DNA of 64,000 nt, taken from NCBI GenBank assembly GCA_951406725.2, contig OX597816.1, positions 68,448,001 through 68,512,000 of the forward strand, written 5' to 3'. Below, one piece after another: positions 1 through 64,000 of this stretch (the first letter of the stretch is position 1; each line of letters opens with the position of its first letter). A program made the position numbers and the translations under genes. This DNA comes from Octopus vulgaris (Eukaryota). Below the pieces are notes generated by a model. The model saw nothing but the letters and a program-made list of their open reading frames with translations, was not told the DNA's origin and searched no databases.

Positions 1-326
1 AAGAAACTACCAAGATTTTAATGTATAAATGATGTTAGCTATTACCGAAACCAATTTGAGAGAGAAAATAGATATGCACCCGTGAATATGATTTGAAGCA
101 CGTATATAAAGTAAAGTAGACAACTAATAAATATTCATTTCTGAGATAAATGTAAGGCCTCACATTCGTCGGAGAAGGGCGTAACCTCAACACTGACACC
201 CACGCATTTACTACTTCTGTAGTAAATACGACCGCAGAATCATAAAATTTCGGAGCTTGGGTAAATTGAATTTAGAACGTGAAGGGCAAAAAACAATGCC
301 TCTGTGTGTGTGTATGTAAGTAGGTT

Positions 327-402
<76 letters not shown>

Positions 403-450
403 CATATATATATATATACATACACACACATATATGTATATATATATGTG
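327..450. repeat. Compound (TA)n/(TG)n microsatellite
   Basis: Seen directly in the sequence. Confidence 0.95.
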
Positions 451-645
451 CATGTATGTAGAGTTTTTTTGAAGTGAAGTACAGATATATTGTATATCGA
501 AAATAATAAGGTAGTCAGAATGTTGGATGATTATAATATATATTCTTATTTGCATTTTCAGCGCTTTCTTCCGTTATCGGATTTATCAAAAAAAGTAGTT
601 TATAGTAAGTGTGCTTGGCCTTTTCAAATAGAATTGAAAGTGATG

Positions 646-780
<135 letters not shown>

Positions 781-1069
781 TCAGGGAGGAACTGGAAAAG
801 ACAGGAACAAATTAGAAAGGAAAGTGCAGGAATGAGAGAAGGGAGAGTGGGAGATAGTGAAGACAGAGAAAAGAAAGTAGGAGTGTCTTGGTGGTGGTGG
901 TGTGTGTGTATGCGTGCGTACAGATGCACGCGCACACACACACAAACACATACACACATACATACGTATTTGTTCTTCCATTACAAGCATATTGTGATTC
1001 AATGTGATGAACATTTTTTTTTAAGTAACGCAACTACGCGTACCACCAGCAACATTATTCATTTCTACT

Positions 1070-1210
1070 CTAAGCACAAGGCCCGAAGTTTTGGGGGAGG
1101 GGATAATCGATTAGATTGACCTCAGTACGCAACTAGTACTTAATATATATACCCAGAAAGGATGAAAGGCAAAGTTCACCTCGGTGGAATCTGAACTCAG
1201 AATGTAAACA
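1070..1210 (-). mobile_element. SINE family A fragment (diverged)
   Basis: Matches the GAAAGGATGAAAGGCAAAGTCGACCTCGGCGGAATTTGAACTCAG block of the full copies at 13589-13992 and 24451-25084. Confidence 0.75.
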
Positions 1211-2184
1211 GCCAGCAACATTATTAACGTACGACATTATCTCGAAAATCTGGTTAATTTTGATCTCCTATGGCGTTAATTATTTGGTCAATATACTAGT
1301 GACGTTTTTGACAATATTTCAACCAGTATTTCCGAGTGGTATCCAACGCCACAACTTTTCATTTGAATATTTCTGTATCGATCATGTGTGTTTTTTTCTT
1401 TAAAAATTTGTAATCTTGACATTTAATAATGAATGTTGTTGAAGAACGGAAATAGTCGATAATGAAACTATTTTGAATCTGGATTATTCTTTCGATATAG
1501 TTCTATAACTAAGGTTGATGACAGCAAATCGATGGGACACGTGTTAACCGATAGTACCGAAATGCTTAATGATTGCTTTTGAATCATAAAAATAATGATA
1601 CTTAATTCACAAAAATACTCCGATATTATATAAAAAAAGAAACATTGAAAGAACCACACGTAATTATAATTATTCTCAATTTTCAATTATCACAATGTTC
1701 AATGTAAAACTGCAAGTTCTGGACTACTAACTCACTTTCCCTTGTTTTTCTGTCAGGGCAGTGTGATAAGATCTCATAATTCCACTCATTTTCATTTTAC
1801 TTTTGATATTTTATCTTTTGTTTGATAGCCTCCTACTTCGAAATTCTTTCTGAGAACGATGGGCGAAAACACCCAACTTATTACCAGAGTTTGTTTGTCT
1901 GTCTGGCTTTCTATCTCTCTGTCTCTCCCTTCTATGTATCTATTCATCTAACTAATTAACCAAATAATATGTTGGCATAAGCATGAGTGGTTCAATTTTA
2001 GTTATTCTGAGAGCCATGTTATAACTAATAGGGCATATAAACTGAACAGATAATCACAGCTAAGACTTCGGGGGAATCAAAGAAATCGGAAGATTAGAAT
2101 ACAAATATACCATGCCACAAAACGGGGAAATGTTTAAAACGATTTGACTTGTGAGGAACGAACCTTCAGTTGGTAAGTTAGACA

Positions 2185-2975
2185 CCTTTGCTGGTTATGC
2201 AGACGATACAAGAATCAGAGAATACACAACCCTGGAGATGTTGTACACATGCAACAGTAGTTAAATGCAATGTACTAGTGGGCTGAGGTCACTAACATGC
2301 AGTTTAAAGGTACAGGTACACAAAGCTGGATGAACTGCTGACAGGATACACCAGCTCAAGGGAGATTGCAATCGTTGAAGGAAAACCAGTGCGTGACCTG
2401 GGCATTGATATGAGTAATGATGCATCTTTCCAGGTGCATATTACTAAGTCGGCAATAAAATGCAGACGGCTGGCAAGATGGATCTTTAGAACTTTCAGAC
2501 CGAGAGAACAGGAAGTCATGATTGTCCTCTAGAGGACATGTGTCTTCAACCGCTTAGACTACTGGTCCCAACTATAGATATTACACAATGTAAAATTAAC
2601 GGCGGAACTCAAAGCAATCTAGCCAAACTGCACAAAGAAGATCGCCTCAATGCGATAAACCAGCTCCTTAAAATGGCTGAAGAAGGCTCCTACAGGAGAA
2701 AGGCGGGAATGATAAGCCATGGTAGACATCAGGAAAATCCTGAAAGTACTTATAAGAAACTTTGGTATTGAAAGTTGCACACACAGAATAACGAGGTGCC
2801 TCTACATTATGCCAAAGATTCCAACATCGTCATCAAAACAGAGGACTAGATGCAGCAACAATTTGGGTTTGGTTTCAAAGGCGCTCAGCATTTTAATACA
2901 TTCTTTAAAAGCCTGAGAGACCTACATGGTGTGGGTTTCAGTGTCTTCAAATCCAAACTGTATTTCAGGCTGAAA
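2185..2975 (+). pseudogene. CR1-group LINE ORF2 relic (RT C-terminal half), with stops and frameshifts
   Basis: Manual translation gives YADDTR at 2196 and VRDLGIDMSNDASFQVHITK...CRRLARWIFRTFRPREQEVMIVL* from 2389. These are typical RT and thumb motifs of CR1-group LINEs. Confidence 0.8.
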
Positions 2976-3118
2976 CTAGTAAAAGCACAGGCACATGTCG
3001 GTGTGATTGTGTGTATTCATGCATGTGTGTGTGTGTATGTGTGTATGTATATAAGTCTATGTGTATTATACTAATAGCAATTGTTTTCTTTGAATTATAT
3101 GTATGTATATATATATGT

Positions 3119-4026
3119 ATGTATATATACATGTAGATGTAGGTACGTACATATATGTATGTATGTATGCATATATTTTGTTTAATACTCTATTGTATGA
3201 CTGAGCGCCCTCGCGTTGATTCGATTCGATTCGATTCGTTTCGTTTCGTTCCTTCTTCTCTAAGCAAGCTTTTATATATAATTATGACGCGAAACTCTAT
3301 AACTCTTTCTTCTCTCTTTCTTTCACCCTCTTTGGCTTCCTTCCTCTCTACCTCTCTCTCGCTCCCACTCCTCCTCATCTCTCTCACAGCCGGGTCGACG
3401 AACTTCCTTTCGCTGGCGGCCTCCTTCAAGTAAACATGTTTCTTCCTGCGCTCGTGAATTTTTCCTCGTCTAGGCTTATAGGCCCTCATTGTTTGTTTTC
3501 CTGTCCTGTTTATATTCCTTCTTGTACTGTATTTTTTTGTAATTGTATTTTTATTTTGTAATTGTTTTTAATTTTTTACGTCCTGTTTTTGTCACTATTT
3601 TTTTTCCCTTGTTTTACCCCTCTGCAAAGGAATTTTATTTAATTCTTTCGCTGGAAGGACTAGTTCGACGAGTCGTGTTCTGTCCTCACCTTCGAAACAC
3701 GCTGGAGTTGAACTAGGGACAGCTGATGAAGGAGATTTTTCCTTGTGTGTTTGTCTTGTACTCTGTTTTTTCGTTGTTAAAAAAAAGGTCCGTTCCATGC
3801 TTGTTTTTACGTTTTCGTTTCCCATTGAGTTCTACGTCTATTTGTGGTGTCCTGTACTCACGTATATATATTTATATATGCATGTATATATACATGTAGA
3901 TGTAGGTACGTACATATATGTATGTATGCATATATTTTATTTATTACACTATTATATGACTGAGCGCCCTCGCGTCGATTCAATTCGATTCGTTTCGTTT
4001 CGTTTCGTTCCTTCTTCTCTAAGCAA

Positions 4027-4027
<1 letters not shown>
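3119..4027 (+). mobile_element. Non-coding repeat with ~150-bp terminal direct repeats (partial-tandem, Penelope-like architecture), ending in (TA)n
   Basis: 3119-3268 is repeated at 3882-4027 (period ~760 bp) and followed by a long (TA)n at 4028-4125. The Penelope assignment is inference. Confidence 0.6.
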
Positions 4028-4120
<93 letters not shown>

Positions 4121-4170
4121 TATATGTGTGTGTGTGTGTGTGCGTATGCGTGTGTCTTGTGCATATGATT

Positions 4171-4366
4171 GTGTATCTGTGTTTGTACTCCCCAATATCG
4201 CCTGACAGCCAATGCTGGTATGTTTCTGTTCCCGTAACTTAGCGGTTCTGCAAAAGAGTCAGAAAAAATAGTACTAGGCTTACAAAGAATAAGTCTCGGG
4301 GTCGATTGGCTCGACAAAAGGCGGTGCCTCAGTATGGCCGCAGTCAAATGACTGAAACAAGTAAAA

Positions 4367-4368
<2 letters not shown>
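4171..4368 (+). mobile_element. SINE family B, 3' half
   Basis: Matches the 3' half of the full copy at 5652-6060 (...GGCCGCAGTCAAATGACTGAAACAAGTAAAAG). Confidence 0.85.
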
Positions 4369-4408
<40 letters not shown>

Positions 4409-4919
4409 GTATATATCAGACACCGGAAGGTTAAAATTCCTTCCTTATTATATACTATGCCCTACCCATACCGAGATAATCATGTACCTCTTACCACCAG
4501 ATCCAAGTATACACTCAGATATTGGAAGTCACACACACTCACACACAAACACACATACACATTTACAATTACTTAATACCAAGTGAGAATATGCTTGATT
4601 AAATGTAGCATCTATTTCTATGGTTTCTTCATAATTTAAAACAGAAAATATGTTTTGTTTTTTTTATTCACTGGGCTCTAATTGATAATGAGTAATTAAC
4701 CTCAGTGATTAAATTTTCCTTATAATTGATAATGTTTAAATGCCAATCTCATATTTTTACTAACAATTAGGAGGGATACTTCTTGAAGGATTTTATAGTT
4801 TTTTTTAATTGTTAATATAATTAAGAAAATATTGTTGTATTAAGCAAATATTTGCATTATGTTTATACATTAACAATATTGATTTGATTTTGGGTAAATG
4901 CGATAAATAAATAAACCAA

Positions 4920-4958
<39 letters not shown>

Positions 4959-5084
4959 GCCAACAAATAAATAAATTAATTAATCATGCCAATTTTCCAA
5001 TTGAATCGTTGCGAGCTGAGTTTTCATCATTGTTGATTCTGTCAACTGCCGAGAAAGGCTTTGTCAATTCGCTAAGATCGCTAA

Positions 5085-5222
5085 AAACAATAAATGCGCC
5101 CTTTTAAAGCCTAGCCAGGCTCGTGGGCCTAGTTTCCCGGTTTCAGTGGCGTGTGTGTTTCCCAGCTGGACGGGACGCCAGTCCATCGCAGCGTTACTCA
5201 TTTTTGCCAGCTGAGTGGACGG
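5085..5222 (-). mobile_element. SINE fragment: end of family D core joined to tail type 1
   Basis: Reverse complement reads GTCCACTCAGCTGG (D core, as at 62627) followed by CGCTGCGATGGACTGGCGTCCCGTCCAGCTGGG (tail of the copy at 26123). Confidence 0.7.
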
Positions 5223-5651
5223 GAAGACACTTAAATATTTAGATCACATAACAAAAAATGAAAATAAAAACAGTATTTCTCTTGCCTTCTGTCCTCTGCA
5301 GTTGTGCTGGTAAGCCGTGTGGCAAGCCAGATGTCAAATATTCGGAAGTTTCAGAGAATGACTGTAAACCACCAAACACGTTGTAAGTTTAACGGGTGAT
5401 GGTATTATCCATTTTACTGTAAGGATCGGAGGTGTGAAATTTATACTACAAAGAAGCAGAAAAATATCTCGCTTTCATTATGAAAATAAATGAGAAGCTT
5501 CATGATCATGAACTGGGAAAATAAAATCATCCTCGACATATCTAAGCTCCCTAACATGTATGAAAATTTCCGCTTTCCTGGGTATGGTCGAAAGATTGAG
5601 AAGATAGATACTCTATACACAGACAAAAGCACAAAAAGCACAAAAAAGATA

Positions 5652-6060
5652 GGTGTAGGAGCGGCTGTGCGGTAAGTAGCTTGCTTACCAACCACATGGT
5701 TCCGAGTTCAGCCCCACTGCGTGGTACCTTGGGCAAGTGTCTTCTACTATAGCCTCAGGCCGACCAAAGCCTTGGGAGTGGATTTAGTAGATGGAAACTG
5801 AAAGAAGCCCGTCGTATATATGTATATGTATATATATGTATGTATGTGTGTGTATATGTTTGTGCGTCCGTGTTTGTCCCCCTGACATCGCTTGACAACC
5901 GATGCTGGTGTGTTTACGTCCCCATAACCTAGCGGTTTGGCAAAAGAGACCGATAGAATAAGTACTAGGCTTAGAAAGAATAAGTCCTTGGGGTCGATTT
6001 GCTCGACTAAAGGCGGTGTTCCAGCATGGCTGCAGTCAAATAACTGAAACAAGTAAAAGA
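5652..6060 (+). mobile_element. tRNA-derived SINE family B, full length, with internal microsatellite
   Basis: A-box-like GGCTGTGCGG and B-box-like GAGTTCAGCCC, then CCTTGGGCAAGTGTCTT (CORE-like), an internal (TA/TG)n, and a conserved tail. More than 10 copies occur in the window. Confidence 0.9.
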
Positions 6061-6211
6061 AAAAATTTAGTGACTGAAGCATAGGGATTCAACACAACAC
6101 TGAAAATATTATTTTGAGAATATATGGAGAAATCGTGAGGAAGTATTCTGCATAGACGGCTGGTCTGTGTGACAATGGGATAGTTGGGGCAACTAACATA
6201 GACAGACACTC

Positions 6212-6356
6212 AGATCGACCCCACAACGCAACTGGCACTTAATTTATCGATCCCGAAAGGATGAAAGGCGAAGTCGACCTCAGCGGAATTTGAACTCAGA
6301 GCCTGAAGACAGGCGAAATATCGCTAAACATTTCACCCGGCGTACTGACGTTTCTG
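6212..6356 (-). mobile_element. SINE family A fragment
   Basis: Aligns by eye to the family A head and core. Confidence 0.8.
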
Positions 6357-6899
6357 TGTAATCAAACTACGCATTGTGCTTGACATGTAGAGTTAAATAA
6401 TGAGTGGAAAGTGAGATTCCATTGAAATCAGATCATCAAAGTGTTCTAATACAATGAATGCTGTAAATAACAGATATAGAAATGGCTAGTGTACCTAGGG
6501 CGGATGCAATGAACAAATACAGCGTTTCGCAAAAGAATCAGGCAAACCAACAAACAACGAGGAAAAATGTAAATCAGAGTTGAAAAACAGCTTTGTGTGA
6601 TACACAGTAAATATTACATCTTCAGATTACAATATCAACAAGACCGACTTTTATATTCGAATATGAATATATGAATACGTAATGAGCATTGAGATATATA
6701 TGCTCATTGTGTATTCAAATATCACAGATGGGTAGTTAAGGAGGTGTTCGTGCATATGTATATGTATATATAGGCCTATATATATTCATGGCTATATACG
6801 TACAGGCATATATATATATATGTATATGCTTATATATATGTAGATATGTGTGTGTACGTGTGCGTACATCTATATCTATATACCTATATATATATATAA

Positions 6900-6908
6900 A
6901 TCTCTATC

Positions 6909-6997
<89 letters not shown>

Positions 6998-7034
6998 GCA
7001 TCTATGTATCTATGTATCTATGTATCTATCTATG

Positions 7035-7070
<36 letters not shown>

Positions 7071-7180
7071 ATCTATCTATCTATCATCTATCTATCTATG
7101 CATCTATGCATCTATGTATCTATCTATTATCTATTTATCTATCTATCTACCTATCTATCTATCTCTATATATATCTATGC
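6900..7180. repeat. (TCTA)n tetranucleotide microsatellite
   Basis: Seen directly in the sequence. Confidence 0.95.
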
Positions 7181-7611
7181 AAACTTTGAATGTGTGCGTG
7201 AGCGTGTGTACATGTGCATCTATGTGTTTGTGTGTCTGGAAGAGAGAGAGAGACAGAGAGTGAGAGGGAGGCAGAAAGAAATAACAGACAGATAAATGGA
7301 AAGGTAGATAGATTGCTTGACTGATAGAGAGTAGGTAGGCCAAGTGTAATGGAGATACAAATGACAGAAATACCGACAGAAACGAGCAGATGAGTAGATG
7401 ATTATAGACACAAAGATAATAGAATAGAATAAAAGCAACCTAAAGTGATAAATGTAAACACAGACACTCACAAAACACGGGCGCACATGCACAGGTACAC
7501 ACACAAACTAACACGCACATACATAAACACAGACATATAGGGCGTGCACTATACACTTACAATATGGCTATCGGGTTTCGTCTAATTATATCAGCTCATA
7601 GGGTATAGGTT

Positions 7612-7895
7612 TGTGGTATGCAAAGTAGGTGGTGCTGTCCCCTTAGGGGCAGTGGAACGATCCAGGGGGCGTTGAAGAAAAGTGGGAAGATGACGCGGTG
7701 TTCGAAAGGGGGCAATGGATGTAAAAAAAAATCCCCACATAACGGGTTAATAAGGTTAAGTATTATTTGTAAAATAAAGTTGTTTTGAAATTTGCTGCTG
7801 AAAGTGGTCTACATTTCTGGTGGTGGTACTACGCCACTAGGAACGTGGCCTGGGCGTCAAAGGGGCGTCACCCTGAAAAAGCTTTGGAAACACTG
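7612..7895. mobile_element. hAT-type MITE (diverged)
   Basis: 3' end TTTGGAAACACTG resembles the CAGTGTTTCCCAAA-type TIR. The 5' end is degenerate (GTGGTATGCAAAG) and the subterminal regions are GC-rich. Confidence 0.5.
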
Positions 7896-7999
7896 GTAAA
7901 GGCAAACTGTGAAGGGAGTTGCTCAATACATTGACGCTTAATGGAAACGAAAGCGCGTGGCTATGGGACGTATTTCTTCAGTACACGCCGACTCTCGCC

Positions 8000-8205
8000 T
8001 ACGAGGGGCAGGGTGGTGAAAAGTTCCTGGCTTTAGGCAAGAGGCCCAAACATCCAAGTTCTTTTACAGGGCTTAGAAAAACTGAAGAACCGTTGCAATA
8101 AGTGCGTGAATCTTAGATGGAAATATGATGAATAAAATCATAATTTACTGATCTTCCTGTATTTCTTCTTACCCAAAGCCAGGAACTATACAACAACCGT
8201 TCGTA
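8000..8205 (+). mobile_element. Internally deleted mariner element
   Basis: TA-flanked imperfect TIRs (CGAGGGG...AAAAGTTCCTGGCTTT / AAAGCCAGGAACT...TCG). Residual transposase C-terminus LKNRCNKCVNLRWKYDE*. Confidence 0.75.
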
Positions 8206-8301
8206 AAGTATATTACTTGGCGAGCGAGTATGTATGTGTGTGTGCCGCAGATATCCATCCATCCAGCCAGCCAGCCAGTCAGACACGCACACGCACGCAA
8301 A

Positions 8302-8430
8302 TGTATGTATGTATGTATGTATGTATGTATGTATGTATGTATGTATGTATGTATGTATGTATGTATGTATGCATGTATGTATGTATGTATATATGTATGT
8401 ATGTATGTATGTATGTACGTACGTATGCAT
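8302..8430. repeat. (TGTA)n microsatellite
   Basis: Seen directly in the sequence. Confidence 0.95.
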
Positions 8431-8523
8431 GCATGTATGGATGTATCTATCTATATAGGTGTTATTAATAATAAAAAAGAGTATGATAACTTGTACAACC
8501 ACAAAATTTCTTTCATAGTTTAT

Positions 8524-8720
8524 ATGATAGATCGCTAGCCACTATACATTCTTTATTTTCTCTTCTTTATTTTCTCTCCTTGTTTCTTTCTGTGTTCCTT
8601 TCTGTGGAAGAGCCTAGGTTCGAATCGTTAAAGACTTTTTCACTTCCCGAGCGTTATACTAATACATTTGTTTGTTGTCTACACCACCTGTCTTCGTCTT
8701 TTGATTTTTTTTGGTGAATA
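8524..8720 (+). mobile_element. ~190-bp dispersed repeat with a variant hammerhead-like motif (second copy at 58357-58545)
   Basis: Both copies start ATGATAGATCG(C/T)TAGCCACTA and share CGAGCGTTATACTAATA / TGAGCGTTATACTAATA and ACCACCTGTCTTCGTCTTTTG. Confidence 0.75.
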
Positions 8721-10089
8721 TATATATACGCACCTCAGTATACAATATAAGTGTATACATGAATATATGCATATATATATGCAGACGCATATATATATGC
8801 AGACGCATATATACACACATGCAGATATACATATGCATATGTGTCTGTGTAGAAATATACATCCATACCTATATGAATATATACATATCATTTACTGACA
8901 TGATTTGTTTTGTCGTTATGTCGACATTATCCACAATCACGCCACTAGAGCTTAACTTACAAAGCTAAAAAACCGTATGAATACATACATACATGTATAT
9001 AAACATATATATATTTATTTACATATATATATATATATATATATATTTGTATATGTGTATATATATATATATAAGTATGTATGTATACACAAAATGGACA
9101 ATCTTCATGGAAAATTATTAAGAATAATTATGAAAAAAAAAAGACAAATCAAAGCAAAACATAAAAGTATAATTCTTAAGCAACAACAACAATAATAAAA
9201 GAAAAGAAAAAGGAAAATGATAAAAAGAAAACAATACGAATTACTAATATCTAAATAAAGAAATGAAAAATGAATGAATGATGAAATAACAAATCAGTTA
9301 TTCATACATATACACATGTAAATAATACAAATACATGTGTATTAACATCTACGTACATATGTAATTGAATATGTATGTAAATATATAGCTATATATGTAT
9401 GTGAGTGTGTGTGTTCATGTGTGTATGTATTCTTATATTAAGACTTATCGCGATGGCGTCAGAATATAAATCTCTACATTTTGGTCGTATATTTGGTACT
9501 AAATTTGAAAGACGTCTGTTTCGATTGAACCACACACATCCAAGTCATGAACCACCTACATCCAATTCATAGTCTGTTTAACTATATATAATATATAATT
9601 TATACTACATACACATATATACGTGTACATATGTGTATATTTATCTATGTGTGCATGTTTACGTAAGCGTGCACGTTCTTCCATATATATATATATATAT
9701 ATATGTTATCTACTCATTTGTGATACACACATGCACATATGTGTGTCCAAGCGTGCCTTTCTGTGTGTGTATGTGTGTAAATTACGAGTGATGTTTTGGC
9801 CCGACAATCATTGCTTTTGAACATCATCCTTGTCGTCGGTTTCTTTTACTTTTCTTGTTTCTCAGTCTTATTTGTCATGTCGGTATTTCTGGTCGTTAAA
9901 AAATCCAATACTTGCGTGGAACATACAACATACAAATTGTACTTGATAGATGGCGGTTGATGTGGCGGAGATGGCGTATTTTTCGTCTTTGTCGTTTGTT
10001 CTTCTAGTTTCAGCGATGTTCTTTTTCGGCATTTTTGCAGCTGTTTAGATAGTTCGACGCCGGAGTTAGAGATTTACACTTTGTTCTTC

Positions 10090-11095
10090 CTAGATATCAA
10101 ATTCATGATCATCTTCTTCAAAATCTTTCCCTGGTACTTATCTGAAAATTGCGAAATCTTTTCTATCTACATAGAAAACAGATTATAGTATCTGTGTCGA
10201 CCATACTTTCCATCACTGATAAAATTTTGGCTAGAATCCTGCTCCAATGTTTGCATGGCGTCTTTCAGAAGATTCTGAGTCATAATGTGGACTTCGAGGC
10301 TTCAGAGGAATAAGCTACGTGATATTCTGTACGAGATAGCTACAGGGAAAGTTTAGGGAAAACCCAAACCTCTTCCAGTGTTCTACACCATAAAAAAAAC
10401 CCACCCTCCTAACCGCCATGCGAAGGCTCCTAAAATTGTTAGACTACTCTCACTAATTTGAATTACTGGAACAACATCTCTGCAATAGCAGGGTTAGAGA
10501 AATAACTCACAAGAAAAACAAATTGCTAAATATCTAATCATTCATGTGATGAAACAAAATCGTTTACTTGCTCCAGTATATTTTTCCCCTCTACTGCAGT
10601 AGATATTAAGCATTAGTTCGATGAAGGACACTTGATTCTGGCGAAACTCCACTCACACACATTTATCAATGGTACACAGATAACATGAATTGAGTATGCA
10701 GACCAAGTGCCTCATCATCTCAAGCACATTAAGAAATGCGATGTGAAGAAATGTGTTTCCTAAGGTTTAACCATCAACATGTAGAAAGCAATAACGGTTA
10801 CACACTTTGATTCAAGGAAGATCCTTCCAGATTTCAATATCACCACATCAAACACATTTTTGCAGAGGACAGATAATTCCTCTACATTTGAGTCTCCGTT
10901 CGATGCAATGCATCTCTGGAAAGGATGTGGAACAACCAGAATCATCCTGGTCATATTGTTTCTCGAAGACTTTCCCACAGTGTCTTCACAAACAAATCTC
11001 ATGTTGTCAATCTTCCGACGATGTTGTACAACGGATGTGAGGCAGTAGCCTTTAACTGTAAAGACATCAAGAAAGTAGAGCGCATCCAACAATCA
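10090..11095 (+). pseudogene. RTE-clade LINE ORF2 relic (fragmented)
   Basis: Translations ILSITDKILARILLQCL...ES*CGLR (10203-10297), GLTINM*KA (~10764) and VVNLPTMLYNGCEA...DIKKVERIQQ (~11003-11093) match RTE RT motifs (KILARILLNRL, ESQCGFR, LPTLLYGCE). Confidence 0.7.
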
Positions 11096-11799
11096 ATAAT
11101 AAAGATAAGGACTATGGCACCAATATTGTTGTCACCAAGGAATCTAAAGACAAAGGTATTGAAACAGCAACACAAAACATCGGCTCAGGTGTTTTTCAGT
11201 AGATACAGTGTTTTAGTAGATACGGTTATATACAATTATGTTTATCTCAATAATTGCACTCGGCTGTGTTTCTTTGTGTGTAGGAATGAGTACGAATGCA
11301 TATCAACGTAAGATTATATGTATATATATATATATGTGAACTATGTATTTGTACATGCGTGTGTGTGTGGATATGAAAAATTAGAAGTTGAAAATGCACA
11401 AAGAATAGTTCAGATATTTTTTATTATATTTAAAGATATAAACGGTTTCACAGTTTATATCTAGTTTTCAAAAAGTTGAAATAAAATGCCGTTGTTTATG
11501 TCGCAGCCGTTTTCTTTCAGACTAGTATTTGACGCATGCTCTATTTTTATAGGCAGTTCTTGGCTCAGATTAATATGTTTGGAACAGGATTTGATTAATA
11601 GGGGATAGTCACATGACGTCCGTGTTAGTATCAAGTAACAATCTTTGGCATCGTAAGTTGAGAGCGATACGGTTGACTGGGAATGTGTAGTGACAGTACC
11701 AAACAATAAATGCTTCCAAATGTTTTCTGTCAAGTGTTTGTAGAGAATGAACACTTGGACCTTTTGTACGTTTCCCGCTACATCGGTGGGACTTATTTT

Positions 11800-12020
11800 T
11801 TAAGCCTAGTAGTTTTATTTTTGTTGGGCGGGGGAGACAAACACAGACACGCGCACATAGATATATACATATATATGTATATGTCTATTCTTCTTTCAGT
11901 TTCCCTCTACCGAACCCACATCACAAGGCTTTGGACGGCCCGAGGCTATAGTAGAAGATACCTCCCTAAGGTGACACGAAGGGATGTGGAACTCGGACCC
12001 ATGTGATTGGGAAGCAAGCA
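11800..12020 (-). mobile_element. SINE family B, degenerate
   Basis: CACAAGGCTTTGGACGGCCCGAGGCTATAGTAGAAGA matches the reverse complement of the B core. Confidence 0.7.
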
Positions 12021-12044
12021 TATAGATATATGTATATGTATGTA

Positions 12045-12330
12045 TGTGGAGGCACCTGGCCTAGTGGTTTGAGCAGCGGACTCGCGGTCAACGGATCGCG
12101 GGTTCGAATCTCAGACTGGGCGATGTGTGTATTTATGAGCGAAACACCTAAGCTCCACGCAACTCTGGCAGAAGGTAATCTTTCGCCACAACTTTCTTTC
12201 ACTCCTTCCTCCTGCATCTTGCAGCTAACCTGCGACGGACCGGCGTCCCCTCCGGGTGGGGAACCTATACGCCAAAGAAACCGGGAAACCGGCCCTATGA
12301 ACCAAGCATGGCTCGAGAAGAAACAAACAA
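12045..12330 (+). mobile_element. tRNA-derived SINE family C with tail type 1
   Basis: A box TGGCCTAGTGG and B box GGTTCGAATCT. The tail ends GGCTCGAGAAGAAACAAACAA. Confidence 0.9.
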
Positions 12331-12975
12331 TAATATGCATGTATATATGAGCACAGAAAGAAGGAAACTCGGGAAGGAAAGGTTTCAACAAATGTTCTCT
12401 TAGTTTAACTAGATATATATATATATGTATATACATACATATATATACATATATACATACACACACACACATATGTATATATATATATATAATATGCATC
12501 CACATACATAAATAAACTCTAGTCACGTCTCATATTATTGACCAGAAATAATAAATAGATATCCAAGAAAAAATATAAAACAAAACTAAATATAAGAGAC
12601 GAAAATTATATCTACATATTTTCTTAAGAAAAGTTATTACGTTAAGATTATTTCTTTTGGTGTATTATGGTTGTCTGTTACAATATTTCATTTTCACACC
12701 GGATAATTAAACTTGTGTAATATATAGACTGGTCGAAAATAGCAAACATGAAAACATGGAAAATCGAAAAAATGTAATAATAATCGAGATAAGTGTAAAT
12801 ATCTCATGTATCCTGCGCCTGTGTTGTTCGAATATGAATAAGATTAGAATGCATAGAGAGAATAATGTTATTTTACTGATAAATAATTCATTCACATGTG
12901 AGAGATAAGTAGCTAATATATATATATACGTATACGTGTGTGTGTATGTATATGTAAATATATATATATATAAAT

Positions 12976-13028
<53 letters not shown>

Positions 13029-13588
13029 CATATATGTATAAGCACATATATATATATATATAAATATGTGTATGTATATATGTATATATATGTTTTGTTA
13101 TCATGAGTGGGGATGGCTGACTGAATGACTGCAAGCATAATTACGTAATATGTTAAACTAGCTATTTTGTTTTTCCAATTATACGCCTACCTCTCACCAT
13201 GCAAATAAACATACACACTCATACACACACGCATGCGCATATGTATATATTAGCTATTAGACATAGAATTGTATTACACAAAAGAGGGGAAGTAATATCA
13301 AGAACATGGAAATTATAAGGTTTACGCGAAGAAAATATTTATCAATTCGAGTTTCACGCTACTGCGATCAACAGGTGGGGAGATATTCTGCAAGTAACGT
13401 GTCTGCAACTACGTAGAGTTGCACAACATTTAGTTTTAAATAAGTTACAGAACACACACACACAGCGACAAACATACACACACAAAAAAAGAACACACAC
13501 GCATGCATACGTTCGCAAGTAGAATGAAGAGGATGAAAGCTGGACTGCCGTATTACATTTACCATACATCCAACGATCCTCTATATTG

Positions 13589-13992
13589 TTTCTTTTTTTT
13601 ATTGCCCACAAGGGGTTAAACATAGAGGGGACAAACAAAGACAGACAAAGGGATTAAGTCGATTACATCGACCCCAGTGCGTAACTGGTACTTAATTTAT
13701 CGACCCCGAAAGGATGAAACGCAAATTTGAACTCAGAACGTAGCAGCAGACGAAATACCTATTTCTTTACTACCCACAAGGGGCTACACACAGAGGGGAC
13801 AAACAAGGACAGAGAAACGGATTAAGTCGATTATATCGACCCCTGTGCGTAACTGGTATTTATTTAATCGACCCCGAAAGGATGAAAGGCAAAGTCGACC
13901 TCGGCGGAATTTGAACTCAGAACGTAGCGGCAGACGAATTACCGCTAAGCATTTCATCCGGTGTGCTAACGATTCTGCCAGCTCGCCGCCTT
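13589..13992 (-). mobile_element. SINE family A dimer
   Basis: Two head-to-tail units. The 5' head AAGGCGGCGAGCTGGCAGAATCGTTAGC carries the B box GAGTTCAAATTCC and is followed by the core GCCTTTCATCCTTTCGGGGTCGAT, which from memory resembles the Meta/MESC SINE domain. Confidence 0.9.
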
Positions 13993-14623
13993 CTATACAG
14001 TTTCTGTCAGTCTAACTTCTTAGGTTTTGGTCGACGCTTAGGTTTTGGTCGACATTAAGCGTTCTGCAGTTTGCATTATGTGCTGAGAGACAGGGCTCAG
14101 TCATTAGTGCGAGGCAAATTTAGTCACCACTGGATACAAGATTGTCTTCCGCACGTTACATTTCTGAAATGATGTTCCTTGATGTTTTAAGCTTCAAATG
14201 AAAGTGCTTTGATCTTATCAAGTTCTATGTCTCTACACGAGAAGAAATTTCCTTTTTATCTATCGCAGTGAAGATGAACAGCAAAGAAATATAAGAAAAA
14301 GAAGGTATGTGCTTCCCATCAGTTTTTATCTCAAATCATGGTGATGCTGAGCCGCTTGATAGCACTGAACACATGATGTCATGATGATAGCCGATGTTGG
14401 TAAGGAATTTTTGTGAAATGTCAAGTTTCTGACATAATTTTCAAGAGTTATTCACAACCTAGGTTTTTCACATCGTACGACAAAAGATCTAGTGACCTTG
14501 TGCGAAAGTTCTTGAGTTCATTTACCTGTTTGGCGATTCTATTCAGCCACATACAATAAATATTAAGGCGGAAAGAACTCCTGGTTAAAGTGAAGGCATT
14601 GTAGGAATGTTAACGAGCCATTT

Positions 14624-14820
14624 AAGGCGGCGAGCTGGCATTCCGACTTTACATTACGACTTCAAATTCCGCCGAGGTCGACTTTGCCTTTCATCCTTTC
14701 GAGGTCGATAAATTAAGTACCAGTTACGCACTGGGGTCGCTGTAATCGGCTTAATCCCTTTGCCTGTCCCTGTTTGTCCCCTCTGTGTTTAGCCCCTTGT
14801 GGGCAATAAAGAAATAAGAA
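14624..14820 (+). mobile_element. SINE family A with internal deletion
   Basis: Head AAGGCGGCGAGCTGGCA, core, and tail CCCCTTGTGGGCAATAAAGAAAT. Diverged AATGTTAACG flanking duplication. Confidence 0.85.
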
Positions 14821-15737
14821 ATGTTAACGTGTCAGTGATACGCCCAAAACGTTCAGGTATGAACAGAGATTATGTCCAACAGTGGACATTTATATGGTAT
14901 GTTCACTCTTTCGATACGAATACAACAAAAAATATACACCAATAGCAATAATGAAATGCGTAATATAACCATCTGTGTATCATATTAGATACATACTGTA
15001 GATAGGCCAGTTACAGCAGCATTTGTACTGAGATAAATACTGCAGTAATTACAATAATAGAAAAAGTGAATAAAATATTTACAGATGTTGGAAATAATTA
15101 ACCATCGAGTGATTTATTGACTTTTTCCCATATCGGAGACTACGAGTTGTAGTCCGAGCATATGACTGGCTGCGAGTTCACACACGACACTGAAAAATTC
15201 CCAGAGGCCGAATTGCATCTAATGCTCACGAGTGATGTTGCTGGGACGAATTTTCGCCTCTCTCTCTCTATTTTTTTTGGTTTTTGACACAGCAAGTTCG
15301 TAAAAAATGATGTTATCACAAGACGAACACAGTAAGAACTGGCTTATCGAATGTGTATTTATATTACATGCGATACACAGATAGCTATTCTTAGTAATTA
15401 TTACTTTAACTGCGAAAACCGAATGAAAGGCGTAGTTTAAAGTATTTATTGGTAACAAAAATTTGTTATAAAACATTTGTTAAAAAAAATACAGAAAATA
15501 TTTTAATAATTACATTTATCAATAGAGATAAAGGCAAGCTAATTAAAAGTTATTGATATAGTCGAGGTTATGAATATTTTGTACACCAAGCAAAGCAGAA
15601 CTAAAGAACCAAAATACGAAAAGTAGTAGGGGTGGGGGAAGTGAATATGTTAGGTATATACAAACTGGTAGAGATAAAATAGTAGTACACCCATATCAGC
15701 AGGTGTTATTAACCGTAACAATATTATGCTCATATTT

Positions 15738-15850
15738 AAGGCAGCGAGCTGGCAGAATCGTTAGCGAGTCAGGCGAAATGCGTAGCGGTGTTTCGTCTGT
15801 TGCTGTGTTCAAATTCCACCGAGGTCGACTTTGCTTTTCATCATGTCGAT
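15738..15850 (+). mobile_element. SINE family A, 5' part
   Basis: AAGGCAGCGAGCTGGCAGAATCGTTAGC...GTTCAAATTCCACCGAGGTCGACTTTGC. Confidence 0.8.
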
Positions 15851-15865
15851 GTTAACGATTTTCTG

Positions 15866-16551
15866 GGAAGGCAACAACGCAACGGAAATACAAGAAATAT
15901 TAATGCAGCATTTGAGGATCGGACAATAAGCGTAAGTCAGTGTTAACGGCGCTTCCAGTGTTAACGGAGGCGACAACCCAGGACAGGAGCTTCGTCCTGG
16001 AACATCTGCGGAGCTCGACGAGGACGTCCTGCAAAACCTGGTGGAACAAAATCCCATCGTAACTGTTGAGGAACTAGCAGAGAAGCTTGGATTTGGTCAT
16101 TCAACCATTCATCGATACCTGCGCTAGAAGAAAAACGATCATGTTTGGTTTCAAGACGAAAGGTGTTTTTCCATCAGGATAATGCTCGACCACATACAGC
16201 GAGGATGGCATTCCAAAAGCTGGGGCAGTTTGAATGGGAAATGATGCCCCACCCACCATATTCGATGGAGATTTATTTCCCCATCTGATTATCACTTATT
16301 CTGCAGTCTTCAAAATCATTTAGACGAAAAAATATGAATTCGCTAGACGAGGTCAGAACAGTACTGGAGGAGTAGTTTTCGTCACGGACAAGTGAATCTT
16401 GGAAGAGCGGCATTGCAAGTCAACCAGATAGATGGAAGAACATTGTAGAAAAAGAAGGAGAGTATATTTTAGATTGAAAAAGAACTTTGTTTATCTTAAT
16501 TTTGAAAAATATAAGTGTAAATAAATCTCATTAGTTATGATATGACCAATA
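15866..16551 (+). pseudogene. Mariner transposase relic (internal deletion, frameshifts, stops) with 3' TIR
   Basis: HTH region DEDVLQNLVEQNPIVTVEELAEKLGFGHSTIHRYL (16017), HQDNARPH (16172), HPPYS..PSDYHLF, and DRWKNIVEKEGEYILD* (stop 16475). Ends GACCAATA followed by TA. Confidence 0.92.
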
Positions 16552-16674
16552 TATATATATTTGTGTGTGTGTGCGTGTATGAGTGTGTTTGCGTGTGTGT
16601 GCGTGCGTGTGTGCACGTATGTAGTTCTGTTTGTGTGTACATATATGTATATATATTTACATATAACTGCATAA

Positions 16675-16730
<56 letters not shown>

Positions 16731-17214
16731 GCGCACACACGTATGCACGCACACACACCACACGCACACATACATGCACAGAGTCACATACACATATGTA
16801 TGTACACGCGTGAATACGCATTCATACACGGATATATACCCAAATGAACATCCATGATACTGCATCACACCCATATTACTGGCCTTGTACCTAAGCAAAA
16901 GAAACTCCATCATTATGCGTTTATTATATACCAAATCAGAAACCTTACCGTTGTACTTCAAAACGCCTGTCGTATGAAGTGACGAGTACGTTCTAATTGT
17001 TCTTAAACAAGTGGAACAACATCTTTTGCATATGTATTCGTTGTAGAGGTTTCAGCCATAATAACAAACTGGCTTGTTATCCTATCGACCCGACTGGCCA
17101 ACCGGTATTTTTTAACATGCTATGTGTCACTTAATACATAAGCATAGATCATCGATATTCTGTGTCTTTTAAATATACGATGTATGATATAATATGATAT
17201 AGTATCTATCCATC

Positions 17215-17216
17215 AG

Positions 17217-17287
<71 letters not shown>

Positions 17288-17293
17288 CTGTCA

Positions 17294-17337
<44 letters not shown>

Positions 17338-17342
17338 GTCTG

Positions 17343-17409
<67 letters not shown>

Positions 17410-17435
17410 GTATATCTATCTGTCTGTCTGTCTGT
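17215..17435. repeat. (TC)n + (TCTA/TCTG)n microsatellite
   Basis: Seen directly in the sequence. Confidence 0.95.
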
Positions 17436-17953
17436 ACATGTGTGTGTTTATGCATACATATATACATATATACGTATATACACACACACAAAAGCACTCG
17501 CGCACACACACAAAAGCACTCGCGCGCACACACACACACACAAACGTATATGGTGAAAAACATCAGAATCTGAAGGAAAAATCTATTGATAAGACGATGC
17601 ATAGACGGAAAACGAAACACGACTTGTCAGATAAATAAATAGACAAGCATAGCAAACAGCGTTGAGCTGAAATCAAATCTGATTTGGAAACAGGGAAACA
17701 AGAGGGATTGTTTGAAGTCAAACTGTAAATCAATGAGTTATGTAATTATACTTGTCGATACAAGTATAATGCAATTATACTGGTTTCTTACTAAATCCAG
17801 TTCTTTGTATGTTATAAGGGAGATGATGTTTTATGCTGGTAATAATAAAGGAGATTGCAGCTATTCATAGCCATCTTTTCGAGCAACGCGTATTGACAAG
17901 ACTCAATGTAAATCTAGGATTTACATATCGTATCACTGACGCTTGCGAATCCA

Positions 17954-17965
17954 ACTACTACTACG

Positions 17966-17999
<34 letters not shown>

Positions 18000-18059
18000 T
18001 CACCACCACCGCCGCCGCCGCTACTACTACTACTACTACTATCACCACCACCGCCGCCG

Positions 18060-18132
<73 letters not shown>
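17954..18132. repeat. (TAC)n microsatellite with duplicated (CAC)(CGC) interruptions
   Basis: Seen directly in the sequence. It gives rise to the poly-Y, poly-L and poly-S ORFs. Confidence 0.95.
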
Positions 18133-18247
18133 AACAAAACCTGCACACTCACAAATGGTTTTCAGCGAATGATACGAGAGAAATCAATATACGGGGATTG
18201 AAATTAACTTAAATGTTATCGATATGTAGACTTGTATGGGATATTGC

Positions 18248-18338
<91 letters not shown>

Positions 18339-18697
18339 AATATGTATGCACATACACATGCACACATATGCTTATATATCTATTCGTACTACAACACACG
18401 TACAGACACACACAAGCGCACATACGCACACATATACGCACACGTATACACACACACGCGCACACGCTCAGATATCATATAATACAAAGCGGAACGCAGA
18501 AATACGTACATTTCTTGAAATTAATTAAAAGAAGCCTTACAACAATACATTCTCTTCGACACAAGGTCGAATTACTTTATATAAAGCTTTTTGAAGAAAT
18601 ACAAGAATCCATTGAAAGAATTTTATCGATTACAAAACACCAACTGGTTAGTAAAAGGAATAGTGATATAACACACATTCATAATGGGGTTTGATAA

Positions 18698-18765
<68 letters not shown>

Positions 18766-19931
18766 CTAGCTAAAGGTGAGCCGCTCTACGCGCGGGTAAG
18801 AGTGTGGTTGTTACTTTCTGTTGCTTCCTTTCAGCACGTAAAAAGCACCATCCGAACGTGGCCGATTGCAGCGCCGCCTTGACTGGCTTCTGTGCCGGTG
18901 GCACGTAAAAAGCACCAACCGATCGTGGCCGCTGCCAGCCCCCCTGGCACCTGTGCCGGCGGCACGAAAAATGCACCCACTACACTCACAGAGTGGTTTG
19001 CGTTAGGAAGGGCATCCACCTGTAGAAACGCTGCCAGATCAGACTGGAGCCTGGTGCAGACTCCTGGCTTCCCAGACCCCGGTCAAACTGTCCAACCCGT
19101 GCTAGCACGGAAAATGGACGTTAAACTATGATGATGATGATGATTCTCCCTCTTTGTTTCTCTCTCCTTTCTCTCTCACTTTCCCACTCTGTTACTCTTC
19201 CTTTCTCTCGGACTCTCCCTCACTTTATCTATCTCTCTCCCATTTATAAACAACAAAAGATCTTGAGTAAGTTGAGAAATAAAATATTTAGAAAGATCAA
19301 TCATAAATATCAGGCAGTAACAACGGAAAGGTCTGCTTCAAGGCAGACAGCAAAACACTAACATTTAAAAGGGACAGACGAAGTTGCGAGCTGAATAAAA
19401 ATAATAAAATATTGGAAACCAAAGTTTGAAGGGATAGAATTTGAGGATAGTAGAGTCACCAAGGCTGGCATTTCTTAACGACGGACAGCAACGTATTGAC
19501 AGTTTAACGGCTGGCGTAAAATTTGGACCTTGATGTAAAAGAAAATCCCTAAACACCAAATTTTGAAGTGATTCTTTCTCACGACAGTAGACTCACCATG
19601 GCAAGCATTCAAAACTTCTTCATCATGGACGGCAACACATTGACGATTAAAAGGCTGGCACAAATTTTTTAGCTTGATGTAACAGAGAATTCCTAAACAA
19701 CCGCTTCTTTAAATTTTAATCCCCTTCCAGCCCCATTTAGACCCCTTTTCACATTTTGGTTAATATAACCCGATTTCATTCGGGTCTACTGGGGCCACAT
19801 TTTATAAGATGAGGAATTTTGTCCTAGAGGTCACGCGTTTCATTTGAGGAAAAAAATAGTTGTCATGCAAACTTGCCAGCACTTTTAACATAGGTGTGCA
19901 TATTTTCAGCTCAACCGACCACATAATGCAC

Positions 19932-19996
<65 letters not shown>

Positions 19997-20753
19997 GTGT
20001 GTGTGTGTGTGTTGGAGTCTTTCTCATACGTGAGCGTTGACGCTGAATTCGACTGGTAAGCAGGTAACCTTGTGTTTGTTCAAATAGTTGTGAGCTGCTG
20101 GAGTTATTTCTCTGACGGGTAATAGGAATTTCCATATCCTCCGAGGAAACGAACTGTTGACCCAGACAATTAGGATTAATTTTAATAAAAGCATCAATTT
20201 AAGAAAAAATAATAAAGTAGTAAGAAATGAAAATTTAGCACGAAAAATTTGCAGGGTTCTAAATAAATGTTAAATTGTAATAGATACAAAAAACCTACGT
20301 TATCACCAGAACACGAACGCTCGTTGGTGTGTTCTGTTTGTATTTGCTCCATCGGCGCGTTGACAGGCAGATAATAGAATGCGATGGCGAGATTCATAAT
20401 ATTTATTCTCATGATTGTGTTGTGGTGGTGGTGGCGATTATAATTCTCTATATGAATGCAGACAGCGAGATATAGAAGGACGTTTGAGAAAGTGAAAGTG
20501 ATGGGAATGTAGGAAATAGAGTGAGTGAAAAAGTGCGAGGAAGACAGATACATTAAAGAATGAGAGTGGACTTGTCGAAGTGGGTTTTTGGCCCTAGCAA
20601 CGACACCTTTTAAGATAGGGATTTCTAAGGTAGCCCACGGGCATCGTCACCTCATTTTACATGTCCCTGTAAATTTTGGAGTCAATCCGACGGGATGTAG
20701 TGGCCTTGAAAGCGATCCAAGCGGTCCAAACGCATTTCAGTTTTATATATAGA
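18766..20753 (-). mobile_element. Non-autonomous Helitron-like element with nested insertions
   Basis: On the minus strand it begins TC (TCTATATATAAAACTG) after an A and ends with the hairpin CCGC-GCGTAGA-GCGG followed by CTAG before a T, i.e. canonical A^T insertion. Internal ~137-bp diverged tandem at 19450-19702. Confidence 0.65.
18832..19144 (+). mobile_element. 5'-truncated SINE with internal GGCACGTAAAAAGCACC repeats and (ATG)n tail
   Basis: Three GCACG(T/A)AAAA...GCACC units, then GCGTTAGGAAGGGCATCCA, ending GGACGTTAAAC followed by (TGA)n. Confidence 0.75.
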
Positions 20754-20860
20754 TATATATATATATATCATGCATATATATACTACATGCATGCACACAC
20801 ACACAAACACTCACACAATACATGCAGGTGTGTATATATAGAGGGAGGCAATTAAGCGGA

Positions 20861-21157
20861 TGTGGAGGCACAGGGCCTAGTGGTTAGAGCAGCGGACTCG
20901 TGGTCGAGGGATCGCGGGTTGAAATCTGAGACCGGGCGATGTGTGTGCTTATGAGCGAAAGCACCTAAGCTCCACGCGGCTCCGGCAGAAGGTAATGGCG
21001 AAAGTCTGCTGACTCTTTCGTCACAACTTTTTCTCATTCTTTCCTGCTGCATTTTGCAATTCACCTGCGACGGACTGGGGAACCTATACGAGAAAGGTAA
21101 CCGGGAAACCGGCCCTTATGAGCCAGGGTTGGCTCGAGAAAGAACAAACTACAACAA
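20861..21157 (+). mobile_element. SINE family C with tail type 1
   Basis: Colinear with 12045-12330. Confidence 0.9.
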
Positions 21158-22968
21158 TTATGTGGATATATAAATTAGATACATCAAATGCATTACATAT
21201 ATTAGATATATTGATTGTATTGGTTTGGGTATGAAATACAAAATATGTGTATATGTATACATGCAAAACTAGAAAAAAAAATCATTTTAAAAAATTTCAA
21301 TGTTGACAAATTAAAATGTTTCAATGTTGATAAATTAACATGTTCAAAACCGAAGGTGTAAGTTTGAATGTTCATAGCTGTGTATCTATTTGTTTGAATG
21401 TACAAAATTCATTAATTTTAGAGGTGGTCGACAAGTCATGCTGAAAAAATACAGCATAAAAGATGGGAATTTAGTTTACAGTTTTTCTGATCCTCTTCTA
21501 ATAGACGCTTTCAAGTTTATATGCCACCTTCTATTGGCATATAAACTCTCCCTATATATATATACACACACACATACAAATGCGTATTTCAGTCAGTGGA
21601 CTGGGCCAACATTCATACACACACAGACGTAAACCCACACACATATGTATATGTATGCATACACATATTCATATATTGATTATGTATATTTATTGATTAT
21701 ACATATATTTTAATAAAGCAATTCGGGTACGCTAGCCACGAAAGAGTTGATAGGAATCGGCAACTGAAATTTCGCTCGACAAGTAAAAAGCGATAGACAT
21801 TAAGTCACAGTGTAGGTAGGTAATTATTTCCACCACGAACAACACGATAAACACGGATCTGTCGTGTACTGTACCAAGCATAAGTCATAACTTATCTGAT
21901 GACGAAGATTAAGAATTATCGATAAATATTTTATGCCAACGTCATCCTGGATCACGATCGGCTATATTGACGAAAATTACCCGGATGTACATGAATATTT
22001 TATGGACGCGCATCAACTTTTAAATTAGAATATAAATGCAATTTTGATGACATATATATATATATGAGCAAAACGCCCCCGTCCAATGGACGGCGCTGAG
22101 TTGTCAAGCATTTAAACCAAATTTTCTCAAAACAACTTGTCCGACCGTCCCATAGGCCTCCCCTTTGAGAAACACTGATTTAACATAAATTTGAGACAAC
22201 AGTAAAAGAAGAAATAAAGATAGACTTTTTCTATTCCAAAGAAAAAACGATTTTATTTACACAAATATGCAACCGAAGAGTTTAAAGTACCAGTAATGAT
22301 AAGGCTGTTGACTGAGAGAACACAAACATGGTTTAAACAGAAAGCTTGGCAGGAAAGAAACGTGCCTTTAAGCAGTACAAAAACAACAAAGAATGGAAGG
22401 TGCAGTTATGTACAGGTTGACGGAAGAAAAGCAGGACAAAAACGATGCGTGCAAATGGGTTAGCTGGAGGTAAATCTAGATAGAAAAGCATGATGAATTT
22501 ATGAGAACGTACCTGGGACAATAATAAGTTTATCCGATAAAACATGTAGGAAATCAACTTGGAGCGATTTTTGATGAAATGCGACAACCTAGGGAACTAA
22601 GTAACTAATTTTGAGCTAACTTACCTTACGGGATGTTCAAGGGCATGGGAAATCAAATGGAGCACAGCCTTGTAAACCACATTCCTTGTTACTCCGTCTG
22701 GAGCCTAATAGAAAAGGTTTGTCGAACAGGCAACCCAAGTATCGATCGCAACAACCGATGTACTTGCGCGTACAAATGCACGTTCTTTATGTTACTTGTC
22801 CTGTTTTCCATCTGTTTCTCTCGTTGTTTGCGTTTTGAATTCATTTGTTTCGTATCTGTTTTTCGTCGTTTACTGTTGGTGACAGCCTGTACCCATATAT
22901 GCATATGTATGTAGTATGTATGTATGTATGTATGTATGTATGTATGTATGTATGTATGTATGTACTCC

Positions 22969-23449
22969 AAATAAGCAACAAGAATATCTTCGGTAATTTG
23001 GTACGATCATTTCGGGGTACATCATTTTATGAAACATTGTAAGTATTACAATGAATATCCTTCCCCACCTTCTAGCAGTTCAAAATAACTTAACAAATAT
23101 TCTTCAGTCAGAAGATAAATTCTATTACCTTAATGTTCTTAAAATTCAAATCGACATCTCTGTCTATATATCCTATCCTCCTTATAATGTTATCAATTAA
23201 TTTGAAAATATATATTAATGGGAAACCCCTATAAATGGCTGATGATTGCTCAACATTTTAAAACTGCTGTAATACTTACAACGTTTAATAAAATGATGTA
23301 GCGTGAAACGATCGTACCAAATTACCGAAGATATTCTTGTTGCTTATTTTGATTATAATCACTCCATGGATTTATATGGATAGCAGCCTACAAAATTCTG
23401 GTGCATCTAACTTAAGTACCATATTCATTTAAATCTAAATTTTGCTGAA

Positions 23450-23455
<6 letters not shown>
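22969..23455 (+). mobile_element. Penelope-like non-coding element with inverted arms and a hammerhead
   Basis: Arms 22969-23050 and 23268-23349 are reverse complements. The element is flanked by (TGTA)n and (TA)n, and its end GGTGCATCTAA...GTACCATATTCA recurs inverted near 28100-28130. Confidence 0.65.
23236..23319 (+). ncRNA. Type I hammerhead ribozyme candidate with extended stem II
   Basis: TGG-CTGATGA(23239)-long hairpin (TGCT/AGCG, CAACATTTTA/TAAAATGATG, TGTAA/TTACA)-GAAA(23305)-palindromic stem III ACGATCGT-A-CCA. Predicted cleavage after GUA at 23316. Confidence 0.7.
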
Positions 23456-23487
<32 letters not shown>

Positions 23488-24166
23488 TATATATATATTT
23501 ATTTTATTATTTGATTGATTGCCACGTATCCATTTCAAAGTAAGTTTATCTCATATATATATATATATATATTGTAACTAAATTCTGTTTTTAAATGACT
23601 TGCTTTGAAGTTTTGCATTCGGTACAATTTGTTTATTTTAGTAGTTTTTACTGCAAGAGTGCCTCCTAGCGTGCGGTACCTATGAATAATAGTACCCTCT
23701 ATATTTTATATATATATTTATGATTAAGAATTTGTGTTGCAAGATTCCTGATTTGAAACAGATATCGTTGTATATCGGGATGGTTTTTTGTTTTTGCCAA
23801 ATATACACACAATACATATTCCTTCTTACCTCATTTATTATAACTCGTGTCCATTGTCCTGAAACCTTTCGTCATACATCTGTGACCTGTTCAGTGACAC
23901 TTTCTGTGTTCGTGTGTGCTCCTGCTCCTACTCCGCTTAGCCATCACCCTTGTGGGTCATTGGGGCATTGTAGCCACGCAGCGTATCTAGGGCATGAAAC
24001 CCTAGCGGAAGCTTGTCCTTTCCAGGTTAAACTAGTTTCTACAACCGAGTGGACTGGAACAACGTGAAGTGAAGTGTTTTGCTCGCCTGGTCTATGAATC
24101 GAAACCAAAATCTTACGATCGTTAGTCCAACACCCTAACCACTAAGCCACGTGCCTCTACTGTATG

Positions 24167-24200
<34 letters not shown>

Positions 24201-24450
24201 TGTATGTATGTATGTATGTATGTATGTATGTATGTGTGCGTGTGTATGTGTACACGCACACAGACACACACACACATATATACATACATTATTAGTTGAT
24301 TCTCTGTCTGAAGAATTTGTAATAAAAAGTTTCTTACCTTTTTAACCATGTACAATTTTGTGATTCATATTAGCAAATAAAGCTTGTGAAATAGTGAATT
24401 ATTAACATCCAAAAATATTCCAATATACTTATTTTGCTTTACATATATTT

Positions 24451-25084
24451 ATTTCTTTACTACCCACAAAGGGCTAAACACAGAGAGGACAAACAAGGAC
24501 AGACAAACGGATTAAGTCGATTATATCGACCCCAGTACGTAACTGGTACTTATTTAATCGACCCCGAAAGGATGAAAGGCAAATTTCGACCTCGGCCGAA
24601 TTTGAACTCAGAACGTAGTGGCAGACGAAATACCGCTAGGAATTTCGCCCGGCGTGCTAACGATTCTTATGTCTTTATTGCCCACAAGGGGCTAAACAGA
24701 GAGGGGACAAACAAGGACAGACAAAGGGATTAAGTCGATTATATCGACCCCAGTGCGTAACTCGTACTTAATTTATCGACCTCGAAAGGATGAAAGGCAA
24801 AGTCGACATCGGAGGAATTTGTACTCAGAACGTAACAGCAGACGAAATACCTATTTCTTTACTACTCACAAGGGGTTAAACATAAAGAGGACAAACAAGG
24901 ACAGACAAACGGATTAAGTCGATTACATCGACCCCAGTGCATAACTGGTACTTATTTAATCGACCCCGATAGGATGAAAGGCAAAGTCGACCTCGGCGGA
25001 ATTTGAACTCAGAGCGTAACGGCAGACGAAATACGGCTACGCATTTCGCCCGGCGTGCTAACGTTTCTGCCAGCTCGCCGCCTT
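24451..25084 (-). mobile_element. SINE family A trimer flanked by one 11-bp TSD
   Basis: Three head-to-tail units. TTACATATATT occurs at 24439-24449 and 25083-25093. Confidence 0.9.
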
Positions 25085-26122
25085 ACATATATTCACATAT
25101 ATTCACAACAAAATAGAGATCATGCTGTAAAAACACATAAGAACAAAATAATATGGAAAAAAACAAGAAAATTTAGATGTTACACTGCACTGAAGTCATG
25201 AAAGGACTTCAGTATCACTGTATATTCTAAGTCTATTTCACTTCATATTTGTTTGTGATTTTGATAGAAGGTCGCAAGTTTGAAGGGAGTGGGTTATTCG
25301 ATTAAATTGACTGCATTTCTTGACTGATACCTTAATTTCTCGGCCTTGGGATGGATGAAAGAAAAGTAATCTCGGTAGTATTGAAGCATAGACTATAAAG
25401 GGCCGTAACTACACGGAGCAAAGCATTTTGTCTTAAGCTCTGGCTATTCTACTAAACGGCTACCTTTATTGTGTTCTCAGAATATTATAAATGTTTCTGC
25501 TCTTTGATTCCTAAATGTTTAATACAAAGTGATGGATATTGTTTACTTGATATAAATACCGCCTAGACAATAGTGTGTGTGTGTGTGTTTATGTCTATGT
25601 GTGTGTATACTTGTTTGTGCAGTTAAACGTTTAAATGCACTATCAAACAACGCCGTTTTGTTACTAAATACTTAAGAAACACACTAATGCTACATCATCT
25701 GTCGTTATGTACAGCAATCGAGCGACTTCAAACATTTAGAACGAAGCAAATCGAACAGCTTTCTTTCTTTAGACCAATAGGGCGAAGTATGTTTAATGGA
25801 AAATCTATGATTTCCATTAAACGTATTTTTCGCACCTTCCTCTGCGTGCGTGTGTGTGTATGTGCACGGGCCTGTGTGTGCGTGTGTGTGTGGTCTTTGT
25901 GTGTATGTTTGTATGTGTGTGTGCGTGCGTGCGCACCGGTGTTCAGGAAGAATTACAGACAGTCACACTCTTACAACTGAAATGTAAAGCTAAAGCGCTG
26001 TGAATTGACAGAATTTTTAAGTACGTAGGATAAAAACCCACAACGCAATCTTTTCCTCTTTCGAAGATCAGGGTTCAAATTCCTCAAAGGTAATCTTTGT
26101 TTTACTTTCGTAAGTTGGGGGC

Positions 26123-26440
26123 TGTGGAGGCGCAATGGCCTAGTAGTTAGGGCAAAGGACTCGCGGTCAGAGGATCGCGGCTTCGATTCCCAGACCGAGC
26201 TTTGTGTGTGTTTATTGAGCGAGAACACCTAAAGCTTCACGATGCTCCGGCAGGGGGTGGGGGGTGGCGACCCCTGTTGTACTCTTTCGCCCCAACTTTC
26301 TCTCACTCTTTCTTCCTGTTTCTTGACTAACGCTGCGATGGACTGGCGTCCCGTCCAGCTGGGGGGAACACATACGCCATAGAAACCGGGAAACCGGGCC
26401 CATGAATCTGGCTAGGCTTGAAAAGGGCGTATAAATAAAC
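26123..26440 (+). mobile_element. SINE family C with tail type 1 variant
   Basis: C head TGTGGAGGCGCAATGGCCTAGT, then GACTGGCGTCCCGTCCAGCTGGGG...GAAACCGGGAAACCGGGCCC. Confidence 0.9.
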
Positions 26441-27570
26441 AAAATTTTGGGGGCTAATAAATGAAATACCAATTCTGATTTCGATTCTTCATTCTTTCTC
26501 GATGTTATACCCGTTAAAGAAAGGCACTGCCTTGTTACATATCTTATCTCGCTTACCCGGCCTGAGAAATATCTGAAGCACAAACGTATCTTCGAAAGAC
26601 TCGGCAACTTAAACATTCATTTCCATTGTAGGAATTCTATAGGTCAAACAAATGAATGCTCAGCATTCACAGAGAATATGTCATCACATAGAACCACATG
26701 CATCGTTATTTGTTCAATATTCTATTCTTGTAAACTCGGGGACAAAAATCGATATTTTTTTATCAATATATTCGATATATTTATGTAGAATTATGAATTC
26801 ATATTTTTATGAATATATTATTTCTGGACAAAGACTTTACAATTTATTCTTGCTGTTGGCTCGTAAATAGAAGTGACGAATGTTTGTTTGCATGCTATAT
26901 TCGTATATTATATTTATATATCTGAATATTTCATTCGCCGGTTGAAACCTTTAACTCCTATCATTTGAAATATCTTTATATTCGAGTAAAAAAAAATATC
27001 TTCATTTCTATACAAAACTTTACATGACTGAACGGAGAGCGTTGTGAAGAGTAAAGATTTACTGATTTTATATGCTCCTTAGGGCGCTCTTACAACTCAA
27101 CACATTGGGGCAATGTCAACTACAGTAGCCTCCGGTCGAATAATTAAAAGAGAGCTTTTGGGAAACCGGGTTCATCTGTTTGGAATCGAAGCGTACATGC
27201 CCAATGCAGTCCGTGATACATCGAATACTATTTTGTTACCGTGCGGTGATTCTCTTCCACATATTGTTTCAAATTTATTAAATTGTATGCCCTGCCATAC
27301 GAACTTGGAGTTGGCTCTCGTTTTATACACCAATAATATGCCCTTTCATGCAGAGGCATATCCAGGTTCTTAAGTTGGTTGGAACGAGCAGATAAAAAAG
27401 ATGCCATGACACATACCAAACAATTTAAAACTAATTTCTCTTACATTACAGTTATTGGTAACTAAGGATCGAAAAAAAAAAAAACTGGTGAAAAGGCGCC
27501 AATTTTGAAAAATGTTTCCTTTCTTCCTCTATTAGTTACGCCATTGGTTTCATGGTTCAATTGTAATATA

Positions 27571-27730
27571 GGCGCAGGAGTGGCTGTGTGGTAAGTAGCT
27601 TGCTTACCAACCACATGGTTCCGGGTTCAGTCCCACTGCGTGGCACCTTGGGCAAATGGCTTCTACTATAGCCTCGGGCCGACCAAAGAGTTGTGAGTGG
27701 ATTTGGTAGACAGAAACTGAAAGAAACCCG

Positions 27731-27797
<67 letters not shown>

Positions 27798-28350
27798 TAT
27801 CCTAAAACTTGATCTCGAAACGTACGTCCGTAGGTAACTTAAAATTGCATGATAGATTGCCGTCATTTCATTCTTTCTTTCTTACCTGTCTGTGTTTGCC
27901 TTTCAAGTGCTGTGTTTTTACTGAGATCCCCCTTTTAGTAGAAGGAATAGCTATATCTCTTTGACTGCTATTTCTAAATTCGGTGTGTTGGTGAGGCAAT
28001 TCGTTGCTAAACTCTTAATTACTTAGTATTACTTATATATATATATATATATATATATACAAAATGCAATAAAGATTCAAGTTAATTTAAATGAATTTAC
28101 TTGAATATGGTACCTAACTTAGATGCACCAAAAAAAAACTATACTGATTTAACAATACAGTAATGTGGGGTGATTATAAGCGAGAATGAAGCAACAAGAA
28201 CCTATCCATTCTTGTTGCTTCATTCTCGCTTATATATATATATATTATTCAAAGAAATTCCATCTCTGGGACGTAAACACACCAACGTCGGTTGTCAAGC
28301 GATGTTGGAGGGACAAACGCAGACACACAAACACACACACACATACACAC

Positions 28351-28402
<52 letters not shown>

Positions 28403-29148
28403 GGGTTTGTATGATTGTCTATAGAGCGATATACATTATTCAAAGAACTTTCAACTCTGTTTTTTATGTTTTATTTATATTCTTTATAATATTAATGTAG
28501 AATATAGTATATATATAGTATAAATAATATATATATAGTAAAATGAAATGAAGTATTGATTGTCTTATTGAATAGATGAAATATTGAATATAAAATATTA
28601 AGGGACTAGTATACCTTCTTGCATTATAGCAGTCTTCAAGGTCCCAGGTTGTGACAAGAGTGTTTCAACTGTGTCTAGTCAACTGTATACTAGTCCCTTA
28701 ATATTTTATATTCAATATTTCATTTATTCAATAAGACAATCAATACTTCATTTCATTTTACTATATATATATATATTATTTATACTATATATTCTATATT
28801 CTACATTAATATTATAAAGAATATAATTAAAACATAAAAAACAAAGTTGAAATTTCTTTGAATAATATATATCCCTCTATACACAATCATACAAACCCCT
28901 ATATGTGTGTATGTGCGTGTGCGTGCGTGTGTGTGTGTGTTTGTGTGTCTGTGTTTGTCTCTCCAACATCGCTTGACAACCGACGGTGGTGTGTTTACGG
29001 CCCCGTTACTTAGCGGTTCGGCAAAAGAGACCGATTGAATAAATACTAGGCTTACAAAGAATAAGTCCTGGGGTCGATTTACTCGACTAAAGGCGGTGTT
29101 CCAGCATGGCCACAGTGAAATGACTGAAACAAGTAAACAAGTAAAAGA
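27571..29148 (+). mobile_element. SINE family B split at its internal microsatellite by ~1.2 kb of inserted and fold-back sequence
   Basis: 5' half at 27571-27730 and 3' half at ~28937-29148. The intervening DNA includes TA tracts and a long inverted repeat. Confidence 0.75.
28268..29003. repeat. Long inverted repeat (arms 28268-28614 and 28685-29003, 70-nt spacer)
   Basis: The arms are reverse complements with scattered substitutions, and their outer parts are SINE B 3'-half sequence. Confidence 0.9.
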
Positions 29149-29289
29149 GAAAGTAATGAGTAAATAGTAGTCGAATTCTTCCTAACTCAGTTGCGATTAA
29201 TCCAACGTCTGGCCAGATCGGAGAGTCCTTTGATTAATTTTCAGACGTAGTTCGTCCAAGACGACACACACTAATAAGCCTGTGGTGTA

Positions 29290-29500
29290 GCGAGCTGATA
29301 GAGTCATTAGCACGCTAAACAAAGTACTTAGCGGCATTTCGTCCGTCAGTTTACGTTCTGAGTTCAAATTCTACCAAGGTCGACTTCGCCTTTCATTCTA
29401 TTGGGGTCGGTGAAAAAATTATCAGTCAAGAACTGGGATACACGTGATCGACTAGTTCCCTCCTGCCTTCAAATTTTAGGTCTTGTGTTCCTAGTAGTAA
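29290..29500 (+). mobile_element. SINE family A, diverged
   Basis: GAGTTCAAATTCTACCAAGGTCGACTTCGCCTTTCATTC core. Confidence 0.75.
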
Positions 29501-30158
29501 CGATTATCTATGTTCGTCTATTCTTAGTATCAAAGAGCAAGACTTATGAGAGACTTAGCTGTTTTATCTAGTATTTTGAGGGGCTGTAGAGAATCCTTAT
29601 ATTTTCTATCTCTCCCCTTTTCTCTTTCTCTCTCTCTCTTTCTCTCTCTTGGTTGCTTCGTAAATTGCGTGATTTTCTCCTCGTTAAGTGGTAATGTTTA
29701 AAACCTTAATTTGATTTTGGATTACAAGCAGGCTGGTCTACTAGCTACACCGCCAATGCTTAAAGTGTAACCTTTCAAATATTAAAGAGATTAAGAGATA
29801 ATCTAAGATACATTACAACGTCAAGTTAATGGTTTGGAATTAAGAAATGCCTCAGTGATTGAACATTTAGATTTAACATCTTAATATTTGCACTTAAGAG
29901 TCGATCCTCTCCGTAAACAGAATTTGACATGATAAGCAGATTAAATGGATTGACATATTATGCTTAGAATACATTTTGTAATCGAGACAGACATATGGTT
30001 TTAACAAATGCTATAATTTCGTTTTAGATACTTTAAAGATTGGTTGTTAGTTTCTGTCACCAATTTGTTTTGAAATTAAATATTTATAAATAGCGTTTTA
30101 AAGTAAAACGATTCCTGTACAAAATGCATTCAAATGAATTACATCACACACACACACA

Positions 30159-30201
<43 letters not shown>

Positions 30202-30610
30202 TACACACATGCACAAAACGTCGCCAAAACTAAACTAGTTCCCTTCTCTTGCTTTCGTTCTTTGTTTACACACACTCACATAGATGTTTCTATACACGTA
30301 CATATTCACACATTCACACTCACAGTCAAACGCACACTCGCACTCACACACAAACACACAAATATAAACACACACACACACACACACACAGGTATTTACC
30401 GATCAACTTGATTCTACTTGCGCTTTAGAGTCACGCCATCAGTGAATGTTCCGTTGTTACTCTTAAACATACAATAAAATAACTTTATTTTAGCATTCAT
30501 ATGCATTATATACATAGTTATGTAATAGAAGTAAATGTAAGGATATGCACATTAGACAGATCACTACATGAAGTGTATTAAATACATGAAATACAAAAAA
30601 TGCGTATAAA

Positions 30611-31050
<440 letters not shown>

Positions 31051-31506
31051 TATCATTTCTCCACGTGCGGTTAACACAACCCCACCATTTAATTTTCCTT
31101 GGGGCTGGCCAGATTGGTGCAATCTCAAGAATAATCAGCCGAAATTGCGACGATTATCTGGTGCTTGACTGAGGATGGAGGGCTTCGAATGACCCGTCCT
31201 TGTGTTTTTTTGTATCGTCTATCTGGATGCTTTGTTGTCCCTTTTTGCATCACCTAATTGTCCAGATGTTTTGCGTTCTTGTCCCGTTTTGTATGTTATC
31301 TTGCAATTTTAATGAGCAGTTAATAGATTGGATTTGGAGAATGCGCGCATGTATGTATGCATGCTTGCATGTATGTATGTGTGTATATATGTATGTATGT
31401 ATGTATGTTTGTATGTATGTGTACAAGTATGTATGTAATTTCTTATGTATGTAAATTTATTTATGCATATATATTTATCAAGTAGGTAAGTAGATAATTT
31501 ATTATG

Positions 31507-31536
<30 letters not shown>

Positions 31537-31540
<4 letters not shown>

Positions 31541-31862
31541 CCCCCTTCGGTTATGAATGACCATGGGATTGCACCTAGAAAATTACCCTCCTAGACACAA
31601 GTCCGGGCAAGGTTGTTTATGGAAGGCCAGCAGTCGCCCATGCATACCAGCCTCCCCTCTCCACGCCACCAGTGTTATCCAAGGGAAAGACAAAGGTCGA
31701 TACAGCTTGGCACCAGTGACGTCGCAACTCATTTCTACAGCCGAGTGAACTGGAGCAACGTGAAATAAAGTGCCTTGCTCGAGAACACAACACGCAGCCC
31801 GGTCCGGGATTCGAGCTCACAACCTCACGATCGTAAGCTCGACGCTCTAACCACTGAGCCAT
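31537..31862 (-). mobile_element. tRNA-derived SINE family D with tail type 4
   Basis: Reverse complement has A box TGGCTCAGTGG, a B-box-like GAGCTCGAATCCC, then GTGTTCTCGAGCAAGGCACTTTA. Colinear with 36264-36576. Confidence 0.9.
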
Positions 31863-32540
31863 ACAAATATGTGTATATATATGTACGCATGCATATATCT
31901 ATGTACGTATACATGATAGATATGTACATTAAAAACAGCCACTATACCGAACCGTATTATTCATATATTAAGAATACTTCATATATTCATAATAACACAA
32001 AGTGATGGGTTTAGAGCAATAATATTCCTAAATTCATTAGGCTGACTTTTCAATATATTCAGTTTATTGTTAAATTGAGTACATATACTGTCGTGTGGAT
32101 CGCGCGATCCAAATATTTCAGGAATAATTTGATAAACAATGAAACATTCAACGTTGTTTTCGAAATTATGTGCCAGGGCATTCTGGTAGTTTCATGATAC
32201 CATGACATAATATTACATGTAAAATATGTATGGTGTCTCTCTCATTTAGGTTCCTAAGCCGCTATTTGTAGAATACTATGATATATTCCTGAGTATTACA
32301 AAGCAATTTTGCCTTTAAAATGAATACATAGTTGTGGAGTCGTATGCAGAGTAACAGAGACTGACGAGGTGAAATGTAACCGAAACCAATTAATTTTCCG
32401 CTACATAATGTGTAAATATTCCATATTTTCTTTGAGTGTTGTATTAAAATCCAATTTTCCCCGAGTTTGTTATTGTTTATTTCATAAAGTAAAGATACAT
32501 ATACATATGCATAAACACATGCGCGCATGCACACACACAG

Positions 32541-32575
<35 letters not shown>

Positions 32576-32650
32576 AATAATACGTACACATACACATAAA
32601 CATACACACGGACACACACACACACACAAACACACACACGTGCACACACA

Positions 32651-32699
<49 letters not shown>

Positions 32700-32763
32700 A
32701 CTTTCGAACTCACGAACTCAAACTAGCTGCCATTTCTGAATCTTCATCAAATTCGTAGGGCTA

Positions 32764-32765
<2 letters not shown>

Positions 32766-32794
<29 letters not shown>

Positions 32795-32876
32795 TGTATG
32801 TATGTATGTATGTATGTATGTATGTATGTATGCATGCATGTATGTATGTATGTATGTATGTATGTATGTATGTATG

Positions 32877-32927
<51 letters not shown>

Positions 32928-32955
32928 TTATCTATCTATTTATCTATCTATCTAT
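32766..32955. repeat. (ATGT)n + (ATCT)n microsatellite
   Basis: Seen directly in the sequence. Confidence 0.95.
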
Positions 32956-33365
32956 GTCATGCATTATCCATACGCACATTGTGATAAATGCTAGTGACAT
33001 AGATACGTGATGAAATAGTTAGATATACATATAAGAGAGTGAGATAAAGAAGTAGAAAGTGAGTGAGTATGTCTTAGGGAGATAGTATATGTGTTCGAGA
33101 GAAATAGTTAGAGAGATAGATAAACAGAACGAAGGAAAGAGGGAGATGAGATGGAGAAAGAAAGACAGGAAGTGTGATGCTGCACGGACCATTTAGTACA
33201 CCCACTTATCTTCTGAAGTTTTAATGATGAATTAATCTTCAAATAGCTTAGCCCGGAGAAGCATGCCATGTTATATTTCTCTGACAAATAGGTAACATAG
33301 CATAATTGCACCACACACACACATGTACATATACATTTCTAAAGCATTTTTACATCTTATATATC

Positions 33366-33448
<83 letters not shown>

Positions 33449-35029
33449 TTACATACACACACACACATATATATATTCATACATATATATATATATATAT
33501 GTTCTTTTTGAAGAATAAAAAGTATTTAGTATGACATTTATTATCTTCATATTTTAAGTGAAAGATGTAGATTGAAAGCATAATTTCAGCTTCTCTTCTA
33601 CTTAACTTAGTCGATGTAAAATCTTGCAAGAATCTTGAGAATTATGACTGAATTACAAAATGCCGTTCAAATAAATTGATTGTGAGAGATACCAAAATCC
33701 CATCACATCTCGAATTGTTTAAGTTAACATAATTATTTTGCTGCATTATATAGCTGTTCGTGTTTTAAAGGGGCTAAGTTTCTAGATTGAGACGAATAAC
33801 CAGGTTTAAGTATATATAATGTAACGTTACACATGCAGACAGTTATCCGCTTTTATTCACTCCTGCCACTGGCTTAACTGTTGTACATTATCACGTATTT
33901 GCATTTGAGCGATTAACGAGCAGCCTTCTAGTAGAAATTTACTGTCTGATAGAATGGAAATTGTATCAATTCAGTGGTTGTAAACTTCGGTGATAAATTC
34001 CCTGATAAATGAGCTAATGTGAAATCATGTCTGAACTCTTGTACGAAACGAAGACAGAATAAAAGATGAGTTTCTGGTGAGAGAGGACAATGCTTCAATC
34101 ACACAATGCCTGACCAGACGTATTACGTTCGTAATAGCTGAATTATAGCTGTTCATTTTGGGTTAAATCGTTGTTTTAGACATGAGAAGAGATATTCACT
34201 CTATTTTACACGAGAGAGAATTAATATTTCTAAGTTGAACACAATTTCTTGCCATTGTATACAATTTACTGTAACGGTATGTAAGTTGTTATGGCATGCA
34301 AGTATAAGGCGAAGATGAAGCCATGTTGTTAAACAGTGTGAACGAACCTGTCAACATTGCTTAATTATTTGCGGAACAAACTATTTAACAGTTGGTGGTT
34401 GGTTCGTTCTCAATACGCAGTACTTTGGTAAAGTGTCTTGTATCATAAACTTTGAGCTGACTCAGTCTTTTAAGTAAAGATGAATGCGAATAAACTGTGA
34501 GAATGGGCACCAAATTGTCTGTAAACCCTTTTTAGTGGCTGATTAAATGTGCCATTTGGTTTAACAAAGGGATGATTTTAACAGAGTAGTCTCGGTTTCC
34601 AGCATTCAAATTACGTTTCGGGCCTGAGATTAGTCAATGACTTCCATCCGTTGTTCCCATAGATTCAAAGGCTTTGTAGAAAGGCATGTCGAGATCTCTG
34701 TGACAATATACAGCGTTTCAAATAATTCGATGATTAATAATGACATTTAACAACTTACATGAATCAACTTGTTGTAAATTGTAGTATAGACAGGAAGCTA
34801 TGCATATTGCAGACATGGTTTAGATTATTTATTCGTTAACAGCGATTCATGGTTATGTATTACATTTGGTAGAAAAATGACGATCGATATCGATCGACAC
34901 ATGGCAAAGTTGTCAGTCGACTGCTCTACCAGTTTTGTCCTTAGCAACACTTTAATGATTTCTATAATGAATTCTTCCATTTGCTTCTGAAGCCAATGGC
35001 TGTGTTAGAAATGCTTAATATTGGTTTAA

Positions 35030-35400
35030 AATTTTAGCACAAGGCCTGAAATTTGGAGGGCGAGGTCAAGTCGATTATATCGACCCAATTACTCAACTAG
35101 TACTTGCTTTATCAACCCCGAAGAGATGAAAGGCAACTTCGACACGGGTGGTATTTGAAATCAGAACGTAAAATCGAGAAAATGCCTCTAATCGTTTTTT
35201 CCGACGCGGTAACGTTTCTGCCAGCTCGCCGCCTGGGTAATACTTAATATTAACATTTGTTTGAAATTTTGGCACAAGAGCGGTAACATCATAGGAGTGG
35301 GTAAGTCGATTACATCGGCCCCAGTCCTCAATTAGTACTTATTTTATCGACCCCGAAAGGACTAAAGACAAGCTCAACCACGGCGGAATTTGAACTGAAA
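35030..35400 (-). mobile_element. Two diverged SINE family A-related copies
   Basis: TTCTGCCAGCTCGCCGCC at ~35216-35233 and CGACCCCGAAAGGA...GGCGGAATTTGAACT at 35348-35396. Confidence 0.75.
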
Positions 35401-36127
35401 CACTTAATATGATGATAGTTTAATGTAAATTGTAGCATCAATTTTTGTCACTAATAGTCTTTAATGAGTTCTATAATGATTTATATTTGAAGCAAGCTCA
35501 TGGTATATTTCACTAGCACTAATAATAAATTTAATATTAATAGAAGAGTTACATCATGCATTAAATTGCATATTAGGAGTAACACGAAGCCATGTTATAT
35601 ATACAGAAGATAATTTACAATATCTATACAGATGATTCAATTCGACAACTGAAACTGGTTATGTCACACAAAATTTGTGTACATTATACTGAAATTAGAT
35701 ATACAAATGGTCATTTACTTTTTAACATATTTCAGTTTCTATGGTTATTTTGGCTTCAACAGAGATGTTTCCGTTAAATACATGCAAATTGTTGTACTCT
35801 ACAGATTAAGGTGTCATGCTTTCATTCCATGTTATTCTAAAGAGTAAACACCAAAAGCTTAAAGAAAGCTTAATAAGTCTAACACGTACAATAGTTTTTA
35901 AATTTCAAATTAAAACTGGGCATGTCGAATTCCTTAAAGCATATGCACATGTGAGTGTCTGTGTGTGTAGAGGATTTGATGCATGGTTAAGACGTTATTT
36001 TTGTATCAATGTGGCTCCTATTTCTTTCCCCTTTTGCATCAAATTGGTCTATTGTTTTTTTTTGTGCGAGTAATATTTTGCGTGTAGAGTTTGGTAGGTG
36101 AAACTGTGTAGACGACATTCATATGTA

Positions 36128-36179
<52 letters not shown>

Positions 36180-36263
36180 GTTCCATGCATGCGAATAATG
36201 AGTTGTGTGTGAGTGTATCTGATTGTCCGTGTGAGTGTATGAGTAAATCTGCATGTACGTGTA

Positions 36264-36576
36264 TGTGAAGGCGCATGGCTCAGTGATTAGAGCGTCGAGC
36301 TTACGATCGTGAGGTTGTGAGTTCGAATCCCGGGCCGGGCTGTGTGATTTGTTCTTGAGCAAGACACTTTATTTCACGTTCTTCCAGTTCACTCAGCTGT
36401 AGAAATAAGTTGCGACGTCACAGGTGCCAAGCTGTATCGGCCCCTTTGCCTTTCCTTTGGATAGCATCGGTGGCGTGGAGAGGGGAGGCCGGTATGCATG
36501 AGCGACTGCTGGTCTTCCCTCGAAGGGTAACTTTCTAGGTTCAATCCCATAGTCAGTCATGACCGAAGGGTGTCTC
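36264..36576 (+). mobile_element. SINE family D with tail type 4
   Basis: GAAGGCGCATGGCTCAGT...GAGTTCGAATCCC...TTCTTGAGCAAGACACTTTATTTCACG. Confidence 0.9.
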
Positions 36577-36648
36577 AGCTCAGCATGTGTTTTTCTATCC
36601 ATCAGCTCATCTATCTGTCTAGCTGTCTACCAACATGTATGTGTATAC

Positions 36649-36771
<123 letters not shown>

Positions 36772-37037
36772 GCTGGCTAGCTAGCTCTCTATCTGTTTGT
36801 GTTTGTGTGTCTTTTGTCTGTCTGTCTGTTTTTCTTTCTGTTTGTACGTATGCATGTATGTAAATCAAACAAAAGAAATCAAAACAATCCAGGAATGCCT
36901 TATCATCATAAAAATATGTACAGATAAAACCACTCGCAACCACGATACTCAGAACCAGGATAGGCTGGAATCCCAAATTCATAATATGTGCGTCATGTAA
37001 TGAATACACAAATTATGAAAATTATATTTGGACCCAG

Positions 37038-37142
37038 AACCACATGGTTCCGGGTTCAGTCCCACTGCGTGGCACCTTGGGCAAGTGTCTTCTACTATAA
37101 CCTCGGCCCGACCAAAGCCTTATGAGTGGATTTGGTAGACGG

Positions 37143-37194
<52 letters not shown>

Positions 37195-37416
37195 TGTGTG
37201 TGCGTGTGTTCGTGTTTGTCCTCCCAGCATTGCTTGACAACCGATGGTAGTGTGTTTACATCCCCGTAATTTAGCGGTTCGGCAAAAGAGTTCGATAGAA
37301 TAAGTACTAGGCTTACAAAGAATAAGTCCTGTAGTCGATTTGCTCCACTAAAGGCGGTGCTCCAGCATGGCCGCAGTCAAATGACTGAAACAAGTAAGAG
37401 AGTAAAAGAGTAAAAG
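37038..37416 (+). mobile_element. SINE family B, slightly 5'-truncated, flanked by a ~95-bp direct duplication
   Basis: B body. Flanks 36922-37016 and 37417-37510 are direct repeats. Confidence 0.88.
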
Positions 37417-37680
37417 AGATAAAACCACTCGCAACCAGGATACTCAAAACCAGAGAGGCAGGAATCCTAAAGTTATAATATGTGCGTCATGTAATGAATA
37501 CATAAATTATATTAAAACATATCATAAACATATTACTAAGATAGCAATACATATTACTAAGGTGCAGATTGTAGGCGAGTTCGATTCCGAACAATGACGC
37601 TAAGGGATAATTTCAACCCAGTGTACGATAAATGTTCTATATTGGTGTCTAGATGATTCATATATATATATATATATATA

Positions 37681-38037
37681 CTAGCAGTATCGCCCGGCGT
37701 TGCCCGGGTTTGTAAGGGAAATAACTATAAAGCATTTTTAGAGAGTTATAGCCAAAAAATGGAAAAAAAATGATGGTAAATTTTTTTTTAGTTAAAAAGG
37801 TCGAGTTGCGTCCCCTAGACAGTCTGTGGTTTGTGTTTCTGATTCTCGACCCCATGTCGAATTTATCGATTTTTTTCAGAACTGGGGGAACTTTTCAAAA
37901 TTTTCGCTGCGTTAGTTTTGAATTATGACGTTGGGCTATGTATGTGTCAAGTTTCATCAGAATCGGTTGAAAGCCGTGGTCCAACCTAACAGGGTACAAC
38001 CTAACAGACACACAGAAACACACACAGACAAACTGCC

Positions 38038-38045
<8 letters not shown>
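37681..38045 (-). mobile_element. Non-autonomous Helitron-like element (3' end clear)
   Basis: The minus strand ends CCCGGGCAACGCCGGG hairpin + CGATACTG + CTAG followed by T. The other end runs into (TA)n. Confidence 0.65.
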
Positions 38046-38072
<27 letters not shown>

Positions 38073-38295
38073 TCAATATAGGGTGGCAAAAAAAAATTTT
38101 GTAGAATTTTTTTGCCACCAGCGGCCTAGTGGGAAAAAATTAAATAGTCATAGACCATTTTTAAGTTCAACATCAACAATCAAGGAAAGGCCATAATAGG
38201 CCATTCACCCACTAGAAATAACAGCCAAAGCTTCAACCGCAAATAAAAATCAATTCCGTAAACCAGGAGAAAATTTAAAAAACATTTACCCTGTA

Positions 38296-38402
38296 ATTTC
38301 TTATACGATGCACCGTTTCATCTGCTGATTAATGGTAAACTAACCTGATTAAATTAAATAAAGCCAATCTTCCATAGGCCCTCAGATTCTTCAGTAAGAA
38401 AT
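38296..38402 (-). ncRNA. Type I hammerhead ribozyme (inverted-arm copy)
   Basis: Reverse complement of the array HHR, with one substitution in the stem II extension. Confidence 0.8.
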
Positions 38403-38816
38403 AGCCCAAGTCGGAACAGATATTTTCACGAGGCATTTCCGTTTTTTAAATTTTCTCCTGGTTTACGGAATTGATTTTTATTTGCGGTTGAAGCTTTGGC
38501 TGTTATTTCTAGTGGGTGAATGGCCTATTATGGCCGTTCCTTGATTGTTGATGTTGAACTTAAAAATGGTCTATGACTATTTAATTTTTTCCCACTAGGC
38601 CGCTGGTGGCAAAAAAAAATTCTACAAAATTTTTTTTTGCCACCCTATATTGATTAATTATGAATTTTCTGGTTAATTCCGTAATGGAATCGACGGCTTA
38701 TATTTATTTGCTGCCGATAAATTTGGCGCGAGTGCGACGATTTGAAAATTTTAGGTCAGATATAACCTTGGCAAGGTCGGAAATGCCTCGTGAAAATATC
38801 TGTTCCGACTTGGGCT

Positions 38817-38923
38817 ATTTCTTACTGAAGAATCTGAGGGCCTATGGAAGATTGGCTTGATTTAATTTAATCAGGTTAGTTTACCATTAATCAGCAGATG
38901 AAACGGTGCATCGTATAAGAAAT
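38817..38923 (+). ncRNA. Type I hammerhead ribozyme, unit 1
   Basis: Stem I ATTTCTTA/TAAGAAAT (8 bp); core CTGAAGA 38825-38831; stem II ATCTG/CAGAT closing a 68-nt hairpin; GAAA 38900; stem III ACGG-TGCA-TCGT. Predicted cleavage after GUA at 38915. Confidence 0.88.
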
Positions 38924-39308
38924 TACAGGGTAAATGTTTTTTAAATTTTCTCCTGGTTTACGGAATTGATTTTTATTTGCGGTTGAAGCTTTGGCTGTTA
39001 TTTCTAGTGGGTGAATGGCCTATTATGGCCGTTCCTTGATTGTTGATGTTGAACTTAAAAATGGTCTATGACTATTTAATTTTTTCCCACTAGGCCGCTG
39101 GTGGCAAAAAAATTCTACAAAATTTTTTTTGCCACCCTATATTGATTAATTATGAATTTTCTGGTTAATTCCGTAATGGAATCGACGGCTTATAGTTATT
39201 TGCTGCCGATAAATTTGGCGCGAGTGCGACGATTTGAACATTTTAGGTCAGATATAACCTTGGCAAGGTCGGAAATGCCTCGTGAAAATATCTGTTCCGA
39301 CTTGGGCT

Positions 39309-39415
39309 ATTTCTTACTGAAGAATCTGAGGGCCTATGGAAGATTGGCTTGATTTAATTTAATCAGGTTAGTTTACCATTAATCAGCAGATGAAACGGTG
39401 CATCGTATAAGAAAT
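39309..39415 (+). ncRNA. Type I hammerhead ribozyme, unit 2
   Basis: Same motif, with predicted cleavage after 39407. Confidence 0.88.
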
Positions 39416-39801
39416 TACAAGGTAAATGTTTTTTAAATTTTCTCCTGGTTTACGGAATTGATTTTTATTTGCGGTTGAAGCTTTGGCTGTTATTTCTAGT
39501 GGGTGAATGGCCTATTATGGCCTTTCCTTGATTGTTGATGTTGAACTTAAAAATGGTCTATGACTATTTAATTTTTTCCCACTAGGCCGCTGGTGGCAAA
39601 AAAATTCTACAAAATTTTTTTTTGCCACCCTATATTGATTAATTATGAATTTTCTGGTTAATTCCGTAATGGAATCGACGGCTTATATTTATTTGCTGCC
39701 GATAAATTTGGCGCGAGTGCGACGATTTGAAAATTTTAGGTCAGATATAACCTTGGCAAGGTCGGAAATGCCTCGTGAAAATATCTGTTCCGACTTGGGC
39801 T

Positions 39802-39908
39802 ATTTCTTACTGAAGAATCTGAGGGCCTATGGAAGATTGGCTTGATTTAATTTAATCAGGTTAGTTTACCATTAATCAGCAGATGAAACGGTGCATCGTA
39901 TAAGAAAT
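39802..39908 (+). ncRNA. Type I hammerhead ribozyme, unit 3
   Basis: Same motif, with predicted cleavage after 39900. Confidence 0.88.
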
Positions 39909-41019
39909 TACAGGGTAAATGTTTTTTAAATTTTCTCCTGGTTTACGGAATTGATTTTTATTTGCGGTTGAAGCTTTGGCTGTTATTTCTAGTGGGTGAA
40001 TGGCCTATTATGGCCGTTCCTTGATTGTTGATATATATATATATATATATATATATATCTTCTACTTTTTCAAACAGTTTTTCCAGATTCCAAAACATGG
40101 GCGCAGTATTGATTGTGCGGTTAAGATGCTCGTTTAGCAACCATGCGCTTTCGAGTTCATTCCCACTGTGCGGCACAATTATAAAAAGACCCTGGATTGA
40201 CCAATGTCTCGTAAGTGAATTTGGTAAATGGAAACTATGTACCTGTTTGGATGTTGTTGTATCTGTTTTTGTTCCACTCACCGTTTCAGAACCGGTGTTG
40301 GTTTGGTTACCTTACCGCGACATAGTGATTCTGAAAAAATACTAGACCTTAAAAACTAATACTGGGATCGATTTGCTCGACTTAAACCATTAAAGTTAGT
40401 ACCCCAGTACCACCACAATTCAGAAACTGAAACAATTAACACATAAACACACACATACACAAACACACACACATGTAGGTATGTATATGTATCTATGTGT
40501 GTATGTATGCATATACGCTTAAATACACATAATGATGCAGTATAAGATATCAGGCTGTACTACACATGTAATCCAGTTATATCGTGATTAGTGGTGGTGA
40601 TCGTTCTGAGTACTTCGACGATGTGGTTTCACTTGTTCGATCAACAGCATTATCTGCTCCTGAATTAACGTGTAAGAGACTGTTTGTAGACTTCTGCCAC
40701 CTTAACGCATTTCGTAAGCAGAATCATTACGACACATGGTGTGACAAGGCTGTACCATTTGAATTACGCGTTCTATTCACTCGGGGATATTCTCTACAGT
40801 TTCCGTGTATCCACTTTCATTCACAAGTTCATTTCGAGGTAAATGGCATTTGAAAAGCCTCATGGTTTTGAATACTGTCTCTTAAGCATTTATGAAATCG
40901 TACAGTAATGTATGAAAAGCAGTGAAAACTGTCCTGGGGGGACATTCTACACTGACACAGACAATTGAGCTCAACATTGCAAGAGAACTGAATGGCTATT
41001 AATAATACAGTACACATAA

Positions 41020-41220
41020 AGCGGTTAGCACGTCGGGCAAAAGGCTCAGTAGTATTTCGTCTCCACGTTTTGTGTTCAAATTCCGCAGAGGTCGAGTTTT
41101 GCCTTTTATCCTTTTGTTGTCGATGAAATAAAATAGGTAATAGCTGAGCATTGGGGTTGATATAACCGATTTTACTCCTTTCCCGAAACTGCCGGTCTTG
41201 TATCAAAATTTGAAAACAAT
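41020..41220 (+). mobile_element. SINE family A, diverged
   Basis: GTTCAAATTCCGCAGAGGTCGAGTTTGCCTTTTATCC-like core. Confidence 0.7.
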
Positions 41221-42019
41221 AATACAATACACAAGCTCCGTCTCGGTGTTTGTGATTTAGCGATAAATAAGATTGTGCATGTGTACAAAATATGAGAGTT
41301 GCCCAATATTTGACACTGTGCGTTGAAACTGACCAAGCAACATGTAATGGTTTTTTTCTTCTTCTCTGTGCAGTTTCTTTTACTACTTTACTCAAAGGCA
41401 AATGTGCAATTTGTAGACCATAAAAGAATACACACCAAAACAAAAACCCCGAAAAAATTGTATGTATGAATAAAAGAATATTAATTATTATTATTAACTC
41501 TGTGTGTATCTGTGTGTGTGTGTGTGTGATATTTACTATGCTATAGCCTAACGAATCTTTCAAATTCTTTCGCTGTTTTTAATTCCCTCTATTTGATCGG
41601 AAAGAAAACTTAATGTTTAAAATGGAAGCCATTAATAGATCGTTTTACTTTCATTTATACGCCATATTTATTATAACACATCCGTTGGTGCGTTTACCCT
41701 ATAATTTTCTTCCATACGTATATATTATCAATCTCTTCAGGATGAAAATTTGATGAAAAAAAAAACATTGTATATCAATACCCATTTTTTTAATACTTGT
41801 TAATTGTACTTTTCTTTATACTCAATCACACATCTGTAGCATGTAATGATATATGTGCATATAGCATTAACATATAACAAACAACATCAAAATCAATATA
41901 GTCCTCAACATAATCACACGCACACACATAATAACAATAATGATAGGGTGATGACGTCTAGGTATATATGCGTGCGTGCATATTTATGTACGTACATATT
42001 ACTCACTCATTCTCCATCA

Positions 42020-42094
42020 TATTTATATATATATATATATATATATTTATACATACATACATATATACATATATATATATACATATATATATAC

Positions 42095-42125
<31 letters not shown>

Positions 42126-42276
42126 CATAAATATATATATACATATATATATACATATATATATATATACATATATATATATACATATATATATATACAT
42201 ATATATATATACATAAATATATATATACATATACATATATATATATATACATATATATATATACACATATATATAC

Positions 42277-42327
<51 letters not shown>

Positions 42328-42423
42328 CATATATATATATACATATATATATACATATATATATACATATATATATACATATATATATATACATATATAT
42401 ATATACATATATATATATATACG

Positions 42424-42462
<39 letters not shown>

Positions 42463-42500
42463 ACGTATATATATATATTTATATATATACATACATACAC
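42020..42500. repeat. Long degenerate (TA)n/(TACATATATA)n tract
   Basis: Seen directly in the sequence. It is the source of the 130-205 aa I/Y-rich ORFs. Confidence 0.95.
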
Positions 42501-43114
42501 ACATATGCATATTACATATCTATATGCGTGTGTGTATGTAGACACACATACTTGCGTATATGTGTACACATTCCAATTATATATATTACGTAGATTTCTA
42601 TTCAAATAGAATGTTCGATTTTACATATAAATTCCCTGCGCGTATATTGTATTTCATTACTGTTTGTGATAAACTACATAAAAATAAAATGCAATATTCT
42701 GATTACTTTTCAATAGAAGATCTCCAAGCCAATTTCATGAGTAATTATTTGTAATTTATTAACATTCGCTTTGTTTAATGGGGCTGATATTTATATTAAA
42801 GTAATACCTCAGACATATTGGAGTCGTGAGGAAGGTCTGTTTACTCTATGTATTGTCAATTACGTCAATATACTAAGCATGCTTGTCTATATGTATGCAT
42901 GTATGTATGTATGTATCTATGTATCTACGTTTGTACGTATGCATACAGATGCGTATGTATGCATGTTTTGCAGGGTTATATTTCGAATTCCTCACCAGTG
43001 AGAAAAAGAGCCGGTTTCTTGTCTAGATACGAGGGTATTTCATGTTGATTTATACAACATCAGCAGGGTAGCCGTCTGTCTGTCATATATACACATATAT
43101 GTACATATATAAGA

Positions 43115-43151
<37 letters not shown>

Positions 43152-43959
43152 TATATATATATTTATATATATATATATATGCACATATATAAGTACATAT
43201 ATAAATATATATATATATACGTACATATACACACACATGCATACACACACACGCACGCACGCATGCATGCATACATACATGCATACATACATACATACGT
43301 ATATACATATATACATACACACATGAACTCAAACTTACATACATACGCATAGAAGCTATTTTGTTTGTTATGGCGGGACGGAGATTGACAATTGGTTCGC
43401 ACCTGTTAAACATTTAGCTGTATATAATTATATGCATGAATTCATTTACACGGGCATACATATTGTGCAGATGCACGCGTATGAATATTGTGATAGATTG
43501 TCACTGTAATCTCTTGCTTAAGCCCGTTCTTTCGGCTTTAAAACAACCCAAAACCCGAAGATTGCTGCTGACGTAGTAAGTCACGCGTCCATGTGCTTCA
43601 ATAATTATTCGCAGAAATGTAAGGTTACATTCTAGTTGGAGTGGAAATAATTCTCTGACAGATTGTGTTGTAATCTGATGAAAGAACGTGACGTCTAGCG
43701 AAAGGAAAAAGGGGTTTTGCTTCATTATTTTGCAACAGTAAACAACCTGCGTTTATGAAGCGTATAGAAATATAATAAATAACTATAACACACGCCGCGT
43801 AAAAAAGAAAAACGACTTCATTTCCCACGTGTAGGTACACATTCAGGAGAAAATTTTCACTCAATCTTTTCTTTACTACCATGTATTTGCATATGTTATA
43901 ATGCATTCCACTCACGTTCGTCCAGATTTAGGAGTTTTGCATTTAACTTTCATGTCAGT

Positions 43960-44163
43960 TTTGTTTCACTCTTTGGACTGCAATCTGTCTGGATCAACGT
44001 CTTCAAACCTTCAGGCGAAGTCAATCCGGGTACTTACATTTTAACGTCTGGTGCTTACTCAGTTCCTATTTTCTGAGCTACCGGCACCTTTTGGGGACGT
44101 AAACAAAGCTACAGCAGTGGCAGAGTACAACAACGAAGGCATATGGGTACACACATGCGTGCA

Positions 44164-44230
<67 letters not shown>

Positions 44231-44372
44231 ACGCAGACACACATATTTCCGTCTACCAAATCCACGCACAAAGCTTTGGTTGGCCAGGGCTTACACAAAA
44301 AAGGTACCTGCCAAGGAATACGTGCCGTGAAATTGAATTGCAAACCATATCGTTGGGAAGCAGGCATATTAC
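43960..44372 (-). mobile_element. SINE family B, old and diverged
   Basis: TTTCCGTCTACCAAATCCACGCACAAAGCTTTGGT and GGGGACGTAAACA blocks around an internal (CA)n. Confidence 0.7.
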
Positions 44373-44769
44373 CATAATCTCTCGCCTAAGCTTCTTCCCA
44401 AAATAACGAGGAGAATTCAATAAAATTATAAACTCTTTTCTAGTTTTATTGCTTCATTTCTTGTAACTTTATCATTATTATGACTTTTTCAGTCACTTTT
44501 CATTTAAGCAAAGCATGGATGGAAAAAAAAACAGACGGAGAATACAATACAGAAGGAAGAATTCACTTAAATAAAACTGTTTAATATCATTTAAGAGATA
44601 TAGGTAGAATAGCGAATTAATTGGAATCGTGATTTTATGGAAATATAAACTTTAGCATAAAATTTTCATATGCTGCACAGAGACCGATTACACGAAGGAA
44701 AATATTAAGATTCTGAATGACAGTAACATAATATGCTTAACACTTCCACAAAAACCAATACATTATTAT

Positions 44770-45279
44770 CTTTATGTTTGAATTTTGCTTTGTATATGTA
44801 CAAGTTGACACCAAGTCTCACCCAGAGACCTCAAGGGGCAACAAGTTAGAAGTTCATGTTGGTGTTATATTTTGCATGCCATATGTTTGGTTTTGTACAT
44901 AGTGTTGTTCTAGAAAATGTTTAAGAAACCATAAGAAAATTGTGTTTGTTTTAAAATTTGAGATTACATAGAGAGTATTTTACGTAGGATATGAGCAGTT
45001 CCCATGGGTGCTATCTTTAGAATTTCTGCCATTTTTGGGTTTCCTGGTATCTGAGCTAGGTAGCAATCAGCCCCTTTTGCTATCATTCCTAGGGCACCTA
45101 TAACAACAGGTATTGTTTTAGTCTTGAGGTTCCACATTTCGCTAATTTCTATTTCAAGTTCTTTATACTTGCTCAGCTTTTGGTAGATCTTGACAGATAC
45201 GTTTATATCGGGACAGTCATATCAATAAAGAGGCATGATTTTTGTCTGAAGTCTTTCAATATGGTGTCTGGCTTATTTG

Positions 45280-45281
<2 letters not shown>
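44770..45281 (-). pseudogene. 5'-truncated R4/Dong-type LINE (restriction-like endonuclease C-terminus + 3' UTR) at a (TAA)n tract
   Basis: Minus-strand translation NKPDTILKDFRQKSCLFIDMTVP...QKLSKYKELEIEISEMWNLKTKTIPVVIGALGMI...GTAHILRKILSM* (stop at 44964-44966) has the PD..D..K..KY RLE signature. Abuts (TTA)n at 45281-45352. Confidence 0.85.
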
Positions 45282-45354
<73 letters not shown>

Positions 45355-45365
45355 CTATTCTTTAA

Positions 45366-45725
45366 CTCTTTTATTTTTTTCAGTCATTTGACTGTGGCCA
45401 TGCTGGAGCACCGCCTTTAGTCGAACAAATCGACCCCAGGACTTATTCTTTGTAAGCCTAGTACTTATTCTATCGAACTCTTTTGCCGAACCGCTAAGTT
45501 ACGGGGACGTAAACACACCAGCATCGGTTGTCAAGCGATGTTGGGGGGACAAACACAAACACACAAACATATACACACACATACATATATATACATATTC
45601 ATATATACGACGGGCTTCTTTCAGTTTCCGTCTACCAGATCCACTCACAAGTCCTTCGTCGGCCAGAGGTTAATTATAGAAAATACTTGCCCAAGGTGCC
45701 ACGCAGTGGGACTGAACCCGGAACC
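45366..45725 (-). mobile_element. SINE family B (5' end truncated)
   Basis: Reverse complement of the 5652-6060 type. Confidence 0.9.
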
Positions 45726-45732
45726 TTAGAAA

Positions 45733-45764
45733 ATTATTATTATTATTATTATTATTATTAGAAA

Positions 45765-45797
<33 letters not shown>

Positions 45798-45818
45798 GTT
45801 GTTGTTGTTGTTGTTGCT

Positions 45819-45849
<31 letters not shown>

Positions 45850-45875
45850 ATAATAAATGTAATGATATGATGATA

Positions 45876-45909
<34 letters not shown>

Positions 45910-45927
45910 GGATGACGACGACGATGA
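45733..45927. repeat. Mosaic trinucleotide tract (TTA, TTG, ATC, GAT, GAC)
   Basis: Seen directly in the sequence. Confidence 0.95.
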
Positions 45928-46569
45928 AGAAGTTAGAACGAACAACTGGAATATGAGATGAGCAACCGGTTTTATACGTAAATCCGATTTCTTTTCCAAT
46001 GGAAACAGCGCGTGTTGAGGAGCATGGCAAAGCAGATGTAATATTCAATGATTTAAAATTTTGAAGCAATGTGAGTTTTGTATCCGATAGCCTAAAATTG
46101 AACTTCCTCAGATACTTTCAATGGAAATTGATGTTAGAGCGGAAACACTATGATATTTAATATGGTGAAGACATATTTCTGAATTTCGAATACAGGTATT
46201 TAAATGTAAAACATTCGATCTTAAATATTGATGGTTTGGCGTATTAAAAAAAAACAAACGAAGTGTATATATGAACTGAGGTTATCCTGGTATTCATAGG
46301 GCATTCAATGTATTACTCTAATAAATGAATACGGAATGTTGTTTCCTTTCTAGGCCTTAATCTTTCTGTTTGTATGATACACCTTCTAAAAGTGTGCATA
46401 TATGCATGTGTGTATATATGCACACATGCATATACATGAACATATACATCCATAAATACATCCATCCATACATCCATATATATATATACATATACATATA
46501 TTTAAATTAATATTGGGTAGGAAAAATTATAGAAATTTTTCTACCAGTGGCCTAGCATGTATACAAAGT

Positions 46570-46609
<40 letters not shown>

Positions 46610-46612
<3 letters not shown>

Positions 46613-46911
46613 CGTGACCGACCAGGCTATCAGATGTTACTACACATCGCTGGTCACAATGCGCTTCGCATTGTTTTAGCCTTCAAATGACGCCACCCCG
46701 CTGGCTAAGTGAGCAGGCCAAAAGAAGAAAGAGTGAGAGAAAGTTTTGGCGAAAGAGTACAGCAGGGATCGCCACCACCCCCTGTCAGAGCCTCGTGAAG
46801 CTTTAGGTTTTTTTCGCTCAATAAACACTCACAACGCCCGGTCTGGGAATCGAAAGAGCGATCCTACCAACGCGAGTCCGCTGCCCCAACCACTGGGCCA
46901 TTTCGCCTCCA
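46610..46911 (-). mobile_element. SINE family C with tail type 2
   Basis: C head in reverse. The tail ACCAGGCTATCAGATGTT...CACATCGCTGGTCACAATGCGCTTCGC is shared with 59035-59331. Confidence 0.9.
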
Positions 46912-47314
46912 GACACACACACACATTTATCCAGGCATTTTTATAATCGTATCGAATGAAGATTTATACACCAGGTATTCTGTATGAAGACATGTATGAT
47001 AGACAGTGGAAGGAAAGCTCAACATTAATAATACTCAGTGTGGATCATTATGGTTCATTATGTTCAAGAGCGTAGGAGGATTTAATTAAATCCTATTGAA
47101 TCCATTCAGATGAATTCCTCATCAAAAGAGTTGTTAAAGATGGAGAAGAAACTGTTAGCAGTTGAAAAGTCGTGTGAATAAGTAAAATTTTGTTTATTCA
47201 TCCTCTCGTTATTCACACGACAATTGTATTGTTTTACTGGTTTTAGATTGAATTAAATGAGTTTGAATGCCAGGGTCATGCCTTGACCACTTGCTTGCTT
47301 TCCTCACTAACTTA

Positions 47315-47353
<39 letters not shown>

Positions 47354-47608
47354 ATAGTGTAGGTATTAGTTATAGGAGTTTAAAACCTCTAAGGGATGAT
47401 TAAACCCAAAGTCTCTCCTGGTTATTACCTGGGTAGGTACAGTCTTTTGTAAAGTTGTAGGGTAGCAGGTGATTTGGTTGGTAGACCGTAGTTTAGGTTA
47501 TATACGAGAAGAAGATGGGTGTAATAACAAGGGAAGACTTGTCGTTTTCGCTGGTATGCCTTTAAAGTTAATTAGATAACAAAGAAGAAGGAAGCAATGA
47601 TAAAAGTA

Positions 47609-47659
47609 GCATTTACGATGGTTTCGATTTACTAGTTTTAGTAAATCTCTTCAGAATGC
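47609..47659 (-). ncRNA. Minimal type I hammerhead ribozyme
   Basis: Minus strand reads GCATT-CTGAAGA-GATTTACTA-AAAC-TAGTAAATC-GAAA-C-CATC-GT-A-AATGC: 5-bp stem I, 9-bp stem II, minimal stem III, GUA site. Confidence 0.82.
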
Positions 47660-48040
47660 GAAAATTAGATTGATACATCGGTTAGGATGCGAAAATAATT
47701 GATACATATGTGAAGTTAATAGAGGCAAAATTAGTAATAGAGGCAAAGTCGTTTTGTAAATTCTCACTATATATATATACACATATATAAGTATATATAT
47801 ATACATATAAGTGTGTCTATATACACACACACATATGTTATTGTTGGACAATGACGTTTTGGCTGTAGGGAAGTTTTTCAATTGAACTAGTATATGTGTA
47901 ATAGGATGAAATTATATATAGGGAAAACAGCTGGTGTCCGGTTAAATCGTGGCATGTTTATCTTTAGACATGATCTCTGGTGTGTTACGTGACTTTAGAC
48001 GCATGCACGTGTACACACACACACACACACACACACATAA

Positions 48041-48109
<69 letters not shown>

Positions 48110-48174
48110 GGTCCCGGGTTGAGTCGGGGTTAACCACAGTAAATAAGGTACTCAATACATAGCAGAGTAAATTA

Positions 48175-48306
48175 ATTTATTTTATAGAAGGAGCTTCTAC
48201 CGGACTAGAACTGTTTCATTCAAAAGAAATCATCAGGAAGCTTCCTGATGATTTCTTTTGAATGAAACAGTTCTAGTCCTGTAGAAGCTCCTTCTATAAA
48301 ATAAAT
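48175..48306. repeat. Spacer-less 66-bp-arm palindrome (1 mismatch) between (TA)n tracts
   Basis: Centre AAG|CTT at 48240/48241. Confidence 0.95.
48239..48289 (+). ncRNA. Type I hammerhead ribozyme inside the palindrome (mirror copy on the minus strand)
   Basis: AGCTTC-CTGATGA-T-TTC-TTTT-GAA-T-GAAA-CAG-TTCTAGTC-CTG-TA-GAAGCT. Confidence 0.75.
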
Positions 48307-48407
48307 ATATATATATATATATATAAGGATAAGATCGTTAATTTAAAATAAAATAACGACCTTATCAAGTGGCCAGCATGGAAAAAATAACCTTCAAAGC
48401 TAATGAT

Positions 48408-48559
48408 TATTAAAATTATAAATTAGGGTATCTACGAGATACCACCATGCTGAAAATAGCAGCCATGATTTGACACTTAAGGTGGTTTTAGAGTCAGATC
48501 ATGGCTGCTATTTTCAGCATGGTGGTATCTCGTAGATACCCTAATTTATAAATTTAATA
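48408..48559. repeat. Inverted repeat (~66-bp arms, 18-nt spacer) between (TA)n tracts
   Basis: ATAAATTAGGGTATCTACGAGATACCACCATGCTGAAAATAGCAGCCATGAT is mirrored at 48493-48559. Confidence 0.92.
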
Positions 48560-48613
48560 CATATATATATATATATAATATATGAATGTGTATATGTATA
48601 TATATATGCGTAG

Positions 48614-48999
48614 GTGGAGGCGCAATGGCCCAGTGGTTAGGGCAGCGGACTCGCGGTCGTAGGATCGCGGTTTCGATTCCCAGACCGGGCGTTGTGAGTG
48701 TTTATTGAGCGAAAACACCTAAAGCTCCACGATGCTCCTGCAGGGATGGTGGTGATCCCTGCTGTACTCTTTCACCACAACTTTCTCTCACTCTTACTTC
48801 CTTTTTCTGTTGTACCTGTATTTCAAAGGGCCGGCCTTGTCACTCTCTGTGTCACGCTGAATATCCCCGAGAACTACGTTAAGGGTACACGTGTCTGTGG
48901 AGTGCTCAGCCACTTACACGTTAATTTCACGAGCAGGCTGTTCCGTTGATCGGATCAACCGGAACCCTCGTCGTCGTAACCGACGGAGTGCTTCCATCC
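48614..48999 (+). mobile_element. SINE family C with tail type 3 and 15-bp TSD
   Basis: A box TGGCCCAGTGG and B-box-like GTTTCGATTCC. ATATATGCGTAGGTG occurs at 48602-48616 and 49000-49014. Confidence 0.92.
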
Positions 49000-49396
49000 A
49001 TATATGCGTAGGTGTGTATGTGTGTGAGTCTGAATGTAGATGTTTTTCAAAATGCATGCATTTTCATTTAATCTTCATATCCCTCATATCTCGAAATAAT
49101 CATGTTACTCCACTTAACCTTTAATTATTAATGTTTCATCTCCCTGCCTTTTCAACCATATTTCCACCCCCACCCCTTCCCGGTCGTCGACCTCGTCGTC
49201 ATCATATTTAGTGTCATCACTCATCCTCTTCCGCCCCATCTCATTCTCCTCATCATCAGCAACACGTACGATTTACCAATTGTCATCAACCTCTTTACGT
49301 GCACCAATGACGTGTCTACATACATACACATTATATATATATATTATATATATTGTATATTTTCATGCATATGTATATATATATATACATACATAC

Positions 49397-49455
<59 letters not shown>

Positions 49456-49752
49456 GATATATATATATATATATATATATATCTGTGTGTGTTATATATA
49501 GATACACAGAAAGATGTGCATACATATATAGATTTATATATATATCTCAGTGTGTGGTTGTTGTTAGCGTGTGTGCAACGTGTGTGTGTGTGCGTACGTG
49601 TGTGTGGGTGTGTGTGTGTCTGTATGCGTGTTTGCGTGCTTGCATGTTTGTAACCAGAATATTTGATAAGCTTCAATTAATCAGACGAGTCAGAAATCTA
49701 ACGAATGATGCATCAAGCAGTTGATATTCTTTCTTCTTAGCTCTCTACCCAC

Positions 49753-49792
<40 letters not shown>

Positions 49793-50005
49793 CACCCGCT
49801 CAGTCTCTCACTATCTCTCTCCATCTCTCTCTCTCTCTCCCCCCATCTGCGTGCTCAATGTTCACTCATGACTGTTTGATATATCACATAATGCAATCTG
49901 CAACATCCGTAGTGTTTGCTTGATTAGTGCCGTTTATTTAATCTATATAGATTGAAGCATTGCGTCTACTTCTGTCGCTGTTGTTGCTGCTGCTGCTGGT
50001 GCTGC

Positions 50006-50038
<33 letters not shown>

Positions 50039-50619
50039 TGTTGCAGCATTAGCAAGCGCAGCAGAAAGACGAAAGGATCAGCGATGAAGCAAATACTTAC
50101 AAAATGGAGACGAATATCTGGTTGAATGCACTTGAGTGCATGTTCTCTTATATTACGAAATAATCAATGTATACGAACAAATTGTGAAATCAATAAACTA
50201 CTTCCCTCTGAGCTGTTGAATCTATTAAGAGAATCTCAAAGTAAATTAGTTCTTAGAAAAATACATGTTGTTGCTGTTGTTGTTTCTCTATAGTTTCTAC
50301 CTGTTAGTGTCAGTGACAATGATCAACAGTGTTCATGGATTTCTTAATCTAGAATAAGTCTTAGTCTTAAATCTCTCTGCATCTGATGTCCCGTCAAAAG
50401 CAGACGGCCCAGTTGAGAGTTTCTTAGACGATTGTTAATGAATTCGAAGGAATTATAATTAAATTTCTAACGTAATGGATTATGTATCGGCCGATCATTC
50501 GGTAAATTCAGTATTCTGCGGAAGTTTGATAACGTATATTTATTCTTGTAAAGCCCCATGTTAATCCGACCGAGCTGATTATGATCAAATATATTCCACA
50601 CATGCAGTTCTATATTTAA

Positions 50620-50892
50620 GAGATGAGGAATTATTTACATTATTTACATTATTTACATTCGACGGATATTTGTCTTCATCTTGTTTGTTGTTAGCACAAA
50701 GGTTCGGCTGATATACCCTCCAGGCTTCTTCAGGTGTCTTGGGGGAAATTTCGAACCTTGGTTCTCATTCCTAAGATATTCCTAACTACTACGCCATATG
50801 CCCACGGGCATATGGCGTAATGGTTAAGAGCGCGGGCTACTAGCCCCAAGATTCCGAGTTCAATACCAAGCAGTGACCTGAACAATAACAAA

Positions 50893-50944
<52 letters not shown>

Positions 50945-51058
50945 TCGAAAAATACCTTAGGAATGAGAACCTAAGTTCGAAATTTCCCCAAGACACTTGT
51001 AGGAAGCTGGAGGGTATATCAGCCGAAACGTCGAATGTAAATAATGCAAATAATGTAT
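50620..51058 (+). mobile_element. tRNA-headed SINE-like element with hammerhead-like tail, in inverted (Penelope-like) arrangement
   Basis: tRNA-like head 50806-50880 (A box TGGCGTAATGG, B box GAGTTCAATACC), (AAT)n, tail 50941-51058. An inverted tail copy lies at 50620-50780 and an inverted head stub at 50783-50803. Confidence 0.75.
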
Positions 51059-51851
51059 TTCCACACATGTTCACGCAGTCAGTTTCCTTTTTCAAACAGC
51101 CGTCCGCACCAAGAGAAAACCCCTTTTACACGCCCGAGCGGAGGACGCCATGACGAATTGTTATTATACCATTTTGGTTAATGGTGGGGCTTCAAACTCT
51201 CAACGCGTTTTAGCTGGGATTGGCGTATTATTACACGAAGCATAAAATATCAATCTTCAGCTTTTGCAGAGTATAGGACCCCACTTGCAATTTTCTAATT
51301 GGGCTCCGCACTTCTTAGCACCGGCCTTGTGCATAGTGTACTATGGAATATATTGCTCATATGTATCTTCTTTTTTCAAGGGGTACAAGTGTAATTTGAA
51401 GTACATTTGTTTGTATTTTTCCAGTATGTCATGCCATTATGTAGAGGTTCACATGAGATAAATCTTCATAAATTAAAGCAGTATGTGGCGAGATAGAGGC
51501 GAATAAGTTGAAGTGTATAAAAGAAATATCGGCTGTCCTCACATAAATATTATTCATCAAGGTCATGATGAAATATCAATGGGTTCATATTATATAATTA
51601 GTTATATATAATAAACATTACGTTGTTATTTCTGGTATTCAGACGTAATAAGTTGTTAAATGATTTATATTTATGTAACCCATATTCTCAATTACCATGT
51701 CATAAATATGATGTAACTAACTCTATTGTGTTATACTTTGTTTTTTATACATACATACATACATGCGTATGTATATATATATGTATGTACACATACACCC
51801 CACCACACATATATATACATATATATTTACATATACATACATCCATATACT

Positions 51852-51889
<38 letters not shown>

Positions 51890-52179
51890 CATATATGTAT
51901 ATATGTGTAAATATATATATGTATTTTATATATATATAAATATATATTTATATATTTATACATATGTGTGTATACACACATGCACACACACATATATATA
52001 TATATAAATGCTTATATGTATATATTTTGATATTTCACTAATGCATAACGAGACTAACAACCTGGGGTAGAACTCAATATATATTTGGTCCAAAACACAA
52101 TGTTATACGACTATAGAGTGGTAACAGAATACAAAAAAGATGACACCGGAAAAAACAAATATTATAAATGGACTCCATT

Positions 52180-52810
52180 AGCTTGCACTGTTTTCTGCTG
52201 TAACATGTGGTGGACTCTTCAGTAAGTACGAAGACAACATCCTGTAGCTTCATCAAAGCTTGGAATATGCAGCGCACTTTGTTTACTCTTTTAGCTCTTT
52301 TACTTGTTTCAGTCATTTGACTGTGGCCATGTTGGAGCACCGCCTTTTAGTCGAGCAGATCGACCCCCAGGACTTTGTAAGCCTAGTACTTGTTCTATCG
52401 TTCTCTTTCGCCAAACCGCTAAGTTATGGAGACGTAAACACAGCAGCATCGGTTGTTAAGCGATGGTGCGGGGACAAACTCAGACACACAAACACACATA
52501 TGTATACATATATATATACGACAGGCTTCTACAAAATCCACTCACAAGGCTTTGGACGGCACGAGGCTATAGGAGAAGAAACTAGCCGAAGGTGCCACGC
52601 AGTGGGACTGAACCCGGAACCATGTGGTTGGTAAGCAAGCTACTTCCACACAGCCTACATTTTCAAAACATACTCATAACGCCGGTATGTTCAGAAAATG
52701 TTACTTTTCCTATAAAGTGCATTTCATATTCAAGGCTCTGATGAAGCTATAGGATTTTATCCTGGTACTCACATAAGAGTCCATCATATCTTATAGCGGA
52801 AACAACTGTA
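52180..52810. mobile_element. Diverged inverted pair of hammerhead-bearing arms (52180-52280 minus, 52714-52810 plus) with a SINE between them
   Basis: Plus arm reads GCT-CTGATGA-A-GCTATAGGAT...ATCTTATAGC-G-GAAACAACTGTA. The minus arm is a diverged copy. Confidence 0.65.
52285..52655 (-). mobile_element. SINE family B
   Basis: Reverse complement of the B consensus with small deletions. Confidence 0.9.
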
Positions 52811-53323
52811 GTGAGGTTCATTACATAACATTTGGTTTTTCTAATTTTCTATGTATGTATGTATGTATGTATGTATGTATGTATGTATGTATGTATGTAT
52901 GTATGTATGTATGTATGTGCGTGTGTGTGTGTGTGTGTATATAGGAGCGGTGCTGACAAGTCGCTGGTTTTGGGTAACAGAATATACAGAATATATTTAA
53001 TTCATTTCTCGCTGTATTGCGTGTTCGTTTCATTTTTTTCCATCTGTGATTTTCCATTTGATCTTCTATATAAATGAAGATATTTCCGCGGTCTGGCTGC
53101 TTTTCTTTCTACAAAACGAGAAGTTACACTGCAGAACTGTTATTTTAACGAGTTATATTTATTTATCGCCCAACGAGATATATCTGTACCGCCGTGTGCT
53201 CCTGAACCAGTTGTTGAGTGTCCCCCCCCCCCCATGAGAGATCGATGCTAGATGTGCCGAAACAATTGTTGTGATTAATAATAAATTCTCGTATATTATC
53301 TTCTGTCTTTCATTTGCCATATG

Positions 53324-53640
53324 GAGCGTCGAGCTTACGATCGTGAGGTTGTGAGTTCGAATCCCGAACCGGGTTGCGTGTTGTGTTCTTGAGCAAGACA
53401 CTTTATTTCACGTTGGTCCAGTTCACTCAGCTGTAGAAATGAGTTGCGACGGTACAGGTGCCAAGCTGTATCGGCCCTTGCCTTACCCTTGGATAACACT
53501 GGTGGCGTGGAGAGGGGAGGCAAGTATGCATGGGCGGCTGCTGGTCTTCCATAAACAACCTTGCCCGGACTTGTTCCTGGGAGGGTAACTTTCTAGGTGC
53601 AATCCCACGGTCAGTTATGACCGAAGGGGGTCTCAGCTCA
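53324..53640 (+). mobile_element. SINE family D with tail type 4 (5'-truncated)
   Basis: Colinear with 36264-36576. Confidence 0.9.
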
Positions 53641-55284
53641 ATATATATAAAATCAACATAATCACCGAAAGCGCACAAGCTAAACTTCGAAGTCACTGTT
53701 AGCCTTTTCCTTGTAAAAGTGCAATAAACATATATTCTACTAAAATGTTTTGAGTTATCTTTCATTTTAATGCTAAATTGTTTTATATATAACGACATAA
53801 AAGCAAGCATTTATACACACGCGTACACATACATATACTTGTATTGTTTTCTCATGTGTTCGTGTAGAACGGTATTTTCAATTCCGTAGAAAGAAATTAC
53901 TATTTAAGAATAGATAATTTTTAAATAAAAATAAACTGGTCTATTATAGATTTATTTTAAATTACATTTTAAAAAGCTACCATTGCATCGGATACGTTTA
54001 TACTGTAATAAAATTGTATTCATATATACATTCATATATATTGTATTGTATTCAGATACTGCAATATTAAAAAAAAATTAATATGAAATCACGAAATCAT
54101 GATATCATGATGTAGTATTATTCTATAAATCTACAGACTATTAAATTCTTTGTTATATTTATTTACATAATTGAATCGTTTTTGTCCAGTTAATCTCTCA
54201 TATCTGTTATTTCAACGAAAATCATTATTTCCCGTCTGTGATTTCAAAACAGCCAATTTTGTTGTTAAATCAACCGCCAGTATCCATCATTAAACAGACA
54301 ATTCGGAATTTAAACTAATAGAAAGTAGCAAACAATGTTTAAATATTTAATTATTTAAAACTCTGTTTTTGATATCATCAATGGTAATTATAACAACCTG
54401 ATATAAAAATCTTTCTTACTATGTTTATTAATTTATATTTATTCAATTTACAGAACATAAATGATAGCATTTTTCATTTATTATTCGGTTAATTTTATTT
54501 TTTGTGTTATCATTTATCATCAGTAAATTCCAACATGCTGGGATATGATGAACAAAATTTGAAAATTCAAAATTGATGTGAAGAGCAGTTTCCTTTTACA
54601 TAATTAATATTCTCGAAGCAGGAATGAGAGCCACACATTGGCATACGTCAGTGCATGTGTGTTTTGAGTGAGTGATATATAAATTTAGGAAGAGTCTGTT
54701 TAGAGATAGTCTTTTCTGCTAAGTTTTCCCATTTCTTTATTTCAGCCGTTTCAACCCCACCTATGATCGGGCACCATTTTGGAGGACTTTAATCGACTGA
54801 ATAGATCCCAGTACTAATTTTAAATCTGGTACTTATTCAATCGGAACGGAATGGAAACGAGCGTGCACCTTTTGTCAAACGGTGGGAAACTAACGAATAC
54901 ACACGCACATACACGCACGCACGCATGCGCGCACACACACATACATACACACATACACGCGTGCTTGCACCTATGATTCTCGGTTTCGACGATGAGGTTT
55001 CAGTGGTTCAATAAACGTAATTACTTTCCTCATTCAATTAAGTATAAATGACTGAGAATTCCACTACCACATGTATCCTTACCATAATTCCCAGGTGGAA
55101 TCAGCGTGACGAAGTGTGACAAGGCTATGTTACAGGTAAAATCCATTCAGCGAGATTGTTTTCGTCTACGCAATTTGATTCACAAGGTTTGGGTCAGCTG
55201 ACACCACAGAATAAGACACAAGTCGAAAGTGGGATGCAACAATAAGCAGCAGCAGCAAGAGCAGCAGCTTCCACGTGTAAAATT

Positions 55285-55317
<33 letters not shown>

Positions 55318-57593
55318 CCAGCAATTTGAAGGGATGCAGTAAGTGGATTATATCGATCTCAGTACTTGACTCTTCTGTTATTGACTCCGAATTGATTTGA
55401 ACTCAGAATCTAACGAAGTGGAACAAATCTGGCGAAGTGTTCAAACGACTCTGTTTGATCACCAAAAATAAACGGAAAACCACCTAATACTGAGCTGTAC
55501 TTGAGCAAGTGTTTTCTAAAATAACTCCCGACCTACCAAAGCCTTGAGCGTAAATGTAACTGTACAAGTCCTGCGTACGTTTGTATACACATAGACATAA
55601 ATATGAGTGTGTGTATGTGTATATTTAGCTTTTTGTTAGTGTCAGTGTTGTCTCGCCTTTTACAAACTTGTGTTCGTTTCTTGACGAGCCTATATCTTAG
55701 TCATTCAGCAGAAAGGGAGCATAGAATAAGTGCTAGACATTGAAGAATAAGCATTGTGATCGATTTGATCGACTAAAACCATTCATGTTGGTGCCCCAGC
55801 TTGGCCACAGTTCAAGGACTAAAAGAAGTATATGAATATCGGGGTTCCACTGTCTATATTTCCGGCTCTGGCCTGAAACTATACTCCATTGATTCGAAGA
55901 ACTGTACTCATGGTTGACGATACAAAGGCACATGTATTTGCAGTCCTAGGCAAGACTTTATTTCAACAAGGCTAATATGCAAGGCTGTTGTAGCAATAAT
56001 TTATGTCATCGAGTATATTATTGAAAACGCCTCACTTTAGTCCAATGTGTTACTTATTTTTATTTTTCATTCTGCGATCGGTAACCCAATTAGGTTAGGT
56101 CATTGATTCAATAATTTCTACTCACTTATATATGCAGGTCAGATCAAGGCCGCTGTGATGATGTCAGCCTATGGATGTAAGACAGTCCATGTATAGAAGG
56201 TCTTCCCCTCTCCATGTTGATGTTCTTCAAAAGGAAGGTTAATTTCTTAGATGTCGATACCGCTCAACAATAGTGTTTTCACAAGCGTAGCTCTCAGGAC
56301 GCAAAGAGCTCACAACTATACAAATACTGCAAAGCATTTTGCCCGTGTTTGATAATCAAATCCATTATCCACTCTGCAGCAGCACAAATTATATTTTCTC
56401 CGGAATGAAGATAAAGTTGAGCTCAGCAAGATTTGAACTCAGAGTACAGAGAGCCGGAACAAATACCATTAGTCATATTGACGGTCCTGTAATAATTCCA
56501 TCATTTTACCACGCTGGAATGATATTATTTCATCGTCCCCGAAAAGAAAGGAAAATCGATCTCATCGGAATTTGAACTCAGAGCACAGAGTTTCGGAACA
56601 AATACTGCGAGCAACTCTGCCAATTCACCTTACTTAACTAACTATGAAGTCATCTAATCCTAAAAATAGTTCTATGGTGATCCACACCGCTGAAATAAGT
56701 ATGGAAGACATTGAAAAATAATAACTTATATACCCGTTCTGGCAGTTATCTACAAAATATTGTATCAATCTGTCGTATCTTCAACATGGAAGTTGCTACT
56801 TGATAAAATTAACAGTTAATAATATTTTATAAAATATAGAAAATTATTATTTACGCACCAATATCGCACACATCCCATTTGCCTCCCAGTAAAAGTAATC
56901 TGAAAAAAAACCATTATATAAAAAAATAACTTACTCTAATATTATATCCTACAGCTTTGTCTAAGATGTTTCTGAACTCAAATTGCAAATTCAATTATGG
57001 TCAAGTCATATTTAATATGTTATATATTATATTTCTAATATGTTATATTTGCAAGATGAACGACGATATGGTTTTAAAGCAGTGTTCTGATTCCCTGTGG
57101 GTGGATTAATGTTAGAGGAAGATCGTCAGGAAAATATTAAGAAACTACGAATAAATATAAGATGAATCCCCCCAAGGGTAAGTTATTGCTGATCGTTTCA
57201 CAGAGACATTGCTGTTGGTGGTTTATGCTTATGATAGTTTGAATGTTCCGGAGAAATCAATAACGTTATTTCATTGGTGTTGTTGATTATATATATAGAA
57301 TAATATCTGAAATTCACAGAACATCATTAAACCCCAGAGGATATAGAAATGACGAATTTGATGGAGAGAGAGTATAAACTGTATAACATATCGATATTGC
57401 TTGGTAACTCGTTTTTATCACTGTAAATTACATCGGAACTTGACGCCGGCTCGAATCGCTCCGATGGAATAAAGTAGCTGTAATATGCTATGCTGAAGCC
57501 AATTGATTATATTACCTTCTTGGAATCAGAGTGCATTTTGACGGGGAAAAGGTTCCTTGATATGCTAGGGATTAGGGATCCATAGGAACAATA

Positions 57594-57998
57594 GGCGCAG
57601 GAGTGGCTGTGTGGTAAGTAGCTTGCTTACCAACCACATGGTTCCGGGTTCAGTCCCACTGCGTGGCTCCTTGGGCAAGTGTCTTCTACTGTAACTTCGG
57701 ACCAACCAAAGTTTTGTGAGTGGATTTGGTAGACGGAAACTGACAGAAGCCCGTCGTATGTATGTATATATATGTGTGTGTGTGTGAGAGAGAGAGAGTC
57801 TGTGTTTGTTCCCCCAGCATCGCTTGACAACCGATGCTGGTGTGTTTACGTCCCTGTAACATTAACTGTTCGGTAAAAGAGAACGATAGTATAAGTACTA
57901 GGATTACAAAGAATAAGTCCGGGGTCGATTTGCTCGACTAAAGGCGGTGCTCCAGCATGGCCGCAGTCAAATGACTGAAACAAGTAAAAGAGTAAAGA
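57594..57998 (+). mobile_element. SINE family B, full length
   Basis: GGCGCAGGAGTGGCTGTGTGGTAAG...ATGACTGAAACAAGTAAAAGAG. Confidence 0.92.
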
Positions 57999-58356
57999 GA
58001 AAGAGAGAGTATAGATATCAAGAAAGATATATACGAACAATAGAAATATTCCGATTCAGTATTAAAAATAAGACTAATTTCTATGTATGTATGTATGTAT
58101 GTATGTATGTATGTATGTATGTATGTATGTATGTATGTATGTATGTATGTGCGCTTGTGTATATATGTATGTATATGTGGATGTAGGTATGGATGGATAC
58201 ATGTATGAATGTATGTGCTTCTCTATATATGTCTTTACGTACACATGTAAATGTATGTGTTGATGCATGTATTTGTGTATGGATGGATGCCTGCATGCAT
58301 GCATATATGTACCTATGTATGAATAAATGTGTATCCATGTATATATATCAGTCGCC

Positions 58357-58545
58357 ATGATAGATCGTTAGCCACTACATACATGTTTTCTCTCCTTGTT
58401 TTTTCTGTGTCCCTTTCTGTAGAAAAGCGTAGGCTCGAAACGTAAAATAATTTTCCTATTCCTGAGCGTTATACTAATATATCTGTTTGTTTTGTATACC
58501 ACCTGTCTTCGTCTTTTGTTTTCTTTTCGTAAACTCTCCCTGTAT
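58357..58545 (+). mobile_element. Second copy of the 8524-8720 repeat
   Basis: Colinear with 8524-8720. Contains CTTT-CTGTAGA-A-AAGC-GTAG-GCTC-GAAACGTA-AAA. Confidence 0.75.
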
Positions 58546-59034
58546 ATGTATGTATGTATGAGTTACCTGTTCTTTTACTAGTTTAACCAATTGAACTGCG
58601 CCCGTGTCGGGTTGCAGAATCACGGTATATTCAAACAAATTTCTGTTATGAGAATAAAAACACTTCAGTTCATGTTTGAAATTCATAGGGAGTCTAAAAT
58701 ATTAATTAAGAATATGAATTAAAATCTCAAATAAAATATACACTTCCCCGCTAGTTGTGAAACTGACAAACAGAATATCTTGCACAGTGTGCATAAGAAA
58801 AGGGTATGTAACTCCTTGCTAAAATATAAATCATGATTGTAACTCAGAATTATTTCGCCTTTTTCATATCAAATAGTCAAAATATGTGTATATTTAATAC
58901 ATTTTGACCTGTCCTGACAGTCAGATATTTCATATAATATCTTAACTTGTACGGCCTAAAATAAGCCATCTAATTATCATTTTTATTACGGACATTGTAA
59001 TTTCGCTATACTCAGTGAATCGAACTTGTATACG

Positions 59035-59331
59035 TCACCAACCAGGCTATCAGATGTTGCTACACATCGCTGGTCACAATGCGCTTCGCATTGTTTTAGC
59101 CTTCAAATGACGCCACTCCGCTGGCTAAGCGAGCAGTCCAAAAGAAGAAAGAGTGAGAGAAAGTTGTGGCGAAAGAGTACAGCAGGGATCGCCACCACCC
59201 ACTGCCGGAGCCTCGTAGAGCTCTGGAGGTTTTCCGCCCAATAAACACTCACAACGCCCGGTATGGGAATCGAAACCGCGATCCTACGACCGCGAGTCCG
59301 CTACCCTTACCACTGGGCCATTGCAACTCCA
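59035..59331 (-). mobile_element. SINE family C with tail type 2
   Basis: Colinear with 46610-46911. Confidence 0.9.
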
Positions 59332-60379
59332 CGTATACTTGACACCTTCCATAAATTTCTTCTTAATTTCTCATGTATGTGACGGTTATGCTAAGCTGCA
59401 TAATAATTACAAATTCGAATAGTTATTTTTATGCTTCAAACCATAAAGTTCATAAACCGCATCACTGCACAAATACCAGTATATTTCAATAATTCCGAAG
59501 AAACCGTTACACAACGAGTATTTATTAATTATCATTGAAAAACTTCTGTTAAATTTATAAATATAATTCAAACCTGATATTACTCAATAATTTACGTAAC
59601 TATTGTTGTGTAAACTACAGTATGTTTAGAAGTCTTTCCACGCTACGTTACTACTTTCTGCCAACGTACAACTGTTGTTTTTCCTTTATCCGAGCATCTC
59701 CACTAATATCCATCTTTAATTAAATCTTAAATCCATTATACAAACTAATCACTAATCATATGCCCATAAAAGTTAAGACCATCTTCAGAATACCATTATT
59801 GAATTAGATCGTATCTGCTAATACTAATCAGAAAACAGGATAATTAGCTTATAGTATTATATGTGAACAAATTCAACATTTACAGACACATACCTTTTCC
59901 GTGTTTTTATACTACATTTAGAAAACTTCTCTTTAAAGTATAACTTGAACATTATAGATGCGCATTACGCACAATTTTATTCTCTCAAACATTATATTAC
60001 ATTACTAATGCAGACTCCTCTTAGCGTCTCTATATAAATTCTCGCAAGTACCTCTGTCAACATAAATTTATGCCTTCATCCAAATAATTCCATAGCAATA
60101 AAGATATTATTACATCTAACTCATTACAGCAACCGATTCCTTCGCTCCACATTAAAATGTATTTGTAAATCTATATCTCTGGTTGTTAGGCGCTAACACT
60201 TTTCTAATTATGCATACTCATAATATACAACTTTAATTAAACAATGCAAGTTTACGTTATTATGAAAATTTGTATCTAATTAGAAAGCCTCTCTTTATAT
60301 CAAATATTAAACGTTCTGTATAATTAACAATAGTTTATGAATATTCTAAACAATTTCTCTAGAAATAATACTATTCAAT

Positions 60380-60451
<72 letters not shown>

Positions 60452-60679
60452 TGTTTGTTTGTGTGTTCGTGTGAGCGTGTGATTACTGAGAAGATAGTAG
60501 TGTGTACCTGGCTCGAAAGATGAAACCATAGAAGGGATTGATCATATTGAATGCTTGTCATCGAGTACCGGCAAGTTTATGATATTCCCCAACTTTGAAG
60601 GTTACCTCAATGCAGCCTAAGTTCAAAATAGTCCTACCAACTACCAGCAGAATAAGAGGACAGAAATCATTAACATAAA

Positions 60680-61130
60680 ACACATGTAAGCTTTACAAAA
60701 CCGATATTGAGGACTTCAACTACGTTATTGTCATCTGCAAGAGAATGTCTTGCAGATATTATCTTCGCATGTGGTGTGATGCCTCGGTAAAGACAGTCTG
60801 GAACAGAAAATTAAAGGGAAACACCAATAAGCAAAAAAGAATATTGGCGGAACTGTAAAATTAATAGAGCCACCAGGTTAAAACACAACCAACCCAATGT
60901 TACTGCGTGGAACCATAAGAAAAATATGCTCAGTTGCGGAAATGAGTTGCCCTCTGGTCAACAATTTGGTCAGAAAAATAGGGGTAAAGGAGAACAGTTA
61001 TGGAACCTGGAAAAGGTGTTTGCAAAATCTGATCTAAGATATGTTTTGAGCTTCATACCGATTGTTATTGGACTAACATGATACGTACCAACACTTCTGA
61101 GGTAGAGTATGGCTGAAGTTGCGTTCTTGG
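60680..61130 (+). pseudogene. Highly degenerate RLE-type (R4/Dong-like) LINE relic
   Basis: CKLYKTDIEDFNYVIVICKRMSCRYYL (decayed CCHC knuckle region, 60685) and FIPIVIG (61052). Confidence 0.5.
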
Positions 61131-61231
61131 GGAGAGAACACAACTTTGAGTCATACACTACAAATGATCACGATATTTGATACTGTAAAAATCTGCAGGG
61201 CACCCATAACGTATTAAAGTTGGTGAACATA

Positions 61232-61525
61232 GTCGTAGGAGTGGCTGTGTGGTAAGTAGCTTGCTTACCAACCACATGGTTTCGGGTTCAGTCCCACTGC
61301 GTGCCAACTTGGGCAAGTGTCTTCTACTATTGTGTCGGGCCGACCAAAGTCTTGTGAGTGGATTTGGTGGACGGAAACTGAAAGAAGCCCGTCGTATATA
61401 TGTATATATATGTATGTGTGTGTATATGTTTGTCCCCCCAACATCGCTTGACAACCGATGCTGGTGTGTTTACGTCCCGTAACATTAGCGGTTCGGCAAA
61501 AGAGACCGATAGATTAAGCACTAGG
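61232..61525 (+). mobile_element. SINE family B (3'-truncated)
   Basis: B head, core and part of the tail. Confidence 0.9.
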
Positions 61526-61811
61526 GATATAACATAAACATTTCTTTGCATAACATTAAACTTCATATATTTTAATTTTTTATCCGTTACCATATTACAT
61601 AATTTTTTTTCCGTGATATTCAATAAACTTTCACTTATAAAAGAATGTCTACCAAACAAATAAAATAAAACATTTAATATCCATACAAGTGTTCTATGAA
61701 ACTGTTTTCACAACTCATAAGGATCCTCTTTTATTCATTAAATTGGCCATAAAGACCTTACAAAGAAGGGAAGCTGCGGGCTGCACAAGGACATAATGAG
61801 ATGAAATGATA

Positions 61812-62040
61812 GACGAGCTGGCAGAATTGTTAGCACGTTAGGCGAAATGCGCAGCTGTATTTCGTCTGCGCTTACGTTCTGTGTTCAAATTCCGCCGAGG
61901 TCGACTTTACCTTTCATCTTTTCGGGGTCGATAAATTAAGGACCAGTTACGCACTGGGGTCGATGTAATCGACTTAATCCGTTTGTCTGTCCTTGTTTGT
62001 CCTCTCTGTGTTTAGCCCCTTGTGGGTAGTAAAGAAATAG
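61812..62040 (+). mobile_element. SINE family A, full monomer
   Basis: CGAGCTGGCAGAATTGTTAGC...GTTCAAATTCCGCCGAGGTCGAC...CCCCTTGTGGGTAGTAAAGAAATAG. Confidence 0.9.
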
Positions 62041-62507
62041 ATATGATAATAATGAGAGCAACAGCAACGCCCACCGATTGCTGTTTCATAAGAATCCCCT
62101 TATTACATTGTTTTTCTATTACAACATAATTTAAGTTACTCCCGATGAAAATTCTAGTCTCATGTCCCTTAACATTCTTATGAACCTGAAGTCTAAATAA
62201 TAATTATTTTTCTCCACAACTTCTGGAACACAATAAGCACGTTTAATTTTTATTTGTATTTTACTGGTAAAACAGCTAAACTACTTAATTTACAAACCCA
62301 TAAGTGCATATGGAAAATAGTTAGTTTTGCTTGGTATACTGAAAACTCGGTACTTAAATAACTAGTCAACGTATCATAAATATAAATATGATTACATATT
62401 GATCAATTTCATACTGAATTCGTTATGCAATAAGAAAATTTTGATTGAAGACCATATACATGCATATATACATACATTCATATGTACGTACATACATACA
62501 TGCATAC

Positions 62508-62833
62508 GTGTGAAGGCGCGTTGCTTAGCGGTTAGGACATTCGGCTCACAATTGTAAGGTCGTGAGTTCCATTCCCGGCGATGCGTTATGTCCTTGAGCA
62601 AGACACTTTATTTCACGTTGCTCCAGTCCACTCAGCTGGGAACAATGAGTTGTACCTGTATTTCTAAGGGTCGGCCTTGTCACACTCTGTGTCACGCTGA
62701 ATCTCCCTGAGAACTACATTAGGGGTACACGTGTCTGTGGATTGCTCGGTCTTTTGCACGTTAATTTCACGAGCAAGCTGCTCCGTTGATGGTATCAGCT
62801 GGGACCCTCGTTGTCGTAAACGACTGAGTGCTC
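62508..62833 (+). mobile_element. SINE family D-type head with tail type 3
   Basis: D-type head (TCCTTGAGCAAGACACTTTATTTCACG) joined to the TTGTACCTGTATTTC...GGGTACACGTGTCTGTGG tail also seen at 48810-48990. Confidence 0.88.
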
Positions 62834-63536
62834 CTATTCTCCTATGCATATGTACGCCTACACATATATATATACACACACAATCATGTCTACGCCTGCA
62901 GTCAACAATTCTCAACATACTCTCATATATGGATATATAGGTATGTATGCGTACCTATCTATACGTATGCATGTATGTATATATGTATGTATATGGGTAC
63001 ATATGTATGTTTGTAAGTATGCATGTGTATATAAACACATATATATGCATCCATATGTACATACAAACATACATACATGTATATATTATGTATTATGTAT
63101 ATTAGCATACTCGTGTCGTCAAGATTATTATCGGCTTTATTTGTTATAGTAAACGGTACATCAAAACGATCAGAAAAACTGATAACTGGCAGCAATGGAG
63201 TAATTATATGTAAATATACACAAATAAATTGCTTAAACTGTCAGACACGTATGTAACGTCTTGGTTGAAAATATTACTGTCCACGTTTTTCTTCCTCCGC
63301 TGTCCGTTGTATGTTGACGTCAACATACTTATTTCTTTACTGCCCACAAGGGCCTAAACACAGAGGGGACAAACAAGGACAGACAAACGGATTAGGTCGA
63401 TTACACGGACCCCAGTACGTAACAGGTGCATACTTTATGCACTCACAGTGCATAGGTCGGCACGGAGTTATAGTGCGGCTGAGCAGTAAGCTCCTTTCCA
63501 CACAGCCATACATTCACACACCTCACATATAATATA

Positions 63537-63545
<9 letters not shown>

Positions 63546-63569
<24 letters not shown>

Positions 63570-64000
63570 TGTGTACAGTGCTCAGGTGCACTACAACTCA
63601 TCTAAAGTGTATATATAATCAGGTGAAGTTTCGGCGGATTTCGGAAAGCATGAGGGCCTTAAAATATGCAGTGTCATGGCAGTCAACAACTGACGCAGGC
63701 AGTTTATTCCATGCTTCAGCAACTCTGAGCGTGAAAAAATGTTTCCGAAAGTCATGGGAGCTGTATTGTTTTCTGACTTTGTAGGCATGTCCACGTGTGT
63801 TAGACACATGGAGATCAAAAAGGTGTTCAGTGTTGTTGTTGGTGAGGTGGTTGATAACTTTGTGGGTGTTTACCAAGTCCGTCGCCAAACGCCGGAGCTT
63901 CAGTGAATCCATGCCCAGGGAAACAAGGCGCTCAGAATATGGTAGGTGTCTGATGGAGGGTATGCGTTTGGTTGCACGTCTCTGGACAGATTCCAGGAGG
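63546..64000 (-). mobile_element. CR1-group LINE 3' end: ORF2 C-terminus, short 3' UTR, (ATT)n tail; continues past the window edge
   Basis: Open frame LLESVQRRATKRIPSIRHLPYSERLVSLGMDSLKLRRL..DL...TRGH..K....FRKHFFTLRVAEAWNKLP ending at the stop near 63619. These are typical CR1 ORF2 motifs. Confidence 0.92.

What the first reader, a model, noticed from the sequence alone, without database searches (positions are those of the whole stretch)
38817..38923. Hammerhead with a 68-nt G-U-rich extended stem II
Seen: stem II (38832-38899) is a long hairpin made of ATCTG/CAGAT, ATGG/CCAT and a continuous 14-bp helix AGATTGGCTTGATT/AATCAGGTTAGTTT with five G-U pairs. G-U pairs work only on the + strand, which points to selection at RNA level and gives the functional strand. 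Stem III (ACGGTGCATCGT) is near-palindromic, compatible with the dimeric cleavage known for Penelope-associated hammerheads. Inference: motif searches with short stem II limits would miss this ribozyme, and the extension may be a protein or RT binding arm or a tertiary-contact module.
Basis: partly seen in the sequence, partly recalled or inferred. Interest (0 to 1): 0.75.

Follow-up and report, generated by a model that had tools for sequence, protein, structure and literature searches.

The report
Long-armed, pseudoknotted hammerhead in a retrozyme
This is a predicted self-cutting RNA (a hammerhead ribozyme) in each unit of a young, protein-free jumping repeat; its unusually long side arm is kept across related families and likely braces the ribozyme through a small RNA knot, and long-armed hammerheads that standard searches miss appear to be the commonest kind in this genome.

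Summary
The motif is real and matches the description: an intact type I hammerhead core, a 68-nt stem II with five G-U pairs and a self-complementary stem III. It sits in every unit of a 492-bp ORF-less repeat inserted as two back-to-back arms in (TA)n. The genome has about 2,900 intact copies with Penelope-type ends, so this is a non-LTR retrozyme family. The scan already noted this family on other DNA. Added here: (1) a 73%-identical sister subfamily keeps the arm with compensatory changes, and no short-armed version has spread. (2) The arm's internal loop pairs with bases just 5' of stem I, a 4-bp pseudoknot paired in 41 of 41 variants with repeated two-sided changes. (3) Two copies co-fold into the dimeric hammerhead. 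(4) Seven insertions begin at the predicted cut. (5) About 32,000 pattern matches have a 30-60-nt stem II against about 10,000 short ones, including an ORF-bearing Penelope-like family. Rfam misses this ribozyme. The G-U pairs need not be selected as such; some may be fixed A-to-I edits. Cleavage, RNA circles and the helper element are untested or not found. Verdict: new variant of a known kind.

The parts
38068..40032 (.). Whole two-armed insertion of the 492-bp ORF-less repeat (retrozyme)
   Evidence: no ORF of 120 aa or more inside; unit GC 36%
38068..38441 (-). Inverted, 5'-truncated arm; 3' end at the +235 site; carries the fourth hammerhead (core starts at 38394 on -; one G-to-T in the 14-bp helix)
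38441..40032 (+). Tandem arm, 3.2 units of 492 bp, 98% matches; 3' end at the +132 site
38041..38069 (.). (TA)n target microsatellite, left side
40031..40058 (.). (AT)n target microsatellite, right side
38813..38816 (+). Pseudoknot strand A (GGCU), just 5' of stem I
   Evidence: predicted from covariation
38818..38824 (+). Stem I, 5' strand (pairs with 38916-38922)
38825..38831 (+). Catalytic core CUGAAGA
   Evidence: sequence
38832..38899 (+). 68-nt stem II: basal helix, internal loop, 4-bp helix, 14-bp helix with five G-U pairs, invariant U/A-rich loop
38839..38842 (+). Pseudoknot strand B (GGCC) in the 5' side of the stem II internal loop
   Evidence: predicted from covariation
38900..38915 (+). 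GAA core, self-complementary 12-nt stem III (38903-38914) and cut-site nucleotide A38915 (cut predicted after it)
38916..38922 (+). Stem I, 3' strand; first bases of the predicted cleaved unit RNA
39013..39034 (+). Hairpin about 13 nt before the first fixed 3' end (+132); candidate RT-positioning element
   Evidence: role inferred
39100..39136 (+). Hairpin about 14 nt before the second fixed 3' end (+235); candidate RT-positioning element
   Evidence: role inferred
39304..39414 (+). Second hammerhead copy
39797..39907 (+). Third hammerhead copy

Best explanation
The motif is a type I hammerhead, predicted to self-cleave as a dimer, in each 492-bp unit of a non-coding repeat that is likely copied by a Penelope-like retrotransposon, and its long stem II likely serves as a scaffold whose internal loop forms a 4-bp pseudoknot with the strand leading into stem I. 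SHOWN in sequence: the motif, the repeat architecture, the (TA)n targets, two fixed 3' ends, conservation and covariation of the arm and of the pseudoknot pairs. INFERRED: (a) a multimeric + strand transcript is made. (b) A lone hammerhead mostly misfolds because stem III is marginal; two neighbouring copies pair their palindromic stem III into a 12-bp duplex and open both cores. (c) The pseudoknot packs stem II against stem I in place of the usual loop 1-loop 2 contact and so speeds cleavage; the 18 distal pairs close and rigidify the internal loop that presents the pseudoknot strand. (d) Cleavage gives unit RNAs that may be circularised. (e) A Penelope-type RT/GIY-YIG enzyme nicks (TA)n, primes at two internal sites (+132, +235) behind two hairpins and writes two back-to-back arms. 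The long arm was probably inherited from the terminal repeat of a parental Penelope-like element rather than invented by this parasite.
For: Core and stems intact; 2,883 family matches against 1 control. 22 variants: 96.5% of cells paired against 91.6 shuffled (0 of 500 as high) and 31-44% in slid controls; 4 of 5 basal stem II pairs and 3 of 7 stem I pairs change on both sides. Sister unit is 73% identical overall, 82% in the apical helix and loop. With the family's stem III, 20-49-nt spacers give 4 matches (1 control) against 2,883 for 50-80 nt. Pseudoknot: all four pairs are standard in 41 of 41 variants (12 types); the two variable positions are paired 24 of 24 against 21.0 shuffled, p about 0.003, with C-G, U-A and U-G types. 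On a tree built without either strand these pairs change on both sides in at least three separate places, and a neighbouring A.G becomes G-C. The spacing shifts in step on both sides (10/9 nt against 7-9/7). Dimer: stem III probability 0.08-0.17 in monomers; the co-fold minimum of two copies is the double hammerhead (-78.3 against 2 x -32.0); the palindrome centre survives a two-sided change (G-C to A-U in 3 of 22). Penelope footprint: 25 of 32 and 16 of 19 alignment 3' ends fall at two sites in the two subfamilies, nearly all followed by (TA)n, like the two internal RT start sites of PMC11167929. Cut footprint: 7 loci (9 arms) begin at the predicted cut, all shorter than one unit, and in two loci both arms do; the control 11 nt upstream gives 3 arms, none of first-pass length. 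An ORF-bearing Penelope-like family carries a 54-nt stem II hammerhead 530-620 nt after its stop in 28 of 40 loci.
Against: No cleavage, probing or circular-RNA data. In the 18 distal pairs only 1 changes on both sides against the commonest pair; 11 vary on one side only, and variants are related, so shuffle values are not true probabilities. The pseudoknot is short (about -6 kcal/mol as a bare duplex) and competes with weak nested pairs (strand B is 7-67% unpaired in the nested model). The pseudoknot does not explain why 18 further pairs and an invariant loop are kept. Position 10.1-11.1 is A-U here and often a mismatch in relatives, not the usual G-C. The cut-site enrichment is modest on plain counts (7 against 3 loci, p 0.17; first-pass only 7 against 0, p 0.015, a split chosen after seeing the data), rests on one control position, and the control pattern was looser than intended at one letter. 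No autonomous element with DNA homology to the unit was found. I saw no such pseudoknot by eye in the other long-arm families.
Confidence: 0.72

Rival explanations
1. The hammerhead and retrozyme reading holds, but the arm is mainly a protein-binding or RNA-handling element (Penelope RT, a ligase, ADAR or an AU-rich-element protein), and the pseudoknot is secondary.
For: The apical helix and loop are more conserved than the unit average (82% against 73%), and the loop region with two AUUUA words is invariant in 22 variants. No shortened subfamily spread. The anole Penelope hammerhead needs protein to cleave (PMC11167929). Long arms recur in many unrelated families.
Against: The RT start sites lie 130-235 nt after the cut behind other hairpins. 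Arms of other families share no evident sequence and vary from 30 to 68 nt. The young Neptune-like elements examined carry short or variant hammerheads.
Confidence: 0.3
2. The pseudoknot is real but inhibitory: it holds the unit-length or circular RNA uncut and lets cleavage occur only in multimers.
For: A stem I-stem II contact that attenuates cleavage is reported for a plant satellite hammerhead (title and one sentence in PMC6155905; the paper itself is not held). Circles would benefit from not re-cutting.
Against: The marginal stem III already gates monomers. Tested stem I-II pseudoknots raise the rate 20- to over 100-fold (PMC3088659). The basal helix is 5 bp, near the canonical helix II length.
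Confidence: 0.12
3. The arm is a tolerated neutral insertion kept only because all copies descend from a few recent masters; the ribozyme may be nearly inactive.
For: Many copies are 98-100% identical. Stem II length is known to be tolerant, and cleavage was dispensable for Penelope insertion in vitro (PMC11167929). Most arms run past the cut site.
Against: Compensatory changes between and within subfamilies 27% apart; strand-specific folding; arms that begin at the cut.
Confidence: 0.08

Closest known systems
Metazoan non-LTR retrozymes (Cervera and de la Pena 2020, PMC7229834, parts 1-3 of 6 read; Li, Clavereau and Pollet 2026, 10.64898/2026.07.22.740005, abstract and sections 4, 11 part 1 and 16 read)
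   Same: ORF-less, AT-rich tandem repeat with one type I hammerhead per unit; thousands of copies; Penelope-like elements in the same genome; dimer-dependent cleavage as in the axolotl
   Different: Unit of 492/474 bp (170-400 nt in the first paper, 51-972 in the second); 68-nt stem II instead of about 4 bp plus a loop; a Watson-Crick pseudoknot from an internal loop instead of the canonical loop 1-loop 2 contact; 12-nt palindromic stem III; molluscs other than mussel not treated in the parts read
[quoted passage not shown] 2021, PMC8557442, passages)
   Same: Type I, palindromic stem III, placed shortly before the 3' end; (TA)n targets, 5' truncation, inverted and tandem arms, a 'tail' between two ends
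   Different: Reported helix II is at most 6-8 bp with no tertiary contact; Craig's core search used 7-17-nt spacers; here 68 nt, and the tail is about 103 nt instead of 30-40
Pseudoknotted hammerheads (Perreault et al. 2011, PMC3088659, passages and section 10 read; includes the human C10orf118 ribozyme)
   Same: A base-paired stem I-stem II contact, found in about 40% of their set and in all three types, and needed for fast cleavage
   Different: In the passages read the partners are terminal loops or tails of compact ribozymes; here the strand comes from an internal loop of a long arm, in a dimer-type ribozyme of an animal retroelement
Poseidon element of Anolis in vitro (Frangieh et al. 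2024, PMC11167929, parts 1-2 of 4 read)
   Same: AT-rich target cut on both strands; two internal RT start sites downstream of the hammerhead, matching two genomic ends
   Different: An autonomous element; its hammerhead needed protein, and no RNA-seq reads ended at the cut, whereas some genomic arms here begin at the cut

Membership tests
Hammerhead ribozyme, type I | Core CUGANGA ... GAAA with NUH cut triplet | tested here: met
   CUGAAGA, GAAA, GUA; GUA or GUC in 21 of 22 variants
Hammerhead ribozyme, type I | Three helices round the core, helix I open | tested here: met
   pair 10.1-11.1 is A-U or variable rather than G-C
Hammerhead ribozyme, type I | Match to an Rfam hammerhead model | tested here: not met
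   none among the 14 matches at E up to 10 or the 150 of 256 rows listed; attributed to the long arm
Hammerhead ribozyme, type I | Site-specific self-cleavage | not testable with these tools
   indirect only: 7 loci begin at the predicted cut
Non-LTR retrozyme | Non-coding, low-GC tandem repeat of a few hundred bp with one type I hammerhead per unit | tested here: met
   492 bp, 36% GC, no ORF of 120 aa or more, one hammerhead per unit
Non-LTR retrozyme | Dispersed multi-copy family | tested here: met
   2,883 intact motifs; top 40 DNA hits on 8 contigs
Non-LTR retrozyme | Canonical loop 1-loop 2 tertiary nucleotides (typical; also absent in mussel) | tested here: not met
   no terminal loop 2 near the core; a pseudoknot instead
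Non-LTR retrozyme | Expressed as linear and circular unit RNA | tested here: inconclusive
   only contigs of runs guessed to be RNA; a circle cannot be told from a tandem
Non-LTR retrozyme | No LTR, PBS or PPT | not tested
   no PBS or PPT search was run; no LTR-type flanks seen
Penelope-mobilised element | Microsatellite target, 5' truncation, inverted plus tandem arms, two 3' ends | tested here: met
Penelope-mobilised element | Homology to the pLTR of an autonomous element | tested here: inconclusive
   none found in the loci examined; only two protein-led searches sampled the many families
Pseudoknotted hammerhead | [quoted passage not shown] | tested here: met
Pseudoknotted hammerhead | Pseudoknot needed for fast cleavage | not testable with these tools
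   needs mutant kinetics

The most novel reading that the evidence does not exclude
This genome holds an overlooked radiation of some 30,000 long-armed type I hammerheads, about three quarters of its detectable hammerheads, in which stem II has become a modular platform. In this family the platform supplies a pseudoknot from an internal loop that makes a fast but dimer-gated ribozyme. The arm evolves at the RNA level through A-to-I edits that reverse transcription writes back into DNA, and cut-site-anchored insertions record cleavage in vivo.
Probability: 0.3. Interest if true: 0.72.

Novelty: new variant of a known kind. Interest (0 to 1): 0.5.

Why it matters
Penelope-associated hammerheads are described as minimal, slow and without tertiary contacts. 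This one is the opposite in build, and covariation names the four base pairs to test. If long arms are the majority form here, descriptor- and Rfam-based surveys have undercounted animal hammerheads, and some Penelope clades scored as lacking them deserve a second look with long spacers. Arms that begin at the cut site give a genomic handle on whether these ribozymes cleave during transposition, which is open in the papers read.

Tried and rejected
Rfam gave no hammerhead match. The search for a parent element failed: no DNA match between the unit and 30 GIY-YIG loci, apart from a 57-nt fragment of the repeat itself and one chance 17-nt match, or the 40 Nematis-like loci. Penelope ORF pieces near family copies lie beyond the 3' ends and were read as neighbours. 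Model R1, built on an imperfect consensus structure, found only the four window copies in 60 sources. No RNA holder is listed on record; contigs cannot show ends or circles. A Helitron reading of the terminal hairpin was considered and dropped because ends, truncation and inversion fit Penelope-type insertion. A GGCC/GGCC kissing contact between two arms was dropped because the sister loops (AACC, GACC) are not palindromic. 5' ends in the unselected loci are scattered: 6 of 78 lie within 12 nt after the cut, about 2 expected, a weak hint only. Pfam did not recognise RT or endonuclease in the 833- and 741-aa ORFs, so their assignment rests on recalled motifs. Paper searches for hammerhead+penelope+octopus, hammerhead ribozyme+cephalopod, 'extended stem II', hammerhead+Nematis+pLTR and pseudoknot+type I+internal loop listed no description of this architecture. 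Two relevant papers were not held. No supplement was read, and those of PMC7229834, PMC4209133 and PMC3088659 may show long helix II examples.

Full report
OBSERVATION. The motif is as described: stem I 38818-24/38916-22, CUGAAGA, a 68-nt stem II, GAAA, a 12-nt stem III and a GUA triplet. The 14-bp helix has five G-U pairs. Stem II folds far better than shuffles (z -4.8, 0 of 500) and far better on + than on - (-24.5 against -9.0 kcal/mol). Rfam lists no hammerhead for the region at E up to 10, and a 10-40-nt spacer pattern misses it.

CONTEXT. The motif is one of four copies in the window. Three lie in a 492-bp tandem array (38441-40032, 3.2 units, 98% matches) and one in an inverted, truncated arm (38068-38441). 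The whole sits between (TA)n tracts and has no ORF of 120 aa or more. The genome is a 2.8-Gb animal assembly; 'cephalopod-like' is my recall of its repeats plus earlier scan notes, not a result. A DNA search had 2,526 candidates, and the 40 scored were 99-100% identical. A family pattern gives 2,883 matches against 1 control. Arms are truncated at scattered 5' points but end at two fixed places, about +132 and +235 from the cut: 25 of 32 alignment ends in this subfamily and 16 of 19 in a sister subfamily. Each end lies about 14 nt behind a hairpin kept in both subfamilies. This matches the Penelope footprint (PMC8557442, passages) and the two internal RT starts shown in vitro (PMC11167929). 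Retrozymes as Penelope derivatives is already proposed (10.64898/2026.07.22.740005). Earlier notes of this scan describe the same family; they are not independent support.

IS THE ARM CONSERVED? Loose ends led to a 474-bp sister subfamily (273 matches to one motif; 73% identical) that keeps a 64-66-nt arm. On 22 hand-picked distinct variants (of 44 found; single-copy mutants of the young arrays and junction copies left out), 96.5% of cells pair against 91.6 in shuffles and 31-44% in slid controls. Four of 5 basal pairs change on both sides; MAFFT gapped two of these columns in the 9 sister rows. The 18 distal pairs are weaker evidence: 4 never vary, 11 vary on one side and keep pairing, 1 changes on both sides, 2 are sometimes broken. 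With the family's stem III, 20-49-nt spacers give only 4 matches, three of them damaged family copies, so no short-armed version has spread.

WHAT THE ARM LIKELY DOES. An invariant CC in the 5' side of the internal loop (38841-42) is complementary to an invariant GG just 5' of stem I (38813-14). In 41 variants (of 82; junction copies, near-duplicates and one unrelated match left out) the four pairs GG-Y-Y / R-R-CC are standard in every row. At the two variable positions 24 of 24 type-cells pair against 21.0 shuffled (p about 0.003, relatedness not corrected). On a tree built without both strands, the first variable pair is C-G in one clade and U-A in the other, with a return to C-G via a U-G relative; the second is U-G, U-A or C-G; and an adjacent A.G becomes G-C in one group. 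The distances of both strands from the core shift together between subfamilies. The loop sits 5 bp from the core, where loop 2 of a canonical hammerhead lies, so I infer a pseudoknot that replaces the loop-loop contact. Such contacts raise rates 20- to over 100-fold in tested cases (PMC3088659). The pseudoknot is short, RNAfold cannot model it and offers weak competing pairs, and it does not account for the length of the distal helix or the invariant loop.

DIMER. In monomers stem III has probability 0.08-0.17, and the minimum fold pairs it with the core. Two copies co-fold into the double hammerhead (-78.3 against 2 x -32.0 kcal/mol). The palindrome survives two-sided changes at its centre (3 of 22) and at the next pair (1 of 22). 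One variant has a central mismatch (duplex -7.1).

DOES IT CUT? Not shown. A pattern for copies whose sequence starts at the predicted cut gave 11 matches: two internal deletions and 7 loci with 9 arms, all 128-242 nt long; in two loci both arms start at +1. A control 11 nt upstream gave 6 matches: 3 mutant copies of one array and 3 arms, all longer than a unit. Plain counts are not significant (p 0.17); first-pass arms give p 0.015 after the fact. The idea came from note e1-8664355.

G-U PAIRS. They fix the strand, but the commonest sister variant has one G-U in the same helix. Among 30 insertions, changes shared by all copies of a locus or by several loci are A-to-G 19 times against T-to-C 8 times (p 0.003 given base content; polarity is against the majority, not an ancestor), while single-copy changes are 2 against 6. 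Four of the 7 locus-private A-to-G changes lie in stem II. Two runs guessed to be RNA show A-to-G at 38864 and 38889, absent from two deep runs, and at 38893, nearly absent from them; another shows 42 A-to-G and 29 T-to-C places. This fits A-to-I editing, partly written back into DNA, but run types are guesses, individuals differ, and editing of fold-back arms would look similar.

HOW COMMON. A generic core pattern with an 8-nt stem III gives 32,385 matches for 30-60-nt spacers (control 518) and 10,365 for 4-29 nt (control 294), in many unrelated families. The pattern does not demand stems I and II: of the first 30 loci, 21 had stem II z below -1 and 14 had 4 or more contiguous stem I pairs, and some loci match both patterns, so the counts are approximate. 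One 54-nt family traces to an ORF-bearing element (833-aa frame; RT and GIY-YIG-like motifs of Nematis type by my recall; Pfam silent). There, 28 of 40 loci (two fetched twice) carry the motif 530-620 nt after the stop, and two more carry it with a 6-nt stem III. Young Neptune-like elements (RT and GIY-YIG by Pfam) have short or variant cores. So long arms occur in autonomous elements too.

VERDICT. A genuine retrozyme hammerhead of a known class with an architecture I did not find in print (searches; supplements unread; two key papers not held). New variant of a known kind; interest 0.5.

Noticed in passing
window 47622-47654 (-): A separate short type I hammerhead-like motif (22-nt stem II with 9 pairs, 5-bp stem I), probably a Penelope 3'-end fragment; a similar motif occurs elsewhere in the genome.
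   Followed up: partly
window 48214-48267 and 43675-43708: An inverted pair of hammerhead core words, and another core-word pair, found by the loose pattern.
   Followed up: no
L061-L064 (e.g. L063:2842-5184 +): Young Neptune-like element with an intact 781-aa RT/GIY-YIG frame in many identical copies, a second open frame of about 330-380 aa upstream, and a variant hammerhead core (UUGAUAA) near its 3' end.
   Followed up: partly
L245:2241-4739 (-), L246:2512-4734 (+): Very large Penelope-like family (16,368 candidates) with a long Asn-rich insert between RT and endonuclease; Pfam recognises neither domain.
   Followed up: partly
L300/L301, L307/L308: Fold-back insertions in which both arms start at the first base after the predicted cut and stop at the two fixed ends.
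   Followed up: partly
window 38860-38871: The apical loop region is invariant across both subfamilies and contains two AUUUA words.
   Followed up: no
window 38824 and 38899: Abundant variants next to the core in deep runs: A-to-G at position 1.1 (about a third of depth in one run) and U-to-C at 11.1.
   Followed up: no
window 24668-25034: Two tandem copies of a 184-bp SINE-like repeat.
   Followed up: no
L033:341-397: A 57-nt piece of this repeat's +132 end alone between (AT)n tracts: an extremely truncated insertion.
   Followed up: partly
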